64,000 nucleotides of DNA from a virus. The notes beneath the pieces were generated by a model that worked only from the letters and a program-made list of their open reading frames with translations, made no database searches and was not told the origin of the DNA. Every line of letters starts with the position of its first letter. Positions within the stretch are counted from its first letter, which is position 1. This document shows positions 1 through 64,000 of the stretch, piece after piece. The position numbers were made by a program, and so were the translations under genes. The stretch lies in IMG/VR virus record IMGVR_UViG_3300034061_002899; one strand, 5' to 3'.

Positions 1-474
1 TTGAAAAATACAAATATAAATCAGCCACTAACACTAAGAATATTTTTGATGGATCAACATGATAAAGATATACTATCTAATATAATAATGGAATTAAAAA
101 ATATAGGTTTTGAATTTATCACATTGAAAAGGGATATAAAAGAACAACTATTAAGTTACATGATTGCCCGCTCTTATGTAAAAAATGTATTTAGAATTAA
201 TAGTGAAATAAATCAACCGGTATACATTGATCTTAGAAAATTAAATAAAGCACTAACTCACATCTATGATAGTCATCTATTATGGGAAAAGAACTTATCT
301 GTGGTATTACACAATATTGAATATCAAACAGTAAATTATGAATCTATACATTCAGATATGGAAAACATCTACAACACAAAATTTAAATATCAAAGTGAAA
401 AGTCAATTAAAGGTGACCCATTTGATTTAATTATAAATAAACAAGAGGTTATGGATTTTTTAACAAATCTTTGA
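1..474 (+). CDS. hypothetical protein, probably 5'-truncated by window edge
   Basis: Open frame from position 1; no motif recognised. Confidence 0.55.
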   Translation: MKNTNINQPLTLRIFLMDQHDKDILSNIIMELKNIGFEFITLKRDIKEQLLSYMIARSYVKNVFRINSEINQPVYIDLRKLNKALTHIYDSHLLWEKNLSVVLHNIEYQTVNYESIHSDMENIYNTKFKYQSEKSIKGDPFDLIINKQEVMDFLTNL

Positions 475-482
475 CTTTACCA

Positions 483-551
483 ATACCGGTCTCTTTGGGC
501 TCATCCCGGTATACAAATTCTGCGTCCTATGCTATAATCTAACATAGGAGA
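483..551 (+). promoter_or_regulatory. structured leader of queD (candidate riboswitch) and/or extended -10 promoter
   Basis: Stem ATACCGG(483-489)/CCGGTAT(506-512); stem CCTATG/CATAGG masks the AGGAG SD; TGCTATAAT at 530-538. Confidence 0.4.
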
Positions 552-556
552 ACACA

Positions 557-1039
557 ATGGCAAACAAAAAATTCTTTTCAACAAAGACATACCGACAAAT
601 AGGTCCTGTTGCATATCGTCAATGGCGTGCAGACAGTCATTGTAATTTAATTCATGGCTATGCTATGAGTTTTCACTTTGAGTTTGAAGCTGATACACTT
701 GATGCCCGTAACTGGGTAACAGACTTCGGTGGATTACGACCACTCAAAGATAAACTAGAAGAATGGTTCGATCATACATTACTAGTTGCACAAGATGACC
801 CAATGCGTGAACATTTATTAGAACTAGGTCGTTTGAAATTAGCAAAGATTACAGAAGTAGAACGTACTGGTTGTGAAGGTATTGCTGACTTCTTGTATGA
901 ATATATTAACACAATCTTTTTACCTAACTGCGGTAGTGAAGAAGCAAAACGTGTCTGGTGCTGTAGAGTAGAGGTTCGTGAGACTGATAGTAACATGGCA
1001 GGACGTGGTGGTCACAGGGAAGACAATGAATTCGCTTGA
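557..1039 (+). CDS. queD: 6-carboxy-5,6,7,8-tetrahydropterin synthase (QueD/PTPS)
   Basis: HCNLIHGY, DFGGL, FDH and TGCE motifs; AGGAG SD; near queE. Confidence 0.85.
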   Translation: MANKKFFSTKTYRQIGPVAYRQWRADSHCNLIHGYAMSFHFEFEADTLDARNWVTDFGGLRPLKDKLEEWFDHTLLVAQDDPMREHLLELGRLKLAKITEVERTGCEGIADFLYEYINTIFLPNCGSEEAKRVWCCRVEVRETDSNMAGRGGHREDNEFA

Positions 1040-1217
1040 GAAAATCTGGGCTAGGGCAACAGGTCATCTAATGGGTAACACCGATGATGACAGGCCTGAT
1101 GTGCCTATTCTTACATTGGGTGAAGCAAGAATTGCATTGTTCCTAAAAACTTTCTGGGTGGTGCTACATGTGATAACATGTTGTTTTATTATAGCAAATA
1201 CTATACATCATTGGTAA
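1026..1217 (+). CDS. small membrane protein
   Basis: ATG 1026 (MNSLEKIW); C-terminal hydrophobic helix. Confidence 0.6.
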   Translation: MNSLEKIWARATGHLMGNTDDDRPDVPILTLGEARIALFLKTFWVVLHVITCCFIIANTIHHW

Positions 1218-1220
1218 AAT

Positions 1221-1412
1221 ATGAATAAAAAAATTAAAGAACTATGGGAAGAAGCCGCTCAACGAGATGATATAATGGATGAAAAACGTTATGAACATTT
1301 TGCTGAGTTAGTAATTAGAGACTGTGCTAAACAAGTTAACCATCTTTATAAACAAGGTGGCGGCACTTGGGGTGAAGTTATTCTTAAACATTTTAATATA
1401 AAAATCAAATGA
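1221..1412 (+). CDS. small phage protein, FAELIVREC/HFGV paralog family
   Basis: IKELWEEA..HFAELVIRDC..ILKHF; similar to 16303, 25496 and 25713. Confidence 0.7.
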   Translation: MNKKIKELWEEAAQRDDIMDEKRYEHFAELVIRDCAKQVNHLYKQGGGTWGEVILKHFNIKIK

Positions 1413-2257
1413 GTCATTTAAAAGTATCAGAGTTATTTTATAGTATTCAAGGTGAGGGTAGATTCATGGGAGTTCCCTCCGTGTTCTTACGAACATATGG
1501 ATGCAATTTTACATGCGGTGGATTCGGCATGCCTAAAGGGGAATTGAGTAGTGAGAGAGATGTTATTGCGATTAAAGCAGAAGATTATACAGACTATAAA
1601 TCCTTACCGCTTGTCAGTACAGGATGTGATAGTTACGCAAGTTGGGACCCTCGTTTTAAACATCTTAGTCCTGTCATCGCTACCGATAGTATTGTTGACA
1701 GCATTTGTGATATACTTCCTCATGGTCGTTGGATGGATGAACATCTTGTTATTACAGGTGGTGAACCTCTTCTTGGCTGGCAAAGAGCGTATCCTGACTT
1801 ACTGTCACATGAGAAAATGAGAGCATTGAAAGAGATTACATTTGAAACTAATGGCACACAAGAACTAAATCAAGACTTTAAAATATATCTACAGAAATGG
1901 AAGATTAACAGAGAAAAGAATGCACTTACATTTAGTGTGAGTCCTAAACTAAGTATCAGCGGTGAGAAGTGGAGTGAAGCAATTTGTCCCGAAATTATTC
2001 ATCAATATGAAAGCATAGGATTTGTATATCTTAAGTTTGTCATTGCCACAAAAGAAGATGCAATTGAAGCTGATGAAGCAGTAAAAGAGTTTCGTGGTAG
2101 AGGTTTTAGAGGTCCAGTATACTTCATGCCATGCGGTGGTGTAGAATCATTGTATAACTTAAATGCAAAGAATGTTGCTATTGAAGCAATGAATCGTGGT
2201 TATCGTTATAGCGACAGACTACAAGTACCACTCTTTAAAAATGAGTGGGGAACTTAA
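1409..2257 (+). CDS. queE: 7-carboxy-7-deazaguanine synthase (radical SAM QueE)
   Basis: FYSIQGEG, GCNFTC...GCDS, ITGGEP, ETNGT, SVSPKL motifs. Confidence 0.88.
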   Translation: MSHLKVSELFYSIQGEGRFMGVPSVFLRTYGCNFTCGGFGMPKGELSSERDVIAIKAEDYTDYKSLPLVSTGCDSYASWDPRFKHLSPVIATDSIVDSICDILPHGRWMDEHLVITGGEPLLGWQRAYPDLLSHEKMRALKEITFETNGTQELNQDFKIYLQKWKINREKNALTFSVSPKLSISGEKWSEAICPEIIHQYESIGFVYLKFVIATKEDAIEADEAVKEFRGRGFRGPVYFMPCGGVESLYNLNAKNVAIEAMNRGYRYSDRLQVPLFKNEWGT

Positions 2258-2475
2258 TGCCGCAAACACAGCCATACGATCATTTCTATGAAAGGATGAT
2301 CGGAACCGAATACAAGTTTGCTTGGTTACCTAAGAGATGTGATATATCAGGTGAACGTATTTGGTTAAAGTATGGATACCGATTAACTAGAATCATTACT
2401 GGGCCAGGTGAATCTATATTTGAGTATAGATGGCACGATAAGAATACCCATATTATGTGGAAACTAACAAGGTAA
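2257..2475 (+). CDS. hypothetical phage protein
   Basis: TAATG coupling to queE; FAWLPKRC motif. Confidence 0.65.
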   Translation: MPQTQPYDHFYERMIGTEYKFAWLPKRCDISGERIWLKYGYRLTRIITGPGESIFEYRWHDKNTHIMWKLTR

Positions 2476-2479
2476 ATAT

Positions 2480-2653
2480 ATGTATGAATTAAGATATCTT
2501 GTCCGAAACGGTTGGGACGGACCAGAAAAAGTGTTACAATATAGAACACAACTTGAAGTTACAGACTATAGTGGAACTACTACAAACGGTAGTTTTACTA
2601 AAAAGCGTGAATGGACTGAGTGGCAAGATGTGCCTACAGTAAAAGATACATGA
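2480..2653 (+). CDS. 57-aa hypothetical protein (not in ORF track)
   Basis: MYELRYLVRNGWDGPEKVLQYR...WTEWQDVPTVKDT; ATGA overlap with next gene. Confidence 0.65.
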   Translation: MYELRYLVRNGWDGPEKVLQYRTQLEVTDYSGTTTNGSFTKKREWTEWQDVPTVKDT

Positions 2654-4053
2654 GAACATACGATAAACGAATTGGGTTTTTAATAAACTCTGAACATATA
2701 AAATCTACAGGTGGCAATGGACAATTTGCTAGAAGTTTTTGCGACTTGATGTCAAAAAATAAAATTAAAGTAGATATCATTACTGATAAAACCCCGCACT
2801 ATAAAGAGTTTGCAAACTCATTAGGAGTGAATATCATTACACCAGATGACCCATATAAAGATGGAAAGCACAGCGCCATTTTTGCTAAACCTGATAGTTA
2901 TAATTTAGAAAAAATGCTAAACTTTAGAAATTCAATTCTAAAGGCTATGACTACTAATATGTATGATATATTTGTGTGTAACTCACCTGAGAGTATTTTT
3001 ACCGCAATATCATTAGGTATGTCAGAAAACATACAAATAATTGCATATACACATCTAGAAAGTCAAATTTTTACTAACACTAGTAATCCTTTCTGTGATG
3101 AAGCAAATGAATTAATGAGGCAAAATCTTACAACTTCAGGAATCTTTGTTGCTACTCAGAGTGATTTTAACGCAAAACAATTTAATAGACCAAACGTGTA
3201 TGAATGTCCTATTCCATTGACAGAAGCAACGTTGTTGAAAAAATATAACAACAAGAGAGAAGGTGTATTATTCGTTGGTCGTTGGGAACCAGGTAAGAAA
3301 CCAGAATTGTTTATTGATTTAATAAAACAAACAGGTTTACCTGCAAAAGTTTTAACAAGCCCTAATGGCGTAAAAAAGTTTGAGGAAGCATTAAAACCAT
3401 TAGGTGTTAAGTATGAAATTAAACACAGTCTTGTAGGACAATCAAAAGTTGATTTTATAACAAGTGCTAGAATAGCGTTCAATCCTAGTATAGTTGAAAG
3501 TTATGGTATGGCATTCCATGAACAAACTATACAATTACCTACAGTAGCGTTAGATGGCATGCGTTGGTTAAATAATTTCAATAGTGATTATTATTATACT
3601 TGTGATAAAAAAACTATGGTTGATACTATTACGAGTTTATACGGGCATTTTGATAAAGCAGAAGAATGGTATAACATCAATGTAGTTGAATATTATTCTG
3701 AATTAGAAAGTCAAGTGTTTTCTAAATGGAAGAAATGTTTTGACGCATTTATTCCTAAACAAGTTAAAGGTGATAGTGCTTCTATAAATCAACAAACATC
3801 TGTATGCTATGATACCTTTATAAAGAGTTTAAAAAGAACACAAATAAGTTTAGGTAATGACTTACGAGCAATTTATAACAACAAGCATAAGTTTGACGTA
3901 ATTTATACAGATAATCACACCCATTTATCTAAAGATAAAAATTATATTCCAATTGACCCTATGGTAGAAGTTAAAGAAGATAACGCTGATAGGTTAGTTC
4001 AACCCTACAACAATTTGTTTTACGAAGATACTGATGCAACAGAAAATAACTAA
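2650..4053 (+). CDS. GT-B (GT4-like) glycosyltransferase
   Basis: GG loop near N-terminus, LFVGRWEPGKKP, PSIVESYGMAFHE; ATG 2650 preferred over GTG 2620. Confidence 0.8.
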   Translation: MRTYDKRIGFLINSEHIKSTGGNGQFARSFCDLMSKNKIKVDIITDKTPHYKEFANSLGVNIITPDDPYKDGKHSAIFAKPDSYNLEKMLNFRNSILKAMTTNMYDIFVCNSPESIFTAISLGMSENIQIIAYTHLESQIFTNTSNPFCDEANELMRQNLTTSGIFVATQSDFNAKQFNRPNVYECPIPLTEATLLKKYNNKREGVLFVGRWEPGKKPELFIDLIKQTGLPAKVLTSPNGVKKFEEALKPLGVKYEIKHSLVGQSKVDFITSARIAFNPSIVESYGMAFHEQTIQLPTVALDGMRWLNNFNSDYYYTCDKKTMVDTITSLYGHFDKAEEWYNINVVEYYSELESQVFSKWKKCFDAFIPKQVKGDSASINQQTSVCYDTFIKSLKRTQISLGNDLRAIYNNKHKFDVIYTDNHTHLSKDKNYIPIDPMVEVKEDNADRLVQPYNNLFYEDTDATENN

Positions 4054-4555
4054 TTTTATAAATTCATCTGACTTTCAAAATACGTTTAATGTTTTAAATA
4101 AGTCAATTGTGTCACCTGGACCGCAAATTTTTACTTTAAATCAGTTAGTAAATAATTCCTCAATAAAAGTTAAAGGCGGGATATATTTTTTGTATGATGA
4201 CAATCAACACGGATTATATAAAAAGGATGCGCTATGGTATGTGGGTATAACTGGTACTTCAACTCTAAGAGACCGTGTTCGTAAACATTGGCAAAGAGCA
4301 ACAGGAACTTTTAATTTAAACAATAATACTATTGTTCCGAGTTTTAACTATTTTGAAAATTGGTTAAATTCAAAAGGACATGGTGGTGTTAATGGCATTT
4401 GGCAAAGTAATTGCCAAGTTCTTTGGTATGAAACAGTTAACCTTAGTAAGGATGAAATGGAATATCTAGAAACAAAGTGTATTATGTCGCTTGATCCTAT
4501 TCTTAATAAACAAAGATTTTCTATTTTTGGTATACCGGCATTAAATTTATTATGA
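4034..4555 (+). CDS. GIY-YIG endonuclease (possible homing endonuclease)
   Basis: GGIYFLY...WYVGIT...LRDR...E...LN. Confidence 0.7.
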   Translation: MQQKITNFINSSDFQNTFNVLNKSIVSPGPQIFTLNQLVNNSSIKVKGGIYFLYDDNQHGLYKKDALWYVGITGTSTLRDRVRKHWQRATGTFNLNNNTIVPSFNYFENWLNSKGHGGVNGIWQSNCQVLWYETVNLSKDEMEYLETKCIMSLDPILNKQRFSIFGIPALNLL

Positions 4556-5382
4556 AAAAAGTTTTAATAACAGGTTGTTCAGGTTACATAGGATCGCATC
4601 TATGTAAACTATTAGCAAATGACTATGAGGTGCATGGATTAGATATTGTTGATCCACAGGCACCGCTCAATGAATTCTATCGATGTGATATCAATAGACA
4701 ATTTACAATGCCGGAAGATATTGAATACGATGCTGTTATTCATTTAGCCGCATTAGTTCGTGTTGGCGAGAGTGAACAAATACCAATCAAATATTATATC
4801 ACTAACTTGAATGGTACGATGAATGTTATCAACAGAATAAAAGCAAAGAACTTTATATTTTCAAGTACAGGTGCCGCACAAGATTGTAATAGCGCATACG
4901 GTATTAGTAAACGTGCGGCAGAAGATGTAGTTAGAGAATATTGTACAAACCATCGAGAAACACCATATACAATCTTTAGATTTTATAATGTTATTGGAAG
5001 CACCGTCGTATCTCCCACTAACCCCGATGGGTTAATGTATAACTTAATGAAGGCACGTGAGAGTGGTGAGTTTACTATATTTGGTAATGACTATGATGTG
5101 AGTGATGATGGTACCTGTGTACGTGACTATGTACATGTCAATGAAATATGTGACGCATTAATGCAAGCAATTGAAAAACCTAGCAATAGTGTTGAATCAC
5201 TTGGGCACGGAGTAGGATGGACTGTTAAAGAAATTGTTGATGAATTTCAAAAAGTCAATAATGTTAGCTTTAATATAAAATACGGGCCAAGAAGAAAGGG
5301 CGACATTGCTAGTAGTGTACTAAAAAATGTATCGCCCTATATGCGTAACTTGTATACGATGGATGAGTTACTTAAGGTTTAA
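4552..5382 (+). CDS. NAD-dependent sugar epimerase (GalE-like)
   Basis: TGCSGYIG, HLAA, YGISK, RFYNV, RDYVHV. Confidence 0.88.
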   Translation: MKKVLITGCSGYIGSHLCKLLANDYEVHGLDIVDPQAPLNEFYRCDINRQFTMPEDIEYDAVIHLAALVRVGESEQIPIKYYITNLNGTMNVINRIKAKNFIFSSTGAAQDCNSAYGISKRAAEDVVREYCTNHRETPYTIFRFYNVIGSTVVSPTNPDGLMYNLMKARESGEFTIFGNDYDVSDDGTCVRDYVHVNEICDALMQAIEKPSNSVESLGHGVGWTVKEIVDEFQKVNNVSFNIKYGPRRKGDIASSVLKNVSPYMRNLYTMDELLKV

Positions 5383-6386
5383 CTTAAACCAATCTTTCCC
5401 GGATACATTGGCCCGTCTTTGATTCTTTCACCACCGTCAAAGTAACGTATTTCAATAGGCATATCTTGCCAGTTTAATCTGTATGCAGCCATGATACGAT
5501 GATTGCCTTCGTTGACCCATGCTTCACCGTTGTAGGCAACCATGATGTATGGAAGATATTCGTGATCGGGACTGTGTGACATGGGTGGTAATTTACCAGT
5601 CTTTTCCATATAATCCATCAACCACTTTAAGTCAGCTTTACGGACATTAGTTTGTTCATGGCGCATACCCGGCAATGATGCCAAACGCATTACACGTACT
5701 CTTGGTGGTGTTCCTCTTACTGAAGCTGTAGTACTGCCCATATATGGTACACCATAACTATTGCGTCCTTGCTTTTTAGCATAGTCAATCTTGCTTTGTA
5801 ACCAATCCTCATTAGGTACGTCTACACTTAGTGTGCCTTCTGTGACACCTTGCTGACCTTTATCTAGAAATGCTACATTGTCTGGTATGCCTAGCTTTTT
5901 AATGCTCCACAGTATTTGATTATATTTTCCATCATATACTAATTTGTCAGATCCTAGATTTGGCGCACTAGAGTTAATTTGTTGTTCTGCTCGTTTATAG
6001 CTTTGAGGTTTGAGATACTTTTTAGCTTCACTAGGCCATCCACCTTGAAGAACATTATATAATGATAGTAAACTAAAAGCCCAGTCTTCTTTATCATCAG
6101 TTTCCCAACCTTGTTCACCGTGAGGATGAGTAACTAATATCGCACCCTTTTGTATAAGAGCCGGTACATTTAATTTTCTACGGTCAACATTAAATGTAGT
6201 GTTTGAATAGCCTTCCGCCACACTTGACCTTGATTCTCCGCCGCCACCATCACCTCCGCCTTCACCGGATTCTCCACTACCTCCGTAGTAGCCATAACCA
6301 GGAAAATAATATCCTCCTGTTCTGCGAATTCTTTTAGATTTTTTTCTAGATTTTTTGCGTTCTATTATAAATTCATTAGCTCTCAT
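5379..6386 (-). CDS. modular putative internal virion protein with C-terminal ParB/Srx-like domain
   Basis: MRANEFIIE leader; Gly/Tyr-rich segment; VAEG and QGVTEG linkers; NEGNHR motif. Confidence 0.65.
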   Translation of the reverse strand: MRANEFIIERKKSRKKSKRIRRTGGYYFPGYGYYGGSGESGEGGGDGGGGESRSSVAEGYSNTTFNVDRRKLNVPALIQKGAILVTHPHGEQGWETDDKEDWAFSLLSLYNVLQGGWPSEAKKYLKPQSYKRAEQQINSSAPNLGSDKLVYDGKYNQILWSIKKLGIPDNVAFLDKGQQGVTEGTLSVDVPNEDWLQSKIDYAKKQGRNSYGVPYMGSTTASVRGTPPRVRVMRLASLPGMRHEQTNVRKADLKWLMDYMEKTGKLPPMSHSPDHEYLPYIMVAYNGEAWVNEGNHRIMAAYRLNWQDMPIEIRYFDGGERIKDGPMYPGKIGLS

Positions 6387-6937
6387 GTATAACCCCTAAC
6401 TCTATCAAAGAAACTTGGTTTACCCTTTGACGGACCTTTAACTTCTCCATGACGTTTATGTTGACTACCATAGTCATAGAATTTACCTACTACATCGAAT
6501 CCATGCTTAAAGAAAATTGCAGCCGGGAAAGGTCTGATATTTTTCATCATTCCCACACGTTCTTTACCTTGTGGTGCTTCTTGTTTATCAGTTGTATTTC
6601 TATCAACTGGTTGTAACCATGCATTTGGTTTTAATCTAACTAACCAAACATAAGGCTTTTCCATAGCATACAAGTCATTATCATTTATATAAGTTTTTAA
6701 TGGATAGAACCACAATGCAGGATTACCCTTGCCTGCACCAATATAATCTGGATAATAGTCTGGATGGTCAATGTCAACACTACGTCCAAACTTTTGTTTA
6801 GCACTAAAGCCTAACTGGTCAATGTCAGTAAAGCGAACAAAGTATTCTTCTGGTCTGCCACCATCACGCTTAACAGCATTGATGATTTGATCCTTAACAC
6901 TTACTTTGGCTTCTGTGATAAACTCAGTGGCTCTCAT
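6383..6937 (-). CDS. putative internal virion protein
   Basis: MRATEFITE leader; coupled to neighbours. Confidence 0.65.
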   Translation of the reverse strand: MRATEFITEAKVSVKDQIINAVKRDGGRPEEYFVRFTDIDQLGFSAKQKFGRSVDIDHPDYYPDYIGAGKGNPALWFYPLKTYINDNDLYAMEKPYVWLVRLKPNAWLQPVDRNTTDKQEAPQGKERVGMMKNIRPFPAAIFFKHGFDVVGKFYDYGSQHKRHGEVKGPSKGKPSFFDRVRGYT

Positions 6938-7116
6938 TTCTTACGTCCTCTAAATCCTGCTGGCATATGTAAATCATTAACGGGGAACATTGATTTGAAC
7001 CATTCATCAGTGCCCGGCTTTGCAGTAATCTTACTACGGTCTATAGGAATAGAAGATGTAGGTTTTCCTCTATAATCATTTACACCAGCAAGTCTTTTAA
7101 GTTCGTCTAAGTTCAT
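6934..7116 (-). CDS. small protein with LKRLAG motif
   Basis: MNLDELKRLAGV; similar RIRKLSGL motif inside 8035-9513. Confidence 0.65.
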   Translation of the reverse strand: MNLDELKRLAGVNDYRGKPTSSIPIDRSKITAKPGTDEWFKSMFPVNDLHMPAGFRGRKK

Positions 7117-7667
7117 AGACTCTTACCCCAACGTGTATTGATTACATTCCAGTTAATAATCTTCCACTGTTCTTTCAAATATTTCTTTTTGTCAGAACCA
7201 TAGTCTAATATCCAGGCATGTTCCCACCAATCAACTAACAACAGTATGTCATTGCGTACTTCATGGTTCTTGATAGTTTTAATCTTACCATCAGTTGCTA
7301 AGTATACCCAACCACTACCTTGAATCTTCATTGCTTCAGTTTCAAACTGATCCTTCATTGATTCGTATGAGCCAAAATGTTTGTTAATAAAGCCCATCAT
7401 AGGACCATTGGGATTATTTTTATTTCTCACTTCACGGAACTGAGGGAATAATGTATTATGTAAAAATGCACCTGCATAGTTAAAATCCTTATCACCCTCA
7501 CCCTTGTTATAGCGTTCAGCATAACCTTTAGCTAGTTTGTCATAGTGAAGTTCTATTGTATCTTTACTAAGAACAGGTGCAAGTTCACCTTCAGTAAAGT
7601 TTAGTGGAATGATTTCTATGTCTTGGGGTTTACTCTTATCCTCAAGTAAAGTAATTAAGTCACGCAT
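7113..7667 (-). CDS. Fe/Mn superoxide dismutase-like protein
   Basis: TIELHY, AFLHN, QGSGWVYL, LLVDWWEHAW: all four metal-ligand positions present. Confidence 0.85.
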   Translation of the reverse strand: MRDLITLLEDKSKPQDIEIIPLNFTEGELAPVLSKDTIELHYDKLAKGYAERYNKGEGDKDFNYAGAFLHNTLFPQFREVRNKNNPNGPMMGFINKHFGSYESMKDQFETEAMKIQGSGWVYLATDGKIKTIKNHEVRNDILLLVDWWEHAWILDYGSDKKKYLKEQWKIINWNVINTRWGKSL

Positions 7668-8035
7668 TAGTCTGTATAATCCTCAACTTGTACAATCATA
7701 TTAGGTAATATATCACCCAAATACATACATTGATCTGTTTCTTTTAAACTGTCAATCCAATTATCAACTGTAGTATGATCCAAATCTCCTACAAGTTTTT
7801 TATGGTCTAATTTATTTACATCAACTGTGATTAATGTTACATAATCATTACCAGTTCTTTCTTGGTCTGACACCGCATACTCTAATGCTAAGTCAGGATT
7901 ATCTGTTAAAAATACTGCATGGTGTCTACCACCTCTTAGACCTTGCTGTTGAATAACATCAGCTGGCTCAGATGTTCCATGCCATAATTGAGTATGATCA
8001 TTTGTATTTTCAAAAATAAACTCTTTGGATAGCAT
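7667..8035 (-). CDS. ADP-ribosyltransferase-fold (KptA/ART-like) protein
   Basis: LWHGT..IQQQGL..VFLTD..ALEYA pattern; MLSKEFIFE leader. Confidence 0.55.
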   Translation of the reverse strand: MLSKEFIFENTNDHTQLWHGTSEPADVIQQQGLRGGRHHAVFLTDNPDLALEYAVSDQERTGNDYVTLITVDVNKLDHKKLVGDLDHTTVDNWIDSLKETDQCMYLGDILPNMIVQVEDYTD

Positions 8036-9513
8036 TAGTGTTTCAATAGTAATGTAGATATGATGTTAGGATCATTAGCACTGATATCACCTTCACCAGG
8101 AGCAACAATAACATTGTACTTCATACCTGCAGGGATAGATTTGCGTTTAGCCATGTACTCATCATAGTTTAGAATACTGTTAGCACTTAGTCCATACTCT
8201 TTAGCAAGACGATTCTTTAGTTCAGGTAACTTGTTAGGTTGTACTTGCCATTGGCCTTCTGACCCCTTAACTAAGTTTTTCTTTTCGTCCTTAACTAACA
8301 AATCTTGGAACAAATCATCTGGAACAATGCGACTATTCTTAGTTGTATCTAAGTTAGCATCTTTGGCTTTGACTTGCTTCTCTTGTCCTGTATTAGCACC
8401 TTCACTCCAGTTGATAATGAAGTTAGGTGGTTTCTGACCTAGCGCGGCACCAGCCATCTTTGTATACGCATAGAACTTAGTATCAGGATGCTTTGCAGCC
8501 ATCTTCAATGCTAAATCTAAGTATTCTGGGCTAAAGAAGTCACCAGCATCATGCCAACGAATGGTTACTGTATAACCACCCTTCTGACCTAATTTTTCTT
8601 CTTTGGCAATTTCACTGCTTAGTTGACTGAAGAAACCATCTGGGTCATTCAATAGATATGTTAGTATACGACCATCACTCTGCCAAGCGGCTTTGAACTG
8701 AACTTTACCACCCTTCATGGCAAAACAATCTATTTTACATGAACCAGCTCCTGGGCATGTATTAACAATGATTAGTTTGTTTGTATCTTCATCCAATGCG
8801 ATACCAGTCAATGCCGCAAAGCCAACGTTAAAGAACTGTTCTAATTCACCGTTACTATGCTTCATCTTTTCGTTTTGCTTTAATAATGCTTTTGGTCTTT
8901 GTGCCAATGCTTGTTTGATTTTATCTTCATTATATGTTTGACCATCAGGACCTAAATATTCAATCACACTACTACGATGTATGTAAGGCATTTTATATCT
9001 GTCTGTCTTTGTTTTACCAGACACATACTTTTCATTGCCCTTCTTGTCAGTCTTAACATTACCTTGTTTATCAACATCAGGAGTACCAATGATACGTTTC
9101 ATGTAGTCTTGGAACTCGTCACCACCAAACTCACGGCTACTTGCTGGTAGTTTAGTTGCTTCATCTAATCCAGATAGTTTGCGAATTCTGTCTAAACCTT
9201 CTGCTACGCTTTTGCCCAACACTTGTTGAACTAGTAGTTCGGGAGCAAAATCCATGTCACCGGCTAATTCTCTTGCCGCTGCCAATACTGCTTCTCTAGT
9301 TGGTTGTAGTCTTCTTTCTTCAACATCACGGCGCAACTTCATTATAAGAGATTGTGCATCATAACCTAAATCACGAACTCCCTCGTCAACTTCTTTTTCA
9401 CCGGGCATATCACCAGCTTTAGCAACGAATTGCTGAGGTGTCATAATTTGTATGCCACTCGGTGCTCCGGGCATTTTTGGCTCTGCGCCTTCAAATAGTT
9501 CTTTAAAATTCAT
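8035..9513 (-). CDS. modular protein with C-terminal Gp88-like (radical-SAM-related) domain
   Basis: TCPGAGSCKIDCFAMKG (CX4CX3C), IRWHDAGDF, FYAYTK; MNFKELFE leader. Confidence 0.7.
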   Translation of the reverse strand: MNFKELFEGAEPKMPGAPSGIQIMTPQQFVAKAGDMPGEKEVDEGVRDLGYDAQSLIMKLRRDVEERRLQPTREAVLAAARELAGDMDFAPELLVQQVLGKSVAEGLDRIRKLSGLDEATKLPASSREFGGDEFQDYMKRIIGTPDVDKQGNVKTDKKGNEKYVSGKTKTDRYKMPYIHRSSVIEYLGPDGQTYNEDKIKQALAQRPKALLKQNEKMKHSNGELEQFFNVGFAALTGIALDEDTNKLIIVNTCPGAGSCKIDCFAMKGGKVQFKAAWQSDGRILTYLLNDPDGFFSQLSSEIAKEEKLGQKGGYTVTIRWHDAGDFFSPEYLDLALKMAAKHPDTKFYAYTKMAGAALGQKPPNFIINWSEGANTGQEKQVKAKDANLDTTKNSRIVPDDLFQDLLVKDEKKNLVKGSEGQWQVQPNKLPELKNRLAKEYGLSANSILNYDEYMAKRKSIPAGMKYNVIVAPGEGDISANDPNIISTLLLKH

Positions 9514-10940
9514 AGTATTTCTTTCCTAGCTTTAGCTACCATTTGTTCGGCAAGCATTAGTAATTCTTCCATCTGCTCAATGGATTCACAATTCCATCTA
9601 CGTAAACTCTTATTAATATTGCTATTTGGATCTCTTGCTGTCTTGGCACTTGTTCTACTTTTCTTCATACCTTTCATTCTAGCACAGAATGACTTACGGC
9701 GTTTAGCGGCTTTACTACCCTTTTTAAGTTTGCTAGGTTTAGTAGTTACTGCTGTTTGAATCTTGCTACCAGGGTGACTGCGGCGATAACTACTCACAGA
9801 TTTTTTGCTCATCCCGCCAACACGTTTGTTATTGTGCTTTGACCAATTCTCACCTTCATTTGTTGCCATTTCACCATCATCACTATGACCATAATATGCG
9901 GCTACTTTTTGTAAATCAGCAGAATTTCTAGCATTGAGATAATCAGTTACTAAATCGTGAATTTGATTTCTTTGTTCCATTGGTGGAGGTAATTCTATTT
10001 CACCTTCACTGGCATCAGCAATATGTGCGGCACCGGGGCTATCTAAGAACCAGATTTCATCATCTTCATCCCATTCTAATCCCCATTTGTCTATTGTTGC
10101 AGTTAACACATAGTTATTGGTAGTACCTACTACAAACTTGTTACCACCTATATAACGTGAACTAGTAGGTTTACCATAATCTTTTGGTCCGCCACCACCG
10201 CCTGTGGGAGGCTTATTAGGAGCAAATTCATTTAGCTCGCCTTCACTTTTAGGTTTCTGATGATGTTTTTTCATATTGATAGCAATAGCGGCTTGTTGTG
10301 CTGGGTTTGCGGCTTCCCCCACACCTTTATTTCTGCCGGCCATTTGAATTACTATTAATGGTACTCTATTATCATCTTTGTCACCGCTATGTGTTATTCT
10401 ATTATATTCTTTTACTTTTAGTGCTACTGTATCGGGATCCATAACCTCTTTACTTATCACCTCATATCTAGTACCCGGTTCAAGCCCAGCTTTTTTTAAA
10501 TCGTCTATATGAATAGGTGTACCAGTGCCACTACCATCTGCATATGTTACGCTTTTTTTTAACCATCCGGGTTGAGGTTTTGTACTAATATACACAATGC
10601 CTCCTGAATCCACACCCGCATAAATATAATCAGGTAAATGCAGAATGCTCTGTAAATTTTTATTTGGATATGTTTTAAAATATTTTGTTACTACTGAACT
10701 AGTGTTCGTGTAGTCATCTATTTTTTGTTTTTGAATTTCTACTGCTTCTTCTTCAGATCCAACTTCAACCTCAGGAAAAAGTTTTGTTATATTAGTAACT
10801 TGGTTACCATTTCTATCACCCACCCAGGCTTTAGCAGTGTTGGAATTTTTAAGCGTAAATGCTTTAATAACATAGCCTTTATATGGCAATTCTACACCCT
10901 CATTTAACACATTTTCAATTAAAAATTCGTTTGCTCTCAT
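9510..10940 (-). CDS. modular putative internal virion protein, C-terminal basic DUF6321-like domain
   Basis: MRANEFLIE leader; RRKSFCARM...DPNSNINKSLRRWNC; several xxE-G/A linkers. Confidence 0.65.
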   Translation of the reverse strand: MRANEFLIENVLNEGVELPYKGYVIKAFTLKNSNTAKAWVGDRNGNQVTNITKLFPEVEVGSEEEAVEIQKQKIDDYTNTSSVVTKYFKTYPNKNLQSILHLPDYIYAGVDSGGIVYISTKPQPGWLKKSVTYADGSGTGTPIHIDDLKKAGLEPGTRYEVISKEVMDPDTVALKVKEYNRITHSGDKDDNRVPLIVIQMAGRNKGVGEAANPAQQAAIAINMKKHHQKPKSEGELNEFAPNKPPTGGGGGPKDYGKPTSSRYIGGNKFVVGTTNNYVLTATIDKWGLEWDEDDEIWFLDSPGAAHIADASEGEIELPPPMEQRNQIHDLVTDYLNARNSADLQKVAAYYGHSDDGEMATNEGENWSKHNNKRVGGMSKKSVSSYRRSHPGSKIQTAVTTKPSKLKKGSKAAKRRKSFCARMKGMKKSRTSAKTARDPNSNINKSLRRWNCESIEQMEELLMLAEQMVAKARKEIL

Positions 10941-10958
10941 GTTAGTTCCCGTAAATAG

Positions 10959-10987
10959 TTGACTTTATTGCGTAGGTATGCTACACT
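10959..10987 (+). promoter_or_regulatory. sigma70 promoter for uvsE
   Basis: TTGACT-17bp-TACACT with TG extension. Confidence 0.6.
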
Positions 10988-10995
10988 ATATCTAT

Positions 10996-11001
10996 TATTT
11001 A
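10996..11001 (-). promoter_or_regulatory. late-type promoter (TAAATA) for the 10940-5379 operon
   Basis: GATAAATA on minus strand upstream of 10940. Confidence 0.5.
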
Positions 11002-11017
11002 TCATTTTGGTCTATCT

Positions 11018-12046
11018 ATGTACACAAATCAGTCAGTCAAACGTATCGGTTTTGCTTGCAAATGGGCAGAAATTAACAAGAAGGGTGAGATTGTTTCAGC
11101 CGAAGGTCTTAACACAGGTGGTACAACTCATGCTTGGGCAAAGCGTAATAGTCGTAGTGTCGTAGAAGAAAAGATTATGGATGTTGCTAAACGCAATATT
11201 CTAAATACACATGCACTTGTTAAGAAAGTTGCAACACTTGATCCACAATTGCGTATGTTGCGTCTTACTAGCGATATGCTCAGTTTCTACACTATGGATG
11301 AGTACAAAGACTTTTGGCAATCAACTGATGTACAAAACAGTTTACAACGATGGTTCGCACCGATCGGTGAAACTGCTAGGGCTAATGATGTTCGTCTAAG
11401 TTTTCACCCCGATCAATTTGTAGTTTTAGCAAGTGACCGTGAAGAAGTAGTAAATAAGAGTATAGATGAATTTGAATATCATTGTGACATGGCTCGTTGG
11501 ATGGGCTATGGTCAGAAGTTTCAAGATATGAAAATCAATGTTCACATCTCTGGTCGCAAAGGTCCTCAGGGCATCAGAGATGTTTATAATAGACTTAGCC
11601 CCGAGGCACGAAACACACTTACATTAGAGAATGAGGAATACACACATGGACTTACAGACTGCTTATCATTATCTGACCTCGTACCTACGGTCATGGACAT
11701 TCACCATCACTGGATTCGTGAAGGAGAATATATTTCCCCCAATGATGACAGGGTTAAAAAAGTTATTGATAGTTGGCGCGGTATTAGGCCTACTTTACAT
11801 TACTCCGTCAGCCGTGAGGACGTACTTGTCGGCCATTCCGGATCACAGTTACCCAATCATGGTGCGTTGATTGAATCGGGATACAGTAAGCAAAAACTTC
11901 GGGCACATAGTGATTACTATTGGAACGAAGCGGTGAACGATTGGGCATTGACATTCATTGATAATTTTGATATGATGTGCGAATCGAAGGCAAAGAATCT
12001 TGCCAGCTTTAAATTATTAGAGAGATATAAATGTTTGACAAAATAA
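11018..12046 (+). CDS. uvsE: UV-damage endonuclease
   Basis: RIGFAC, RLSFHPDQF, LENEE, DIHHH, HSDY, CESKAK. Confidence 0.9.
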   Translation: MYTNQSVKRIGFACKWAEINKKGEIVSAEGLNTGGTTHAWAKRNSRSVVEEKIMDVAKRNILNTHALVKKVATLDPQLRMLRLTSDMLSFYTMDEYKDFWQSTDVQNSLQRWFAPIGETARANDVRLSFHPDQFVVLASDREEVVNKSIDEFEYHCDMARWMGYGQKFQDMKINVHISGRKGPQGIRDVYNRLSPEARNTLTLENEEYTHGLTDCLSLSDLVPTVMDIHHHWIREGEYISPNDDRVKKVIDSWRGIRPTLHYSVSREDVLVGHSGSQLPNHGALIESGYSKQKLRAHSDYYWNEAVNDWALTFIDNFDMMCESKAKNLASFKLLERYKCLTK

Positions 12047-12462
12047 AGAACTTATTCAAAAAGCCAGAACCTGTAAAGCCTGTACAGGCAAAGAAACCTC
12101 GTCAGCCTAAGAAGAAAAAAGAAGATAGCGTTCTATCTGATAAAGAAAAGGCAACCAAAGAAGGATTGCCTTATGTTAATATTCTTAAGATGGAACTTGA
12201 TCCATATGATATTAATACGGGCGCATTCGAACTTGACTTTAATGATAAGTTTGTGTTAAACTTGATTCGTGCAGGATATAAAATACGTGAAGATGATACT
12301 GATACAATTATTGTAGATCGTTGGTTTCAAACAGTATGTCGTAATGTAGCACTAGAACTCTATGAGCAACAGCAGGCCGATCCGGAGAATCGGGCAATGG
12401 CTACGGACATGCGTGTGGTTCGTGCTAAGGACCTTGGTGATGGTAGAACAGAGGTAAGTTGA
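12031..12462 (+). CDS. hypothetical phage protein
   Basis: Full-length ORF overlapping uvsE end; GAFELDFND motif. Confidence 0.7.
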   Translation: MFDKIKNLFKKPEPVKPVQAKKPRQPKKKKEDSVLSDKEKATKEGLPYVNILKMELDPYDINTGAFELDFNDKFVLNLIRAGYKIREDDTDTIIVDRWFQTVCRNVALELYEQQQADPENRAMATDMRVVRAKDLGDGRTEVS

Positions 12463-12494
12463 AATAGTGTTGTAAAAATACAACAATCCAAAAT

Positions 12495-12540
12495 TTGACA
12501 ATAAATCCAATTGGCTATATAATAGAATCTTAGACAGTTA
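12495..12540 (+). promoter_or_regulatory. early promoter repeat copy 1
   Basis: TTGACA-ATAAATCCAATTGGCTA-TATAAT-AGAATCTTAGACAGT. Confidence 0.85.
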
Positions 12541-12662
12541 GATAACGGTCTAAAAAGAGAAAAAAATTCGGGAAACTGAATACTGTACAATAATTCAATC
12601 ATGTGTTATAGTACATACATCTACTGAGATGAGGACAACTAAGTTGAATTCTACTCAGGGAT

Positions 12663-12684
12663 AACAGGTAAAACTGTTTTTTTT
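12663..12684 (+). terminator. weak intrinsic terminator/attenuator
   Basis: AACAG-GTAAAA-CTGTT followed by T-run. Confidence 0.4.
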
Positions 12685-12721
12685 GTTAGTTAATTTTTTT
12701 TATATGAACCAAAGGAAATAT

Positions 12722-13330
12722 ATGACAGATAGTTTTTTGATTGCAACGGCTGTGAATCATTCTAAGCAGACCGCAACCGCAACTGTAGTAGATGAGTTGG
12801 CACTACCAAATGGTGCATCAATCGTTACTAAACCCAGTGGTGAATTCTTACGCTGGACTCACCCCAACGGCACTTACAAAGAGGTGCCTATCGTGTTCAA
12901 AGGATTAGATGGTCAACGGGCCAATCGTTTGAAACATACATTGTTGGACAACTACTATCTTGCAGGTTATGATTGTAGTAACCCCAAACCTCTACGTGCT
13001 AGAGTGCTTGATGAGCCCAACAATCACATCCTTAAGGTATTTTTGTGCCCACTCACAATGATGGTACATATCTGTAGCCGAGATTCCAATGATCCAAGGT
13101 ACATGAAAGGCATTGATTGGTCTACTATGACTGTGAAGTGGCCGTGTGATGAGGACGCAGGTACCTATCACATCGTTAAGTTTGGTTTGTCCAAAGACGA
13201 AGGTGAAGAACTGAAGCGTCAACTGTATGCACAATACGTTGAAATGGGTTACACTAAAGTATCTGCTAGGGATCAAGTGCCGAAGTATGTTAGTAAGGCA
13301 CGTGACATCAGCAAACAATTTGCTGTTTAA
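12722..13330 (+). CDS. hypothetical protein
   Basis: AAGGA SD then ATG 12722 (MTDSFL). Confidence 0.7.
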   Translation: MTDSFLIATAVNHSKQTATATVVDELALPNGASIVTKPSGEFLRWTHPNGTYKEVPIVFKGLDGQRANRLKHTLLDNYYLAGYDCSNPKPLRARVLDEPNNHILKVFLCPLTMMVHICSRDSNDPRYMKGIDWSTMTVKWPCDEDAGTYHIVKFGLSKDEGEELKRQLYAQYVEMGYTKVSARDQVPKYVSKARDISKQFAV

Positions 13331-13345
13331 CAAAGGAATACAACA

Positions 13346-13516
13346 ATGAGAAACTATACTACTGTTTCCGAACAATTACAATGTTTACAATCCGAATTGC
13401 AAGGAGTGCTACTTGACGTTGAATACGGCGACGGCTTTGACGAGGTCTGCTATAACACAATCATGCGTGTATATAACGAATTGAACAATCTTTCACAACA
13501 AACTAAAGGACACTAA
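13346..13516 (+). CDS. 56-aa hypothetical protein (not in ORF track)
   Basis: AAGGA SD; MRNYTTVSEQLQCL...TKGH. Confidence 0.6.
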   Translation: MRNYTTVSEQLQCLQSELQGVLLDVEYGDGFDEVCYNTIMRVYNELNNLSQQTKGH

Positions 13517-13518
13517 TC

Positions 13519-14748
13519 ATGGCTACTAATCAAAAAGTTATTTTGAAATATACTAAACCCAAAGTATTGAAATACAATAAATCACTTATACATCGGCTTC
13601 TTAGAAAAAAGAACGAGTACAGTACTACGAATGCTATGGACAGACTACATGAATTTTTAAATAGTGATAGAGTACAGGTACAAAAACATTTTGACCAATT
13701 AAAAAAAGAAGGTAAAATGTATAGCCGAAAACAAAGAGTTAAATTTGAATTAGTAAAAATAAAAGATATTAACATCGATGATGATATTCAGCGTGAATTG
13801 GATCACGGTCATGTATTAAAAATAGGTGATCCTGACACATTTGCAGTTCCCTTTATGTCTGTGATTACTGGAAGTAAGGATTCAAGTGGCAAGTACCATT
13901 CAAGCAATGGTCAGCATACATTGATATATGAGGCGGCCCTTGATTATCATGGTCTTTGGTATGATTACGACGGTGAGGTAGAAGAATTAACAGTACCTTT
14001 TGTATACATTGAAACCGATGACCGGTCAATTTTGCGATATGATTGGTATGTTCGCAATGGTATGGCAAGTAAGAAGCCACAACCCTATGACCATCATCGT
14101 GTTGAAGTTTTGTGCTGGCGAGTAGATGATAAAACAGATCAAAAATATAAAAATGCTCACCTAATACAAAAGGTATGTGAGGAAGAGGGTTATGAACCTA
14201 TTAGTGAATTTGATTTTGAAAACATAGATCATCCCAAAGCAATCAAAGCAGTGGATCAAATGCGTAAATATGCAAAAACTTCTGAAAAACGTGACGCTTG
14301 GCGTTTTATGTTGAGAACTCATGCTCAGAATTTCCCTAATCGTCAAATCCATCAGATGGAGATTACTCTGTTCTGTGAACTATACAAGTATATGTCTAAT
14401 ATAGAGGGGGTTGATGTTTATAGTAATAGTTTTCAAAAGGATTTTATGGAGCCTTTTATTGCTATTATGCAAACTTTTTTCAAGGGCGGTCCTGATAATT
14501 TAGCAAGCGAAAGCACAGTTACCTATACGAAATGGTTTGCTGCCGAGTGGAATCTTGACCCTTCTACAGATGAAATAGGGGTAGACAAGTTTGCTTCACT
14601 TGTATTAATGTTAAAGTTATATGTTGTCCTAGGAGGTACCCACAAGGTTCCGGATATTGTTAACAATTTCAAGAGTCCTAAATCAGGAGATTTATTGAAA
14701 TACCTTTCAAAGTCTATTACTCAAGATTTGAAAAAATATGTCAAATAA
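13519..14748 (+). CDS. ParB-like (DGQH-type) N-terminal domain protein
   Basis: INIDDDIQRELD...SSNGQHT resembles QR/DGQHR motifs. Confidence 0.55.
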   Translation: MATNQKVILKYTKPKVLKYNKSLIHRLLRKKNEYSTTNAMDRLHEFLNSDRVQVQKHFDQLKKEGKMYSRKQRVKFELVKIKDINIDDDIQRELDHGHVLKIGDPDTFAVPFMSVITGSKDSSGKYHSSNGQHTLIYEAALDYHGLWYDYDGEVEELTVPFVYIETDDRSILRYDWYVRNGMASKKPQPYDHHRVEVLCWRVDDKTDQKYKNAHLIQKVCEEEGYEPISEFDFENIDHPKAIKAVDQMRKYAKTSEKRDAWRFMLRTHAQNFPNRQIHQMEITLFCELYKYMSNIEGVDVYSNSFQKDFMEPFIAIMQTFFKGGPDNLASESTVTYTKWFAAEWNLDPSTDEIGVDKFASLVLMLKLYVVLGGTHKVPDIVNNFKSPKSGDLLKYLSKSITQDLKKYVK

Positions 14749-15238
14749 ACGTCAACTACCTGAGTTTCAATTCTTTTATATTATTGAAACTGCACATCAC
14801 TTCTTGCATGACGGTAAACCGGTGCGTCGTTTAGGTTATGGTATCACTATAGGACCCAAAAAACGTTTAAGTCAATATGCTGACCATAGTGGAGGAGAAC
14901 AAGAATTTGTTCATATTCTTTACGGTGATTATAGACAACAAACTAGTTTGGAAAATATTGTCAAGGAAAAACTAGCTAGTAAAACCGCTTTTATTTACGG
15001 AGAACCGGTTGAATGGTTAAGTTTTGATAGCGGTATGACAGTACAATCACTGTATAATTTAATTTTGGATATAGTTGATTCGGAATCATATGATATTTTT
15101 TCTGTGAAAAATATTTATCTGCCTTTCAATAATAGTACTCGCCACAAAAAAATGACCAATTACAATGTTAAAAATAACCCTTTGCAATATTTGGATATTA
15201 GTGAAGTGCCTAGTTGTCTCATAGACCATAATATTTGA
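14738..15238 (+). CDS. GIY-YIG/T5orf172-like protein
   Basis: FFYIIET..LGYGIT..KRLSQY..LE..EW. Confidence 0.5.
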   Translation: MSNKRQLPEFQFFYIIETAHHFLHDGKPVRRLGYGITIGPKKRLSQYADHSGGEQEFVHILYGDYRQQTSLENIVKEKLASKTAFIYGEPVEWLSFDSGMTVQSLYNLILDIVDSESYDIFSVKNIYLPFNNSTRHKKMTNYNVKNNPLQYLDISEVPSCLIDHNI

Positions 15239-15263
15239 TTTAATCTAAATAGTAGTATATAAT
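15235..15263 (+). promoter_or_regulatory. sigma70 promoter, 6 nt before the RNase H ATG
   Basis: TTGATT-17bp-TATAAT. Confidence 0.65.
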
Positions 15264-15269
15264 AGACAC

Positions 15270-16268
15270 ATGAAATACGCACTTATTGACACAGCTAACA
15301 CATTCTTCCGTGCCCGTCACATTGCATCACGTAATAGTGATACATGGGAAAAGATCGGCATGGCCCTTCACTTAACATTAGCAAGCACTAATCAAATCGT
15401 TCGCAAGTTTGGAATCGATCACGTTGTATTTTGCTTAGAAGGTCGTAGCTGGCGTAAGAGCTTCTATGAGCCATACAAGAAAAATCGTATTGTTGATACA
15501 TTATCACAGACAGAAGCAGAGATTGAAGAAAACGAAATGTTCTGGGATACGTATGAGAAGTTTACAACTTTTCTACGTGAGAAAACTAATGTTAGCGTTT
15601 TGCGACATGCTGAGGCTGAAGCTGATGACTTAATCGCACGTTTTGTTCACTTGCATCCCGATGACGAACATTTTATTATCAGTAGTGATAGTGACTATGT
15701 TCAATTGATTAACGAGAACGTGAAACAATATAACGGTGTAGCTAATCAATTAATCACACTTGATGGTTACTTTGACGATAAGGGTAAGATTGTCAAAGAT
15801 AAGAAAACTAAAGAACCCAAACTGTTAGAGGATCCTCAATATTTGCTATTCAAAAAATGTATGCGGGGCGACGGTACTGACAATGTGTTTAGTGCTTATC
15901 CAGGTGTACGTGAGAAAGGTAGCAAGAATAAAGTTGGCTTGATTGAAGCATACGCTGATAGACATAAGCAAGGCTTTGATTGGAACAATCTAATGCTACA
16001 ACGTTGGACTGACCACAATGAAGTGGAACATCGTGTACGTGAAGATTATGAACGTAATCGTATCTTAATTGATTTGACTGCACAACCACAAGAAATCAAA
16101 GATAAGGTTGATACAACTATTCGTGAGGGTGTGCGTATAACTACTACCCCTCAAGTTGGTATTCACTTTATGAGATTTTGTGGTAAGTATGATTTGACTA
16201 AGATTAGCGAACAAGCCGAGACTTATGCTAAATGGTTAAACAGTCCCTATACTGGTTCATTGGTATGA
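15270..16268 (+). CDS. rnh: T4 RNase H-like 5'-3' exonuclease/flap endonuclease
   Basis: LIDTAN, YKKNR, EADD, SSDSD, GDGTDN. Confidence 0.88.
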   Translation: MKYALIDTANTFFRARHIASRNSDTWEKIGMALHLTLASTNQIVRKFGIDHVVFCLEGRSWRKSFYEPYKKNRIVDTLSQTEAEIEENEMFWDTYEKFTTFLREKTNVSVLRHAEAEADDLIARFVHLHPDDEHFIISSDSDYVQLINENVKQYNGVANQLITLDGYFDDKGKIVKDKKTKEPKLLEDPQYLLFKKCMRGDGTDNVFSAYPGVREKGSKNKVGLIEAYADRHKQGFDWNNLMLQRWTDHNEVEHRVREDYERNRILIDLTAQPQEIKDKVDTTIREGVRITTTPQVGIHFMRFCGKYDLTKISEQAETYAKWLNSPYTGSLV

Positions 16269-16280
16269 CGGACAAATATC

Positions 16281-16630
16281 AAGAACATTTTGGAGTTGAA
16301 GTATGAACGATAATATTAAAGCAGGTGCAGACCTCAACGCAGGTGATGGTGGTTATAGTCTAGGCACTAAAGAAAAGTATGATGAATTTGTCAGGGGCCG
16401 TAATCAATCATTAGGTAAAATGAGAATCCGAGAACTTGCTGAACAGGCTACAACTTATATTGAGCCAACATCTAATAGTGGCGAAGGCTGGATCTTTGAC
16501 AAGGAAAAGTTCGCCGAGTTGATTGTGAGAGAATGTGGAGAAATTGCCTACAAAGCGTATTGGAATAATCCCGAAACAGTTAGAGGCGTACACATTCAAG
16601 AAAAGATTAAAGAACATTTTGGAGTTGAAG
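16281..16630 (+). repeat. 21-bp direct repeat AAGAACATTTTGGAGTTGAAG (16281-16301 and 16610-16630)
   Basis: Exact copies, each followed by (T/A)ATGA. Confidence 0.85.
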
Positions 16631-16635
16631 AATGA
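16303..16635 (+). CDS. FAELIVREC/EHFGVEE family protein
   Basis: IRELAEQA..EKFAELIVREC..IKEHFGVEE. Confidence 0.75.
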   Translation: MNDNIKAGADLNAGDGGYSLGTKEKYDEFVRGRNQSLGKMRIRELAEQATTYIEPTSNSGEGWIFDKEKFAELIVRECGEIAYKAYWNNPETVRGVHIQEKIKEHFGVEE

Positions 16636-16859
16636 AATTCACTACTACTGGTACAACTTTTAAAGAAATCAATCAAGGTGATCCAGACTTTATGATGAAT
16701 GATGGTATCAAATTAGTACCACGAGCTGCCATTAAGATTAGCCAACGATGCCCAAGTAATTATGCAAGTTTGATTGCTGAATGTATGAATCACGGTTGGA
16801 TCAAACCCGTCGCACATGTTAAAGAATCAGATTATGTTTGGGAAAAGGTAGGAGAATAA
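16632..16859 (+). CDS. hypothetical protein
   Basis: ATGA coupling, GGAG SD. Confidence 0.7.
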   Translation: MKFTTTGTTFKEINQGDPDFMMNDGIKLVPRAAIKISQRCPSNYASLIAECMNHGWIKPVAHVKESDYVWEKVGE

Positions 16860-16860
16860 A

Positions 16861-17142
16861 ATGAGTGGCGGGCATTTTCAATACAAGCAATGGGAAATAG
16901 GTAATATTGCCGATGAAGTAGAACAACTAATCATTGACAATGATAGTGAAGAAAAAGATCAATGGGGCGATAGAAAAGGTTGTCATTTCACTACAGAAAC
17001 CATTGAAGAATTTAAAAAGGGTTTAGCTATTCTACGACAAGCACATATCTATACACAGCGTATCGATTGGCTAGTGTCAGGTGATGACGGTGAAGATAGC
17101 TTCCATAGTAGATTGAAAAAAGAATTAGAGAACTTAAAATGA
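16861..17142 (+). CDS. hypothetical phage protein
   Basis: MSGGHFQY...IDWLVSGDDGEDSF; AGGAG SD. Confidence 0.75.
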   Translation: MSGGHFQYKQWEIGNIADEVEQLIIDNDSEEKDQWGDRKGCHFTTETIEEFKKGLAILRQAHIYTQRIDWLVSGDDGEDSFHSRLKKELENLK

Positions 17143-17336
17143 ATAAAGATTTTAATAACATTGTGTTTATTCTAAATAAATCCCCAAAAGAATTACATGC
17201 ATGGTGGAAACTATTAAGTGAAGATGAACAACAGTATGCCATAGAAATTCTTACCGACTATCGTAAGATGTTAGATGAACCTGTTGTAGAAGAATATACA
17301 TTAGCAAGAGAATACTTAAAGAAGTTTCAGTTATGA
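17139..17336 (+). CDS. hypothetical protein
   Basis: ATGA-coupled ORF. Confidence 0.65.
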   Translation: MNKDFNNIVFILNKSPKELHAWWKLLSEDEQQYAIEILTDYRKMLDEPVVEEYTLAREYLKKFQL

Positions 17337-17674
17337 ACCTAGCAGAATACTTTGAACAAAATAGATACAAAGCCAAATATCAAATTGGTGATCGTATCTT
17401 TGGATATTGGAATAACATTCCGTTTGTTGGCACTGTAGGGAACGACACCGTAATAAGTGAATTAGTTGGACCACAACTTAGTATTCATTTAGATTTACCA
17501 ATTTGCTATGAAAAGGTAATACGTACTGTTATAATAGCAAAACATAAAGAGTTTAAAAAGATATCAAAATTGGTATCAATCATAGAGGAAACAAATGACA
17601 AAAACACTAATCGCAAAACCAGTAGTAAAGAATCAGTTCTGGATAGTAACAGACGGAAACGAAAAAGTAGGTAA
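17333..17674 (+). CDS. hypothetical protein
   Basis: ATGA-coupled; 3' end overlaps next gene. Confidence 0.6.
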   Translation: MNLAEYFEQNRYKAKYQIGDRIFGYWNNIPFVGTVGNDTVISELVGPQLSIHLDLPICYEKVIRTVIIAKHKEFKKISKLVSIIEETNDKNTNRKTSSKESVLDSNRRKRKSR

Positions 17675-18053
17675 TGTATTAGCTGATGGTTCTGGCTTTG
17701 AAGTTAAACTGAACGGCAACAAGACTCATTTTAAGAATACAAATGCTATTGAGAAGCAAACTAAAATTGAGTTTCAAAGAGTTACTAAAGAAAAAGTTAA
17801 ACAAGAAATTCCTTTTAGTGAATATCCAACACCTAAAAAGGTATATAATTCTATACTAGACATTAAACGTAAGATTCACTTGTTTACAAAAACATCCAAA
17901 AGTAAGTGCTATTATGCCGCAGGATGGTATATTGTTAGTCAGGGAAGTGAACCTACTATAGAATTTTGCCCTAAATACATCTTTATTCAGCGTTATGAGT
18001 ATGTAGGTCCATTTAAAACTGAAGATGAAGCAAAAGACTTGATAAATATCTAA
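17595..18053 (+). CDS. hypothetical phage protein
   Basis: GAGGA SD; full ORF. Confidence 0.75.
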   Translation: MTKTLIAKPVVKNQFWIVTDGNEKVGNVLADGSGFEVKLNGNKTHFKNTNAIEKQTKIEFQRVTKEKVKQEIPFSEYPTPKKVYNSILDIKRKIHLFTKTSKSKCYYAAGWYIVSQGSEPTIEFCPKYIFIQRYEYVGPFKTEDEAKDLINI

Positions 18054-18250
18054 TGATTCAAATTAAGCGGTTTATTGAGAAAGTATCGTTGATTGAGGGG
18101 CGACAAGGGAAAGATGTGGTTATTCCAATATCTGACGCTAGAGGCCTACGTGATGAATTAGCAAAACTATTAGCAGACCACTATGAAATGAAAAAGGATT
18201 CCCCGGAAGAGGTAATTCAAGTTCAAATATCCGGGGGAGGATTTAAATGA
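18053..18250 (+). CDS. hypothetical protein
   Basis: TAATG coupling. Confidence 0.7.
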   Translation: MIQIKRFIEKVSLIEGRQGKDVVIPISDARGLRDELAKLLADHYEMKKDSPEEVIQVQISGGGFK

Positions 18251-18540
18251 GTAGAACACAACCTAAAGTCTTACTAGAATTAGTAGACAAAGTAACATAC
18301 AAATGCGATCAAATCGTTGAGGCAAGTGGCATCTGGGCTGTATTCTATGACGGACAACCTATCAATCTAAAGTCACAGCATTACTTAGATAATGAAGCAA
18401 CACCTAAATACAAGAAGACCAGTTTCAGTAATCCTGGTCATGCACGAAACTTGTGTAGAAAATTAAACACACAATTTAAATCTGATAAATTTACTGTCGT
18501 GTTTATGAATAATGGTACTACTGTGTACCCCGATGAGTGA
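18247..18540 (+). CDS. hypothetical phage protein
   Basis: GGAGG SD; KYKKTSFSNPGHA motif. Confidence 0.75.
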   Translation: MSRTQPKVLLELVDKVTYKCDQIVEASGIWAVFYDGQPINLKSQHYLDNEATPKYKKTSFSNPGHARNLCRKLNTQFKSDKFTVVFMNNGTTVYPDE

Positions 18541-18925
18541 TAATAAATCAAAGAAACAACGTATCACCGAGGCTGTACTTAAACAGTTGCCGCCTACAGA
18601 TCAACCAATAGACAAAATAATTAATGAGTGGTGGTTCACTAGATCCAGTGAAGGATTGCGCCTATCCGCTATTGGTGATTTAAGTTTTCGCCACGCACAA
18701 ATAGAATTTTTTAACTTACCACTAAAAATTACTCAGGATAATTGGCACAAGTTCATAGTTGATTGCAGTAAGAAGATTAAATGCCCGTACTATTTTGGTG
18801 TCAATAAAAATGATTTGAAAGAAAAAGAGGCATACATAAGATTGTATGACAGTAAAATCGCTATGATGATACAACTATATGGTGATGTACATAGTTACTT
18901 AGAATCAGTAAAGGCAAGAAAATGA
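18533..18925 (+). CDS. hypothetical protein
   Basis: ATG 18533 (MSDNKS) preferred. Confidence 0.7.
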   Translation: MSDNKSKKQRITEAVLKQLPPTDQPIDKIINEWWFTRSSEGLRLSAIGDLSFRHAQIEFFNLPLKITQDNWHKFIVDCSKKIKCPYYFGVNKNDLKEKEAYIRLYDSKIAMMIQLYGDVHSYLESVKARK

Positions 18926-19089
18926 CAGAAGAAAAGAAAAGCAAGAACCCATTTATAAACTTAGCCAACGCCGCTAAGAAAGATAGTAAGCACCCTGGAT
19001 TAGGTAAAGCACCTAAAAGCCAAGGACCTAAACCAACTAAGGGTAACGGTGGTGCAACGGTTGTTCGTAGAAGTGGTCGTGGTGGTTAA
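18922..19089 (+). CDS. 55-aa basic protein (not in ORF track)
   Basis: ATGA coupling; MTEEKKSKNPF...VVRRSGRGG. Confidence 0.65.
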   Translation: MTEEKKSKNPFINLANAAKKDSKHPGLGKAPKSQGPKPTKGNGGATVVRRSGRGG

Positions 19090-19574
19090 TACCATCTACC
19101 TTCATTACGCATTCGTTTGATTAGATTTAAATAAGTGCTACATACTCCGTAGCATTTTAATTGTACCGTACTAAACAAACTACGGTCATCTATTTCTGGA
19201 AGAAATATAATACTAGTGTTGTTAATAGGTACTGTACCAGGAGTGATAAGTTTACCACTACTAGTGGTGACTGGCGTACTTTCTGTAGCGTTTGGGAACC
19301 AAAAGTAATTTGGGTATAGTTTACTTGGTTGAGTAGTTAACCAATTTTGCATATCTGTATTTCTAGCGTTTATCCAAAAGCGCACACCTTGTAGATATTT
19401 GTCAGTTACGGGAATAATTGGTTCATAGCTACCTAAATATAACTGTCCGTCTACTCTCCAAACATCGACCATACAGGAATAGCCTGCATTGAATGCTTTC
19501 CCAATTTGTGCAGGTGTATTAGCATCCTCAAAGTTTTGGCTATCAAAGATACCCTGGTAAGATATATATAACAT
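19086..19574 (-). CDS. degenerate PLC/GDPD-like phosphodiesterase-fold protein
   Basis: YISYQG (cf. ISHRG), ANT, GYSCMVDVW, LYLGS, GVCS. Confidence 0.5.
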   Translation of the reverse strand: MLYISYQGIFDSQNFEDANTPAQIGKAFNAGYSCMVDVWRVDGQLYLGSYEPIIPVTDKYLQGVRFWINARNTDMQNWLTTQPSKLYPNYFWFPNATESTPVTTSSGKLITPGTVPINNTSIIFLPEIDDRSLFSTVQLKCYGVCSTYLNLIKRMRNEGRWY

Positions 19575-19665
19575 AATATGTATTTATGTCAACGAAATCA
19601 ATAGCTACCGCGTTATATATATGTAGACATTAAAATCTACTTCATTAACTTAAAGGAAACTTAAA

Positions 19666-19932
19666 ATGAAAACATTAGCAATCGCCCTAATCGCTACATT
19701 GTCAGTAGCAACAGCAATGGCTCAGAATACAGCCCCTGCCGCAAAGCCAGCAACAACTGCTCCGGCAGCTACAGCACCGGCTGCACCTGCTAAAGCAGAA
19801 GCACCAAAAGAAGAAATGAAATTAGCTAAGAAAAAGGACGCCCCCAAGGCAGATGCCAAAAGTGCTCCTACCACGACACAAGCGGCTCCAGCAACAACTG
19901 CTCCTAAAGCAGACGCCAAATCAGCTAAATGA
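19666..19932 (+). CDS. secreted Ala/Pro/Lys-rich protein
   Basis: Signal peptide MKTLAIALIATLSVATAMA; AAGGA SD; low complexity. Confidence 0.75.
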   Translation: MKTLAIALIATLSVATAMAQNTAPAAKPATTAPAATAPAAPAKAEAPKEEMKLAKKKDAPKADAKSAPTTTQAAPATTAPKADAKSAK

Positions 19933-20113
19933 AGTAGATGATGACGATAACTATGATATAGTTGATTTAGACTTACATCGTAGTTATAGTCGACCAAGAC
20001 TAGTCGGTTCTAATCTTTGGGATGATGATGAATTATCGGATAATATTTTAAAGAGACTTGCACAGGCAAGAATGTTAGCACTAGAGGCATATCATAATAA
20101 ATATGTGTTATGA
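19853..20113 (+). CDS. acidic hypothetical protein overlapping previous gene
   Basis: Fills gap to 20110; start uncertain. Confidence 0.45.
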   Translation: MPKVLLPRHKRLQQQLLLKQTPNQLNEVDDDDNYDIVDLDLHRSYSRPRLVGSNLWDDDELSDNILKRLAQARMLALEAYHNKYVL

Positions 20114-20844
20114 TTTTATCTAAGTTAAAGCTAACATTAAAATGTCATCTATATGGTAGATATACAGGCATAGATTCTCCTAATAAATGTTTGAATAAAG
20201 AACATTTTTCAAATTATCCATATGAGATAGGATACAGACATAACTCTAGAGGCTTTAGAGGGCCTGAATGGCCCTCTAACATCGATAGTGTATGTTGGTG
20301 TGTAGGTGATAGCTTTACTAGTGGTGTAGGGCAGCCATATGAACACACCTGGCCATATGTATTTTCAAGTAAATCAAATATTCACACAATCAATATATCT
20401 ATGGACGGTGCTAGTAACATGTGGATTTCACGTAAAACAATTGAATTACTAGAAATACAACCAAAATATATTATTATTCAATGGTCGTATATTCATCGCA
20501 GAGAAAGAGATATAATAATAGGTGGTAGTGATTATGATAATTGTGATGAAGAAAGAACATTGCATCATAGCAACTCTACAACAGAAGAAGATATACAACA
20601 TAATATTGATTGCATAAATTTAGTAGAATCTAAAAAAAGAAATACGACTATTATACATACTTTTATACCAAAGAATGTACCCGATGACTATCAAGTATTA
20701 TTTAAAGATTTGATTGAAAAAACGAATATAAATGTAGTTTGGTTCGATCAACTAGACTATGCTAGAGATTTTCACCATTATGACATAAAGACTAGCAATA
20801 GTTTGGCAGAAAAAATAATAGCATCCAAATATATAAATATTTAA
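20110..20844 (+). CDS. SGNH/GDSL-like hydrolase-fold protein
   Basis: NSRGFR, VGDSFTSGVG, TWP, DGASN, D..H. Confidence 0.65.
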   Translation: MILSKLKLTLKCHLYGRYTGIDSPNKCLNKEHFSNYPYEIGYRHNSRGFRGPEWPSNIDSVCWCVGDSFTSGVGQPYEHTWPYVFSSKSNIHTINISMDGASNMWISRKTIELLEIQPKYIIIQWSYIHRRERDIIIGGSDYDNCDEERTLHHSNSTTEEDIQHNIDCINLVESKKRNTTIIHTFIPKNVPDDYQVLFKDLIEKTNINVVWFDQLDYARDFHHYDIKTSNSLAEKIIASKYINI

Positions 20845-20857
20845 CAACATTACATTG

Positions 20858-20865
20858 TATAAATA
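20858..20865 (+). promoter_or_regulatory. T4-late-like promoter TATAAATA
   Basis: Exact TATAAATA upstream of the phasin-like operon. Confidence 0.6.
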
Positions 20866-20928
20866 GTTATGAAGTTAAGGGTTCTTCATAAAAACCCAAT
20901 TTTTAAACACACACATAGGAGATATAAA

Positions 20929-21204
20929 ATGTTTAACACAGCAACTTACGCCTTTATCGATGGCGTTACAGACTTTAAAAAACAATGCGTAGAACAAACA
21001 GTTCAACACGAAGGCATCAAAACAGCATTGAATGGTTTTATTGATGCACAATCAAAATATACTAAATCAGCCGCAGATGCAGGAATGCAATCAATGATGG
21101 CTTTGGGTATGATTTTCTCAAGCAAAGATTTCTACACAGAAATGGGTGACCAGTTCAAAGCAATGGTTCCAGCTTTCAACGTAAAAAAAGCAAAGGCTAA
21201 GTAA
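20929..21204 (+). CDS. phasin-like amphipathic helical protein
   Basis: AGGAG SD, ATG 20929; FIDGVTDFKKQ..LNGFIDAQSKYTK helices. Confidence 0.55.
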   Translation: MFNTATYAFIDGVTDFKKQCVEQTVQHEGIKTALNGFIDAQSKYTKSAADAGMQSMMALGMIFSSKDFYTEMGDQFKAMVPAFNVKKAKAK

Positions 21205-21206
21205 TC

Positions 21207-21404
21207 ATGGTAAGCGTTCTATTAACAATTGGCGCACTAGCCATGGTTGGTATTATTGGTCCACTAATTGCAATGGCAAGTGAATCTAATACTTATGGTT
21301 CTAGATTAGAGGAATACATTGTCAGTAAGAATCCACAAGATAATTCTGACATAGAACGTCTAACTAGAGATTATGAAATAGCTTCAAGTAAGAGGTATCT
21401 ATGA
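21207..21404 (+). CDS. membrane-anchored DUF3563-like small protein
   Basis: N-terminal TM; LEEYIVSKNPQD..DIERLTRDYE. Confidence 0.5.
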   Translation: MVSVLLTIGALAMVGIIGPLIAMASESNTYGSRLEEYIVSKNPQDNSDIERLTRDYEIASSKRYL

Positions 21405-21484
21405 ACACACTTAAACAACTATTTCAAAGCCTACTAGAGGCAATTCAATCCATTAAAGAATACAAAGCGAGTAAAATGAAATGA
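21401..21484 (+). CDS. 27-aa microprotein
   Basis: MNTLKQLFQSLLEAIQSIKEYKASKMK; ATGA overlaps at both ends. Confidence 0.55.
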   Translation: MNTLKQLFQSLLEAIQSIKEYKASKMK

Positions 21485-21579
21485 GATTACTTAATGACCT
21501 AATTATGCTATACAAATGGGCTAAAGAAGGTTGGGAAGTACATCCAATCATTGACGATGAATTTAAGGGTTGGTTATGA
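21481..21579 (+). CDS. 32-aa microprotein
   Basis: MRLLNDLIMLYKWAKEGWEVHPIIDDEFKGWL; ATGA overlaps. Confidence 0.55.
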   Translation: MRLLNDLIMLYKWAKEGWEVHPIIDDEFKGWL

Positions 21580-21671
21580 ATAATTGGTGGCCCGTCTCGG
21601 ATGAAGAGTGGGAACGTTTAAATTTTCCCGAAAGATTTGAACAACCTAAAAAAATGTTTTATACTACATGA
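21576..21671 (+). CDS. 31-aa microprotein
   Basis: MNNWWPVSDEEWERLNFPERFEQPKKMFYTT; ATGA overlap. Confidence 0.5.
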   Translation: MNNWWPVSDEEWERLNFPERFEQPKKMFYTT

Positions 21672-21695
21672 ACATTAACACACTAAGGAAATAAA

Positions 21696-21971
21696 ATGAC
21701 AGACTTTACACCAAAATTGCCCGAAGTTAAATTTAACAAGAATGGCTATGAACTACGTACAGATATCTTGGCTATGGCCAAAGATGCGGTACAACATGAA
21801 TATCAAATGAAATTTCAGGGTTGGGAAATGAGCGCAAAGCGTGATGCAAAAACAGGTCAACTTGTAAGCACAGTATCTATGCCTGAATTTCCAGGATTAG
21901 ACAAGATCCTTGAAACTGCTGAAAAGATGTATGGTTTTGTAAATCAAGGACAAACACAGTCTAAGAAGTAA
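21696..21971 (+). CDS. hypothetical phage protein
   Basis: AAGGA SD; KNGYELRTDILAMAKD...AEKMYGFV. Confidence 0.75.
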   Translation: MTDFTPKLPEVKFNKNGYELRTDILAMAKDAVQHEYQMKFQGWEMSAKRDAKTGQLVSTVSMPEFPGLDKILETAEKMYGFVNQGQTQSKK

Positions 21972-21983
21972 TTCTTAACAACC

Positions 21984-22010
21984 GAAGGTTCTTTTACAGA
22001 ACCTTCCTTT
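21984..22010 (+). terminator. intrinsic terminator
   Basis: GAAGGTTCT-TTTAC-AGAACCTTC then CTTT. Confidence 0.6.
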
Positions 22011-22028
22011 ACGGCTATAAATAAGAGT

Positions 22029-23123
22029 ATGAATGTACTAATACTAACCCCCGACCGTGTAGGAAGCACACTACTACAACGTTTAATTACCATATACATG
22101 AATGCACATGAGTATGACAAGCCAGTTATAAATCTACATGAACTTACCAATGGTTTACAATTATACTATAGTGATGTTTACAACAAAGAAGTACTTGGCA
22201 AACCTAAATTCCATAAATCTTGGGGATACTACCAAACATTGGAAGAAATAACAACGTTGTTGCGTGATACTGATCATTACAAAACAGGTCGTTTGGCTAG
22301 GTATCACGTTGTTAATAGGAATGATTCATTGCGAGACCAAGTAGAATTCTATAATTATATTAACGAAAACTTTTATATAATATCAGCACGAAGAAATAAT
22401 TTATTTGAACATGCTATCAGTTGGGGAATACACGGAGTAACAAATAAATTAAACGTGTATACTCATCAAGAAAAAATAGATGTATTCTATAATGTTTATA
22501 AAAACGGAGTGACTATTCATCCGATTAAATTAATAAAGCATCTAAACGATTATAAAGAATATATAAATTGGTGTGACACCTATTTCAATGTTACTTCATA
22601 TTTTGATTATGAAAAAGACTTAAAAGATATTGAAAAATATATATTAGGACTAGATATCTTCCCAAATCAAGAACGTAAATCTTGGGGAGATATATTTGAT
22701 ATCCCATGGCATGATTGGAATAAATGTCATAAATTAATTAGTGACTTTGGTGGATCCGATGTTAAACTACTAGAAAACAACGCTGTTTCTAATTTGACTC
22801 CGGCTTTATTACAAACAAGTTTAAGTTTAGTTGACCAAAATTATTTAGTACAGCATGGTCCAAAATACATGAAAGCGCACGATGAAATAGCACAACTTAT
22901 TTGGCGTGGCACTCTACCTACTAATGTGCCTATTAAGTTACAAACAATGGCAGAAAAAAGAAAAATAATTAAAAACTTTGATGAATGTATTGAAGTATAT
23001 AATAAATGGGTAGATGAAAACGGGATGGGTATCAAATATACTGATAATGACCTAAAGCAAATAGCAAATGAAGAAGTTAAGACTTGGTATAATGAGGTTC
23101 CAAAAAACTTGTTACTAGAATAA
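22029..23123 (+). CDS. sulfotransferase-like (P-loop fold) protein
   Basis: LTPDRVGSTLL (cf. PRSGST), RRNNLFEHAISW, FDYE. Confidence 0.5.
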   Translation: MNVLILTPDRVGSTLLQRLITIYMNAHEYDKPVINLHELTNGLQLYYSDVYNKEVLGKPKFHKSWGYYQTLEEITTLLRDTDHYKTGRLARYHVVNRNDSLRDQVEFYNYINENFYIISARRNNLFEHAISWGIHGVTNKLNVYTHQEKIDVFYNVYKNGVTIHPIKLIKHLNDYKEYINWCDTYFNVTSYFDYEKDLKDIEKYILGLDIFPNQERKSWGDIFDIPWHDWNKCHKLISDFGGSDVKLLENNAVSNLTPALLQTSLSLVDQNYLVQHGPKYMKAHDEIAQLIWRGTLPTNVPIKLQTMAEKRKIIKNFDECIEVYNKWVDENGMGIKYTDNDLKQIANEEVKTWYNEVPKNLLLE

Positions 23124-23230
23124 TTTCAAATGTTCTATCTGGTTGCGGTGGGGCCGGTACTGATACATTAATCACAGTCTATACGTGATAAACCCACCGA
23201 AAACGTAGTCAAACACTGGTACTCCAAAAT

Positions 23231-23259
23231 TTGACAATAAATGGATTTGGGTATATAAT
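23231..23259 (+). promoter_or_regulatory. early promoter repeat copy 2
   Basis: TTGACA-ATAAATGGATTTGGGTA-TATAAT. Confidence 0.9.
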
Positions 23260-23265
23260 TCATTT

Positions 23266-23490
23266 ATGAAATCAAAAATCTTCATTATTCAGCGTGACAA
23301 CGACAATTATTTCAAGCAAAAGTTGCCTACATGGCGCAACGGTTTTTGTGAAATTACTCGCAATGTCATAATTGAACCAGACCCGCACGGTATCTATTTG
23401 GATGGTGAGTGGGGTTATATCACAGTCTATGGTAAAAAGATTTATGTCACTAGGGCCGGCACTGAATTTGCATTTGAAATTCGTGGCTAA
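23266..23490 (+). CDS. 74-aa early protein, paralog A
   Basis: Near-identical to 24287-24511. Confidence 0.8.
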   Translation: MKSKIFIIQRDNDNYFKQKLPTWRNGFCEITRNVIIEPDPHGIYLDGEWGYITVYGKKIYVTRAGTEFAFEIRG

Positions 23491-23494
23491 AAAT

Positions 23495-23549
23495 TTGACA
23501 ATAAATGGATTTGGGTATATAATAGAATCTTAGACAGTTAAATAAAGGA
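23495..23549 (+). promoter_or_regulatory. early promoter repeat copy 3 with RBS
   Basis: TTGACA-17-TATAAT-AGAATCTTAGACAGT..AAAGGA. Confidence 0.9.
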
Positions 23550-23556
23550 CTACAAA

Positions 23557-23823
23557 ATGGCAAAGAAAATCTCTATCAAAGTTTTTGGTGACCCCGGACA
23601 CGCTTGGGCACGTTTCCCCAAAGCTAAATTGGTTAGTCTTGGTATTGCTGATAAGATCACCCCTTACAGTTATCAAAATGGTACTAATGCTTTCCTTGAG
23701 GAAGACTGTGACCTGTCAACACTAATGGCGGCTCTTAAAGCCAAGGGCTATGAAGTCAAATTTAATGAAAGTTTTACCAACAGGCAAAGCAAAATCCGTG
23801 GTTATTGCTCATACAGAATTTGA
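23557..23823 (+). CDS. early hypothetical protein
   Basis: DPGHAW, LEEDCD motifs; stop codon lies in next -35 box. Confidence 0.75.
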   Translation: MAKKISIKVFGDPGHAWARFPKAKLVSLGIADKITPYSYQNGTNAFLEEDCDLSTLMAALKAKGYEVKFNESFTNRQSKIRGYCSYRI

Positions 23824-23876
23824 CAATAAATGGGCTTTGTGCTATAATAGAATCTTAAACAATTAACAAACAGGAG
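23820..23876 (+). promoter_or_regulatory. early promoter repeat copy 4 with RBS
   Basis: TTGACA-17-TATAAT-AGAATCTTAAACA..AGGAG. Confidence 0.88.
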
Positions 23877-23881
23877 TTATT

Positions 23882-24247
23882 ATGAAGGGCTTTTTAATTA
23901 TCAGTGCGATTGTTGGCATATTTTTCTACAATAATTCTTCGGGCACTGTTTCCAGTATCACCGAAAAAGGTTCGTGCGAAAAAGGCGGAGTGTATTCAAA
24001 ACAATTCAACTGTGAATATGTTTACAACAAGGCCACCTACGATGTGTATTATTGGCGGTATCTTAACAGTGATAAGTCTGACAGACTAGTAGGAACTACT
24101 GTTGGTTTATCTGCTTGTCGAGATACTGCAATATACGCTCATAGAAATGCCAATAATCAAATGAATCAAGATTTGGACTGGAGCGAACGCATGTATATTT
24201 GTATGCTCACTAAAGATGGCAGAAATTTAGAGAAGCATAGGTATTAA
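23882..24247 (+). CDS. membrane-anchored/secreted Cys-containing protein
   Basis: N-terminal hydrophobic segment; four Cys. Confidence 0.7.
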   Translation: MKGFLIISAIVGIFFYNNSSGTVSSITEKGSCEKGGVYSKQFNCEYVYNKATYDVYYWRYLNSDKSDRLVGTTVGLSACRDTAIYAHRNANNQMNQDLDWSERMYICMLTKDGRNLEKHRY

Positions 24248-24251
24248 AAAG

Positions 24252-24280
24252 TTGACAATAAATGGATTTGGGTGTATAAT
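24252..24280 (+). promoter_or_regulatory. early promoter repeat copy 5
   Basis: TTGACA-ATAAATGGATTTGGGTG-TATAAT. Confidence 0.9.
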
Positions 24281-24286
24281 ACATTT

Positions 24287-24511
24287 ATGAAATCAAAAAT
24301 CTTTATTGTTCAACGTGACAACGACAAGTATTTCAAGCAGAAATTGCCTACATGGCGCAATGGTTTCTGTGAAATAGTACGTAATGTCACTATTGAAAAG
24401 GATCCGCACGACATTTACCAAGACGGTGAATGGGGTTACATTACGGTCTATGGCCGTAAGATTTATGTCACTAGATCCGGCACTGAATTTGCGTTTGAAA
24501 TTCGTGGCTAA
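24287..24511 (+). CDS. 74-aa early protein, paralog B
   Basis: ATG 24287 by homology with 23266. Confidence 0.8.
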   Translation: MKSKIFIVQRDNDKYFKQKLPTWRNGFCEIVRNVTIEKDPHDIYQDGEWGYITVYGRKIYVTRSGTEFAFEIRG

Positions 24512-24515
24512 AAGG

Positions 24516-24572
24516 TTGACAATAAATGGATTTGGGTATATAATAGAGTCTTAGTCAGTTAAACAACAGGAG
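24516..24572 (+). promoter_or_regulatory. early promoter repeat copy 6 with RBS
   Basis: TTGACA-17-TATAAT-AGAGTCTTAGTCAGT..AGGAG. Confidence 0.9.
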
Positions 24573-24578
24573 TTAAAA

Positions 24579-24836
24579 ATGTCAGCATTAAAAACATATC
24601 TGGATCGCAAGAACGCTTACGCTACAATCTTTGGTGCAAAAGCACTTACTTTAGACAATGCTACTGACCGTCAAAAGATTGCCGATTCAATCGATTCAGA
24701 TTTGAGTCCCGAGAATTTATCTTGTGACGGTGAACTGCCCCGTAGTCTGGTTCAGAAACGCTACAAGGAATTGACAATGGCGGCACGTGAATTGCAAAAA
24801 TTAGATCCCTCAGTTAAGTTTTACGAATTCGTTTAA
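24579..24836 (+). CDS. early hypothetical protein
   Basis: LSPENLSCDGE motif; strong SD. Confidence 0.75.
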   Translation: MSALKTYLDRKNAYATIFGAKALTLDNATDRQKIADSIDSDLSPENLSCDGELPRSLVQKRYKELTMAARELQKLDPSVKFYEFV

Positions 24837-24845
24837 GGAGTAGTC

Positions 24846-25499
24846 ATGGCTCGCAATCAAGACCCAGTTTTCACTTTCAATGCCGATGATGTGTGGGCGG
24901 CGGCATGTGCGGCACAACGAATCAATGGCAGTTATGTTAAGTTGGCAATGATCTCCGAGTCAGATCCTTCACTTACAAAGTTGTCTAATCGTATGTTGGC
25001 AATGCAATTGTTGACTGACCCCTTTAGTATCACGGATGAAGACCGTGAGCAAAGTAAAAAGGTTCGTGCATTTTATCAGGCATTGACTTTCAAAATCTTG
25101 CAAGGTAAAAAATTGAATGAGTTTGACAATAACGCAATGGTGTTGTCCAATCGTGATGTTATCTCTAGCAATTATGACTTTGCAGTTATTTGCAGTTTGC
25201 CAAGTTGCTATGAGCGAGGTGTCGTGCGCCAGTCAGTAGAACAGCGTATCAGTTTTGCTAAAGGTGGTTACATTAGTGCAGTTGGCAATAAAGTATCAAC
25301 CTCAGTTGAGGTGTTGAGGTGTGTTTTTTCACAAAAGTGGATGACTAATTTTGTTACTGGTATTACTAGTGATGACCAAGTAGTATTCTTTGCTTACAAG
25401 AGTGAACTGCCAGTAGGTAAGATGTTTGACATTTACGGCACTGTCAAATCACAGCGTGATAATACAACCCAATTTAATCGTGTAAAGGTGATTGCTTGA
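24846..25499 (+). CDS. hypothetical protein, possible C-terminal OB-fold
   Basis: AAGGAG SD; beta-rich C-terminus (IYGTVKS..TQFNRV). Confidence 0.7.
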   Translation: MARNQDPVFTFNADDVWAAACAAQRINGSYVKLAMISESDPSLTKLSNRMLAMQLLTDPFSITDEDREQSKKVRAFYQALTFKILQGKKLNEFDNNAMVLSNRDVISSNYDFAVICSLPSCYERGVVRQSVEQRISFAKGGYISAVGNKVSTSVEVLRCVFSQKWMTNFVTGITSDDQVVFFAYKSELPVGKMFDIYGTVKSQRDNTTQFNRVKVIA

Positions 25500-25723
25500 A
25501 TACAGAATTAATTAATAAATTGAAGGCACAATGTATCGTGCGTGAAATGCGTGGTACTAATGCGTTTGACAATTATATGGTAGATCGGTTTGATACTGAA
25601 AAGTTTGCAGAACTGATTGTGAGAGAGTGTGACCGGTATGCCCGTAGTGTATGGGAACATGGTCCTTTGTTAGGTAGAGACTTGTTAATTCATTTTGGTG
25701 TTGAGGAGATGAGTGATGAATAA
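25496..25723 (+). CDS. FAELIVREC/HFGVEE family protein
   Basis: EKFAELIVREC..HFGVEE. Confidence 0.7.
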   Translation: MNTELINKLKAQCIVREMRGTNAFDNYMVDRFDTEKFAELIVRECDRYARSVWEHGPLLGRDLLIHFGVEEMSDE

Positions 25724-25946
25724 AACTATTGAATGGCTTTTTAAGCAGGCTGGTGGCTATGTTGAAATTGACAGTAAAGGTAATCGTTTTACCTATACAG
25801 AAAATTTTGACCCTGATTTATTTGCCGGGTCAGTTATTGCAGAATGTGTTCAAGCATTAGTCAATCATGGTTATACAGATGCGGCAACTATGTTAGCAAA
25901 CGAGTATCCCGAAGACTGGCAAAAATTTGAATTTCCGGAGATTTAA
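25713..25946 (+). CDS. divergent FAELIVREC-family protein
   Basis: FDPDLFAGSVIAEC; GAGGAG SD supplied by previous gene's HFGVEE codons. Confidence 0.65.
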   Translation: MMNKTIEWLFKQAGGYVEIDSKGNRFTYTENFDPDLFAGSVIAECVQALVNHGYTDAATMLANEYPEDWQKFEFPEI

Positions 25947-25948
25947 TT

Positions 25949-26077
25949 ATGACTAAATTACTAGTAGGTTTTATTCTTGGTATCGTTGTTTCAACTGTCG
26001 GCTTTAGTGGTATTGCTAGAATGGCTGACAACGGTGTTAACAAGATTAAAGAAGTAACGGTAGAACAGGTGAAGTAA
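25949..26077 (+). CDS. 42-aa membrane protein (not in ORF track)
   Basis: GGAG SD; MTKLLVGFILGIVVSTVGFSG. Confidence 0.65.
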   Translation: MTKLLVGFILGIVVSTVGFSGIARMADNGVNKIKEVTVEQVK

Positions 26078-26506
26078 ATGGGACTAGATATGTATGCTTA
26101 TGTTGCCAGCAAGAAAGGTCAACAAAGTGAATATTATGAAACTGCCGAGTTTGATAAGACAGTTAATGAATTTGTAAGCACTACTGTTACTAAGCCACAC
26201 GAACTTGCTTATTGGCGTAAGCATCCTAACTTGCATGGTTGGATGGAACAACTATGGATTAGTAAAGGTCGTCCAAGGCAAAGTGTCGCTTGGCCGGTGT
26301 TCAACGGGATTGAACTTGAATTAACATGGGATGACTTAGATAAACTTGAACGAGATATTCGTCAAGGTAGACTTCCTAATACAGAAGGTTTCTTCTTTGG
26401 TAATCCTAGTGATAATTATTACTATGAACAAGACCTTGAGTTTGTTAACAACGCTAAGGCAGAAGTGTTCTTAGGATTGAAAGTATTTTATAACAGTAGT
26501 TGGTAA
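26078..26506 (+). CDS. hypothetical phage protein (MGLDMY/YWRKH type)
   Basis: MGLDMY..YWRKHPNLHGWM..GFFFG..YNSSW. Confidence 0.75.
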   Translation: MGLDMYAYVASKKGQQSEYYETAEFDKTVNEFVSTTVTKPHELAYWRKHPNLHGWMEQLWISKGRPRQSVAWPVFNGIELELTWDDLDKLERDIRQGRLPNTEGFFFGNPSDNYYYEQDLEFVNNAKAEVFLGLKVFYNSSW

Positions 26507-26631
26507 TGTATATAACAAACAAATACGATTCGGTTAGGTTGCCATATAGCGAAGAAATGTTAGAATGGCTATTGGCAACTTATCCGAAATCTGAGTATAG
26601 AGTGGTTATATTGGAAGAACAACATTTATAG
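26506..26631 (+). CDS. 41-aa hypothetical protein (not in ORF track)
   Basis: TAATG coupling; MYITNKYDSVRLPYSEEMLEWL. Confidence 0.55.
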   Translation: MYITNKYDSVRLPYSEEMLEWLLATYPKSEYRVVILEEQHL

Positions 26632-26654
26632 CTAAATACGCTACGAGGTATAGC

Positions 26655-26885
26655 GTGTTTCCCAAAATGTTTAAAAATATAATTATAACTATCTTAACAA
26701 TAATGTTAATGTTTGTTTGGCTGACGTCCGATCTGGAAAGTGATTATTATAATCTGGATGATGTTACTATTGAATATAAATGTAGTGTAATTAGAGAGTA
26801 CAAAAATATTCCGCCCGAAGTTCTTGAGGAATGTAGGAGACGGAAAAACATAACCGAAGATGTTGACAACAAAACATCGGTGTGA
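26655..26885 (+). CDS. small membrane-anchored protein
   Basis: N-terminal TM; two Cys. Confidence 0.6.
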   Translation: MFPKMFKNIIITILTIMLMFVWLTSDLESDYYNLDDVTIEYKCSVIREYKNIPPEVLEECRRRKNITEDVDNKTSV

Positions 26886-26891
26886 TATAAT
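26863..26891 (+). promoter_or_regulatory. sigma70 promoter for ligase
   Basis: TTGACA-17bp-TATAAT with TG extension. Confidence 0.75.
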
Positions 26892-26919
26892 TTACAAATT
26901 ATTAACTTAAGGAACTTTC

Positions 26920-28257
26920 ATGTCAGCCTCATGGATTCGTAAACTAAATGAATCAGATAGCCGCCTTCATAAAGAAGATGTACTCAAACAAGCATTAGAG
27001 GCAAGTGTCCTTGGTAGCAGTAATGCTATCAATTTCTTGTCATTTGTAAAAGCATGTTACAATCCTTACGTTACCTTTGGTGTTCGTCAAGTACCAGACA
27101 CAACAGGTATCGTTGATGCAGAAAATCCCTGGGATGAGTTTAATGAGTTGATGCTACAACTTAGTCAACGTAGATTAACAGGTCATGCCGCACGTGATGC
27201 CATTCAAAGTACGGCTGAACGATTTGATAGTGATGAATGGAATACATTCTTAGCACCAGTATTGCGTAGAGACTTACGTGCTGGTATTAGTGACAAAACA
27301 ATCAATAAGATTTGTAAGAAAACAGCTTACGAAATTCCAATCTTTGGTTGTCAACTTGCTACTAATAGTGAAGGTCGTCCTGAGATGAAAAGTATCAAAC
27401 GCCTTGAGCCTAAGTTAGATGGCGTTCGTATGTTGTTGATGGTTATCCCAAGTGATTTTGGCGATGTTACTACTATCTGTTTTAGTCGTAATGGCAAACA
27501 GTTTGATAACTTTGGTCACATTGAAGAACAGGTTCGCAGTAACTGGATCAAGATGGTTCGCAAAGCCGGAACAAGTAACTTAAGCATGGGCTTTGTGCTT
27601 GACGGTGAGGTTATTGGTAATAGCTTCCAAGAACTGATGCGACAAGCACGCCGTAAAGAAAATGCTCAGGCAGAAGATAGCGTGTTCAACGTGTTTGACA
27701 TTCTACCGCTTGATGCTTTCCGTGAAGGTCATTGGAATAGTCAACTTGAAAAGCGCATTAAGATATTAGAAGATATGCGTCCAGTAATTGATAACATGCC
27801 TAATGTTGAATTACTGCCACACATCATGGTTGACTTAGATACAGCCGCTGGTCGTGACCAGTTGGATCGTTATGCTAAGGATCAAGTTAATCTAGGCTTT
27901 GAAGGCATTATGATTAAAGAATTACAAGCACCATATATCTGCAAACGTAGCACAGATTGGATGAAGTGGAAGCCAACTATTACTGTAGATTTAGAGGTCG
28001 TGGGCATTGAAGAAGGTACTGGTAGAAACTTAGGAAGACTTGGAGCACTTGTTTGTCATGGAATCGATGATGGAAAAGAAATCACAGTCAATGTGGGTAG
28101 TGGCTTTAGTGACGGTGATAGAGATGATTATTGGACTAACCGCAATTTGGTCATTGGTCGCACTGCTGAAGTATTGTGTGATGTGATTACCCAGAATCAA
28201 GATGGTACTTACAGTTTGCGTTTCCCCAGATTTGTTCGTTTCCGTGACGATAAATGA
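26920..28257 (+). CDS. lig: ATP-dependent DNA ligase
   Basis: EPKLDGVR, LDGE, EGIMIK, WMKWK, VGSGF, LRFPRF. Confidence 0.95.
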   Translation: MSASWIRKLNESDSRLHKEDVLKQALEASVLGSSNAINFLSFVKACYNPYVTFGVRQVPDTTGIVDAENPWDEFNELMLQLSQRRLTGHAARDAIQSTAERFDSDEWNTFLAPVLRRDLRAGISDKTINKICKKTAYEIPIFGCQLATNSEGRPEMKSIKRLEPKLDGVRMLLMVIPSDFGDVTTICFSRNGKQFDNFGHIEEQVRSNWIKMVRKAGTSNLSMGFVLDGEVIGNSFQELMRQARRKENAQAEDSVFNVFDILPLDAFREGHWNSQLEKRIKILEDMRPVIDNMPNVELLPHIMVDLDTAAGRDQLDRYAKDQVNLGFEGIMIKELQAPYICKRSTDWMKWKPTITVDLEVVGIEEGTGRNLGRLGALVCHGIDDGKEITVNVGSGFSDGDRDDYWTNRNLVIGRTAEVLCDVITQNQDGTYSLRFPRFVRFRDDK

Positions 28258-28282
28258 TAAAATAACTTATTAGGAGAATACT

Positions 28283-28810
28283 ATGGTAACAATTGTTAAA
28301 CATGAATGGCATCAACACGATAGACAATATGCTATTGAACTTGATGAATCACTATTAAGTGAAATCTATCCTGATAAGGAAGAAGATGAGATTAAAGTAA
28401 TACTAGAAGGTATTGCTGACGGCACTTATGATTATGAAGATGTACTCAATGACGCCTACGAGAATGATGTAGAGATTGAATGGGACTTCCAGTATGATGA
28501 CTGTTGGACTGACCGCAAAGGTGGATACGATGTTACCTACGAACTAGGTGATGAATCTAGTTGGGTAGAGCCTGATAAAGAACCAGAACCAACACACAAA
28601 TGTACCAAGTGTAAATGGAAGGGTCAGTATTATGATGCCGATTGGCAATGGGAAGATAGTGCGGGTAACGAGTTTGATGAAGCCAAACATGTTTGCCCAA
28701 TGTGCGAGTCTGACCTTGAACTAACCGAACATGGTTTAGTAGAGGAAGAAGCAAAAAAGAAACGCATGGCAGAAATTGATGCTATGTTTAACGAAGAAGA
28801 GGAAGAGTAA
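28283..28810 (+). CDS. highly acidic protein with zinc ribbon
   Basis: D/E-rich; CTKC...CPMC. Confidence 0.7.
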   Translation: MVTIVKHEWHQHDRQYAIELDESLLSEIYPDKEEDEIKVILEGIADGTYDYEDVLNDAYENDVEIEWDFQYDDCWTDRKGGYDVTYELGDESSWVEPDKEPEPTHKCTKCKWKGQYYDADWQWEDSAGNEFDEAKHVCPMCESDLELTEHGLVEEEAKKKRMAEIDAMFNEEEEE

Positions 28811-28811
28811 A

Positions 28812-29321
28812 ATGGCAACATGGTCAGTAAAACCAACATGGAAGAAATCAATCCTTGAACGTAATTACCTGTCAAAGGATGATAACCGAGTTATGATTGA
28901 AACTGGTTGGCGTTGGGGTGAATTCACAGTTGAAACTGATGATGACAATCCTCCGAACATTGAAGCAGGTGTTAATATCTATGACTGTGGATATGAATCT
29001 GAATTAGTAGAGACTAATGATGGTTGCTGGGAAGAACATGACATGGATGATTGTGATGAAGAAACCCAAGAATGGCTAGAAGAATTTTTTGACGAAGGCA
29101 ACAGTTGGCTCGATTTAGAAGAACATGGCTGGAGCCAAGACGAATGTGAAATGATTATTGATTGTGATTTAGAAATTACAAGAATCAATGACGATGGTTC
29201 TGAAGGTGAAACTATTACTACTGGTATGGATGAAGAAACTCAAAAGAGTAGAGAACTTCCGCTTAAGCTAGAACCACAAGCAGTTTGGCCCTTTGAAAAG
29301 CCTAACAAAGATATTGAATAA
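28812..29321 (+). CDS. highly acidic Trp-rich protein
   Basis: ATG 28812 (MATWSV); D/E-rich. Confidence 0.7.
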   Translation: MATWSVKPTWKKSILERNYLSKDDNRVMIETGWRWGEFTVETDDDNPPNIEAGVNIYDCGYESELVETNDGCWEEHDMDDCDEETQEWLEEFFDEGNSWLDLEEHGWSQDECEMIIDCDLEITRINDDGSEGETITTGMDEETQKSRELPLKLEPQAVWPFEKPNKDIE

Positions 29322-29545
29322 TGGAACAAGACATTAATAACTATGTAGGTAAGTCTTACACGTTTGAAGATGGCAATAAAATTGAAATCATTCAAGTAAG
29401 AATGGTTGATGAGCAGAGGTGTGGCCCATCAGTCACTTACTTTATTCATCAAGGTCGTGGCATACCACAAAAACTAATTATGCCTTTGGAACCCTTCATT
29501 GAATTGTATGGCCATTTATTCGAAGATAATCCATCAACAGAATAG
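29321..29545 (+). CDS. hypothetical protein
   Basis: TAATG coupling. Confidence 0.65.
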   Translation: MEQDINNYVGKSYTFEDGNKIEIIQVRMVDEQRCGPSVTYFIHQGRGIPQKLIMPLEPFIELYGHLFEDNPSTE

Positions 29546-29558
29546 ACTAAATACTTAG

Positions 29559-31169
29559 ATGTTTAATAGAATATTTACTTTTTCCAACCTTACACTATTG
29601 GTAGCATTGACACTTAGTTCAGTGGCAGCTTACTATAGTATCATCGGGTTAACAGCTATCTTTGCAGGTGCGGTTATTCCTGTTATCATCATGGGTACAA
29701 TACTTGAAGTAGGCAAGATCACTACAACAGTATGGCTACGTAAATACTGGAACCGTGCAGGCTTCTTGCTCAAGCTATACTTAGTACCTGCTGTTATCGC
29801 ATTAGCATTGCTTACCTCTATGGGTATCTTTGGCTTCTTGTCAAAAGCACACATGGATCAAGGCATCACATCAGGTGATAGCCAAGCCAAATTATCATTG
29901 TACGATGAAAAAATTAAAACACAACGAGACAACATTGAGTTAGCCCGCAAAGCACTAACTCAAATGGATAATCAAGTTGATCAACGATTAAGTCGTGGTG
30001 ATAGTGAGAATAGTGCTGAACGTGCCGTACAAATTCGTAGACAACAAGCCGGTGAACGTACTAAGTTACAAAAAGAAATTGGTGATGCTCAAAAAGAAAT
30101 TGCTAAACTAAATGAGGAACGAGCACCTATTGCGGCAGAGAATCGTAAGATAGAAGCAGAAGTTGGCCCTATCAAATATATTGCCGCACTAATATACGGT
30201 GACGATGCTGATAACAATACACTTGAATCTGCTGTTCGTTGGGTTATTATTTTATTGGTTATTGTATTTGATCCATTAGCTATTGCACTTGTACTTGCCG
30301 CTAACGCAAGTAAAGAATGGGATAAAGAAAAACCAAAATATGAAGAAGATGATGGTCCATTAACTGACGAGCAGATTGATCAGATAAAAGATTCGGTAGA
30401 AGTGCCCGATAATTTAGTAGTTAAAGACGATGCATTATTCAAATCACTTTCAGTGACCAATGAAGAGGAAGAAGCATTTAAATCACTGGAACCAAAAGGT
30501 AGTGATCCTACAATAAACTGCTATATGTGTGGCACTGAGTTAATTAATGCCCCCGGTATAGGACCATTCTGCCCCAATAAGGCGTGTGATGTTAGTGATG
30601 GTCCTTTTGAAGAACCAGAAGAACAACCAAAATCATTACTAGAACAACATCCTTACTTAACTAAACCTTTTGTTAGTTTTGTTGTTAAACCAATGGTAGC
30701 TCCTAAAGAAGAACCTTCTAAAGAACTTACAGTAGACTCTACTAAACCAATTGATATCGTAACAGAGGGTGTTACTACCCGAAAACCATTCAAAGACCTC
30801 GAAGGTGGTTATGTTACGTATGAGGGTAGACACATGCACCGTGATGTGTTAATGGGTTCTCACCCTGAGATATTTAAATTAGTAGCAGATTCGGCAAGAT
30901 CAGCTAATACTAGCTTTGGAACTGAGTTCCCAAAAATGGCAGAAAAGGGTGATACCTTTGTTCGTGTTGATGTATTGCCAAACCGTGTATATAAATTTGA
31001 TGGAACCAGATGGATTATGGTCAACAAAGACACATCCAAAAGTTACATACATGACCAAGAATATATCAAGTACCTAGTATCCAAAATAGAATCGGGCGAG
31101 TATGATATTGAGTTGTTGAATGATTCCGAAAAGCAACAAATCGAAGAATACTTGACCAAAAAGTCTTGA
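29559..31169 (+). CDS. multi-TM membrane protein with coiled coil and Zn-finger insert
   Basis: N-terminal TMs, long coiled coil, VFDPLA TM, CYMC..CPNKAC. Confidence 0.75.
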   Translation: MFNRIFTFSNLTLLVALTLSSVAAYYSIIGLTAIFAGAVIPVIIMGTILEVGKITTTVWLRKYWNRAGFLLKLYLVPAVIALALLTSMGIFGFLSKAHMDQGITSGDSQAKLSLYDEKIKTQRDNIELARKALTQMDNQVDQRLSRGDSENSAERAVQIRRQQAGERTKLQKEIGDAQKEIAKLNEERAPIAAENRKIEAEVGPIKYIAALIYGDDADNNTLESAVRWVIILLVIVFDPLAIALVLAANASKEWDKEKPKYEEDDGPLTDEQIDQIKDSVEVPDNLVVKDDALFKSLSVTNEEEEAFKSLEPKGSDPTINCYMCGTELINAPGIGPFCPNKACDVSDGPFEEPEEQPKSLLEQHPYLTKPFVSFVVKPMVAPKEEPSKELTVDSTKPIDIVTEGVTTRKPFKDLEGGYVTYEGRHMHRDVLMGSHPEIFKLVADSARSANTSFGTEFPKMAEKGDTFVRVDVLPNRVYKFDGTRWIMVNKDTSKSYIHDQEYIKYLVSKIESGEYDIELLNDSEKQQIEEYLTKKS

Positions 31170-31194
31170 AAAAAACTCCAGTTTAGTTTATAAT
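31166..31194 (+). promoter_or_regulatory. sigma70 promoter
   Basis: TTGAAA-17bp-TATAAT. Confidence 0.6.
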
Positions 31195-31223
31195 AATAAC
31201 ATTATTAACTACTGGAGTATCCC

Positions 31224-31856
31224 ATGAAAAAACTAATTGTTTGTGCAACTGTACTAGCCTTAACTGGTTGCGGCAGTTTTAGTAAAAAGAATAACGAACC
31301 TGAACAAATTCGTAATCAAAAACTTTCAACTTCTTTCAAAAATGATACTATTCGTATTGAAACAGATTGCGCTTGGTATAAGCCATTCAAAAGCGAGTGT
31401 GATGTAGTTTCTATTGAGGCAACTGCTACAGCTGCCAGTAATGGTAATACTGATAGTAATCGGCGTACTGCATTAATTCGTGCAGGAGATCGTGCCCGTG
31501 CTAGTGTTCGTCACTTCATTCAGGAAGACTTGAATAGCACACGTACACAAACTACACTTGCTAAGAACGTTGAAAAAGCAAGCGATAGATTGAAATCATC
31601 CACTGTTAACGGTGAGACGGTAGCAATGAGTGATACTGATGCTGAAAAGGATTCAAGCCATAGTATTCGCACTAATAGCAATGACACCGCTTATCAATTG
31701 CAAGAATCTATCCGTGTTAACGCTACCGGTATCTTGCGTGGTTTCCATGTAATTAAACAAGAAGTTACTGGTAATCAGGAAGTTAGTGTAACGATACGAT
31801 GGGACAAGGGTTCTGAACAAACCGCTAATATTCTGCGTAAAAAATTCGGTAACTAA
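31224..31856 (+). CDS. lipoprotein (LPP20-like)
   Basis: Lipobox LALTGC; A..RA..RARA helix. Confidence 0.65.
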   Translation: MKKLIVCATVLALTGCGSFSKKNNEPEQIRNQKLSTSFKNDTIRIETDCAWYKPFKSECDVVSIEATATAASNGNTDSNRRTALIRAGDRARASVRHFIQEDLNSTRTQTTLAKNVEKASDRLKSSTVNGETVAMSDTDAEKDSSHSIRTNSNDTAYQLQESIRVNATGILRGFHVIKQEVTGNQEVSVTIRWDKGSEQTANILRKKFGN

Positions 31857-31858
31857 AA

Positions 31859-32824
31859 ATGAGACTGCTATTAATAGCGGCTTGTTTATTCATTACGAAT
31901 GCATTTGCGAATGACTACATACGAGTAGTCGGTACAGGTCCTACATTAGAACTTGCAAAAGAAAATGCATTTCGTGAAGCAATAATGATCCGTGTTGGTA
32001 CAGTTGTAGTTAGTGAACGTGAATCTACTATAACCGATCTTAAACGTGATGACATTAGTGTTTACAGTGCCGGTTATGTTAATGACTATAAAATCATTTC
32101 AGTAGTTAATAATGGTTCTGTTGTTAAAGTAACTGTCAACGTATTAGTTGCCGATAGTAAACTTGTTAATCAACGATTGAATTCAGGTAAAACAACTAAT
32201 ACGATTAACGGAGAAAATGCCGCGGTCAGTTATAAAACATTCATTGACCAAAAGATCAAAGCTGACAAACTAATTAAAACAGTATTATCATCTTATCCCA
32301 GTAGTGCATACGTTGTAGAACAATCACCTTATCAAATTGGTGTTGATTCGTTTCGCAATGCTGTTTTATCAGTTCATTATAAATTAAAGTGGAATTATGA
32401 TTATATTATTGCCTTCAAGGAATTAATGTCATTGGTTGAAGATGGCAAGTATGGAATGTTTGAACGTGCTCCTAGCAATGTCGTTGTTATGGGCAAGAAC
32501 CCTAAAGATTTTATAATAGGCGAAAAGAAACACTATAAATTTACTGATGTTCTATTATTAGACAATTTAAAAAATTCAATTACACATGGTCGTGAAGCAA
32601 AATTAAAACTATCAATAAGTGATAACAGTCTTAATAACGTAGTGTCACAATGTTTCAATATGAATAACACTTATTTTTCTGTAGGTGAACCTAGAAATCT
32701 TGTAATATACGGGAACACTAAAGAAGAAGGGGTATTGCAATTACGCATACCTATAGAGTATAATAGTATCTTACAACGAGCAAGCAATATACAAGTATCG
32801 GTTGTCCCTTTCAACCAATGCTAA
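31859..32824 (+). CDS. secreted protein (FlgT/LPP20-like N-terminus)
   Basis: Signal peptide ending AFA; GTGPTLELAKENAFREAI. Confidence 0.6.
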   Translation: MRLLLIAACLFITNAFANDYIRVVGTGPTLELAKENAFREAIMIRVGTVVVSERESTITDLKRDDISVYSAGYVNDYKIISVVNNGSVVKVTVNVLVADSKLVNQRLNSGKTTNTINGENAAVSYKTFIDQKIKADKLIKTVLSSYPSSAYVVEQSPYQIGVDSFRNAVLSVHYKLKWNYDYIIAFKELMSLVEDGKYGMFERAPSNVVVMGKNPKDFIIGEKKHYKFTDVLLLDNLKNSITHGREAKLKLSISDNSLNNVVSQCFNMNNTYFSVGEPRNLVIYGNTKEEGVLQLRIPIEYNSILQRASNIQVSVVPFNQC

Positions 32825-32860
32825 AAAATATCAGGCAAAATAAAAACGATAAATTAAAGT

Positions 32861-34057
32861 ATGACATCTGAATCTAAACTAAACCATTGTTCCTTTTGTG
32901 GTAATCACAAAGATAAAGTTACTAAACTTATTGTAAGCGAGGATGTTGCTATCTGTAGCGACTGTATTGAATTATGTAACCAATTGGTTATTGATGAAAT
33001 TGGCCCAACTGAGTCAACCCAAAATACAACCAACGATCCACATGATATTAAACAATACTTAGATGAACATGTAATTGGACAAGATAGTGCTAAAACAGTA
33101 TTAAGTGTGGCCATTGCTAATCATTATAAGCGCATTACACATCCACCCAAAGACTTAGAAATCAGTAAGGGTAACGTATTGATTATTGGACCTACTGGTT
33201 CAGGTAAAACACTATTAGCTAAAACTGTAGCCAAATATTTGAATGTACCATTTGTTGTTGCTGATGCTACCAGTTTAACCGAAGCTGGTTATGTAGGGGA
33301 TGATGTTGAATCAATGATTAGCATGTTGGTCAATGCCGCAGGCGGTGATCCTAAATTGGCAGAACGTGGTATTGTGTTTGTTGATGAGATTGATAAAATC
33401 GCCCGTAAGAGTGAGTCATCGAGTATCACACGTGATGTATCAGGTGAGGGTGTACAACAAGCATTACTTAAACTAGTTGAGGGCACTGTGTGTCGTATTC
33501 CAGCAGCCGGCGGACGTAAACATCCCGGAGGTGAAATGATGGAAGTCAACACAAAGAATATCTTGTTTATTGCAGGAGGTGCGTTTGTTGGATTAAAAGA
33601 TATTATTTCTAATCGTCAAAATGGCACAAGTATTGGCTTTGGCGCAAGCATTAAAGAGAACAAAAAAGAGGGTGATTTGAGTAGTGTAACACCAGATGAT
33701 TTAACTAAGTTTGGTATGATTCCTGAGTTTATTGGACGCTTTACTACGACAGTAAGTATTGGGGAGTTGGGTAAAGATGAACTAAAACTAGTATTAACAT
33801 CTGTCAAAAACAACTATATAAAACAGTACCAATATTTGTTCAGTATCGATGGTATTGAGTTAAACTTTGATGATAGTGCTTTGGATCAGATTGTAGATAA
33901 CTGTTTAAAACTAAAGACTGGGGCACGAGGGTTGCATACTGAAATCGAACGTGTATTAATGCCACATATGTTTAACATTAACAAATACAAAGAAAATAAC
34001 GTAAAAGTGATAAATATTAATCAGGACAGAGTTTTAGAACCAAAAATTAATTTATGA
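32861..34057 (+). CDS. clpX: Clp protease ATP-binding subunit ClpX
   Basis: CSFC..CSDC Zn finger, [24 protein letters not shown] loop. Confidence 0.96.
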
Positions 34058-34275
34058 GTATAAAAGGAAGACGAGTACTAGTACAAGATGGAAATTTTGA
34101 AAAAGCATTACGCAAATTCAAAAAGAAGATTTCCGACATGGATGTTCTACAAGAAGTCCGTGACCGTCAAGAATTCGTCAAGCCAACTGTGAAACGTAAA
34201 TTAGCAAAAGGACAAGCTCAACGTAGATGGCAAAAGTATTTGCGTGACCAGAGTCTTCCTAAGAAACTATTCTGA
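34054..34275 (+). CDS. rpsU: 30S ribosomal protein bS21
   Basis: [30 protein letters not shown]. Confidence 0.88.
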
Positions 34276-34313
34276 CCCTAAATAATAGAATTTTTTGCGT
34301 GTTTTTAGTATAA

Positions 34314-34379
34314 TAAATACGTATTCAGATGCCGATGGTCGGGTCTGAAATAAGTCATCTTGCTTAATAGGAGAAAAAT
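34314..34379 (+). promoter_or_regulatory. late promoter plus ROSE-like RNA thermometer 5'UTR
   Basis: TAAATA 34314-19; hairpin TTCAGA..TCTGAA; TCTTGCT(34358-64) pairs with AGGAGA(34369-74) with a bulged G. Confidence 0.65.
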
Positions 34380-34817
34380 ATGACAAAAACTTTAACCCTT
34401 CGTTCCCTTGACATTCCGTCAATTCACAAATTTGGTATCGGTTTCGATAACATGTTTGATGAACTAATGCGAATGAACTCTCAACAATCACTTAACTATC
34501 CCCCATACAACATCGTCAAAAATACCGAAGATTCATTCGATATTGAAGTTGCTGTATCCGGCTTTAGTGAAGGTGAAATCGAAGTCAATCTTGATAATCG
34601 GGTGTTGACTATTAAGGGACAGAAGAATGAGGACCTTGTTGCTGAATACTTACATAAGGGTATCAGTACACGTGATTTCGTGCGTGAGTTTACTCTAGCT
34701 GAACACGTTGAGGTTATCCATGCTTCACAAAAAGATGGTATCTTAACTATCAATCTAGAACGTATTGTTCCGGAAGATAAGAAGCCAAAAGCTATTGTAA
34801 TTACTTACACTAAGTAA
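34380..34817 (+). CDS. hsp20: small heat-shock protein (IbpA/Hsp20)
   Basis: IGFD, NYPPYNI, YLHKGIS.R.F.R.FTLAE, DGIL. Confidence 0.95.
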   Translation: MTKTLTLRSLDIPSIHKFGIGFDNMFDELMRMNSQQSLNYPPYNIVKNTEDSFDIEVAVSGFSEGEIEVNLDNRVLTIKGQKNEDLVAEYLHKGISTRDFVREFTLAEHVEVIHASQKDGILTINLERIVPEDKKPKAIVITYTK

Positions 34818-34831
34818 TATAATAGAAGTTC

Positions 34832-34862
34832 TATAAATAAGTGTGCGGGGCAACTCGCACAC
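34832..34862 (+). promoter_or_regulatory. TATAAATA late promoter followed by GNRA-capped hairpin before clpS
   Basis: TATAAATA 34832-39; GTGTGCGGG-GCAA-CTCGCACAC. Confidence 0.55.
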
Positions 34863-34879
34863 GCAACCAAAAGAAAATT

Positions 34880-35185
34880 ATGTCCAAAACTGATACTAAA
34901 ATTAAAATTAAACCTAATCTTGCTTTACGTGAGCCTCCATTGTATAAAATCATTTATTTTAATGATGAGGTTACCAGCATGGAATTTGTTGTAGGAAGTT
35001 TGATTGATTATTTTAGCTATAATCAGGATACTGCTACCTCTATCACACAAAACATTCACGATCAAGGTAGTGCTGTAGTTGCTGTATTGCCCTATGAAAT
35101 TGCCGAACAAAAAGGCATTGAAGTTACATTAGAAGCTAGAAGTCAGGGATACCCGCTTCAAGTTAAGATTGAAGCTGAAGTTTAA
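34880..35185 (+). CDS. clpS: Clp adaptor ClpS
   Basis: EPPLYKIIYFNDEVTSMEFVV..IHDQGSAVV..EIAEQK..GYPL. Confidence 0.9.
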   Translation: MSKTDTKIKIKPNLALREPPLYKIIYFNDEVTSMEFVVGSLIDYFSYNQDTATSITQNIHDQGSAVVAVLPYEIAEQKGIEVTLEARSQGYPLQVKIEAEV

Positions 35186-35886
35186 ATAGTTACTTCAATT
35201 CGTTTAGCCCAATAAGGGTTACGATTGTAATATGAATTGTTAATGTAGTTGATGCCACGAATGGTTGTGTCAACTACTTTTCCATATGTTCCATAAATCC
35301 AATGTGATACTTTGCTTTCTGTATCAAAAGATAGAATCATACCTAGATTCAATTGATCTTGAATTGATTTTGGTGCTTCTCTAAAATATAGTTCTTCACT
35401 AGGAACTGAATTAGATACCAATATAATTTTCTTAACGTCTAAATGTTTTTGTAGGCGTTCAAGTGTATTTTTAAGATATAGTATATCTTCATTTCTATGT
35501 TGTTCTACAAGTGCTTCTGTGACTGGATCTGATGGTATTGTATTACCATACCATCCATTTGCACCTGCAATTGCTATACCATCAACAATTACAACATGAT
35601 GGTGCATAACAGCAATATTTTTTACTGTTTGACAGATTTTGTGAATTTCGTTAGTTCGTGCGTCTATGTCGCCGGTATAGTTATATTCCGTCGAACCTAA
35701 GGTATAGAATATACCTTGATAAAATCTAGAGAGATGCAATAGGGTTTGTCTAATCGTGCGTAAATCACTACTAATATTACCTGCAATTATGAGGTATAAA
35801 CTAGTTGCTTTGCCTTCCCAATTAAAACTACTTTCAGGTGACAAATTTAAGTCACTGATTATGTCAAACCCTATTGTTGTCATCAA
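35182..35886 (-). CDS. degenerate calcineurin-like metallophosphoesterase
   Basis: ISDLNL, IAGN, LGSTE, WIYGT where DxH, GD, GNHE and GHxH are expected. Confidence 0.6.
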   Translation of the reverse strand: MMTTIGFDIISDLNLSPESSFNWEGKATSLYLIIAGNISSDLRTIRQTLLHLSRFYQGIFYTLGSTEYNYTGDIDARTNEIHKICQTVKNIAVMHHHVVIVDGIAIAGANGWYGNTIPSDPVTEALVEQHRNEDILYLKNTLERLQKHLDVKKIILVSNSVPSEELYFREAPKSIQDQLNLGMILSFDTESKVSHWIYGTYGKVVDTTIRGINYINNSYYNRNPYWAKRIEVTI

Positions 35887-36168
35887 TTATTTTGCAACGC
35901 TAATTTTTGGCTTTGCTGTACGAGCCGCAGGCTTTGCCTTAGCAGGTGCTTTAGCTTTTGCTGGGGCCTTTGGCTTAGCAGGTGCTTTAGCTGGGGCTTT
36001 AGCTTTTACAGGTGCCTTTTCAGCAACAGGAGCAGATGCTTCTACAACCAATGGAATCGGTGTAGTTGCGGCTGGTTCCGGTACTTTGTACGGGGCAGAT
36101 GGGTTAGCAGGTGCTGCCTCTACTGGTTTAGCTGAAAAGCCAAATAAACGCTTGATAAAGTCTATCAT
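35887..36168 (-). CDS. Ala/Lys/Pro-rich histone-like protein
   Basis: KAPAK repeats; GGAG SD; TAAATA upstream. Confidence 0.7.
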   Translation of the reverse strand: MIDFIKRLFGFSAKPVEAAPANPSAPYKVPEPAATTPIPLVVEASAPVAEKAPVKAKAPAKAPAKPKAPAKAKAPAKAKPAARTAKPKISVAK

Positions 36169-36264
36169 TTCTATCTCCTAAACATATATTTACTCGGGTT
36201 TAAACCATAAAGTTTTTTTCCTTAAGTATATGAAGTTTCCAAAATAAAACAGTATCATAAATAC

Positions 36265-36759
36265 ATGATGTTCAGAAAAGCCAATCTCGCCGAACTTATG
36301 CGTGAGGAGTTGCCTCCCATAGCATACCAAAAACGTCTTTGTTACAGGACCGACCGTGACGAAGTTATAGCACTATATCGTCTAATTAATAAGACAATAT
36401 TCAACAACAAATTAAAGATGCCAGAAATTGAAGTCATGGCCCGTTGTAGAAAATATTGGGGAATGTGCTATGGGTCATACGATGAACCAACTAAAAATCG
36501 TAGTTCCTGCAAGATTAGATTGATGGATAAATGGTACTGCCGTCAGTGGCTAATTACTACACTAGCACACGAAATGTGCCATCAATATCAATGGGATGTG
36601 CAGGGTATTGAGCGTAGGAAAATGGGGAAAGACCCTATTATGAGTCATGGTCCTAGCTTCTTTGTATTCAGAGATAAACTTAAAAAGCATGGAATTTCAT
36701 TAAAAAGCGCACACGGACGCAAACGCTGGTTCAAACATCAAAACTTCTTTAAATGCTAA
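36265..36759 (+). CDS. SprT-like zinc metalloprotease
   Basis: TTLAHEMCH...HGPSF. Confidence 0.82.
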   Translation: MMFRKANLAELMREELPPIAYQKRLCYRTDRDEVIALYRLINKTIFNNKLKMPEIEVMARCRKYWGMCYGSYDEPTKNRSSCKIRLMDKWYCRQWLITTLAHEMCHQYQWDVQGIERRKMGKDPIMSHGPSFFVFRDKLKKHGISLKSAHGRKRWFKHQNFFKC

Positions 36760-36789
36760 CCGTGATAAATACTCTATAGGTATATTATT

Positions 36790-38139
36790 ATGAGAGCAAA
36801 AGAATTTTTATCAGAGTCTAAAGGTATCATGGGCCGTATTCCCGGAGACAAATTCACCAATGGGGATAATATTTTAGAATTTCAAAATGTTACAGTATTT
36901 CCAGAAGAAACTATACAGTATGAAACACCGGAAGAGCGTGACGCCGTAATTGCATCTATAGAAAAAAAGTTAAAGACTAAAATACAATGGTCTAATAGTC
37001 CCAATAAAGGATCATTAGCATTTGGTATAGCAACCCTCACTGACCCACTAAACAATGATGCTCCAGTATACTGGGGTAGATACTTTAAACAAAAAATGGT
37101 AGATATGATGGGTGCTTGGAAAAATAGTGAAGTTCCCGCAGGATGGAAGCTACAGAAATCAGGATCTTTAAAATTAGATATAGCTATTGATCCACAGCAT
37201 CTTATTGCAACTGATGGAAAATTTAAAACAGTAGAACAAGTTATTAGAACAGTAGATAAAAACAGTCAAGGCAATCCGTTACATGATTCATTAGTAAATG
37301 GATTAAAACAAATCAAAGCAAGACAAAATCCTGTATTCGTCAATCAAATAAAAAATTTACCAGCACTTAGAGATTACTTCGGTGAGATCATGGGCCCGTG
37401 CGCCCTAATGTCAGGAATGATTGGTGGTCAAGCAGAAGATGCTAACAAACAATTATTAGAAGGTTCAGGTTGGGCTTCATGTCAAGTATTTTGGCCACAG
37501 GCCATGAACACAAACCTTGTTGACAGTGTATTCATAGGACCAAAAGGCCAAGAAATAGGTATTAGTAGCAAAGGTGGTAAGGGTGCTAGAGCAAGCGCAA
37601 AGAACATTGCAGACGCTATTAACAAAGCACCAGATGAACTAAAGGCTGAATATCCCTTTACTGTTGAAATATTAAACATAGTTCAAAATAGTACGGCATT
37701 AGATGCACCTTTTAGATTAGCAGAATTACTACAAATGTTACCTGCAAATCTTGAAAGAGAAATACTAAGTTATATTAAGTCAGGAAAAACTGATTACAAT
37801 GGACTAAGCAAAGATGCAAAAGAACTTTTTGATTATGGTACTCCTAGGCAAGATGTTCCCGGTTTCAACACAGGATATGCCTTGTTAGCATTGCTAGCTA
37901 AAAAAATGTCAAGTATTGTGAATGAAAATCCAACCTTTAGTGAAGGTGCAATAACATTCTTAAACCAATCAAGTATTGTTCAATTATATTGTAAGATGGG
38001 TAAGAGTGGAAATGATGCCCGTGTTACAGGTTGGGACGCCGTTTATCCACCAAACTTCCAAGGCCGTGTTGTATTAGATGGAAGTAAAAACTATTATAGT
38101 TCACGCATTGGCGGCAAATTCGCATTCGGGTTTGTTTGA
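36790..38139 (+). CDS. putative internal virion protein, possible PD-(D/E)XK-like fold
   Basis: MRAKEFLSE leader; GE..LVD..ISSKGG; TAAATA upstream. Confidence 0.55.
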   Translation: MRAKEFLSESKGIMGRIPGDKFTNGDNILEFQNVTVFPEETIQYETPEERDAVIASIEKKLKTKIQWSNSPNKGSLAFGIATLTDPLNNDAPVYWGRYFKQKMVDMMGAWKNSEVPAGWKLQKSGSLKLDIAIDPQHLIATDGKFKTVEQVIRTVDKNSQGNPLHDSLVNGLKQIKARQNPVFVNQIKNLPALRDYFGEIMGPCALMSGMIGGQAEDANKQLLEGSGWASCQVFWPQAMNTNLVDSVFIGPKGQEIGISSKGGKGARASAKNIADAINKAPDELKAEYPFTVEILNIVQNSTALDAPFRLAELLQMLPANLEREILSYIKSGKTDYNGLSKDAKELFDYGTPRQDVPGFNTGYALLALLAKKMSSIVNENPTFSEGAITFLNQSSIVQLYCKMGKSGNDARVTGWDAVYPPNFQGRVVLDGSKNYYSSRIGGKFAFGFV

Positions 38140-38150
38140 TCCTTTTCTAC

Positions 38151-38179
38151 TTGCAAATATATTCTTTTTATTATATAAT
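38151..38179 (+). promoter_or_regulatory. sigma70 promoter for clpP
   Basis: TTGCAA-17bp-TATAAT. Confidence 0.6.
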
Positions 38180-38202
38180 ACAATATAATTTAAGGAGAAT
38201 TT

Positions 38203-38790
38203 ATGAGTCTAGTCCCAATGGTCCTCGAACAAACAGCAAAAGGTGAGCGTAGCTATGATATCTATAGCCGCTTACTACGTGACCGTGTTATTTTGCTTGA
38301 AGGTGAAGTACATGACCAAATGGCAAATCTTATCGTTGCCCAATTGCTTTACTTAGAAAGTGAAAGCGATAAAGATATTTCAATGTACATTAATAGTCCA
38401 GGTGGTAGTGTTACTGCTGGTATGGCAATCTATGATGCAATGCAATTCATCAAACCCGATGTACAAACTATTGTAATGGGTCAAGCATGTTCAATGGGTT
38501 CATTACTTGCACAAGCAGGCAGTGCAGGTAAACGATTTATGTTGCCAAACGCACGACACATGATTCATCAACCAAGTGGTGGCGCACGTGGTATGCAAAG
38601 TGACATTGAAATTAGTTACAAAGAAATCACTTATTTGAAAAAACGTCTTACAGAAATCTATGTTAAGCATAATTCAGCCGGCAAAACATATCAAGATTTT
38701 GAACGTGATATGGATCGTGACAAATTTATGAGTGCGGAAGAAGCATTGGCATATGGTTTGATTGACAAAATTGTTGAAAAACGAGAATAA
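38203..38790 (+). CDS. clpP: Clp protease proteolytic subunit
   Basis: [28 protein letters not shown]. Confidence 0.97.
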
Positions 38791-38805
38791 AAAGTATTAC
38801 TTTTT

Positions 38806-38827
38806 GCCCCGGAAACGGGGCTTTTTT
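38806..38827 (+). terminator. intrinsic terminator after clpP
   Basis: GCCCCG-GAAA-CGGGGC-TTTTTT. Confidence 0.9.
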
Positions 38828-38842
38828 ATGACTATCCAAAAT

Positions 38843-38871
38843 TTGACAATAAATGGATTTGGGTTTACAAT
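38843..38871 (+). promoter_or_regulatory. early promoter repeat copy 7
   Basis: TTGACA-ATAAATGGATTTGGGTT-TACAAT. Confidence 0.85.
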
Positions 38872-38901
38872 ACATGTATTGATTAACTAAAGGAGCTAGT
38901 A

Positions 38902-39189
38902 ATGTTTCAAGAATCTATTGTTCGTGGTGTTGAGCGTGATATGCAACAAAAACGTGAAATCCGCATGTATGGTTGCACAGAAGCCCAAATGCGTGAGGCT
39001 GTAGAACAAAGTATTACTTTTCGTTTTTCAGGTCCTGCAATGATGGCCGCTAGTCTTATGTCTGACGCCCAAGAAATGATCAACACCGAATATGGTGAGA
39101 TTGATTTTATGCGAGCCGAGGACGCCCGTCAATGTCTGAATCGTGCTAAGTGGATTTTGTTTGAATATTGCGACACAGCCCGCGGTTGA
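38902..39189 (+). CDS. early hypothetical protein
   Basis: AAGGAG SD; stop lies inside next -35. Confidence 0.75.
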   Translation: MFQESIVRGVERDMQQKREIRMYGCTEAQMREAVEQSITFRFSGPAMMAASLMSDAQEMINTEYGEIDFMRAEDARQCLNRAKWILFEYCDTARG

Positions 39190-39238
39190 CAATAAATGGA
39201 TTTGGGTATATAATAGAGTCTTATTCAGTTGAAAGGGA
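39186..39238 (+). promoter_or_regulatory. early promoter repeat copy 8
   Basis: TTGACA-17-TATAAT-AGAGTCTTATTCAGT. Confidence 0.9.
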
Positions 39239-39242
39239 TTGT

Positions 39243-39503
39243 ATGAAAGTAGAAACAGCACTTAAAGTTATCCAAAAAGAATCACAATTTTTGGGTATGG
39301 GCGTGATGGAAACATTGCAATTTATTGCACAGAATCCATTAGCACAGCCCATGAAAACACTAGAAGCATTCAAGGTTCTTAATCCGACTTTTCAGTTCCC
39401 TAAGAAAAAGGTCAAAAATCTGATGTCCGGTAAGGAAATCGAAATTGATGCTGATACCCCACACTGTTGTAATCCTGCAACAGAGACTTATTGGTCAATG
39501 TAA
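39243..39503 (+). CDS. early hypothetical protein
   Basis: ATG 39243; VKNLMSGKEIEIDADTPHCCNPATETYWSM. Confidence 0.75.
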   Translation: MKVETALKVIQKESQFLGMGVMETLQFIAQNPLAQPMKTLEAFKVLNPTFQFPKKKVKNLMSGKEIEIDADTPHCCNPATETYWSM

Positions 39504-39507
39504 AAAT

Positions 39508-39562
39508 TTGACAATAAATGGATTTGGGTATATAATAGAATCTTAGACAGTAAAGAAAAGGA
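39508..39562 (+). promoter_or_regulatory. early promoter repeat copy 9
   Basis: TTGACA-17-TATAAT-AGAATCTTAGACAGT..AAAGGA. Confidence 0.9.
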
Positions 39563-39568
39563 CACGAA

Positions 39569-39790
39569 ATGACTACAGTATCATACGGAATGTTTAGCGA
39601 AGAAGGCAACAAACAAATTGCCGATATCATTGAATTCCACAAAAATCGTAAAAGCACTTGGCCCGTAGTATTGCAAAATTTGCGTGATGTGGCTGATAGT
39701 GACTATGAATTGTTCGGTGAAGCAATGGATACCGAAGTCCGTGAATGTGTCTATACCGCTTTGAATTTTGATACTGAATTCTATATCTAA
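39569..39790 (+). CDS. early hypothetical protein
   Basis: YGMFSEEGN..EAMDTEVRE. Confidence 0.75.
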   Translation: MTTVSYGMFSEEGNKQIADIIEFHKNRKSTWPVVLQNLRDVADSDYELFGEAMDTEVRECVYTALNFDTEFYI

Positions 39791-39803
39791 AAGGTAATAC
39801 TAA

Positions 39804-40025
39804 ATGACTAAATTTGAAAACCTCCAAGAATTGTTGTCTTTGCTCAACGAGGCTCAGGACCTCATTGAGGAAATATTTGGTGATGCAGACGAGGCTTTTG
39901 ACATGTCCATCAATCTTAGCAATGTCATCTCCGATGTGGAAAATGAGATAGATTTTGAGGACTTTAAACTTGACCAAAATTTGACAATAAATGGTGTTTC
40001 TGTTACAATAGAATCTAGACAGTAA
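39804..40025 (+). CDS. acidic early protein reading through promoter repeat
   Basis: C-terminal LTINGVSVTIESRQ is encoded by promoter copy 10. Confidence 0.6.
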   Translation: MTKFENLQELLSLLNEAQDLIEEIFGDADEAFDMSINLSNVISDVENEIDFEDFKLDQNLTINGVSVTIESRQ

Positions 40026-40034
40026 AGAAAAGGA
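39981..40034 (+). promoter_or_regulatory. early promoter repeat copy 10
   Basis: TTGACA-ATAAATGGTGTTTCTGT-TACAAT-AGAATCTAGACAGT. Confidence 0.85.
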
Positions 40035-40040
40035 CTCAAA

Positions 40041-40313
40041 ATGCGTACAAAAACTATCATTGACGGCTTCAAAAATTCACAAAAATTCCGTGTAATTTTC
40101 AAGGGTGACGGATCCGAAAACGATATCGGTATGTATATGACAATCCAGCAAATGACGGAAATGTTTGCTACAGTTAATGCCCGCGTTACATGCTGGGATT
40201 CGTTAATTAAATTGTCGTATTTGCGTTATGAAGCCAAGCGCACAAATCAACCATTACCGACAGGTCTAGGTCACACACTACGAGGCAAACAAGTCCAAGT
40301 TGACTTGGTGTAA
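40041..40313 (+). CDS. early hypothetical protein
   Basis: AAGGA SD. Confidence 0.75.
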   Translation: MRTKTIIDGFKNSQKFRVIFKGDGSENDIGMYMTIQQMTEMFATVNARVTCWDSLIKLSYLRYEAKRTNQPLPTGLGHTLRGKQVQVDLV

Positions 40314-40315
40314 TT

Positions 40316-40744
40316 ATGGCAGCATCATCTTTATTGGAAGCATCTACATTGAAGCCGAATGCGCTTTGGCTCAGGAATAGATCAGATCCGATATCAGCAC
40401 TTAAAACCTGTTATAATAAAATCAAAAGTTGTTGCAACTTAAATGTGCGCCGTAAGGAAAGAGGTATTACTCTAGAGGTAACATTTGAACAATGTTTGGA
40501 ATTGTATTATAAACAAGAAGGTAAATGTGCTATATCCGGAAGAGTCTTAGTTGGTAATGCCGGTCATGTAGACAAGATTTCAATTGATAGGGTTGATTCA
40601 ACCTTGTCATACAATATTGGCAACATCCAGCTTGTAACGGTTCAAGTAAACCGTGGCAAAATGGACTTTCAAGAGGAAGATTTTATTGCAATGTGTGCGG
40701 CAGTTACCGAATTTCAGAAGAAATTAAAAGGTGCCAAAGGTTGA
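40316..40744 (+). CDS. HNH/endonuclease VII-like nuclease
   Basis: QEGKCAISG..ISIDRVDS..YNIGNIQLV...N..K. Confidence 0.7.
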   Translation: MAASSLLEASTLKPNALWLRNRSDPISALKTCYNKIKSCCNLNVRRKERGITLEVTFEQCLELYYKQEGKCAISGRVLVGNAGHVDKISIDRVDSTLSYNIGNIQLVTVQVNRGKMDFQEEDFIAMCAAVTEFQKKLKGAKG

Positions 40745-40795
40745 CAATAAATGGTTTTGGGTATATAATAGAATCTTAAACAGTTAAATAAAGGA
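40741..40795 (+). promoter_or_regulatory. early promoter repeat copy 11
   Basis: TTGACA-17-TATAAT-AGAATCTTAAACAGT..AAAGGA. Confidence 0.9.
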
Positions 40796-40803
40796 CTTAC
40801 AAA

Positions 40804-41277
40804 ATGGCAACACGTTCAACAATCGCTCTCGAATTTGCAGATGGTACTATTGGTCAAGTGTACTGTCACTGGGATGGTTACTTGGCTCACAACGGTAAAA
40901 TCTTGTTTGAGAATTATTCTAATCCCTTTATCTTGCGTGATTTGATTGACCTCGGTGGATTGTCAAGTCTGCGCCCGACAATCGGTACAAAGCACCCCTT
41001 CAGTCACTATGATGTTGCAAACATGACATTGCAAGAATATGGTAACTTGTATCGTGACATGTGTACATTCTATGGTCGTGATCGTGGCGAAGGTCAGTCT
41101 GATGCAACATACTTCAAGGATTATGAACACTTTTTGGTTGATGGTCAAGCAGAAGAATACGATTACATTTTGCGGAATGTAGACGGTGTTGCTACTTGGT
41201 TTGTATCCGATCATGGTGGAGACTTTATGTTGTTGACAGAGGCTTTTGCTAAAGAAGCTGAAACAGAGGTAGCTTAA
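40804..41277 (+). CDS. early phage protein (YCHWDGY type)
   Basis: MATRSTI..VYCHWDGY..FYGRDRGE..EEYDY. Confidence 0.75.
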   Translation: MATRSTIALEFADGTIGQVYCHWDGYLAHNGKILFENYSNPFILRDLIDLGGLSSLRPTIGTKHPFSHYDVANMTLQEYGNLYRDMCTFYGRDRGEGQSDATYFKDYEHFLVDGQAEEYDYILRNVDGVATWFVSDHGGDFMLLTEAFAKEAETEVA

Positions 41278-41278
41278 T

Positions 41279-41611
41279 ATGGAAGCAGTAGTAGAAACAA
41301 CAGTTTGGAATGATAGCAACCTTGCTAATCATACATACTTACTTGATGGCACTAAAATGGTTGCGTATATCAAGGTTGGTTCTACTACTCCATTCTATTT
41401 CAAAAACCCAATCACAATCGACAAGCGTGGTCGTAAGTTTACTCCAGTAAAGCCTAATCCATTCAAGTCAGTTAAAGAAAAAAGTACAATCATTAAAGTG
41501 TCCGGCAGTAAGGGTAATATCTATTCTATTGATACAGAAGAAAAGACTTGCACATGCCCGGGCTTTATGTATCGTGGTACTTGTAAACATATAACTGAGT
41601 TAGTAACATGA
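41279..41611 (+). CDS. SWIM zinc-finger protein
   Basis: CTCPGFMYRGTCKH. Confidence 0.75.
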   Translation: MEAVVETTVWNDSNLANHTYLLDGTKMVAYIKVGSTTPFYFKNPITIDKRGRKFTPVKPNPFKSVKEKSTIIKVSGSKGNIYSIDTEEKTCTCPGFMYRGTCKHITELVT

Positions 41612-41754
41612 TGGAAATTATTCTACTATCAGTATCCGCATTTTGCGGATATTGTGCCTATAACTGTTTCAGAGTTGGTAATGACTTTTGGGGCTGGGCT
41701 AATCTTTTTATGAGTTCATGGAACTTTGCAAATTATTTGAATAAGGTAATGTAA
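41608..41754 (+). CDS. 48-aa membrane protein (not in ORF track)
   Basis: ATGA/TAATG coupling; hydrophobic. Confidence 0.55.
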   Translation: MMEIILLSVSAFCGYCAYNCFRVGNDFWGWANLFMSSWNFANYLNKVM

Positions 41755-42071
41755 TGATTAAACTACATCAAAAGTATAGACCAATTGAACTTAATAAAAA
41801 ATATCGAATCCATTATCGGTTAGAGACAGGTAGAAGTGAATCATATAATTGGCGTAGCCGTGTAAGATGGTATCCTGCAGGATGGAGAGTCAATCGTCAA
41901 ACATTAGGTAGACTTTTTAGTCGTTTACATTATTTAGGTTGTCATTCGCCCGGACCAATTCAAAAGAAATGGTATAAAGTGTATAATCAATTTGAAGAAA
42001 AATATTTCGCAACAAAAGGTAAGGCTAGTAAGCGTTACCAAGAAAACAATACAGCATATAAATGGTTATGA
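41754..42071 (+). CDS. basic hypothetical protein
   Basis: Coupled ORF, Arg/Lys/Trp-rich. Confidence 0.6.
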   Translation: MIKLHQKYRPIELNKKYRIHYRLETGRSESYNWRSRVRWYPAGWRVNRQTLGRLFSRLHYLGCHSPGPIQKKWYKVYNQFEEKYFATKGKASKRYQENNTAYKWL

Positions 42072-42910
42072 AAATCGCATTATGCAGTGACCTGCATTTA
42101 GAGTTTGAAGATATTGACCTCAAGAACACCGAAGGTGCTGAGGTCCTTATCCTATCGGGTGATATTATGATTGCAGAAGACCTGCACAATCATCCTGAAG
42201 AAAAGGTTCGTATTGCGGCAATGATTGACATTCTTGGTCGCCGACAAGAAATTGCTCAACGATTCCGTGACTTCCTAAAACGATGTAGCAAAGAGTTCCC
42301 TCATGTTGTTTATGTTGCAGGCAACCACGAATTCTATCACGGACGTTGGAAAGAAAGTCTAACACATTTACGTGAGGAATGTGACAAGTTTCCTAATGTT
42401 TACTTTTTGGAACGTGATGTAAAGGTTATCAATGAAGTGTCCTTTATTGGTGCTACATTGTGGACTGACATGAACAAGGGTGATCCACTTACGCTACATG
42501 CAATTAATGACATGATGAACGATTTTCGTATCATTCGCAATGATGAACATGGATATACTAAATTGCGGCCTGCTCATGCTATGCATCGTCACCATCAAAC
42601 ATTAAGTTATTTGAAGGCTGTACTACCTGATATGAAAGATAAAAAAGTTGTATTTGTAGGCCACCATGGTCCTTCTGCAATGAGTACACATCCGCGCTAT
42701 GCAGGTGATTACTTAATGAACGGTGGTTATCGTAGTGAACTAAGTGAAATGATTCTGGATAATCCACAAATTAAATTATGGACTCATGGTCACATGCATG
42801 ACCCATTTGACTATATGATAGGTACAACCAGAGTAGTATGTAATCCTCGGGGTTATTCAGGCCATGATCCTCAAGCAGATGTGTTTGAGTTAAAGTTTTT
42901 GGATATCTAA
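42068..42910 (+). CDS. calcineurin-like metallophosphoesterase
   Basis: SDLH, SGD, AGNHE, GHH, HGHMH, NPRGY. Confidence 0.9.
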   Translation: MKIALCSDLHLEFEDIDLKNTEGAEVLILSGDIMIAEDLHNHPEEKVRIAAMIDILGRRQEIAQRFRDFLKRCSKEFPHVVYVAGNHEFYHGRWKESLTHLREECDKFPNVYFLERDVKVINEVSFIGATLWTDMNKGDPLTLHAINDMMNDFRIIRNDEHGYTKLRPAHAMHRHHQTLSYLKAVLPDMKDKKVVFVGHHGPSAMSTHPRYAGDYLMNGGYRSELSEMILDNPQIKLWTHGHMHDPFDYMIGTTRVVCNPRGYSGHDPQADVFELKFLDI

Positions 42911-43006
42911 ATGAAACAAGGTGTCCAGAATATATTGTATGATAACAGAAAGTATCGTATAATCTATGTACGTTGTGACAACAACGAAATTTTAAAGGAA
43001 AATAAA

Positions 43007-43267
43007 ATGAACGTAACTAAGCAAACAGCCTTGTTGAAGGCTCTTCAAAACGGTGAGCAACTTACCGCAAAGCAAATCACAAGCCGTTTCGGTATTGCTA
43101 ACCCAACAGCAACCGTAAGCGACCTTCGCATCCGCGGTGGTTTTGCTGTTTACGCTAACAAGCGTACAAACAAGCGTGGTGAGACATTCACTAAGTACCG
43201 TTTGGGTACACCAGCCCGTGCAGTTGTAGCCGCAGGTTACAAGGCCTTGGCAATGGGTCTAGTTTAA
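43007..43267 (+). CDS. small winged-helix DNA-binding protein
   Basis: AAGGA SD, ATG 43007; LTAKQITSRFGIANPTATVSDLR. Confidence 0.7.
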   Translation: MNVTKQTALLKALQNGEQLTAKQITSRFGIANPTATVSDLRIRGGFAVYANKRTNKRGETFTKYRLGTPARAVVAAGYKALAMGLV

Positions 43268-43286
43268 TCTTTAACTAGATTGGGTT

Positions 43287-43309
43287 AAAAGGGCGTTTAT
43301 CGCCCTTTT
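43287..43309. terminator. intrinsic (possibly bidirectional) terminator
   Basis: AAAAGGGCG-TTTAT-CGCCCTTTT. Confidence 0.75.
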
Positions 43310-43314
43310 CCTAC

Positions 43315-43343
43315 TTGCGTTTAATTCAAAAGTGTGCTATAAT
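43315..43343 (+). promoter_or_regulatory. sigma70 promoter
   Basis: TTGCGT-17bp-TATAAT with TG extension. Confidence 0.65.
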
Positions 43344-43374
43344 AACACACGCACTAATTTTATAGGAGTAATCA

Positions 43375-43902
43375 ATGGGTTTATTTCACAGAATAATGAA
43401 CAAGATAGGTCGTTATCGTTTGATTCCAGATCGCCGCACTGGTCAAGATTATATGCACCGTTATTATTTATTTTTAAAAGACCGTAGTTGGTTCCCCTTC
43501 AATGTTACACTACACAAAATTGTGCGTAGTGATGATCCTATCATGCACGATCATCCCTGGCCTTATTTGACAATCGTACTCAAAGGTGGTTACTGGGAAC
43601 ATACTCCAGTCTTTGATAATAACGGAAATATGTTTGCTGAATTTCAAACATGGCGTGGTCCTGGTAGTATCATTTATCGCAAAGCAAATGACTATCATTG
43701 GCTTGAACTTGAAAATGATAAGCCAGCTACTACATTATTCTTTATGGGACCGCAACAACGTGATTGGGGTTTTTTAACTAACACAAAGACAGGAAAAAAT
43801 CGCTGGATTCAATGGGAATTGTATTTGACTAACTATAAAGAATATCATAAACGATACATTGAACCTAAGATTACACAAATGGCAAACAAAAAGAAGGATT
43901 GA
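43375..43902 (+). CDS. cupin-fold protein
   Basis: LHKIVRSD..HDHPW..GGYWE..H. Confidence 0.7.
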   Translation: MGLFHRIMNKIGRYRLIPDRRTGQDYMHRYYLFLKDRSWFPFNVTLHKIVRSDDPIMHDHPWPYLTIVLKGGYWEHTPVFDNNGNMFAEFQTWRGPGSIIYRKANDYHWLELENDKPATTLFFMGPQQRDWGFLTNTKTGKNRWIQWELYLTNYKEYHKRYIEPKITQMANKKKD

Positions 43903-43904
43903 TT

Positions 43905-44117
43905 ATGACTGATAGATTTGATTTAGAACAACATATTATGAAATGCTGGAATGTTACTGAGGATATTGACTTACTCAATTACAATGTATTAGAGAAGGAC
44001 ATGTCCAAAGATGATATCAGCAATTTCTTACTTGGATTAAAAACAATTTACGAATGCAAGTTTAATAACTTGTTTGATAATTTTAGTGAACTAATTGAGA
44101 ATGGAACAATCAAATGA
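43905..44117 (+). CDS. hypothetical protein
   Basis: MTDRFDLEQHIMKCW; AAGGA SD. Confidence 0.7.
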   Translation: MTDRFDLEQHIMKCWNVTEDIDLLNYNVLEKDMSKDDISNFLLGLKTIYECKFNNLFDNFSELIENGTIK

Positions 44118-44395
44118 ACGAAGATACTAGAGAAATATTATTGATTTTGCAAGAGGAATGTGCAGAAGTAACACAAGCTGTTAGCAAGTGTTTTAGATTT
44201 GGTCCAGATCAAATGAAACCCAATAAACCAATGACAAACATTCAAATGCTTGAAGAAGAATTGGGTGACCTGTTAGCAATGATAGAGTTATTAACTGATA
44301 ACAATGTAGGTGTTACTACTGAGGGTTTAACTAAAGCAAAGAAAAAGAAATTTGAAAAACTTAAACAATGGTCTAATTTAAAAATTAATAAATAA
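44114..44395 (+). CDS. MazG-like nucleotide pyrophosphohydrolase
   Basis: LQEECAEV..LEEELGDL. Confidence 0.75.
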   Translation: MNEDTREILLILQEECAEVTQAVSKCFRFGPDQMKPNKPMTNIQMLEEELGDLLAMIELLTDNNVGVTTEGLTKAKKKKFEKLKQWSNLKINK

Positions 44396-44401
44396 ACTAC
44401 T

Positions 44402-44770
44402 ATGCTAGAAATTATCGTTATTGGTCTTATATTTTGGATAGGTTATGAAATTGGTGTAGGTGTTACAGCCTATAGGTTGCGACACTTAGTTTATAGAGAA
44501 GCAAAGAGAATTGGGTTGCTTAAAGAAATCGATACTGAATTAGAAGAAAATCCTATCGTTGAACAACTATATGTAGAAAAAACAAACGACATTTTGTATT
44601 TGTATAATAAGGAAGACAAAACATTTTTATGCCAAGCCAAATCATTAGATGAGCTTGCTACACTTTCAATGAAGTATAATAATGTTAAGTATGCCGCTGT
44701 AATGATCGGTGAAGAAATTTATGCGTTTGTTGATGGTAAAGTTAAATCAGAAAAAGAAGTTATTAAATGA
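44402..44770 (+). CDS. membrane-anchored hypothetical protein
   Basis: N-terminal TM. Confidence 0.7.
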   Translation: MLEIIVIGLIFWIGYEIGVGVTAYRLRHLVYREAKRIGLLKEIDTELEENPIVEQLYVEKTNDILYLYNKEDKTFLCQAKSLDELATLSMKYNNVKYAAVMIGEEIYAFVDGKVKSEKEVIK

Positions 44771-45306
44771 AAATTAATATTGGCAAATTCAAAAAGACTA
44801 ATGATCGTAGAAAAAGTAATATACAGATTGATAGATACGACACTTGGAGCTTAGATCACACCCTAGCATTAATTATCTATCCTGCATTGATACAACTTAA
44901 AGCAACAAAGCAAGGCATTCCTGGTGAGTTTGTGGAAGGTGTCGGTGGTGAGGATTATATTGACCAAGATAGTTTTGACTTTTATAAAGAGACTCACCAA
45001 GAATCTTGGAACACTGCCGCAGAACGATGGGATGCAGTGCTTGATAAAATGATTTGGTCATTTGAACAATTACTTAAAGGTGACTATGATGAAAAATATC
45101 ATCACGGTAAAAGTGATTATGATTGGGTTAAAAGTAATAAACAATATCACAATCCATTAACTGGTAAAATGGAAGATACATTTCAAATGGTCGACAAAGA
45201 TCCCGATAGTCATTGGTATGATAGTGAAGGGCACAAACTACACGATGAACGAATACAAGAAGGACTTGAACTTTTTGGTAAATATTATCGTAGTCTCTGG
45301 GATTAA
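44767..45306 (+). CDS. hypothetical phage protein
   Basis: DTWSLDHTLA..WDAVLDKMIWSF..GLELFGKYYRSLWD. Confidence 0.75.
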   Translation: MKINIGKFKKTNDRRKSNIQIDRYDTWSLDHTLALIIYPALIQLKATKQGIPGEFVEGVGGEDYIDQDSFDFYKETHQESWNTAAERWDAVLDKMIWSFEQLLKGDYDEKYHHGKSDYDWVKSNKQYHNPLTGKMEDTFQMVDKDPDSHWYDSEGHKLHDERIQEGLELFGKYYRSLWD

Positions 45307-45307
45307 T

Positions 45308-45547
45308 ATGTTTGACAAACTAGCAAAGCAACTAGACTTACAAACTCTAGGTAAGGGACAACAAGATTTTAAAATTAGTAAACAAGAATTTGAAGATTTT
45401 TGCAAAGGGTTTCTTTTTGAACAGATTAAAGGTGATCTTAAATTAGGTGATGCCTTTTGCAAAAAGTATAACGAATCAAATTATGTGCTAAGTATATTAC
45501 CCGACGATAGCGCAAGAGAACACATTAGGAAATTTTACGTAAAATGA
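45308..45547 (+). CDS. hypothetical protein
   Basis: ATG 45308 preferred. Confidence 0.65.
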
Positions 45548-45876
45548 CACACTTAGTAACAGAAGCCTGCATTAATTGCAAATACACAGATTGTGTAGTA
45601 GTATGCCCCGTAGATTGTTTTTATGAAGGACCAAACTTCTTAGTTATTAATCCAGACGAATGCATTGATTGTGGTGTGTGTATTCCTGAATGCCCAGCCA
45701 AAGCAATTGTAACAGATGATGAAATTAAAGATCCTGCCGAACTTAAAAAATGGTATGATATTAATGAAGAACTTTCGGCGAAATGGCCTAATATTACAAA
45801 ACGTAAAGAACCACTACCAAGTGCAGATGAGTGGCAGAATAACAAAAACAAATTGATTTACCTTCAAAAAGAATGA
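45544..45876 (+). CDS. fdxA: 7Fe ferredoxin
   Basis: [31 protein letters not shown]; WPNIT tail. Confidence 0.92.
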
Positions 45877-46373
45877 AACATAAATTTATAGACTATTACA
45901 TGGATATCGCTGATCTAACTAGTAAACTAAGTTCAGCAATTAGATTAAACGTCGGTGCAGTTATCGTTAAAGGTAACAAAATTCTAGGTACAGGATACAA
46001 TGGTATGCCAACTGGATGGACTAACGAGTGTGAATATAAAGAATATATGCCCGGTGATAATTTAGATGGGCAACTATATCCATTAGAAGAATACGATCCT
46101 ACAGTTGAAAGTAATCGTAGATATAGATTAGTTACTAAGGATGAGGTATTACATGCGGAAATGAACGCAATTGCTAAAGTGTCCGCAAGTACAGAATCTA
46201 GTGAAGGTTCTACACTATTCATTACACATGCACCATGTATCCATTGCGCTAAAGCAATCTATCAATCTGGTATCAAAAATGTATTCTATAGAGAAGCATA
46301 CAGAGATACTAAAGGATTAGAGTTCCTTGAACAGGGCGGAGTCAATGTCACCAAATACCCAATTCAAGACTGA
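45873..46373 (+). CDS. dCMP deaminase
   Basis: VGAVIV, GYNG, HAEMNA, PCIHC. Confidence 0.9.
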
Positions 46374-46545
46374 AATTTCAATTGGATATGGGGAATTGAA
46401 ACCCGTCATTGATTGGTGTCAGAGAAACTGTGCTAATGATTGGGGATATGATTGCAAGTTCCCGGCTGGTCGTGATGCTGGATATTATGATTTTTATTTT
46501 GAAACTGAATCTGACTATATTAACTTTATACTTTGGAAGAAATGA
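46345..46545 (+). CDS. hypothetical protein
   Basis: GGAG SD, ATG 46345. Confidence 0.65.
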   Translation: MSPNTQFKTEISIGYGELKPVIDWCQRNCANDWGYDCKFPAGRDAGYYDFYFETESDYINFILWKK

Positions 46546-46820
46546 AATACTATACTTTTTACCGTGAAAATAATATCTTTACTGATATTGAAACAGATCC
46601 TATTGTAAAGAGATTTGCAGATACAAAAATTAGATGGTATCAACATTATATGATTGGTATTAGTACCTATGTCAAAGATAGCGACCAATATTTTAGTCTG
46701 CTTACACTAAAATACGGTGACGATATGATTCAATCAGTATGCAAAGATTATTCTCCTGTACCCGGAGTAGACTATATGCCTAAGCGTGATGCTAACAAAT
46801 ATAAACGCTTATTACCATGA
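46542..46820 (+). CDS. hypothetical protein
   Basis: ATGA coupling. Confidence 0.65.
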   Translation: MKYYTFYRENNIFTDIETDPIVKRFADTKIRWYQHYMIGISTYVKDSDQYFSLLTLKYGDDMIQSVCKDYSPVPGVDYMPKRDANKYKRLLP

Positions 46821-47182
46821 TTACTTCAATTTTACTCTTACTACTATTATTGCAATTAAAACATTGGTATATTGATTTTGTTAATCAATCAAACATTGAA
46901 ATTGCTAGTAAAGGTATTTATGGTGATAGTGTCGGCCTTAACCACAGTATTAAGCATGGTATAGGAACGTTGTTATGTATTACTATTGTTACCGGTACAA
47001 ACTACATTGCATTTGCTAGTATTCTAGCATTGTTAGATTGTATGATTCACTATCACATTGATTGGATTAAATCTAATTATGGTTGCAAAGATACAAATCA
47101 AAAGTCATTTTGGGTTGATCTTGGGTTAGATCAGATGATGCACCAACTAACTTATATATTAATTGCTTATCTTGTTATTTGA
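46817..47182 (+). CDS. DUF3307-like membrane protein
   Basis: KHWYIDF..Q..H..H..HYHID..GLDQMMH. Confidence 0.7.
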   Translation: MITSILLLLLLLQLKHWYIDFVNQSNIEIASKGIYGDSVGLNHSIKHGIGTLLCITIVTGTNYIAFASILALLDCMIHYHIDWIKSNYGCKDTNQKSFWVDLGLDQMMHQLTYILIAYLVI

Positions 47183-47904
47183 GATAACATTCGTGCTTCA
47201 GGAATACGTGTCTTTGTATTCTTACTTCCCAATAATACAACTGTTCTAATACCCTGCGCTGTATCTAACATCATAACAATACAGCCTCCTGCTTTACTAA
47301 TAAATCCTGTCTTACTAACTAAAAAGTTATAACCATTACCAACTAAACTGTTTGTGTTTCTAAACTCAACAGATTTCTTTTTGTTTAATGACCAACGAAC
47401 AGCATCCATATTACTTGCCGCAACAATCAATGGGTAACCACTTGCGGCAAATACTAACTTAATTAAATCTTCGGCTGTGCTTACGTTAGTATGATATCTA
47501 CCAGTTGGATCAGTAAAAACACTATTGTTCATTTGTAGTAATATTGCTTTGGTATTCATTGCTTCTACACAACTTTTATATCCACCGGGATAATAGTCAC
47601 ATAACATTTTTGCGGCATTGTTATCACTCTTTACAATTGCTAAGTCAATTAATGTTTCTCTTGTTAATTGTTTATTGTATAACTTCTTTGGGATAATTTC
47701 TGTTAGTGATTGACCACTATCTAATACAACCATTGCTGTCATTAGTTTAGTAATACTGGCTATGCTACGAACTTCAGTAGTGTTTGATCCTTCAAGTATC
47801 TTTCCATTGCTATCAGCTACTAACCATGCTTGTGCTGTTAATGATTGATTAGCATATGCTGAACTGGTTACCAATACTAAGATTGCTATCAGTTTTTTAA
47901 TCAT
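47167..47904 (-). CDS. S11 serine peptidase (PBP7-like D-alanyl-D-alanine endo/carboxypeptidase)
   Basis: Signal peptide; SITK, SDN and KTG motifs. Confidence 0.9.
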   Translation of the reverse strand: MIKKLIAILVLVTSSAYANQSLTAQAWLVADSNGKILEGSNTTEVRSIASITKLMTAMVVLDSGQSLTEIIPKKLYNKQLTRETLIDLAIVKSDNNAAKMLCDYYPGGYKSCVEAMNTKAILLQMNNSVFTDPTGRYHTNVSTAEDLIKLVFAASGYPLIVAASNMDAVRWSLNKKKSVEFRNTNSLVGNGYNFLVSKTGFISKAGGCIVMMLDTAQGIRTVVLLGSKNTKTRIPEARMLSQITR

Positions 47905-48227
47905 ATGTTTGGTCCTTTCTTATAAGGCACGAGCTTCATGTCGTCCCCTAATCCTACAATGCATGATAGATTATTTTTAGTTGCTACTATAGTCCAATTA
48001 TTGTCAACTGGATTTATCCAAACACTGACTATGGATTTGACGGCATCACCTGCTTTACCCGTCATGACGGGCATCTCTTTGTACTTTTCTCTTAAGGATT
48101 TGAATAACTCAGATGAATCATAGCAAGGTAAATCTATTTCAACCTTGTCCTTAATTTCTTGCGAGTAGGAATTACTTGCTAGTAGCCCTGTACACACCAT
48201 CCCAATCAGTAGGCAAATTGTTTTCAC
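47901..48227 (-). CDS. secreted hypothetical protein
   Basis: Signal peptide; two Cys in mature part. Confidence 0.6.
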   Translation of the reverse strand: MKTICLLIGMVCTGLLASNSYSQEIKDKVEIDLPCYDSSELFKSLREKYKEMPVMTGKAGDAVKSIVSVWINPVDNNWTIVATKNNLSCIVGLGDDMKLVPYKKGPNI

Positions 48228-50223
48228 GTAGTTCTCCTATTCGTGCTATCATTATATCATAATAGTGGTCCATGTGCGAATCAAATTCACCCTTTAATTG
48301 ATCTATCATGTGTAATGCTTGATCCCATTTCTGTTCCCTATAGTAATCTATCATCAAGTCATGTAATTCACGTGCTGATAGATATTCTGCCATGCTGTTT
48401 GGATCAGTCTTTAATGGCGTGTAGATATTTAATCCGATTGTTTTACCCTTCACAGCAATACAATCTAGTTCTAAGGTAAAGATTTCATCCTTAACTTGTT
48501 CATTGGTATTAGGACCAATGATACATAACACACCATAACCCTTAGTCTGTCCTTCTAATCTAGCCGCAGTAGAAACGCTGTCGCCTAACACATCATAGCC
48601 AAACTTAGTCTTAGCACCTATATTGCCAATCAATGTTTCACCTGTGTTAACACCTGCACCCATGCCAACTGGTGGACGGCCATTGGAGGTCAACTCTTTA
48701 TTGAATTCTTCAATAGCATCAATCATTTGCATGGCAGTATTAACAGCAGTTACCGCATGTTTACTATCATCTAATGGAGCACCATGCACATGCAAACTTG
48801 CGTCACCAATAAACTTAATTAATGTACCATCATTCTTTAATACCGGTACACTTAATGCGGTCATGTAGTCATTCATAATCTGTGTCAAGCCTTCAACATC
48901 ATCACCAAAACTTTCACCTAAACTAGTGAAGCCACGCAAGTCAGTCATAACAATAGATAGTTCACGCTTCTCACCGCCTAATTTAATTAAGCTAGGATCT
49001 TTTTGTAATCGTTCAACGATTGTTGGATTAACATAACTACCAAATTGTTTCTTAATCTGTTGCTTCTGTAAGAATTCACTTACAAACTTAACAGTATAAG
49101 CATGAAGATAAACCAAACCAATGCCACCAACAGGGGCGGTAATATCATAGAGCCATAGATTGGATGTGAATAGATATGACGCAACATAATGACTAGAAGC
49201 AAGAACAATAATAACTGGGATAAAAGCATATGTCCACCTTGATAAAAATATAACTAATAAACCTAACGCTAGTATAGCGATAAGTTCTACACCGTCTGCA
49301 TAATCAGGTCTTTCAATAACAACTTTGTTAAACATTGTACCTATTACACTTGCTTGAACATCATGTGGCCATACACTACCTTTACTTGTTGGTACGGGGT
49401 TGTTTAGTCCACTTGCTGTCAATCCTACAATAACAATAGCACCATCAAAGTCTTTTGGTAGTTCCATTAATGAAACTGATTTACTTTGTTGACTGTAATC
49501 AATCCAAATGCGACCCAAGTTATCTGTAGTGATAGGGCCGAACTTAGGTATACGCATTTTCTCTACACCGTTCTCATTTAGTTTAACTTGAAATGTTGTA
49601 TCGCCGGCTGCCGCTCTTAATACTTCCATACTTAAACTTGGATAGAGTTTACCATCTACACTAGCAATCAATGGAATACGTCTATTGACACCATCAATCT
49701 CCGGTAATGTATTAACTGTACCAACACCATAAGCACTGTTTTCTAATACAGGCACGTTAGCAATGATGCCAGGATATTGAACGATTTGATCTAACCATTC
49801 AGGGGCTAATACTGCCGCACCTGGATTACGGGGTATGTTTTTTGTTTTGTCGCTTGGTACATTGGGAAGTATAACAGGATACTGTTTCATTGTACTTGCC
49901 AATTTAGTGTCTTGACCACTTCTATCAGTATCGGGCATTAATACATTAAAGACAACAAGTCCGGCGTTACGACTATATAGGTCTTCTATTATCTTTGCGT
50001 ATTCACCTCTAGGTAATGGCCATTGACCATACTTAGTAAGTGTTGCTTCATCTATATTGACTGTATAGATATTATTTTCTGTTGGGGCTTTGTTAGTGAT
50101 AAGAGTATCAAAATAGCGTAAGCGTACAGATTCTACGAAAGAAGGATCAGCAATTCTAATAGATAGCACAAATGCTAAGGTAAGAATAGCGGTCCAGGGA
50201 CTAAGTATAATTTTCTTAAACAT
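48172..50223 (-). CDS. CHASE2-domain class III adenylate cyclase
   Basis: TM-CHASE2-3TM; TDLRGFT, KFIGDA, YDVLGD..AARLE (Lys/Asp ATP-specifying residues). Confidence 0.92.
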   Translation of the reverse strand: MFKKIILSPWTAILTLAFVLSIRIADPSFVESVRLRYFDTLITNKAPTENNIYTVNIDEATLTKYGQWPLPRGEYAKIIEDLYSRNAGLVVFNVLMPDTDRSGQDTKLASTMKQYPVILPNVPSDKTKNIPRNPGAAVLAPEWLDQIVQYPGIIANVPVLENSAYGVGTVNTLPEIDGVNRRIPLIASVDGKLYPSLSMEVLRAAAGDTTFQVKLNENGVEKMRIPKFGPITTDNLGRIWIDYSQQSKSVSLMELPKDFDGAIVIVGLTASGLNNPVPTSKGSVWPHDVQASVIGTMFNKVVIERPDYADGVELIAILALGLLVIFLSRWTYAFIPVIIVLASSHYVASYLFTSNLWLYDITAPVGGIGLVYLHAYTVKFVSEFLQKQQIKKQFGSYVNPTIVERLQKDPSLIKLGGEKRELSIVMTDLRGFTSLGESFGDDVEGLTQIMNDYMTALSVPVLKNDGTLIKFIGDASLHVHGAPLDDSKHAVTAVNTAMQMIDAIEEFNKELTSNGRPPVGMGAGVNTGETLIGNIGAKTKFGYDVLGDSVSTAARLEGQTKGYGVLCIIGPNTNEQVKDEIFTLELDCIAVKGKTIGLNIYTPLKTDPNSMAEYLSARELHDLMIDYYREQKWDQALHMIDQLKGEFDSHMDHYYDIMIARIGELRENNLPTDWDGVYRATSK

Positions 50224-50232
50224 TATTTAACC

Positions 50233-51654
50233 TTAAGGAATTGGTGTTATTGTATCAACGAAGGTACTATTTGCATCTACTAGTGATGAGCTGCCAGCGT
50301 TTATGTAAGTTACATTGGCACTATTCATAGTTGTTGTAATAGGTGTAAGATTAAGTACTGCATCAGTGTAGTTGATTGTATTATAATTAATAGTAATTCC
50401 ATTAACCACATATGTGCCGGTTAATGTGCCATCAGATGGCATCTTAAAAATAAACATATTATAATTATTTCCAGTTTGTTGATTTGCTTGCCCACCTATA
50501 GTCATAATACCTGAACTATCTAATACTATTGATAGTCCGTAAAGACCTACTATGCCTGCGGTAGAACTTCCTGAAAATACTCGTTGCCATTGCAATACAC
50601 CATTAGTATCATATTTTGCAATTAATCCGTTGTATATGTTTAATAGGCCAGTCACATACACATTTCCTGAACTATCTGTTGTAATACTTTGGTAAAAAAC
50701 AGAGCCGGTTGCATCATATAATTGTTTTTGCCATAATAGAGTGCCGGAAGTGTTATATTTTGCTATCATACCCACATTCAATGATGAGAATACATACGTA
50801 TTGCCACACACAAATATATTATTTGAACTATCAATTGCTATATCGTTAAATTGATTGCTGTTGGTACCTACATTATTAGCTAAACCTTTTTGCCATTGCA
50901 ATACCCCGGCACTATTATGTTTAACCAATACGGCTGTGTTATTACCACCAGTAACAGTACTACCTGCAATATATACACTACCGGTTGAATCAAGTGCCAC
51001 TGCATTAGAATTGTCGTTTGTGCCGATTGTTTCTATATCTCTTGCCCATATAATTGAACCAGATGTGTTATATTTTACTAATGTCATGCTAGTTGGTTGC
51101 GATCCAGTAGTAGGTCCTATAACTACATCTCCGGTAACATAAAAATTACTGGTACTTTTTTCTACAACTAAGCCGGTGCCAAATCGGGGCACAAATTTTG
51201 TAAACCCATATCCCAAGTCCTTCTGCCACTGTAATGAACCACTAGAATTATATTTTGCTATTTGAAAGGTACAATACTTAGTAGACGACAACCAATTTTT
51301 TGCAATAACTCCAGAAATATATACATTATTTGAACTGTCTGTGTCTATGGAATAGAATATATTATAATCACTACCGCTACTAGTAGACAAACTTTTTTGC
51401 CATGCAACCGTTTTATCTGAATTAAACTTTACAGTAACTCCTTGCGACCCTGTAGTATTATTAGTGCCGCCGCCGGTTACATATAAGTTATCAGAACTAT
51501 CATATGCTAATGCACTTGTCCCGTAAATACTAGAATCCATATTGTTAGGAGCACTTAAATTACTACCAAAAGTACGAGCATAATAGGGTGTGGGAGGCGG
51601 TGGCGGCGCCTCTATTTTTATTCCGGGTTCTAGTTTTAATCCTTCTAGTTGCAT
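50233..51654 (-). CDS. beta-propeller repeat protein, probably virion-associated
   Basis: Repeated DSSxNVYxxG...AKYNxSGxLQWQK blades; own TAAATA (51676-81) and SD. Confidence 0.75.
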   Translation of the reverse strand: MQLEGLKLEPGIKIEAPPPPPTPYYARTFGSNLSAPNNMDSSIYGTSALAYDSSDNLYVTGGGTNNTTGSQGVTVKFNSDKTVAWQKSLSTSSGSDYNIFYSIDTDSSNNVYISGVIAKNWLSSTKYCTFQIAKYNSSGSLQWQKDLGYGFTKFVPRFGTGLVVEKSTSNFYVTGDVVIGPTTGSQPTSMTLVKYNTSGSIIWARDIETIGTNDNSNAVALDSTGSVYIAGSTVTGGNNTAVLVKHNSAGVLQWQKGLANNVGTNSNQFNDIAIDSSNNIFVCGNTYVFSSLNVGMIAKYNTSGTLLWQKQLYDATGSVFYQSITTDSSGNVYVTGLLNIYNGLIAKYDTNGVLQWQRVFSGSSTAGIVGLYGLSIVLDSSGIMTIGGQANQQTGNNYNMFIFKMPSDGTLTGTYVVNGITINYNTINYTDAVLNLTPITTTMNSANVTYINAGSSSLVDANSTFVDTITPIP

Positions 51655-51683
51655 AATAATCCTAATATAGTATAGTATTTATC

Positions 51684-52151
51684 TTATTGGCCCTGTTGAA
51701 CTGACAATTTGGCGCACCCACCGACTATTGCACAGTTGAAGTTTAATGTATATGATTGTTGAGTAGATCCACTTTGACTCAAACTTAACCCGGTTGGTAA
51801 TCCAGTTAATGTTACATTTGCTTGATGACCAGCACTTCCCTGCTGTAATATATCTACATCTTTATATCCACCAATTAAGTTTAATATGATAGAATGATTC
51901 CCGTTGTCTTTTTGTTGTAACAGAACTGTGTTATTACTATTGTTTACATTGGCTTGTATTGACTTATTGCCGCCGGTACTACGCTGTTCAATGTTAACAG
52001 TATTGAAAGAACCAGCACTATAATAGTTTATATAGTTTGTGCCGTTTCCTATTTGTTCTACCGTTAATGTATTGAAATTTCCCACTTGCTCAATATAAAC
52101 TTGAGCAAATGCTGAACTTGAGGATAGTAGTAATATTAATATTTGTTTCAT
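51684..52151 (-). CDS. curlin-repeat protein (CsgA/B-like)
   Basis: Signal peptide; IEQVGNFN, EQIGNG, QQGS repeats. Confidence 0.65.
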   Translation of the reverse strand: MKQILILLLSSSSAFAQVYIEQVGNFNTLTVEQIGNGTNYINYYSAGSFNTVNIEQRSTGGNKSIQANVNNSNNTVLLQQKDNGNHSIILNLIGGYKDVDILQQGSAGHQANVTLTGLPTGLSLSQSGSTQQSYTLNFNCAIVGGCAKLSVQQGQ

Positions 52152-52321
52152 TTGTTGTTTTTAACAAACCAGTAATGTTTTTGTAATTCTCTGAGTACTT
52201 CACTTTCTGGTTGTTTGAATTGTCTTGCTGCCATTTCAACAAAGTCTAGCCAACGAAAAGCAGATTGGTCATTCCCTTGACACCATTGCTGATACATTAT
52301 TTGTAATTCTCTAGCCGTCAT
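52148..52321 (-). CDS. 57-aa hypothetical protein (not in ORF track)
   Basis: MTARELQIMYQQWCQG...HYWFVKNNK; ATGA overlaps at both ends. Confidence 0.65.
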   Translation of the reverse strand: MTARELQIMYQQWCQGNDQSAFRWLDFVEMAARQFKQPESEVLRELQKHYWFVKNNK

Positions 52322-53406
52322 TTTTTTCTTAATCCTGTGTTTTGTTTTATGAAAACTATGTTGCCACCGGGCTGACCATCACCTAGTAGTTCACTAGCAA
52401 TAGTATCATTGTGTACAATGGTAACTAATGTATTTGACATGAAGCCTTGTGTTTTTACTTCAGCATAATGTTCGTTTTCACTATTACGATATGCTATACC
52501 TCTACCTCTTGCAGGTAATTCACCTTCACTCTTTTCCCATAAGATACAAACAGTAGTTGTAGCATTGCAGTTTGGATCTGGTTTATAACTATTAGCCGCT
52601 ATAATCTTTGCTTGTTCTTCAGCACTTTGTTTTTTAACTACATTGGTTAATCTATTATTTTGTTCTTCTTCTAGTTCCTGTTGTTCTTTTTTACTTTTAC
52701 CATTTTGATTATTAACTGCTTTAACAATTTCCATTGGCTTTACAATAATCAAATTGTTTGTTAGTTTTGCCTCGACTGTATTCATAACTGCAGGCACTGT
52801 TGGTGATAGACTAGCACTAGCAACATATGTACCATGAAAGGCTTGATCCAATATAACTTTACCTGCTAATGTTTCTACTTCAATACTTCCAACTTTACAT
52901 TTATTTTCTTCTAATTCGTAATCTTTTACTTTTTCATTTTCTTTACAACTTGGAACTAGAACTATCAACGACTGTCCTGCTTCATCAACAGTCATTGTAA
53001 AATCTGTACCACGAACGGCGATACTTGCTGTAGGTGTTTTGATTGCTACCTGCTGTGCATTTGTTTTTGATATTTGTCCACTAGCATAACGAACTGTACC
53101 CATACCAACTTTAAGTGCTAATTTACCGGCATCACTTTTATTAGGATCAAAAACAAAATCGTCTATTAGTAGACGACTGTTTTCTGTTATTTTTACTTTA
53201 GTATCATCCTTGAAGGATAGTTGTACATTTCCGTTCCTAGTAGTGTATATGTCGTTACTTTCAATACCAGCACCTTTATTTCCTACTACTTTATTTTTAC
53301 CGCGAGTTATTTCACCGGGGACACCGGTTGATTCTGATACATTTCCTATGCTTGCCCAAGTACTAATACTTGTAAGCAAGAATAAGAATAATACGAACTT
53401 ACGCAT
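52318..53406 (-). CDS. FecR-domain secreted protein
   Basis: Signal peptide; LSFKDDTKVKITENSRL, IKTPTASIAVRGTDF. Confidence 0.8.
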   Translation of the reverse strand: MRKFVLFLFLLTSISTWASIGNVSESTGVPGEITRGKNKVVGNKGAGIESNDIYTTRNGNVQLSFKDDTKVKITENSRLLIDDFVFDPNKSDAGKLALKVGMGTVRYASGQISKTNAQQVAIKTPTASIAVRGTDFTMTVDEAGQSLIVLVPSCKENEKVKDYELEENKCKVGSIEVETLAGKVILDQAFHGTYVASASLSPTVPAVMNTVEAKLTNNLIIVKPMEIVKAVNNQNGKSKKEQQELEEEQNNRLTNVVKKQSAEEQAKIIAANSYKPDPNCNATTTVCILWEKSEGELPARGRGIAYRNSENEHYAEVKTQGFMSNTLVTIVHNDTIASELLGDGQPGGNIVFIKQNTGLRKK

Positions 53407-53407
53407 T

Positions 53408-54175
53408 TTATCTTGCTACTGCTGTTTTTGGATTTGTAATTGTGCCAGCACTAGTTGTGCGTACAGTAATAGTATTATTGTTACCATTGGCTTTGATATC
53501 AACCGTGGTGTCATTAGTACCTTGCTGTTGAGTTACAACACTATTAGTGTTACCTTGAATAACTTTTTTCAAATTATGACCGTTCGCACCGCTAGCATCA
53601 TTTTGTTCAACATCAAGTTTGTTACTATCACCTGTTAATGTGATATCACTTATACCGTTAGTACTTTTTAGATCCTTAGTAACTTCATTGATATCACCTG
53701 TAATAGTTAATGTACTTAATATATCGTTACCAATAATATTTTGAATAACAGTATTGTCATTACCAGTAATGGTTTCAGTAATAATGTTACGTAGATTACT
53801 TGTATTAGTTATATCACCAATAGTTAACTTAGTCTTGTTATTATTTCCAGTAACTGTACTTGTGTATTCATTGTTGTTACCTCTAATATTATATTGACCT
53901 AAGTTGTTATCACCTTTTTGAATTATAGCAACAATGTTACTATTACCGTTAACTGTAGCATAGTTAGTGTTGCTCGGTGTTGCGTTGGTAACACCACCGA
54001 CACTGTTAGTGCCGCCAGTTTGTTCTATTGTAACAGTATTGGTATTACCAATCTGTTCAATATAAACTTTATTTGGACCGGTAGCGGCATTTAATCCTTG
54101 TGCCATACTAGTTCCACTTAGCAATGATAATGCTAATATTGAAAGCACCTTCTTATAATTTTTATAATGCTTCAT
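53408..54175 (-). CDS. curlin-repeat protein (CsgA/B-like)
   Basis: Signal peptide; many (Q/I)xGxxN repeats, Asn/Thr/Gly-rich. Confidence 0.75.
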   Translation of the reverse strand: MKHYKNYKKVLSILALSLLSGTSMAQGLNAATGPNKVYIEQIGNTNTVTIEQTGGTNSVGGVTNATPSNTNYATVNGNSNIVAIIQKGDNNLGQYNIRGNNNEYTSTVTGNNNKTKLTIGDITNTSNLRNIITETITGNDNTVIQNIIGNDILSTLTITGDINEVTKDLKSTNGISDITLTGDSNKLDVEQNDASGANGHNLKKVIQGNTNSVVTQQQGTNDTTVDIKANGNNNTITVRTTSAGTITNPKTAVAR

Positions 54176-54257
54176 TAAAATACAGTAATCAGTTATTATT
54201 CCTGGTTACGCTCCTTGGGTTATAACCCTAAAATGTTTACCTACTATCTCATTATGG

Positions 54258-54292
54258 ATATCTGTTAGACTGTAGGGTCATCTAACAGATAT
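54258..54292. other. perfect 12-bp intergenic hairpin between csgG and curlin
   Basis: ATATCTGTTAGA-11nt-TCTAACAGATAT. Confidence 0.7.
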
Positions 54293-54295
54293 ATT

Positions 54296-55270
54296 TTATT
54301 CTTTTACTTCTTCCTTAAGTCTAAATCCGTCTTTAATTTTGTCCCAGTAACTTCTCTTTTCGTTTCCTTCAGTAGCTTTTCCGACGTTGGGCTTAGATGG
54401 TGAGGTTGTAACTTGTGGGCTGTCTTTAGATGGGGTTTTCTCTTGAACCAACTCATTTTTCTTTTCCTCCTTTTTAAAATTCCAATGTCCTTTACGTGCG
54501 CCTTCACGAATCGTATCTACAACGGCTGCTTGAATAGCGAGACTAGTTGCTTTGTTTATACTTTCATTAATACTTGCGCCAATTTCTGCTTCAACTGCAT
54601 TAGTACCACTACTGGTAAAACGCAGTACACCTGCTTTGTCCATATAACTTAATACAGTTTTAGTAACTGTTACACTTGTTAATACTTCACCTGTACTAAC
54701 ACTGACTGTTCTTAAGTTAACAGTAACAGTATCACTTTGGTATTGAGTACTAGTGCCAATGCCCAATACTCTTACACCAGACCCGCCTGTCAATGTATTT
54801 GAATCATATCCAATAATTCCACCTTCAACTAATATACCAGCAAAAATCATTGGGGGTAGTGGTTTAGCATCACGACCTTGATATTGTTCACGTGCTTGGC
54901 GTATCATCTGTCTTTCTTTGATAATATTTTCTAATCCACCACGTTCTAATACAGTAAACCAACGAGCATCACCTACATCTTGTAATGCTTTAATCAAGTA
55001 ACTATCAGCACCCTGTGTTACTGCTGAACTTAAGCTAGCTATATTAGCCAATGACTTGCGTTGTCCTGTCTTATCAGCAAATCCATATACTGCAATAGTA
55101 ATAGGACCATTTAATGGGGGCAATAACTTATTGTCATCCTTTTTCATGTAAACATTTTGCTCAATGATAGGTTCATCAAATTGTTCACCAACAACAACGT
55201 TGCGAGTGGCACTACTAAGAGCACACCCTGATAACATTACAGCAAGTAATAATAGTAGTAGTTTATTCAT
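54296..55270 (-). CDS. csgG: curli secretion channel CsgG
   Basis: Lipobox LSGC; AVYGFADKTGQRK, AVTQG, WFTVLER, GGIIGYDSN. Confidence 0.92.
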   Translation of the reverse strand: MNKLLLLLLAVMLSGCALSSATRNVVVGEQFDEPIIEQNVYMKKDDNKLLPPLNGPITIAVYGFADKTGQRKSLANIASLSSAVTQGADSYLIKALQDVGDARWFTVLERGGLENIIKERQMIRQAREQYQGRDAKPLPPMIFAGILVEGGIIGYDSNTLTGGSGVRVLGIGTSTQYQSDTVTVNLRTVSVSTGEVLTSVTVTKTVLSYMDKAGVLRFTSSGTNAVEAEIGASINESINKATSLAIQAAVVDTIREGARKGHWNFKKEEKKNELVQEKTPSKDSPQVTTSPSKPNVGKATEGNEKRSYWDKIKDGFRLKEEVKE

Positions 55271-55752
55271 TAGAAGTAAAACGTCCCCGCTGGTACTTTC
55301 ATTGTAGTTGTTTGCGATGGATTACTGTTATTTGTAATTGTGATAATGATTAACCCGTTATCACTTCCATCACCTAATTTCCAAGTGATACTATTGCCAC
55401 CTAAATCAGGTATAGATCCACATATTACTCCTTTTGTGGTACATGTTGATCCTTCTCCAAACATACTATCGGTCAATTGTTTTGCTAATTGACTGTAAAT
55501 TCTTGCTTCTAAGTTAGCTAAAAACTTAGCCTGAGGAGTGTTTAATGCTTCACTTTCAGCTTTCGCCTTTAAGGTGTCTGCAAGTGCTTTATTTTTATCT
55601 TTTTGTAAATCTTCTAACTGTTTTATTGTTAGGATATGGCTGCTATAACCCTGTCCACTGAAGGACGGGCTGTTAAATTGATGCTGTAATTCCGCAGAAT
55701 ATGCTGAAATAGTGAGCATCGTTAGGGTACTTATTGCTATACCTCTTATCAT
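55270..55752 (-). CDS. csgF: curli assembly protein CsgF-like
   Basis: Signal peptide then ELQHQFNSPSFSG; FLANLEARIYSQL. Confidence 0.8.
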   Translation of the reverse strand: MIRGIAISTLTMLTISAYSAELQHQFNSPSFSGQGYSSHILTIKQLEDLQKDKNKALADTLKAKAESEALNTPQAKFLANLEARIYSQLAKQLTDSMFGEGSTCTTKGVICGSIPDLGGNSITWKLGDGSDNGLIIITITNNSNPSQTTTMKVPAGTFYF

Positions 55753-55764
55753 TGTCTGCTCCGA

Positions 55765-55790
55765 TAAATATAATAATACTCATATATTTA
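55765..55790. promoter_or_regulatory. opposed TAAATA late promoters
   Basis: + strand TAAATA 55765-70; - strand TAAATA 55785-90. Confidence 0.5.
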
Positions 55791-55845
55791 GTTGATTTGG
55801 ATCAAAAATATAGCATAATACATAAGAATAACAAGGGGAGCAATT

Positions 55846-56127
55846 ATGGGAGAAGTTTTTAAGATTATAGGTGATTTGGGATTTCCAATTGCTGTTGCAT
55901 TAGCTGGTGGCTATTTTGTTTATTTGACAATAAAATTGTTGCTAGCAGGAGTTTTGAGTTCCATAAAAGGCATGGCTGGTATCATTACAGCACTTGATAA
56001 CCGTGTAAAAACGATGAACCATGACGTTGTTCGTATTGATACAATCGTTAGTAATGCATTGGGTTTACGTCCTGACGTAGATAGAATTGCACGTGCTGAT
56101 GGTAAAAATGATGCTAGGAGAGATTGA
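55846..56127 (+). CDS. small membrane protein (holin-like, GFPI family)
   Basis: LGFPIAVALAGG TM plus coiled tail; paralog of 56346. Confidence 0.65.
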   Translation: MGEVFKIIGDLGFPIAVALAGGYFVYLTIKLLLAGVLSSIKGMAGIITALDNRVKTMNHDVVRIDTIVSNALGLRPDVDRIARADGKNDARRD

Positions 56128-56342
56128 TGCTTTACGTTGATTATAACTGGGATTTAAGTCCTACGTTGATGATTCCGGATGAAGAATTGAACACCGACCG
56201 GTTGCAATGGAAAAGGGGAGATTACTGGAAAGTAGTAGAAAATTCAAAAGGTAGAAAGATGCTTATAAAGGTCGATGAATTAGAAGCATTTTTGTTAGCG
56301 GGAACTACCGAAAACATTGATAACAACAAGAAAAGAGAGTAA
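56127..56342 (+). CDS. hypothetical protein
   Basis: AGGAG SD; TGATG coupling. Confidence 0.6.
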   Translation: MLYVDYNWDLSPTLMIPDEELNTDRLQWKRGDYWKVVENSKGRKMLIKVDELEAFLLAGTTENIDNNKKRE

Positions 56343-56345
56343 AAT

Positions 56346-56684
56346 ATGGATGTAGTAACACTAATTAATAAGTATGGTTTCCCTATCGTTATGGCGGTGG
56401 GTATGGGCTTCATTATCAAATACGTTTGGGAATGGGCCACAAAAGAAGTTAAGCCTGTTATCAAAGATGCTGAAGCTGTATTGATAGCATTGATTGACCG
56501 TATCAGAATGTTAGATAATGACTTGATACGATTGAATCAAAAAGTTAATACAGTATTACATTTGCGTGGCAAGACTATTGAACATGAACGAGTTATTGCT
56601 GAAAAAGAAATCAATAAACCTTTTGTTGAGTTCGTTACAAAAGAAATTACTGAAGCTAATAAAGATACAACTACTAAAAAATGA
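56346..56684 (+). CDS. small membrane protein (holin-like, GFPI family)
   Basis: YGFPIVMAVGMG TM; ALIDRIRMLDNDLIR. Confidence 0.65.
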   Translation: MDVVTLINKYGFPIVMAVGMGFIIKYVWEWATKEVKPVIKDAEAVLIALIDRIRMLDNDLIRLNQKVNTVLHLRGKTIEHERVIAEKEINKPFVEFVTKEITEANKDTTTKK

Positions 56685-57241
56685 AAATTACTGAATTAAT
56701 GGAAGACACAACTAAAAAGATGCCTCATCTATATTTAGATATGGATGGCGTACAAGCCGATTTCTTCGGAGCTTGGGCCGCAATGCATAATGTCGGTAAC
56801 TATAAAGATATTCCTGATACTGAAACATCAATTAATCAATTAGCCTCAAGTAGCCCCGAAGAAGTATATAAATTTTTTAGAGAATTAAAACCACTTCAAG
56901 GCGGTGGTAAAATTGTACAATGGTTACATAAAAATAAAATTCCGTTCACTGTGTTAAGTGCTCCATTACGTGGGCCATATTCTAAGGCTAGTGTTGAGGC
57001 TAAAAAAGATTGGTTAGATGAATACAATCCGGGCGCTACAGAAAATGCTATCTTTACTCAACATAAACACAAATATGCATTAAGCAATGGTGAGCCAAAT
57101 GTATTAGTGGATGATTATGGTAAATATCTTAATGCTTGGAGTGGTGCTGGTGGTATCGCTGTTAAGCATGAGGATGGTAATACTAACCATACTATTAAAG
57201 AGCTAGAAAAGATTTATGCTCCCTACTTGATAGCTAAGTAA
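56681..57241 (+). CDS. HAD 5'(3')-deoxyribonucleotidase-like protein
   Basis: YLDMDGVQADF, LSAP, LVDD; MKITELME leader. Confidence 0.82.
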   Translation: MKITELMEDTTKKMPHLYLDMDGVQADFFGAWAAMHNVGNYKDIPDTETSINQLASSSPEEVYKFFRELKPLQGGGKIVQWLHKNKIPFTVLSAPLRGPYSKASVEAKKDWLDEYNPGATENAIFTQHKHKYALSNGEPNVLVDDYGKYLNAWSGAGGIAVKHEDGNTNHTIKELEKIYAPYLIAK

Positions 57242-57246
57242 TATAT

Positions 57247-57432
57247 ATGGCCTTACCTAACCCCGGACAAAATAATACACGATATGAAGTAATCACCCAA
57301 GAAGATCCTGAAACGGGTGATGTGATGTTACCTATTCCTCAAGCTCTATTAGATAGCATGGGCTGGAAAGAGGGCGACACGATTGACTTTGGATTAGATG
57401 AAAATGGTCATTACATATTAAAGAAAATTTAA
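57247..57432 (+). CDS. AbrB/MazE-type DNA-binding protein
   Basis: LPIPQALLDSMGWKEGDTI. Confidence 0.7.
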   Translation: MALPNPGQNNTRYEVITQEDPETGDVMLPIPQALLDSMGWKEGDTIDFGLDENGHYILKKI

Positions 57433-57860
57433 TGACTTATACAATTAATCAATCAATGCTCGGGTCTGATCCTAACGACACATCTTTTGTAGTTACTGCA
57501 TCAAACAATACTGCTAGTAGTGGACTATATTGGGGTCTAAACGGTACAAGTATTAATCCCGGTCAAGTACTAACATCAAATGTTAATAGTGCTCAGTGGG
57601 GTAGTATTACATCAGACCCTAGCCTTAAGGGTGCTTCACTCAGTGTCAAAGGTGATGCTGATTTTGAAGGTGAAGTCACTATCAAAGGCAAGAGTCTATT
57701 TGATATGTTTGAAAAAATTGAAGAACGATTAGCAATTCTACACACAAATCCTAAACTAGAAGATAAATGGGATGAACTAAAAGAATTGGGTCAACGCTAT
57801 AAAGAACTAGAACAGGAAATCATAGAAAAAGAGAGAATGTGGGCAATCTTACAAAAGTAA
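57432..57860 (+). CDS. hypothetical phage protein
   Basis: TAATG coupling; IEERLAIL..WDELKELG tail. Confidence 0.7.
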   Translation: MTYTINQSMLGSDPNDTSFVVTASNNTASSGLYWGLNGTSINPGQVLTSNVNSAQWGSITSDPSLKGASLSVKGDADFEGEVTIKGKSLFDMFEKIEERLAILHTNPKLEDKWDELKELGQRYKELEQEIIEKERMWAILQK

Positions 57861-57865
57861 AAAAC

Positions 57866-57894
57866 TTGACAAATAATCCATATTTTGCTATAAT
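57866..57894 (+). promoter_or_regulatory. sigma70 promoter
   Basis: TTGACA-17bp-TATAAT with TG extension. Confidence 0.8.
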
Positions 57895-57926
57895 AGAAAC
57901 TGTTTAATAACTATGACACATACATC

Positions 57927-58319
57927 ATGACCATGCATCTAGCACATCCCGCACTATCTATGGGCGGCAAACGCAAAGGCAAGATTAAATTTCGCAATAG
58001 TGCAGAAGCACAAAAAGCCCGTCAGCTTGATGCCGACTGGAAAGAATTGCAGGCTAAATGGGGTGTTGAGGCAGAAGAAAAGAAACGCAAACGTGCATTA
58101 GAGGCAGAGCCATTACAATATAAATTATCTACACCACCAGGTCGTACTACATCAAATGGTATTCCTAGTCGTGTTACTGCCGGCGGTTCAACTTCATCGG
58201 TTCACAAAGTTTATACTGGTACTAAAGTTCTTGGTATCGGTACAATGCATAAGTCTAATGCAGTGCCTATTTTCTCTGATGAGGAAGCTAAGGCTATCAG
58301 TACAATGCGTAGAAATTAA
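57927..58319 (+). CDS. hypothetical phage protein (HKSNAVP type)
   Basis: YTGTKVLGIGTMHKSNAVP..ISTMRR. Confidence 0.75.
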   Translation: MTMHLAHPALSMGGKRKGKIKFRNSAEAQKARQLDADWKELQAKWGVEAEEKKRKRALEAEPLQYKLSTPPGRTTSNGIPSRVTAGGSTSSVHKVYTGTKVLGIGTMHKSNAVPIFSDEEAKAISTMRRN

Positions 58320-58343
58320 AAAGGAGCTTAACAGCAAAACAAC

Positions 58344-58559
58344 ATGGCAAAAGAAGAAGGTATTAAGATGGATGGTAAGGTAATAGATGTATTACCCAAT
58401 GCCGTCTTTAGAGTTACTCTTAACAGTGGTCCAATTGTGACGGGGTACATATCAGGTAAAATGCGTAAACATGATATTAAAATTCTACTAGGTGATATAG
58501 TAGAGGTTGAGTTTAGTCCCTATGACCTTTCAAAGGGAAGAATCACACGGCGTAGATAA
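58344..58559 (+). CDS. infA: translation initiation factor IF-1
   Basis: [34 protein letters not shown]. Confidence 0.95.
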
Positions 58560-59182
58560 TGCAATTCTATGATAATCTTTTAGGTCACGATCCTGCAGAT
58601 ATTTTTAATTCTCGCGGTCATAGATGCAAAGAAATTGAAGAAATCAATTTACAGAATTATATTCTCTTTGCAGGAGACAATGTTGGTGTAGGATGGGGTA
58701 CGCCACTTGAAGAAACCTATCCCTATTTAATTAGCAAGGCACTTAATATAGATTATTATAATCTTTCTATATTCAACGGTGGCCTAGATACCCTAAGATA
58801 TAATTTAATTACTTGGTATCACAAGATACCACAAAAGCCACGTGCGATTATTATAAGTAATGAATTTTTAAATTCTTTTCTAGTATGCGACCAAAACTAT
58901 AATAACTTTTCTCAGTGTAATCTAGATGATGAAAAAGTTCAAGCCGTATTAGATGCAGGTAATACAACAAACTACTTTAAAACCAGACAATACTTTACTG
59001 ACAAATTGCTATCTAATCTTATAAAAAATCCTATCTATCAGATAGAATTTAAAGACAAAATACCCGGATTGACTTCTAATGTGATTAACTTAAAACACAA
59101 CGGTGATATATTCGACCATAGTGCGATAAGCAAGTTAGTTATTAATGAAATTAATAAAACAAAGAAACAAGTAAGACCATGA
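58559..59182 (+). CDS. degenerate SGNH-like protein
   Basis: NSRGHR, FAGDNVGVG, ETYP, YYNL; paralog of 20110 and 59179. Confidence 0.6.
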   Translation: MQFYDNLLGHDPADIFNSRGHRCKEIEEINLQNYILFAGDNVGVGWGTPLEETYPYLISKALNIDYYNLSIFNGGLDTLRYNLITWYHKIPQKPRAIIISNEFLNSFLVCDQNYNNFSQCNLDDEKVQAVLDAGNTTNYFKTRQYFTDKLLSNLIKNPIYQIEFKDKIPGLTSNVINLKHNGDIFDHSAISKLVINEINKTKKQVRP

Positions 59183-59928
59183 AGATTTATAATGATTTCA
59201 TAGGTAATGATGAAAATAATATCACAACAAATTTTCATGGTGGTGATAATGTCACAAATCTTAATGAAAACACACCAAAACAACCATCTGATTGGTACTA
59301 TCATAATAAGAAAATAACGTACACGTTTAACAATCAAGGTCATAGGTGCAGAAATTTTGAGGATATAGATAAAAATAATTATATTTTATATACCGGATGT
59401 AGCCATACTATGGGTACAGGATTAGAGTTAGAAAAAACATATCCTTACTTACTGAGTAAAGAGCTGGGAATGGATTACTATAATTTAGCAATGCCTGCAA
59501 CTGGTATGGATATAGTAGAATATAACTTATTGTTGTGGTTGTTTAAAGTACCAAAAAAACCAAAATTAGTAGTAATTCAATGGCCAGATCACAGTAGATT
59601 TGCAGAATATGATTCATTGAGAAATAATATATTAGCACGTGGTTCATGGCAACAGTTAGATAACAATTATCTAGCATTAATAGCAAATGCAGAAGATACC
59701 GGAATGTCACATGCAAGAAAGTATATGACTTTTAAGCTGTTAGAAAATAGCATCGATCTTCCGTTAATTACATTTAATTACGGAAATCAAGAGGGTTGTT
59801 CTATATACGATCTCAACATGCCAAGAATAGATAAAGCCAGAGATTTAAGTCATGCAGGGATCAAATCACATGTTAATTTTACCAAAACATTACTCAATCA
59901 CATAGAAGTTAATAGGCTACTCAAATGA
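59179..59928 (+). CDS. SGNH-like hydrolase-fold protein
   Basis: NNQGHR, TGCSHTMGTG, YYNL, QWP, ARDLSH. Confidence 0.65.
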   Translation: MKIYNDFIGNDENNITTNFHGGDNVTNLNENTPKQPSDWYYHNKKITYTFNNQGHRCRNFEDIDKNNYILYTGCSHTMGTGLELEKTYPYLLSKELGMDYYNLAMPATGMDIVEYNLLLWLFKVPKKPKLVVIQWPDHSRFAEYDSLRNNILARGSWQQLDNNYLALIANAEDTGMSHARKYMTFKLLENSIDLPLITFNYGNQEGCSIYDLNMPRIDKARDLSHAGIKSHVNFTKTLLNHIEVNRLLK

Positions 59929-59942
59929 GATAAATATGTGTT

Positions 59943-60266
59943 ATGATAACACTTACTCAATCAGCACAAGAAAAAATTAAAGAAATATTAATAGACGAGA
60001 CTCCTGAATCTCGCTTAAGAATGTTCATCCAAGGTGGAGGATGTTCTGGATTTTCATATGGTTTTACCATTGATGAAGTCAAAAATGAAGATGATTTTGA
60101 GATTGAATCTGGCGGAACTAGTGTACTAATTGACAGTATGTCAATACAATATGTAACAGGTGCTGAAATTGATTACATAGATGACTTGCAGGGTTCAAGA
60201 TTTAATATAAAAAATCCAAAAGCAGAATCAACATGCGGATGCGGAAGTAGCTTTAGTCCAACATAA
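59943..60266 (+). CDS. A-type Fe-S carrier (ErpA/IscA/HesB family)
   Basis: [11 protein letters not shown]...NP...TCGCGSSF. Confidence 0.92.
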
Positions 60267-60309
60267 TTGATTTGATCCTTATTGATAAATACATAATAAG
60301 GATCAAATC

Positions 60310-61410
60310 ATGGCAATTTCTGGAATACAGGTTATACAAGTAGGATTACCCAACGAATCCATAGGGAGTGATTCATTATACTCCGCATTCAGCAAAACAG
60401 TAGTAAACTTCAACACATTATTTAATACGGCTAGCCCCTATAGCAACGTTACCAACGGCATAGGAACGGCAGCTAATGCTAATGCATCAACCGGAGTATT
60501 AACGTTTGACAACACGGGTGTTCTTAATATTCTAGCCGGTACCGGAATATCACTAAGTGGTAGTAACGGCAATGTAACTATTTCAAGTAATGGCGGTGGT
60601 AATGGGAGCGGTGGAACTGTTACTAGCGTGGGTGTTAATTCGTCAACATTAAGTGTCAACACCACATCAAGTGGTAATATTGTTAGCTCTGGTAACATTA
60701 TAGTTGATTTACCAAGTTTTGCTAATTTAGCAGGAACATATACATATCCAACTGTTACAGTTGACCAGTATGGCAGAGTTACTACAATTGCAAATGCATC
60801 TTCAGTTGGTACTGTATCAAGTGTAAATTTAATTACTTCCGGTGTAGGTATTCAAGTGTCCGGTGGTCCAATTACTAGCTCAGGAAATATTACTGTTATC
60901 AATACAGGTGTAACAAGATTGAGTGCAGGTACAGGCATTAACTTAAGCGGTAGTAATGGCAATGTTACTGTTTCTGCTACTATTACAGGCGGTACTGTTA
61001 CTAGTGTTGGATTGACTAGTTCTTCATTAACCGTTACAAATAGTCCAGTTACTAGTACCGGTACAATGAATGTTGAGATACCTGCTAATGTAGCAATAAC
61101 TGGCAGATTATTATTAAGTGGTAGCGAAGACCTTGCAAGTGCAGGTGCCGCTAACTTATCAGTTACAGCAAGTTATTTTACTACTACAAGTCCAAGTACT
61201 GCAACATTAGCCGCAGGTACTGCAGGCTTAATCAAAACATTTATGATGGTAGGTGACGGTGGTGATATGGTTATTACAGTTACTAACGCTGGATGGAAAT
61301 CTAGTGGTACAGGTACAATCACATTTGGTGATATAGGTGATGGCTGTACACTACAATACATTAATAGCAAGTGGTTCTGTATTGGACAGAACGGCGTAGC
61401 ATTCGCATAA
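60310..61410 (+). CDS. virion structural/tail-fibre-like protein
   Basis: GSDSLYSAFSK N-terminus; AGTGI and GTVTSV repeats; VDQYGRV; TAAATA 60286-91. Confidence 0.75.
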   Translation: MAISGIQVIQVGLPNESIGSDSLYSAFSKTVVNFNTLFNTASPYSNVTNGIGTAANANASTGVLTFDNTGVLNILAGTGISLSGSNGNVTISSNGGGNGSGGTVTSVGVNSSTLSVNTTSSGNIVSSGNIIVDLPSFANLAGTYTYPTVTVDQYGRVTTIANASSVGTVSSVNLITSGVGIQVSGGPITSSGNITVINTGVTRLSAGTGINLSGSNGNVTVSATITGGTVTSVGLTSSSLTVTNSPVTSTGTMNVEIPANVAITGRLLLSGSEDLASAGAANLSVTASYFTTTSPSTATLAAGTAGLIKTFMMVGDGGDMVITVTNAGWKSSGTGTITFGDIGDGCTLQYINSKWFCIGQNGVAFA

Positions 61411-61422
61411 TTAGGATAAAAA

Positions 61423-64000
61423 ATGACAACAATAAAAATAACGCAACTACCAAGTATAGGCAACGGGCTTTCTGCATCAACAATATTACCAGTAGTTAAT
61501 ACTAGTGGTACTGCTGTAACAGAAAAAGTTACAGTGGGTGCTGTAGCAAACTATGTATTAACACAAGCTGGTAATACACTATCTCCAGCATTTCTTTCTA
61601 CTATAGCATACTCAGTATCAAATGCCTCACAACCTAACATTACTAGTGTTGGTACACTGAGTGTTGATACATTGAAAATTACAGGTGGAATAGTAGGCTA
61701 CTATTTACAAACAGACGGATCGGGTAACCTAGCATGGGCACCTGGCGGCGGTGGTAATGGCGCAGTTGGCGGCATCAATACACAAGTTCAGTTTAACGAT
61801 GAAGGTAACTTTAGTGGTAACACTGGGTTTACATTTAACAAGACGACGGGTGTATTTACATCACCTTTCTTAGCTGGTAATGGCAACGGATTATCAAATA
61901 TACAGGGCGCAAACGTATCAGGTTTTGTACCTAATGCTAATGTTGCTAATACTGCACTTGCAGTAGCAGCCGCAAATGTTTCTGGCTTAGGTAACATCGC
62001 TACTATTAATTTAACTGGTAGTAATAGTAATGTATTGTATGGCAACGGTGTGTTTGCTCCAGCGTCAGGTGGCAATAGTACATATGATAATAGTAATGTG
62101 GCAACATTCTTGGCAGCATTTGGTAGTAATACAATCACAACTACAGGTAATATTAGTGGTGGCAATTTAGTAACCGGTGGACAAGTCGTAGCGAGCGGTA
62201 ATGTATCATCGGGCACTGGACTCAGTACCGGTGGCTTTCTAAGTGTAGATGGCACTGCTGATCTGCATGATACCACAGTAACTGGTTATGCAAATGTAAC
62301 CGGTACTGCTAATACAGTCGGTGGTGGTGCAACAGTTGGAGTACGTAGTATACTAGCAATTGATTCAGCATTTGGTAGTAATTCCTCAGCAGATCCAGCA
62401 AGCGCACAAGCAGTGCGTGGTCGTGTGACAGGTAGCAATCTAACTAAGACACGCAATTATGTTGCCGGCGTAACCGGTCAATACTTAGTTACTGGTACCA
62501 ATGCAAGCGAATTTATTAACACTGGTTTACTTGGTGTCGTAGGAGATCAAACAACTACAGCAAATGCGGCTGTTGTTGCTTATTTGGACGGTGACGGTGG
62601 ATTGACTACGGCTGGTTCAGCATATGGTGTAAGTATGAAGAACTCAACTCCTGGCTCAGGATTTGATTACGGCCTAGATTTACAATTTATTGATTTAAAT
62701 GTGGCTGGAACAACTACTCCATTCAAGCAAGCAGATATTCGTTTTAATAACGGTGTAGAACTTGTTGCTAATACGGCTAACAATATTTCTATCAATGCTG
62801 ATGTTACAGTAGGCAACATCACTGCTACTAATTTAGGCAACATTGCAACAGTCAATTTAACCGGTAGCAATAGTAATGTGTTGTACGGCAATGGAGTGTT
62901 TGCGGCAGTAGCAGGTGGTGGCGGATTACCATTAGCCAATGGCTCATCAAACTTTAATATTGCTACCAGTGGTGGTAATGTTACTATTGATGTAGCAGGA
63001 TTAGAAACTTGGACATTTGATACCAACGGCAACTTGACTATTCCTGGTAGTATCGTTGGTACTGCTACTATAGACATTGACAACCGTGCTTCTGGTAACG
63101 GTGCAGATATTAATCTATATTCAGCCGATGACATTTTGATACAGGCACGTGATCGTGATGCAGGATCTACTGCTGAAGGCGGTGACATTAATATCTTTGC
63201 AGGTGATAGTGCTGAAGATAGTGACGCATCAGGAGGTGACATTGTTATTGAAGCCGGTCGTGGTGGCGCAGCCAATCTTGATTTTGGTGGTGATGGTGGA
63301 TTTGTTCGTGTAGAGGCTGGACAAGGCGGTGCTGCCGTAGGTGCTAATATCTCTGCACGAAGCGGCGGTTCTCTTACACTTAATGCAGGCAATGGTGGTA
63401 CAAACAATGGTAATATTGACCTAGGTAATTCAGGCGGTGATGTAACCATAAATGCCGGTGATAGCACAGGTAACGGTGATCCTGGTGGTAGTATTATTCT
63501 AAGATCAGGTGATGCCGGTGCAAACGCATTAGCAGGACAAATACAACTAATCATACCCGGTGGTGATGTTGGTCCCGGTGGCACTTGGATATTTGACGGT
63601 AATGGCATAATTCAACTACCTAATAGTGGAACTATTAGTAATGAAGGCAACAACATTGATATTGGTAGCACTAGTGCTATCAGCCTTGAAGCATCTAGTG
63701 CAGTAAACATCTATACTGATACAGGTACTAACGCTTGGCAATGGCAATTTCAGGATGACGGTAATCTAAGATTGCCAACTATTGAGTTAGATGTAGGTAA
63801 CACTATCAACGAGCAGACAGTAATTCAAAGTCAGCGCAAGATTATCCCAGGGCTTAGATACAGTGCTGAAATTACTGGTAGTACACCGACTACTGTTTAC
63901 ACTGCTACCAGTGTTGACACAACTTCAATGAAAGTTACAATGCAAATTCAGCACAGTGGCTTAGGATTTGAATTTTTTGATGTGTCTGCTACATCTACAG
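61423..64000 (+). CDS. large tail-fibre/adhesin-like protein, 3'-truncated (not in ORF track)
   Basis: AGGA SD; MTTIKITQLP; frame appears open to window end; Gly/Asn/Thr-rich, QPNITSVGTL and QVQFND motifs. Confidence 0.8.
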   Translation, partial: MTTIKITQLPSIGNGLSASTILPVVNTSGTAVTEKVTVGAVANYVLTQAGNTLSPAFLSTIAYSVSNASQPNITSVGTLSVDTLKITGGIVGYYLQTDGSGNLAWAPGGGGNGAVGGINTQVQFNDEGNFSGNTGFTFNKTTGVFTSPFLAGNGNGLSNIQGANVSGFVPNANVANTALAVAAANVSGLGNIATINLTGSNSNVLYGNGVFAPASGGNSTYDNSNVATFLAAFGSNTITTTGNISGGNLVTGGQVVASGNVSSGTGLSTGGFLSVDGTADLHDTTVTGYANVTGTANTVGGGATVGVRSILAIDSAFGSNSSADPASAQAVRGRVTGSNLTKTRNYVAGVTGQYLVTGTNASEFINTGLLGVVGDQTTTANAAVVAYLDGDGGLTTAGSAYGVSMKNSTPGSGFDYGLDLQFIDLNVAGTTTPFKQADIRFNNGVELVANTANNISINADVTVGNITATNLGNIATVNLTGSNSNVLYGNGVFAAVAGGGGLPLANGSSNFNIATSGGNVTIDVAGLETWTFDTNGNLTIPGSIVGTATIDIDNRASGNGADINLYSADDILIQARDRDAGSTAEGGDINIFAGDSAEDSDASGGDIVIEAGRGGAANLDFGGDGGFVRVEAGQGGAAVGANISARSGGSLTLNAGNGGTNNGNIDLGNSGGDVTINAGDSTGNGDPGGSIILRSGDAGANALAGQIQLIIPGGDVGPGGTWIFDGNGIIQLPNSGTISNEGNNIDIGSTSAISLEASSAVNIYTDTGTNAWQWQFQDDGNLRLPTIELDVGNTINEQTVIQSQRKIIPGLRYSAEITGSTPTTVYTATSVDTTSMKVTMQIQHSGLGFEFFDVSATST
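61987..62904 (+). repeat. 24-codon internal repeat (61987-62058, 62833-62904)
   Basis: LGNIAT(I/V)NLTGSNSNVLYGNGVFA twice with many synonymous changes. Confidence 0.8.

What the first reader, a model, noticed from the sequence alone, without database searches (positions are those of the whole stretch)
5379..10940. Late operon of enzymes carrying T4 capsid-targeting-like leaders: a packaged, injected cargo set
Seen: six of seven genes start with MRANEFIIE, MRATEFITE, MRDLITLLE, MLSKEFIFE, MNFKELFE or MRANEFLIE. The same leader type recurs at 36790 (MRAKEFLSE) and 56681 (MKITELME). A TAAATA late motif precedes the operon. Known: T4 internal proteins use the CTS MKTYQEFIAE, which the gp21 prohead protease removes after (I/L)xE. 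Inference: otherwise unrelated domains (SOD, ART-fold, Gp88-like, ParB-like, HAD, nuclease-like) have been tagged for head packaging and delivery with the DNA, giving a ready-made toolkit that acts before transcription.
Basis: partly seen in the sequence, partly recalled or inferred. Interest (0 to 1): 0.8.

Follow-up and report, generated by a model that had tools for sequence, protein, structure and literature searches.

The report
T4-style capsid-cargo leaders, jumbo phage
An uncultured freshwater giant phage puts a nine-residue tag, almost the same as the one phage T4 uses to load proteins into its head, on a run of unrelated enzymes, so they are probably packed into the virus particle, trimmed by the head protease and delivered with the DNA, although nobody has shown this at the bench.

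Summary

The tag is not chance. It heads 6 of 158 genes against 0.29 expected, and follows 1 of 655 internal Met. Its synonymous codons vary freely.

T4 ipII and ipIII translate to MKTYQEFIAE; here the tag is MRANEFIIE.

New evidence:
- Where a tagged protein of one phage is an internal module in a relative, the joint reads hydrophobic-x-Glu in 22 of 29 distinct joints and ends in Glu in 27 of 29. Tag and linker ((Q)GV[AT]EG) are therefore interchangeable cut signals.
- All 6 relatives at least 90% complete that I searched encode a gp21-type head protease. His85 and Ser140 are kept in the one I aligned.
- The units sit behind a GATAAATA late-type motif.
- A strict DNA pattern for the tag finds at least 120 stretches of viral contigs.

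Packaging, cutting and injection remain inferred. Virion mass-spectrometry flags in the cultured relative PA5oct give mixed support.

This scan has reported the same system before on other genomes. I class it as a new variant of the T4 capsid-targeting system.

The parts
10996..11002 (-). ATAAATA (in GATAAATA) late-promoter-like motif, 55 nt before the first ATG of the operon
   Evidence: Read. 22 of 32 occurrences in the record and 35 of 38 in G001 lie within 100 nt upstream of a gene start in sense, against 6-8% expected. In G001 the motif precedes head and other large genes.
9510..10940 (-). 476-aa protein. Tag MRANEFLIE (10914-10940). Candidate internal cut site GVGE|A (10311-10325). C-terminal DUF6321 (about 9594-9824).
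   Evidence: (DUF6321 E 2.8e-10). Its C-terminal part recurs behind other tags and linkers in relatives. The DUF6321 part is also found in cyanophage P-HM1 between the terminase genes, there without such a tag.
8035..9513 (-). 492-aa protein. Tag MNFKELFE (9490-9513). Linker SVAE|G (VAEG at 9196-9207). GP88 domain (about 8371-8883).
   Evidence: (GP88 E 4.5e-25). The 14 blastp rows to relatives' ORFs match only from residue 95-167 on. Those ORFs start with tag-like MRFNELQE, MRFTELLE, MKIKDLILKE, MRAHDFILKE and the like.
7667..8035 (-). 122-aa protein. Tag MLSKEFIFE (8009-8035). ART-superfamily-like domain (Tpt1/KptA NAD lobe-like), LWHGTS motif.
   Evidence: Tpt1 E 0.017; profile: 10 of 11 hits Tpt1, best E 0.0053; ART-PolyVal E 0.033, DUF3990 E 0.057, both below cut-off. 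Most of the 30 aligned homologues keep a tag ending in two hydrophobic residues, any residue, then Glu or Asp, but P0038 and P0044 show none. In 4 of 5 longer forms the module is internal and preceded by DVTE, DITE, DITE or ELVE.
7113..7667 (-). 184-aa Fe/Mn superoxide dismutase with N-terminal add-on MRDLITLLE (7641-7667)
   Evidence: Sod_Fe_C E 2.5e-24; Sod_Fe_N 26.0 bits against cut-off 27; residue 18 aligns with residue 4 of chain 1ues_A, so about 17 residues are extra. The His, His, Asp and His of ELH, LHN and DWWEH match the chain. The G001 orthologue starts MELRDSINLVE. The PA5oct homologue starts MNDSIKKYISIAE. The Vibrio phage 2.275.O SOD has no such tag.
6934..7116 (-). 60-aa ORF, MNLDELKRLAGV..., without a clear tag
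   Evidence: no family; one homologue in L024. The start of PA5oct virion protein 0203, MFNINDILRLAGV, resembles it. That resemblance was judged by eye only.
6383..6937 (-). 184-aa protein of unknown fold with tag MRATEFITE (6911-6937)
   Evidence: no family, no PDB relative. Atlas leads only: ART-PolyVal 0.88, Arr 0.87.
5379..6386 (-). 335-aa polyprotein. Tag MRANEFIIE (6360-6386). Polybasic then Gly/Tyr-rich spacer. SVAE|G (VAEG at 6210-6221). Module 1 (about 5850-6209). GVTE|G (5835-5849). Module 2, ParB/sulfiredoxin-like (5382-5834).
   Evidence: The two modules match relatives separately. Module 2 stands alone in G001 as a 161-aa protein MRAQEFITE|GKLSVD, aligned column for column with QQGVTE|GTLSVD here. 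Fold evidence: Atlas ParB_N/sulfiredoxin 0.94, no PDB hit.
36765..38139 (+). GATAAATA (ATAAATA at 36765-36771), then a 449-aa protein of unknown function with tag MRAKEFLSE (36790-36816)
   Evidence: No Pfam, PHROG or PDB relative. A protein with a nearly identical start (MRALEFISESKGVFGR, 455 aa) in L115 was not aligned. There is a 26%-identical homologue in G001.
56681..57241 (+). 186-aa NT5C/HAD 5'-deoxyribonucleotidase with MKITELME (56681-56704). Weaker member. Fourth gene of a run whose first gene (55846) has ATAAATA at 55764-55770.
   Evidence: NT5C E 1.4e-8; phrog_2643 E 1.9e-23. In relatives the domain is the C-terminal module of a 341-aa protein starting MKASEFQIH and lies at the start of a 571-aa reading frame that runs from an end of locus L026 (cut). 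A tag-less 155-aa form also exists.

Best explanation
The window comes from a fragment (about 29%) of an uncultured jumbo myovirus, roughly 350 kb, of the T4 superfamily. The seven-gene operon, and at least two other genes in the window, encode head cargo.

Each protein starts with an 8-9 residue pro-peptide, M-(R/K)-x-x-(E/D)-hydrophobic-hydrophobic-x-E. This is the counterpart of the T4 capsid targeting sequence MKTYQEFIAE. Larger proteins are chains of modules joined by short linkers that end in the same hydrophobic-x-Glu motif, typically (Q)GV(A/T)E|G.

Proposed course of events:
1. The genes are transcribed late from GATAAATA-type promoters.
2. The pro-peptide docks the protein to the scaffolding core while the prohead assembles.
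3. The gp21-type serine protease cuts after the Glu of every tag and linker.
4. The freed domains (Fe/Mn SOD, an ART-superfamily domain, a GP88-family domain, a ParB/sulfiredoxin-like domain, DUF6321, possibly an NT5C nucleotidase) stay in the head among the DNA.
5. They enter the next cell with the DNA and can act before any phage gene is expressed.

Shown here: the motif, its excess at gene starts, its constraint at the protein level, the exchange of tag for linker between relatives, the late-type motif, and the presence of a T4-like protease, scaffold-position gene and capsid gene in complete relatives.

Inferred: docking, cutting, retention in the head, ejection, and what each enzyme does in the host.
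For: (1) Likeness to T4.
- ipII and ipIII start MKTYQEFIAE and ipI starts MKTFKEFIKE.
- T4 gp24, gp22 and gp21 start MAKINELLRE, MLKEQLIAE and MNEPQLLIE.
- Tags here and in relatives include MRANEFIIE and MRAQEFIAE.

(2) Excess at gene starts.
- 6 of 158 against 0.29 expected; 1 of 655 internal Met.
- 36 pattern matches against 0 for the backwards control in 10 records.
- Of 95 matches in 80 scanned loci, 85 are the first ATG of their ORF.

(3) Constraint at the protein level.
- In 94 distinct tags the Ala, Glu, Phe, Ile and Glu codons follow gene-body usage. Only Arg2 is skewed: AGA 0.78 against 0.33.
- QGV[AT]EG has 11 DNA versions.

(4) Tag equals linker.
- Of 29 distinct internal joints homologous to a tag's end, 27 have Glu at P1 and 22 read [VILMF]-x-E. 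Backgrounds are 6.2% and 2.0% per position (alignment).
- A prediction made beforehand held in 4 of 5 longer forms of the 122-aa protein.

(5) All 7 matches to [SG]VxE[GA] in the record lie in tagged proteins or in their neighbour, the 749-aa polyprotein.

(6) Machinery.
- Peptidase_S77 is present in 4 of 4 relatives and in 6 of 6 tag-bearing records at least 43% complete. That makes 6 of 6 records at least 90% complete.
- His85 and Ser140 of T4 gp21 are conserved; PDB 5jbl E 3.6e-15.
- G001 has portal, small core-like protein, acidic protein, protease, an unnamed gene where T4 has its scaffold gene, then capsid gene, in the T4 order.
- The capsid pro-piece shares W..LLEG and I(L/F)EN with T4 gp23.

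(7) Late-type motif before all tagged units.

(8) The tag is an add-on. About 17 extra residues precede the SOD fold.

(9) The cargo of relatives suits ejected proteins. Of 120 tagged proteins, 6 have GH19, and LysM, peptidase M48, ParB_N and GNAT occur once each.

(10) In PA5oct the SOD homologue and the two strictly T4-type starts (0150, 0238) are flagged ESI-MS/MS, from purified virions.
Against: - No proteomic, structural or genetic datum exists for this phage. Cutting and packaging are inferred.
- The own record has no protease or capsid gene; it is 29% complete.
- PA5oct test: my pre-set pattern was not enriched among virion-detected proteins (2 of 93 against 5 of 365, p 0.43), and a general hydrophobic-x-E near the start was not either (18 of 93 against 49 of 365, p 0.10). 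Only a pattern written after I had seen the data was enriched (5 of 93 against 2 of 365).
- That virion preparation also held thymidylate synthase, QueD, ligase and FtsH, which the authors count as virion-unrelated.
- RaK2, Vibrio 2.275.O, Atu_ph07 and Phosso have no such tag. The Vibrio phage SOD lacks one.
- Two tagged proteins of relatives carry a twin-arginine export signal right after the tag. This could mean export from the producing cell rather than packaging.
- 7 of 29 joints lack the full motif, and 1 of 5 longer forms has none.
- The joints fall into about eight module families, three of which supply 22 of the 29, so the counts are not independent.
Confidence: 0.68

Rival explanations
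1. The motifs are real sites for the head protease, but the proteins are prohead-core or scaffold-like components. They would be cut up and expelled, or stay as structural filler, and would not be working enzymes delivered to the next host.
For: - T4 core proteins gp22 and gp21 have the same kind of start. That T4 breaks such core proteins down is stated in PMC5694885 (passages read).
- The commonest tagged family (44 of 120) is small and of unknown function.
- The 335-aa protein has a polybasic, Gly-rich pro-piece.
Against: - The cargo includes a SOD that keeps the residues matching the chain's ELH, LHN and DWWEH positions, an NT5C, GH19 lysozymes and a GP88 domain.
- The domains are conserved at 50-98% identity among homologues, which points to selected activities.
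- The cut motifs sit between the domains and not within them.
Confidence: 0.14
2. The tag is another kind of address or control signal. Candidates are a recognition tag for the phage's own ClpX unfoldase, the n-region of an export signal, or a translation-start enhancer. On this reading it has nothing to do with the head.
For: - The window encodes ClpX (32861-34057), and PA5oct encodes ClpX, ClpS, ClpP and ClpA.
- Two tagged proteins of relatives have a Tat signal right behind the tag.
- Codon 2 is strongly biased to AGA.
Against: - T4 has the same tag, and no clpX was seen in the two T4 stretches I fetched. That T4 lacks ClpX altogether is recalled. In T4 the tag's job is capsid targeting (PMC9958956, PMC5694885, passages read).
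- An N-terminal signal cannot explain why the same hydrophobic-x-Glu motif marks internal joints.
- Positions 5-9 are constrained as residues, not as bases.
- Only 2 of the 120 tagged proteins matched my Tat-signal pattern (RR-x-F-[LIV] in the first 80 residues).
Confidence: 0.08
3. The shared starts and linkers are mainly footprints of cassette exchange. Short conserved DNA at gene and module borders would promote recombination, with no function as peptide.
For: - Modules are shuffled between relatives exactly at tags and linkers.
- Another first-stage note on this stretch proposed the linker as a recombination site (e1-5669015).
Against: - Synonymous sites in 94 tags and in 11 linker versions vary as in gene bodies.
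- P3 and P1 are kept while the bases and the neighbouring residues change.
- This reading can add to the best explanation but cannot replace it.
Confidence: 0.05

Closest known systems
Phage T4 internal proteins IPI, IPII, IPIII and Alt, with their capsid targeting sequence, processed by prohead protease gp21
   Same: - An N-terminal peptide of about ten residues ending in (I/L)-x-Glu, with the same EF(I/L)xE core.
- Carried by unrelated proteins.
- A gp21-type protease with the catalytic His and Ser.
- A T4-like head gene order.
- A TATAAATA-like late motif.
- T-even internal proteins are described as a diverse set sharing only the targeting sequence (PMC3012670, passage read).
   Different: - The tag is one residue shorter and starts MRA.
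- The cargo is recognisable enzymes (SOD, GP88, NT5C, ART-like) rather than small basic proteins.
- Many cargo proteins are multi-module chains with internal cut motifs. I know of no such chains for T4 (recalled).
- Val is common at P3.
- The host phage is a roughly 350-kb freshwater jumbo phage.
- Nothing has been shown experimentally.
Processed inner-body and ejection proteins of phiKZ-like giant phages (phiKZ, 201phi2-1, SPN3US)
   Same: Many head-internal proteins are cut after Glu by a gp21-related protease. Conserved N-terminal pro-pieces are thought to target proteins to the prohead (PMC5694885, passages read).
   Different: - There P3 is small (A-x-E; S/A/G-x-E), and pro-pieces are often over 100 residues.
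- Here P3 is hydrophobic and the tag is 8-9 residues, as in T4.
- The lineage is different. The nearest PolB relatives are Phosso, Atu_ph07 and RaK2-like phages.
Polyvalent proteins of phages and conjugative elements (Iyer et al. 2017, PMC5512222)
   Same: Multi-domain, fast-shuffling proteins predicted to be packed in the head and injected. Their repertoire includes ART, ParB-like, lysozyme, peptidase and GNAT domains (passages read). The same domain kinds appear among tagged proteins here.
   Different: - That paper proposes cutting by built-in zincin-like peptidase domains. The passages I read describe no T4-type tag and no hydrophobic-x-Glu joints.
- ART-PolyVal matches here only below the curated cut-off.
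Virion proteome of jumbo phage PA5oct (Lood et al. 2020, PMC7318152)
   Same: - A cultured relative with the same head gene order and a similar accessory set: ClpX, queD, ligase, SOD.
- Its SOD homologue (37% identical over residues 1-182) and two proteins with T4-type starts are flagged as detected in virion preparations.
   Different: - In the passages I read, the paper does not discuss tags, cutting or the SOD ('superoxide' occurs 0 times).
- The tags are more diverged.
- The supplementary peptide tables were not open to me.

Membership tests
T4-type capsid-targeted, gp21-processed head cargo | N-terminal peptide of about 10 residues resembling MKTYQEFIAE and ending in (I/L)-x-Glu | tested here: met
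   Met by 5 of 7 operon proteins plus 36790. These read M-x3-E-F-(I/L)-x-E, or MRDLITLLE for the SOD. MNFKELFE and MKITELME are shorter variants.
T4-type capsid-targeted, gp21-processed head cargo | Genome encodes a gp21-type (Peptidase_S77) prohead protease with catalytic His and Ser | tested here: inconclusive
   Not found in the own 101-kb record, which is 29% complete. Found in 6 of 6 tag-bearing or related records at least 90% complete. His85 and Ser140 are conserved in G001.
T4-type capsid-targeted, gp21-processed head cargo | Late transcription together with the head genes | tested here: met
   By sequence only. GATAAATA lies 55, 18 and 75 nt before the three units in the window. The motif is almost confined to gene-upstream positions and precedes head and other large genes in G001. 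No expression data.
T4-type capsid-targeted, gp21-processed head cargo | Tag removed by cleavage after Glu | not testable with these tools
   Indirect only: 27 of 29 homologous internal joints end in Glu.
T4-type capsid-targeted, gp21-processed head cargo | Protein present inside mature heads and ejected with the DNA | not testable with these tools
   The only datum is the ESI-MS/MS flag on the PA5oct SOD homologue. The enrichment test in PA5oct was mixed.
Fe/Mn superoxide dismutase (7113-7667) | Pfam Sod_Fe_C and Sod_Fe_N above curated cut-off; metal-ligand residues kept | tested here: met
   Sod_Fe_C 85.7 bits against cut-off 20.9. Sod_Fe_N 26.0 against 27, just below. 158 PDB SOD chains matched, best E 3.1e-26. 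His, His, Asp and His align with the chain. Which residues bind metal is recalled knowledge.
ADP-ribosyltransferase superfamily (7667-8035) | Significant match to an ART-fold family or a predicted ART fold | tested here: inconclusive
   Tpt1/KptA: E 0.017 (single sequence) and 0.0053 (profile), with 10 of 11 listed chains being Tpt1. ART-PolyVal 15.4 bits against cut-off 31.2.
ParB/sulfiredoxin-like domain (5382-5834) | Match to ParB_N or a solved ParB/Srx structure | tested here: inconclusive
   No Pfam hit at E up to 1. No PDB hit with a 10-sequence profile. Atlas feature score 0.94 to ParB_N and sulfiredoxin clusters. ParB_N E 9.2e-6 on 1 of 120 tagged relatives.
Polyvalent proteins (Iyer et al. 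2017) | Two to fifteen conflict-type domains in one chain, in a phage late or virion context | tested here: inconclusive
   Multi-module chains are present: 335 aa here, 749 and 583 aa elsewhere in the record, up to 1,898 aa in relatives. Most modules have no named family.
phiKZ-type processed ejection proteins | Cut motif with a small residue at P3 (S/A/G-x-E) | tested here: not met
   P3 is V, I, L, M or F in 22 of 29 joints and in the tags.

The most novel reading that the evidence does not exclude
A widespread clade of uncultured jumbo T4-like phages uses a simple, evolvable 'address and cut' grammar. Any protein becomes head cargo either by gaining the nine-residue tag or by being spliced into a chain between hydrophobic-x-Glu joints. 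Relatives freely swap one form for the other.

This lets them pre-load a changing enzyme kit that works in the next cell before transcription. The kit includes SOD, ART-like, ParB-like, nucleotidase and lysozymes.

For some cargo, cutting would uncover a twin-arginine signal, so that the injected protein is sent on to the periplasm of the new host.
Probability: 0.35. Interest if true: 0.78.

Novelty: new variant of a known kind. Interest (0 to 1): 0.62.

Why it matters
- **Reach of the T4 mechanism.** If true, the T4 capsid-targeting mechanism, known from a few small proteins of T-even phages, is a general loading system in large environmental phages. A strict pattern finds at least 120 stretches of viral contigs.
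- **A way to read virion cargo from sequence.** Tagged or jointed proteins would be predicted virion cargo. This assigns a place of action to many genes of unknown function.
- **Enzymes that may act first.** It points to enzymes that may work in the first seconds of infection. A packaged SOD would be unusual for a phage.
- **A natural rule set for capsid loading.** Tag or joint would offer rules for loading foreign proteins into capsids.
- **Easy to test.** Virion mass spectrometry with a semi-tryptic search would do it, and published PA5oct data could be re-read.

Tried and rejected
- **Chance.** Rejected by position-specific counts and a backwards-pattern control.
- **DNA-level repeat or RNA element.** Rejected as the main cause, because synonymous sites vary.
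- **Sigma-70 promoters and terminators inside the operon.** No more than in shuffles: 21 against 21.3 and 3 against 4.0.
- **tRNAs.** None in the window.
- **Near-identical phage DNA.** Only a 62-base match of the DUF6321 part to P-HM1 and P-HM2. That cyanophage gene has no tag.
- **The tag in cultured relatives.** No in-frame match in RaK2, Vibrio 2.275.O, Atu_ph07 or Phosso. T4 gave its three ip genes as a positive control.
- **Protease in the own record.** None.
- **Folds.**
  - PDB sequence searches gave nothing for the 335-aa, 449-aa and 184-aa proteins.
  - Pfam at E up to 1 gave nothing for both modules of the 335-aa protein, the 184-aa protein and the 207-aa protein, and only a noise-level hit for the 449-aa protein (DUF2281, E 0.22, below cut-off).
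  - A weak chimallin hit on the N-part of the 492-aa protein (E 0.025, 13 bits against cut-off 27) was dismissed as noise.
- **PA5oct enrichment test.** The pre-set pattern failed (p 0.43). The post hoc pattern (p 0.005) is reported as post hoc. Non-MS ORFs there were my own ORF calls, not the record's CDS list.
- **Literature.** Searches found no paper describing T4-type tags or hydrophobic-x-Glu-jointed cargo chains in jumbo or uncultured T4-like phages. The library lacks most subscription journals, and supplements were closed. The PaBG paper was not relevant.
- **Limits of my gene calls.** They use ATG starts only, a 40-aa minimum and greedy overlap removal.

Full report
**What is there.** The window is the reverse strand of bases 1481-65480 of a 101,148-base IMG/VR virus record that CheckV rates 29% complete. 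Its family-B DNA polymerase is closest to Sinorhizobium phage Phosso (49.5%), Agrobacterium phage Atu_ph07 (46.2%) and RaK2-like Klebsiella phages (about 44%). These are jumbo myoviruses of the T4 superfamily.

- The window also encodes ClpX, an ATP-dependent ligase, UvdE, a 5'-3' exonuclease and a CHASE2-cyclase.
- Pfam names three of them: Fe/Mn SOD, GP88 and DUF6321. It also names NT5C at 56681.
- The other four operon proteins and the 449-aa protein at 36790 match nothing in Pfam or PHROGs.

**Is the tag more than chance?** Yes.

- The core [ED][FLIM][FLIMV]x[ED] begins at residue 5 in 6 of 158 called genes, against 0.29 expected. The nine-residue pattern follows only 1 of 655 internal Met. 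In the complete relative G001 the figures are 7 of 424 and 2 of 2,206.
- A degenerate DNA pattern that fixes only M, a broad second residue, E, F, a hydrophobic-type codon and E gave 36 matches in 8 of 10 related records. Nearly all read Arg-Ala at positions 2-3 without being asked to. The pattern read backwards gave none.
- In the 80 loci returned, 85 of 95 matches are the first ATG of their ORF.
- In 94 distinct tags, the codons of Ala3, Glu5, Phe6, Ile7 and Glu9 follow gene-body usage. Only Arg2 is skewed, to AGA. Ser, which the pattern also allowed at position 2, occurs once. The constraint is therefore on the peptide.

**Likeness to T4.**

- T4 ipII and ipIII translate to MKTYQEFIAE. The pattern scan also found ipI, MKTFKEFIKE.
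- T4 gp24, gp22 and gp21 start MAKINELLRE, MLKEQLIAE and MNEPQLLIE.
- Reviews state that about 10 N-terminal residues form a capsid targeting sequence that loads even GFP into T4 heads. [quoted passage not shown]
- Tags in this clade include MRAQEFIAE, which shares six residues in a row with T4.

**A second motif, and its exchange with the tag.** A lead from another first-stage note on this stretch made me look for a VxEG linker.

- All 7 matches to [SG]VxE[GA] in the record lie in tagged proteins or in their neighbour, the 749-aa polyprotein. In this operon they are SVAE|G in the 492-aa and 335-aa proteins, GVTE|G in the 335-aa protein and GVGE|A in the 476-aa protein.
- The two modules of the 335-aa protein match relatives separately.
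- In G001 the second module is a free-standing 161-aa protein. Its tag MRAQEFITE|GKLSVD aligns column for column with QQGVTE|GTLSVD here.
- I then took every case where the mature start of a tagged protein aligns to an internal place in another protein. Of 29 distinct joints, 27 end in Glu and 22 read [VILMF]-x-E. Backgrounds are 6.2% and 2.0% per position. The joints belong to about eight module families, three of which supply 22 of the 29, so they are not independent. Within a family, however, the flanking residues change (SINE, DVNE, NVSE, IVKE, SLDE) while P3 and P1 stay.
- As a test set up beforehand, I fetched longer proteins containing the 122-aa ART-like domain. In 4 of 5 the module is preceded by DVTE, DITE, DITE or ELVE, and one has no such motif. 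Three of the four share the upstream module.
- QGV[AT]EG occurs in 11 DNA versions.

**Machinery.**

- The own fragment has no protease gene.
- The four related large records all have Peptidase_S77 and Gp23.
- Of 15 further tag-bearing records, all 6 that are at least 43% complete have the protease. The 9 fragments of 17-35% have none.
- Together, 6 of 6 records at least 90% complete have it.
- In G001 (352,754 bases, terminal repeats) the order is portal, a 72-aa protein (MILNELYSK), an acidic 275-aa protein (MNKFEQLIE), the protease, a 361-aa gene where T4 has its scaffold gene, and the capsid gene. This is the order in T4.
- The protease keeps His85 and Ser140 of T4 gp21.
- The capsid protein matches T4 gp23 at E 3e-40. 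Its pro-piece shares W..LLEG and I(L/F)EN with T4.

**Timing.**

- ATAAATA is nearly confined to the 100 nt before gene starts, in sense: 35 of 38 occurrences in G001 and 22 of 32 in the own record, against 6-8% expected.
- In G001 it precedes the head module and other large genes, some of them probably tail genes.
- In the window, GATAAATA lies 55 nt before the operon, 18 nt before 36790, and 75 nt before the first gene of the run that ends with the NT5C gene.
- Outside the window it precedes the tagged 207-aa and the 583-aa proteins.
- No sigma-70-like or terminator-like excess lies inside the operon.

**Cargo.**

- The SOD aligns to solved SODs from its residue 18 on, so its tag is an add-on, and the ligand-position residues match.
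- The 122-aa protein gives only weak hits, all to the ART superfamily. Most of its 30 aligned homologues carry a tag of one of two kinds (MKIKELLIE-like or MRDLLTLLE-like), while P0038 and P0044 show none.
- The second module of the 335-aa protein is ParB/sulfiredoxin-like by language-model features only.
- The 184-aa and 449-aa proteins stay unknown.
- Among 120 distinct tagged proteins from relatives, which fall into 28 single-linkage clusters, Pfam finds GH19 in 6, DUF6934 in 3 and DUF6321 in 2. LysM, peptidase M48, HiPIP, DUF6886, ParB_N, DUF5872, GNAT and a Tat signal occur once each.
- The largest cluster, 44 proteins of 117-141 aa, often occurs in tandem pairs. It has no family and may be the bulk internal protein.

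**Experimental hints from a cultured relative.**

- The best phage match to the SOD, covering residues 1-182, is in Pseudomonas jumbo phage PA5oct. It has the same head gene order.
- Its SOD homologue starts MNDSIKKYISIAE and carries the record's ESI-MS/MS note. The paper explains this note as detection in purified virion preparations (PMC7318152, passages read).
- The two PA5oct proteins with strictly T4-type starts, 0150 (MKINDIITE) and 0238, are also flagged. The gene in the scaffold position, 0153 (annotated hypothetical), is not.
- Against this, my pre-set pattern is not enriched among the 93 flagged proteins (2 of 93 against 5 of 365). A general hydrophobic-x-E test is not significant. 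Only a pattern written after seeing the data is enriched.
- The preparation also contained enzymes the authors call virion-unrelated.

**What speaks against, and what is open.**

- RaK2, Vibrio phage 2.275.O, Atu_ph07 and Phosso lack the tag. The Vibrio phage SOD has none. The system therefore belongs to a sub-clade and to T-even phages, and common descent versus convergence is open.
- Two tagged proteins of relatives carry a twin-arginine signal directly after the tag, or after tag plus QGVAEG. Either cutting exposes an export signal for use in the next host, or some tagged proteins are exported from the producing cell.
- Folding was unavailable.

**Known or new.**

- The targeting sequence, its removal by gp21 and the diversity of T-even internal proteins are textbook.
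- Processed ejection proteins of phiKZ-like phages and the polyvalent-protein concept are published.
- I found no paper on T4-type tags on enzymes, or on hydrophobic-x-Glu-jointed cargo chains, in jumbo or uncultured T4-like phages. The library is incomplete.
- This scan has already reported the same system on other genomes (e1-5826867, e1-5862810, e1-6033753, e1-5841470, e1-5756021, e1-5826881), and first-stage notes on leader-bearing SODs exist. Those are unchecked AI notes and I do not count them as evidence.

**Verdict.** This is a new variant of a known kind. My confidence is 0.68 in the packaged-and-cut reading, and lower for delivery and early action.

Noticed in passing
L088:2992-3609 and L010:8350-9579 (relatives): Two tagged proteins carry a twin-arginine (Tat) export signal. 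In one it follows the tag directly; in the other it follows tag plus QGVAEG. One continues into a GH19-like lysozyme. The other continues into an HExxH peptidase and DUF6321. This could be a two-step address (capsid, then periplasm of the next host), or a sign that not all tagged proteins are packaged.
   Followed up: partly
G001 263121-263878 (L069:3121-3875) and many loci L082-L155: This is the commonest tagged family: 44 of 120 distinct tagged proteins. Members are 117-141 aa and often occur in tandem pairs. They share a conserved Y..YR.G.A.A core and a C-terminus SPVK.FKGYKRK. There is no Pfam or PHROG match. It is a candidate bulk internal protein. It is not present in the 101-kb record.
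   Followed up: partly
window 6255-6359 (residues 10-44 of the 335-aa protein): Right after the tag comes a polybasic run (RKKSRKKSKRIRR) and then a Gly/Tyr/Ser-rich acidic spacer, up to SVAE|G. Many relatives have the same tag-plus-ERKKKRRK start. It may be a DNA-binding pro-piece.
   Followed up: no
G000:C1:87803-99357 (outside the window; L004): This is a second cargo cluster in the same record. It holds a 207-aa protein (MRFTEISE, SVVE|G), a 749-aa chain with three E-G-(V/L)-x-E-G linkers and DUF5872, a 2,009-aa protein, and a 583-aa protein (MNLKELDSF). The N-terminal 240 residues of the 583-aa protein are shared by chains of up to about 1,550 aa in relatives (a 1,898-aa chain shares only its middle part) and hit nucleotidyltransferase families weakly.
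   Followed up: partly
window 32861-34057: A phage-encoded ClpX. The cultured relative PA5oct encodes ClpX, ClpS, ClpP and ClpA. A published overview suggests such unfoldases might help load proteins into heads (PMC7824862, passage read).
   Followed up: no
window 48172-50223: A 683-aa CHASE2 sensor fused to an adenylate/guanylate cyclase domain on the minus strand. It lies among genes with signal-peptide-like starts.
   Followed up: no
PA5oct record MK797984, 84724-85830: The gene in the scaffold position (0153, annotated hypothetical) is not among the 93 proteins detected in virions, while its neighbours are. This fits scaffold degradation as in T4.
   Followed up: no

Follow-up and report, generated by a model that had tools for sequence, protein, structure and literature searches.

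Among the closest described counterparts of the locus analyzed here are the internal proteins IPI, IPII and IPIII and the Alt protein of phage T4, whose capsid targeting sequence is removed by the gp21 prohead protease (PMC9026906, PMC3012670); this protease cleaves after L/I-X-E, and a 10-aa leader is enough for packaging (PMC9026906). As in T4, our proteins carry a short leader ending in hydrophobic-x-Glu, relatives encode a gp21-family protease, diverse, fast-evolving and non-homologous cargo sits behind one shared leader, and the genes lie in the plastic part of a T4-superfamily genome. Unlike the T4 proteins, to which they have no sequence homology, they chain several modules behind each leader with repeated internal sites, the joint rather than the leader is conserved as DNA, and their packaging and cleavage are predictions. 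The giant phages phiKZ and SPN3US have a diverged gp21 homologue that cleaves their head and ejection proteins at S/A-X-E (PMC9026906, PMC10052503). There, too, many packaged proteins are cut after Glu at a minimal motif, as is predicted here, but they are encoded by separate paralogous genes with propeptides, and no cassette chains or DNA-conserved joint are known.

Polyvalent proteins, described from phages and conjugative elements (Iyer, Burroughs, Anand, de Souza and Aravind, 2017; PMC5512222), are likewise extensively mosaic; they unite numerous unrelated domains of effector type (ParB-like, GNAT, Nudix, NTase, GH19-like) in a single chain and are inferred to act immediately after the DNA has entered. 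Chains with two or more unrelated effector-type domains occur here as well: in relatives, a 1593-aa chain of locus L019 combines ParB_N, NUDIX and GH19-like domains, and in the window (the whole 64,000-nt stretch that we analyzed) p335 joins a domain A to a weakly ParB-like one. Processing of polyvalent proteins has been attributed to a zincin-like MPTase embedded in the chain, whereas the joints here would fit a head protease acting in trans. By Pfam, no embedded peptidase was found in 6 window proteins, 8 further proteins of the contig or 4 polyproteins of relatives, a search that distant ones could escape. A uniform, DNA-conserved linker is a feature of the present system and has not been described for polyvalent proteins.

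Modular shuffling accompanied by mini-circles is known in T4-type phages from the promoter/stem-loop (PeSL) cassettes, whose authors themselves draw the integron comparison (PMC2839356, PMC4122927). In both systems short conserved direct repeats flank variable modules that are swapped, deleted or inserted without a dedicated integrase, and here the linker repeat lies at the edges of the indels and replacements that distinguish close relatives. PeSLs are intergenic, regulatory, several times longer and move whole genes; the repeat described here is 12–18 nt, lies inside the reading frame and would encode a functional peptide, and the units that it moves in frame are protein domains. The linkers are thus a different element working on the same principle: a PeSL is an intergenic sigma70-like promoter plus terminator stem-loop, whereas linker copies whose frame is readable are in frame in long ORFs.

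Like integron gene cassettes, promoter-less cassettes are gained and lost at a recurring site of an expressed array; unlike them, they are protein modules rather than genes, and no IntI-type recombinase was found in the five records searched. Nor does the joint look like an attC site by sequence: it is a sequence-conserved direct repeat with unrelated flanks, and attC sites are structure-conserved imperfect inverted repeats. In polymorphic toxin loci, orphan toxin cassettes are exchanged at a conserved motif within the coding sequence (CdiA-CT after VENN, Rhs tips). The shared principle is a short conserved coding motif that delimits variable modules and gives homology for cassette replacement; those proteins, however, are bacterial and secreted, with one variable tip each and no maturation protease at the joint, where ours form chains. 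(Such loci are alluded to in PMC5512222.) We found no published description of a linker-shuffled phage cargo system.

The source phage and its run of cargo genes

The best explanation for the source is an uncultured phage of the T4 superfamily with a genome of ~350 kb, which, taken jointly with the scheme of leaders, modules and linkers set out below, we hold to be probable. The source record itself is 101 kb and 29% complete, and the genomes of its relatives are about 285–353 kb. We know of no cultured member of this clade; the nearest cultured phages are the Rak2/PA5oct/Atu_ph07-like jumbo phages.

The cargo genes are seven minus-strand ORFs with overlapping ends (six of 122–492 aa and one of 60 aa; Table 1). 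The earlier note had called these products polyproteins, which holds for p335, p492 and p476, the only multi-module chains, but the run consists of separate ORFs and not of a single polyprotein. Five of the seven begin with leaders that resemble the T4 capsid targeting sequence (~10 aa ending in (L/I)-x-Glu), and 22 further examples occur in relatives.

Table 1. Cargo genes, modules and linkers of the window (↓, predicted cut)
Feature	Coordinates	Strand	Description
p476	9510..10940	-	Leader MRANEFLIE, then unassigned modules, then C-terminal DUF6321
LNE↓G (p476)	10896-10907	-	Candidate joint
KGVGE↓A (p476)	10311-10328	-	Candidate joint; AAAGGTGTGGGGGAAGCC; 1 mismatch to 12-nt core GGTGTGGCGGAA
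KSE↓G (p476)		-	Candidate joint
TNE↓G (p476)	9852-9863	-	Candidate joint
p492	8035..9513	-	Leader MNFKELFE↓G, N-terminal helical module, linkers, GP88-family domain
VDE↓G (p492)	9379-9390	-	Linker
KSVAE↓G (p492)	9196-9213	-	Linker; AAAAGCGTAGCAGAAGGT; 6 mismatches to consensus 18-mer
LDE↓A (p492)	9157-9168	-	Linker
p122	7667..8035	-	Single module, leader MLSKEFIFE
Fe/Mn superoxide dismutase	7113..7667	-	N-terminal extension MRDLITLLED...; Pfam Sod_Fe_C E 2.5e-24, Sod_Fe_N E 1.3e-5
p60	6934..7116	-	Small ORF MNLDELKRL... in overlapping run; 1 relative match
p184	6383..6937	-	Single module, leader MRATEFITE↓A
p335	5379..6386	-	Leader MRANEFIIE, basic then Gly/Tyr-rich spacer, SSVAE↓G, domain A, QGVTE↓G, domain B
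SSVAE↓G (p335)	6210-6227	-	Linker; TCAAGTGTGGCGGAAGGC; last 14 nt match consensus
Domain A (p335)	5856..6209	-	118 aa, residues 60-177, motif YDGKYNQILW
QGVTE↓G (p335)	5835-5852	-	Linker; CAAGGTGTCACAGAAGGC; 3 mismatches to consensus
Domain B (p335)	5382..5837	-	Residues 184-335; weak match to phrog_1033 (ParB-like), E 0.005
p449	36790..38139	+	Leader MRAKEFLSE, type as in cargo run; beside clpP

The modules are of varied kinds. Pfam places GP88 at residues 211–381 of p492 (E 4.5e-25) and DUF6321 at residues 373–449 of p476 (E 2.8e-10). Six matches of relatives to the superoxide dismutase ORF begin at its residue 1. For p122, Atlas feature matches to PARP or Arr-ms clusters (scores 0.92–0.93, low shared counts) offer a lead that it is possibly ADP-ribosyltransferase-like, and family searches of p184, Pfam among them, gave no family. 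The AF2 model of p335 is poor, with domain A the only confidently folded part (10-residue blocks 71–140 and 151–180 average pLDDT 52–85, residues 140–151 <50); the flanks 1–67 and 177–253 are at pLDDT <50. An Atlas search of domain A yielded no usable assignment.

Linkers in the window

The four linkers named in the earlier note (SSVAEG, QGVTEG, KSVAEG and KGVGEA) are exact in coordinates and translation, and the motif [VLI]xE[GA] is ~3 times enriched in the cargo genes: the seven ORFs (1853 aa) contain it 10 times and the remaining ORFs (27,844 aa) 50 times (p=0.004). In a wider cargo set we counted 21 occurrences in 3841 aa, vs 7.0 +/- 2.5 when residues were permuted within each protein (0/2000 shuffles reach 21).

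Domain boundaries were said to fall at these sites, and most of them do coincide with the ends of matches to relatives. In p335, both tblastn and blastn matches begin and end at the two linkers, and the domain of ~120 aa that was thought to be bracketed by them is the 118-aa domain A. KSVAEG, LDEA and TNEG are also match boundaries, whereas KGVGEA marks only one match start (residue 205), and at LNEF the joint is instead the KSE↓G immediately before it. In p492, match starts bunch at residues 105–118 and ends at 108–112; in p476, eight matches begin at residue 364, directly past TNE↓G. Also with regard to p476, the small module ANPAQQAAIAI..KPK leads into canonical QGVAEG in relatives, and in L066 and L099 the p492-orthologous module ends in ...LLVKQVLG plus QGVAEG, with differing partners beyond.

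The GC-rich codons at the junctions are, as had been remarked, unusual for this DNA (in the contig GTG makes up 10% of Val, GCG 7% of Ala and GGC 18% of Gly codons). Strong conservation of linker DNA, on the other hand, does not hold within the window: the four named sites have 3, 3, 6 and 3 mismatches to the consensus 18-mer, and a scan of the window for the 12-nt core with up to 2 mismatches gave 2 sites vs 1.9 expected by chance. KSVAEG retains the peptide while its DNA has drifted, and in the source genome generally the peptide motif is kept and the DNA identity has partly decayed.

Module exchange and linker DNA in relatives

Comparison with relatives supports the proposal that the linkers are crossover points: they are sites of in-frame module exchange, insertion and deletion, and a linker is no more than 15 nt away from 21% of the ends of homology vs 4.6% expected. 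Matches to p335 split there, with ~12 loci having only residues ~178–335 and ~8 only ~50–186. At the DNA level homology stops in or at the linkers, with matches to domain A beginning at 6223–6211 and ending at 5860–5836, and those to domain B beginning at 5854–5832. L009 and L014 are 95% identical through ...GGAAGG and unrelated beyond it. Direct repeats of the linker flank the cassettes that have been gained or lost; where L148 has a single linker, for example, a pair of them spaced by 318 nt (106 codons) is present in L116. The crossover points vary within and beside the linker.

The same modules recur in many different contexts, including polyproteins of 938–1906 aa. Domain A is mobile, standing behind at least 8 different neighbors, and domain B, which is weakly ParB-like by sequence, either follows a leader immediately or is preceded by GNAT-like or other modules, its copies in different contexts being 83–89% (L006–L016) or 58% (L022) identical. 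A given module can be preceded interchangeably by the end of a leader or by a linker.

In relatives the linker DNA contains a conserved 12-nt core, GGTGTGGCGGAA, within CAAGGTGTGGCGGAAGGC. The 18-mer guessed in the earlier note proved to be exactly the commonest linker form, with 154 exact copies in at least 120 IMG/VR viral stretches; it is in frame (as QGVAEG) at every locus whose frame is readable, and the open frames around it have a median length of 563 aa, with the shortest truncated by locus ends. Linker DNA was also found to be constrained at synonymous sites. At 32 GVAE sites in different contexts, GGT was used 30, GTG 29 and GCG 24 times (backgrounds.43,.20 and.09), and at 157 further different sites 148, 128 and 124 times; thus the rare GTG and GCG are used at ~80–90% of GVAE linkers vs a background of 7–20%, although the sites counted are not independent because the contigs are related. 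As controls, conserved G/V/A positions in orthologous domains share a codon in only 47–51% of pairs, the invariant peptide YDGKYNQILW has ordinary codon variation, and leader DNA varies normally.

The 269 exact copies of the core join ~205–211 different flank clusters. Complete relative genomes have only 3–5 copies each, always in frame, on the coding strand and in cargo genes, never elsewhere. The core is absent from five cultured Rak2-like relatives, and 596 Gb of cellular genomes held the linker DNA in only 56 stretches, nearly all single-copy and mostly from high-GC genomes.

Processing, recombination and alternative explanations

We favor, as probable though well short of certain, a scheme in which each product begins with a ~9-aa T4 capsid-targeting-like leader and continues with a single module or a series of unrelated ones, with (V/L/I)-x-E↓(G/A) linkers between them. 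The leader would take the chain into the prohead, a gp21-type protease would cut behind the Glu that ends the leader and behind the one in every linker, and the small separate proteins so released would exit the head with the DNA. To account for the pattern seen in relatives, the 12-nt core would act as a short patch of identity at which the phage's general recombination or replication machinery may swap, insert or delete whole modules in frame; the same exchanges would keep the linker copies alike. In favor of general recombination, a RecA/UvsX-type gene is present in relatives and no integrase was found.

Linker cleavage by the prohead protease is plausible because relatives encode a gp21-type protease and their capsid and scaffold proteins share the motif. 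Peptidase_S77 was found in G001–G004 (E 1e-22 to 5e-27, above the Pfam cut-off), adjoining gp23-type capsid genes; it was not found in the source genome's 101-kb record, which covers 29% of the genome. The G001 capsid protein starts ...ALLE↓GLNG, with the same motif at the expected maturation site, and the relatives' scaffold and acidic core proteins are full of it. Position P3 of the linker is mostly Val, where the T4 consensus has Leu/Ile.

Breakpoints at linkers could come from selection alone, since only in-frame, between-domain exchanges survive, and silent-site conservation could serve the mRNA instead of recombination. A stretch of 12–18 nt is short for efficient homologous recombination.

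The strongest competitor, to which we give perhaps a third of the weight of our favored scheme, holds that the linker is only a protease site or flexible joint, that exchange happens anywhere with selection keeping the between-domain events, and that the rare codons serve translation, for example through a GTG-GCG pause or an SD-like purine run that lets modules fold sequentially. The rarity of GTG and GCG, the confinement of the core to the frame and coding strand of cargo genes, and the peptide's survival in the source genome after its DNA drifted all suit this idea. The other fixed codons (GGT, GAA, CAA) are common, however, and Val has a codon still rarer than GTG, so it is a specific sequence rather than rarity that is kept; most variant linkers can be derived from the consensus by changing one base (ACG or GGG for GCG, AGT for GGT), and the indels have a direct-repeat signature on the linker itself.

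That the chains stay uncut, as intact multi-domain polyvalent proteins with VxEG as a preferred inter-domain spacer, seems unlikely. Phages are known to encode such proteins, with ParB-like, GNAT, NTase and lysozyme domains, and to deliver some of them uncut (PMC5512222), but our linker is shaped like the leader end (EFIxE↓) for which it substitutes, its motif recurs in capsid and scaffold as described above, and a portal would be an awkward route for ejecting chains as long as 1906 aa.

With respect to the earlier note's integron mechanism, recombination over short homology is more likely. Neither tyrosine (PF00589; controls matched 14/14) nor serine (PF00239) recombinases were found in any of the five records G000–G004, with three of the relatives searched being at least 95% complete, and the site is not attC-like; because no integrase was found, "integron-like" is an analogy only. 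We consider it a long shot, on a par with uncut chains, that the core is a true signal for dedicated in-frame cassette exchange by a phage nuclease or recombinase of an unrecognized family, with linker-bounded circles passing between co-infecting phages; one sequence would then serve for shuffling and for proteolysis alike, in an intragenic "integron" whose cargo is injected anti-host proteins. Least probable of all is an enzyme-catalyzed cassette system in which a recombinase or sequence-specific nuclease recognizes the core and modules move as circles, an integron within genes: the extreme uniformity of the core over ~200 different junctions, the direct repeats bounding cassettes and the mini-circles that T4-type phages form between short conserved repeats (PMC2839356) are outweighed by the missing recombinases, the few core copies per complete genome, the variable crossover points and the lack of any evident inverted-repeat structure at the linker.

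Outside the run, p449, for which family searches gave no family and which had no match among the fetched relatives, begins with a leader of the cargo type (Table 1).

Leader- and linker-bearing genes

The window comes from a 101,148-bp IMG/VR virus record, of which it covers bases 1481-65480 on the minus strand. CheckV puts the record at 29% completeness, implying a genome of roughly 350 kb; the GC content is 33-43%. Window 5379-10940 holds seven minus-strand ORFs with overlapping or abutting ends, and since each has its own start, a single long polyprotein over this region is ruled out. Three of the seven (p476, p492 and p335, named by length in aa) are multi-module chains. Five of the products begin with a leader (MRANEFLIE, MNFKELFE, MLSKEFIFE, MRATEFITE or MRANEFIIE) that resembles in sequence the 10-residue capsid targeting sequence of T4, which ends in the gp21 site L/I-X-E (PMC9026906). 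A sixth leader, MRAKEFLSE, starts a gene outside the run; its 449-aa product belongs to no known family, and the gene is followed immediately by what looks like a bona fide clpP, a clpX-like gene also being close by.

Coordinates of features in the window
Feature	Position	Strand	Basis
p476	9510-10940	-	ORF
DUF6321 module ending p476	9510-9863	-	
p492	8035-9513	-	ORF
p122	7667-8035	-	ORF
Fe/Mn superoxide dismutase, 184 aa	7113-7667	-	ORF + family match
p60	6934-7116	-	ORF
p184	6383-6937	-	ORF
p335	5379-6386	-	ORF
MRAKEFLSE gene	36790-38139	+	
clpP	38203-38790	+	
clpX-like gene	32861-34057	+	
74-aa paralogue 1	23266-23490	+	
74-aa paralogue 2	24287-24511	+	

Recognisable families are few: p476 has DUF6321 at its C-terminus, p492 has GP88, and the run includes the superoxide dismutase (SOD). 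The C-terminal half of p335 gives a weak ParB-like match, and p335 has no match in cultured phages. The SOD, which lies inside this run of cargo genes (those for probable head-packaged proteins), carries an N-terminal extension of ~15 aa (MRDLITLLEDKSKPQ) that is kept in relatives, and it may itself be head-packaged. For p122 (LWHGTSEP...AVFLTDNPDLALEYA), an Atlas search gave weak language-model matches to clusters of viral proteins; PARP or Arr-type ADP-ribosyltransferase (ART) families are present in some of these, which gives only a weak ART lead. Motifs like those of p122 also occur in chains of the relatives L013 and L027. The T4 late promoter TATAAATA is not enriched (5 found vs 10.9 expected), and upstream of p476 there is only a GATAAATA, to which we give no evidential weight. 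Elsewhere in the window, two 74-aa paralogues ~1 kb apart have nearly identical N-termini (MKSKIFI[IV]QRDND.YFKQKLPTWRN).

The four 18-mers singled out in the earlier note as encoding V-x-E-G type linkers translate as it gave them, and the GC-rich codons it remarked on are indeed unusual here, GTG making up 10% of the Val and GCG 7% of the Ala codons in the contig. The seven ORFs, 1853 aa in total, contain the motif [VLI]xE[GA] 10 times, vs 50 times in the remaining ORFs of the contig (27,844 aa; p=0.004). In the contig's wider leader-/linker-bearing set it occurs 21 times vs 7.0 +/- 2.5 after within-protein shuffling, and 0 of 2000 shuffles reach 21; these enrichment and shuffling tests, with the cellular-genome control described below, exclude a chance origin. 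Outside the window, the contig encodes a 749-aa chain whose small modules are separated by VDEGVAEG, KNEGVAEG, SNEGLDEG and ILEG, and another of 207 aa that has EDEGLEG and VVEG. LNEF, also listed in the earlier note, is not a joint but a module start (SLNEFAP in relatives). The underlying observation of linker-joined modules is confirmed.

Linkers as module boundaries and points of exchange

A search with p335 against IMG/VR returned 40 loci, of which ~12 match only residues ~178-335 and ~8 only ~50-186, so that the matches split at SSVAEG (54-59) and QGVTEG (178-183), the linkers that precede its two modules, domains A and B, respectively. The DNA homology of domain B begins at window 5854-5832 (linker 5835-5852), and that of domain A extends from 6223-6211 through 5860-5836. 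In the ORFs around the matches, domain B is found directly after a leader (MRAQEFIIE↓GKL..., the arrow marking the presumed cut after Glu), after a GNAT-like module (QTVTE↓G) and within a 1906-aa chain; domain A comes after several kinds of module, among them a nucleotidyltransferase-like (KQGVAE↓G) and a ParB-like one. The AF2 model of p335 is poor (mean pLDDT 42.6): apart from two short stretches, domain A (~residues 68-176) is the sole part with pLDDT >50, and residues 1-67 and 177-253 fall below 50. The Atlas search gave no usable result for domain A.

When all cargo proteins of the contig were compared with the fetched relatives by tblastn, match starts and ends clustered at VAEG and LDEA in p492, TNEG in p476, VDEA, KNEG/VAEG, ILEG and SNEG/LDEG in p749, YLEG in p207, and VSEA and ISEA in p583. 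Across all fetched loci, the linker-bearing ORFs contain 933 homology ends; 199 of them are no more than 15 nt from a linker, vs 43 expected. The domain boundaries proposed at four named sites hold at SSVAEG, QGVTEG and KSVAEG, where match ends cluster, whereas at KGVGEA there is one match in support.

In pairs of relatives, the sequence on one side of a linker is 88-96% identical, and the similarity stops exactly at the linker. The loci L009 and L014, for example, are alike to ...gcacag, then read GATACTACGGAAGG vs GGTGTGGCGGAAGG and are unrelated thereafter, and the junctions of L007 (...ACTGTGGCG↓GAAAAC...) and L012 (ATGAGAGCTCAAGAATTTATA↓GAAAAC...) imply that linker and leader end replace each other before one module. 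L148 has a single linker (...MAQGNK-GVAEG-SGAKYKVKS...), and L116 reads ...MAQGNK-GVAEG-[100-aa module]-GVAEG-DSGAKYKVKS..., with two copies of the 12-nt linker core 318 nt apart; both alignments overlap on the one linker of L148, the mark left when a segment between direct repeats is gained or lost. Three further indels of 281-664 nt are bounded likewise by linkers. As the earlier note had envisaged, points of module gain, loss and exchange in the relatives coincide with the linker, at junctions and indels alike.

A small basic module that starts with NFADGK and ends with ...HW.ANMK.G.KK recurs in the relatives L020, L027, L028, L007 and L012, directly preceded by a leader (MRAHEFINE↓NFADG), a linker (TVAE↓NFADG) or WIMKE↓NFADG; it is among the most mobile cassettes.

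Silent-site conservation of linker DNA in relatives

At 32 GVAE sites with differing sequence contexts, in loci found via protein similarity, Gly is encoded by GGT in 30 (background.43), Val by GTG in 29 (.20), Ala by GCG in 24 (.09) and Glu by GAA in 29 (.79). The commonest linker 18-mer in relatives, CAAGGTGTGGCGGAAGGC, is an exact match to the one guessed from the window, and scanning IMG/VR for it gave at least 154 exact copies in at least 120 stretches. Among the matches listed, the copies read as QGVAEG in open frames (median 563 aa, the shortest ending at locus ends), and the distinct 8-aa contexts number 143 on the left and 141 on the right. The listed loci contain 157 further non-seed GVAE sites (GGT in 148, GTG in 128, GCG in 124), 99 of which, among the matches listed, have the exact 12-nt core GGTGTGGCGGAA.

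These counts against background, with the controls that follow, indicate that the synonymous sites of the linker are constrained in relatives. The contigs being related, these sites are not independent of one another. The fixed codons may serve the mRNA, for example as a translational pause, although the retained linker sequence is specific and not just rare. Codon bias would not produce this identity: GTG and GCG, both rare, are among the fixed codons, and silent variation is seen both in leader DNA, where it is normal, and in the invariant YDGKYNQILW of the same proteins, whose Gly is encoded by each of the four possible codons and whose Leu by four. Recent common descent of whole loci is excluded by the ~200 flank clusters that the cores join (at least 269 exact cores, about 205-211 clusters at 40% identity) and by the ~50% codon sharing in orthologous domains, conserved G/V/A inside domains A and B sharing a codon in 51% and 47% of pairs. 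A genome-wide Chi-like signal is excluded by the 3-5 near-exact cores per complete relative, all on the cargo strand.

A search through 596 Gb of prokaryote genomes found the 18-mer in 56 stretches, nearly all single copy and mostly from high-GC actinomycetes and xanthomonads. The sole triple, three exact 18-mers within 900 bp, is on the 9-kb contig CAILDT010000116.1 (L226) of an 'uncultured Bacteroidetes' MAG; this is probably a mis-binned phage contig, and so gives a weak host lead. Five cultured Rak2-like phages have no core above control level.

In the window itself, mismatches to the consensus 18-mer number 3, 3, 6 and 3 of 18 positions at the four named sites, and a scan for the core allowing <=2 mismatches found two sites, one mismatch each, vs 1.9 expected by chance. 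The proposed ~18-bp DNA joint is therefore conserved in relatives but weak here: in the window's genome the DNA has drifted and the peptide has been retained, making the window an eroded example of the system. Comparisons among the relatives show both exchange at the linker and conservation of its silent sites.

Proposed cleavage and recombination, and related systems

In all four complete or nearly complete relatives (G001-G004), a Peptidase_S77 (gp21-type) prohead protease gene lies beside a gp23-type capsid gene. In G001 (352,754 bp, with terminal repeats; Peptidase_S77 gene at L046:1441-2067), the capsid protein starts MSQELLESRWGETKEALLE↓GLNG, the protease starts ...AGIIVE↓GSSE↓G, and the scaffold and acidic core protein have many [VILM]xE↓[AG] sites, so the linker shares the form of the clade's likely maturation sites, as it does that of the leader end. 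Cleavage at linkers by the prohead protease is thereby plausible: the leader would carry the chain into the prohead, where the protease would cut it at every joint.

The earlier note likened the exchange to an integron. A family search found no tyrosine or serine recombinase in the relatives G000-G004, and integron-type enzymology, for which no integrase or resolvase was found, is unsupported; a RecA/UvsX-type gene is present in relatives. Most economically, general recombination or replication machinery would exchange modules where a short stretch is identical; over many rounds this would homogenise the linker copies, and selection would retain only in-frame, cleavable products. The interpretation first offered is partly supported. 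If this account is true, these phages have a standard connector by which any small protein could be inserted in frame into a head-packaged chain, freed by the maturation protease and traded between phages at a 12-18 nt joint. It would account for the fast turnover of giant phages' first-strike proteins, make hundreds of unknown modules candidate anti-defence or host-takeover proteins, and provide a rare case of one short sequence under selection as DNA and as peptide; the connector could also find use in loading foreign proteins into phage heads.

The nearest cultured phages (DNA polymerase 44-50% identity, capsid protein 65-66%) are Sinorhizobium phage Phosso, Agrobacterium phage Atu_ph07, Klebsiella phages RaK2 and K64-1, Vibrio phage 2.275.O and Pseudomonas phage PA5oct. 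The cargo system would work in the manner of the T4 internal proteins, which likewise have a targeting leader; Repoila et al. 1994 reportedly dealt with the T-even IP locus. A second resemblance is to the polyvalent proteins described by Iyer et al. (PMC5512222). Unlike in both, several modules are chained here behind one leader, and the joints, which are uniform and DNA-conserved, fit a head protease acting in trans and not an embedded peptidase. In T4-type phages, whole genes are shuffled between short conserved repeats in intergenic regions (PeSLs), between which mini-circles form, and the PeSL authors liken that system to integrons (PMC2839356; PMC4122927); the present system is not an integron. 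No phage paper turned up in a full-text literature search with the peptides of linker and leader, and searches on capsid-targeting sequences, prohead proteases and polyproteins yielded no description of such chains.

The DUF6321 module that ends p476 (also L002:1981-3264 and L003:2467-3282) occurs in numerous cyanophages and pelagiphages as well (471 phage records). The P-TIM68 and P-SSM2 copies close a protein encoded just ahead of the terminase genes and are preceded by TTNE↓D or VNE↓G, so the module-plus-acidic-joint design may extend to marine T4-like phages.
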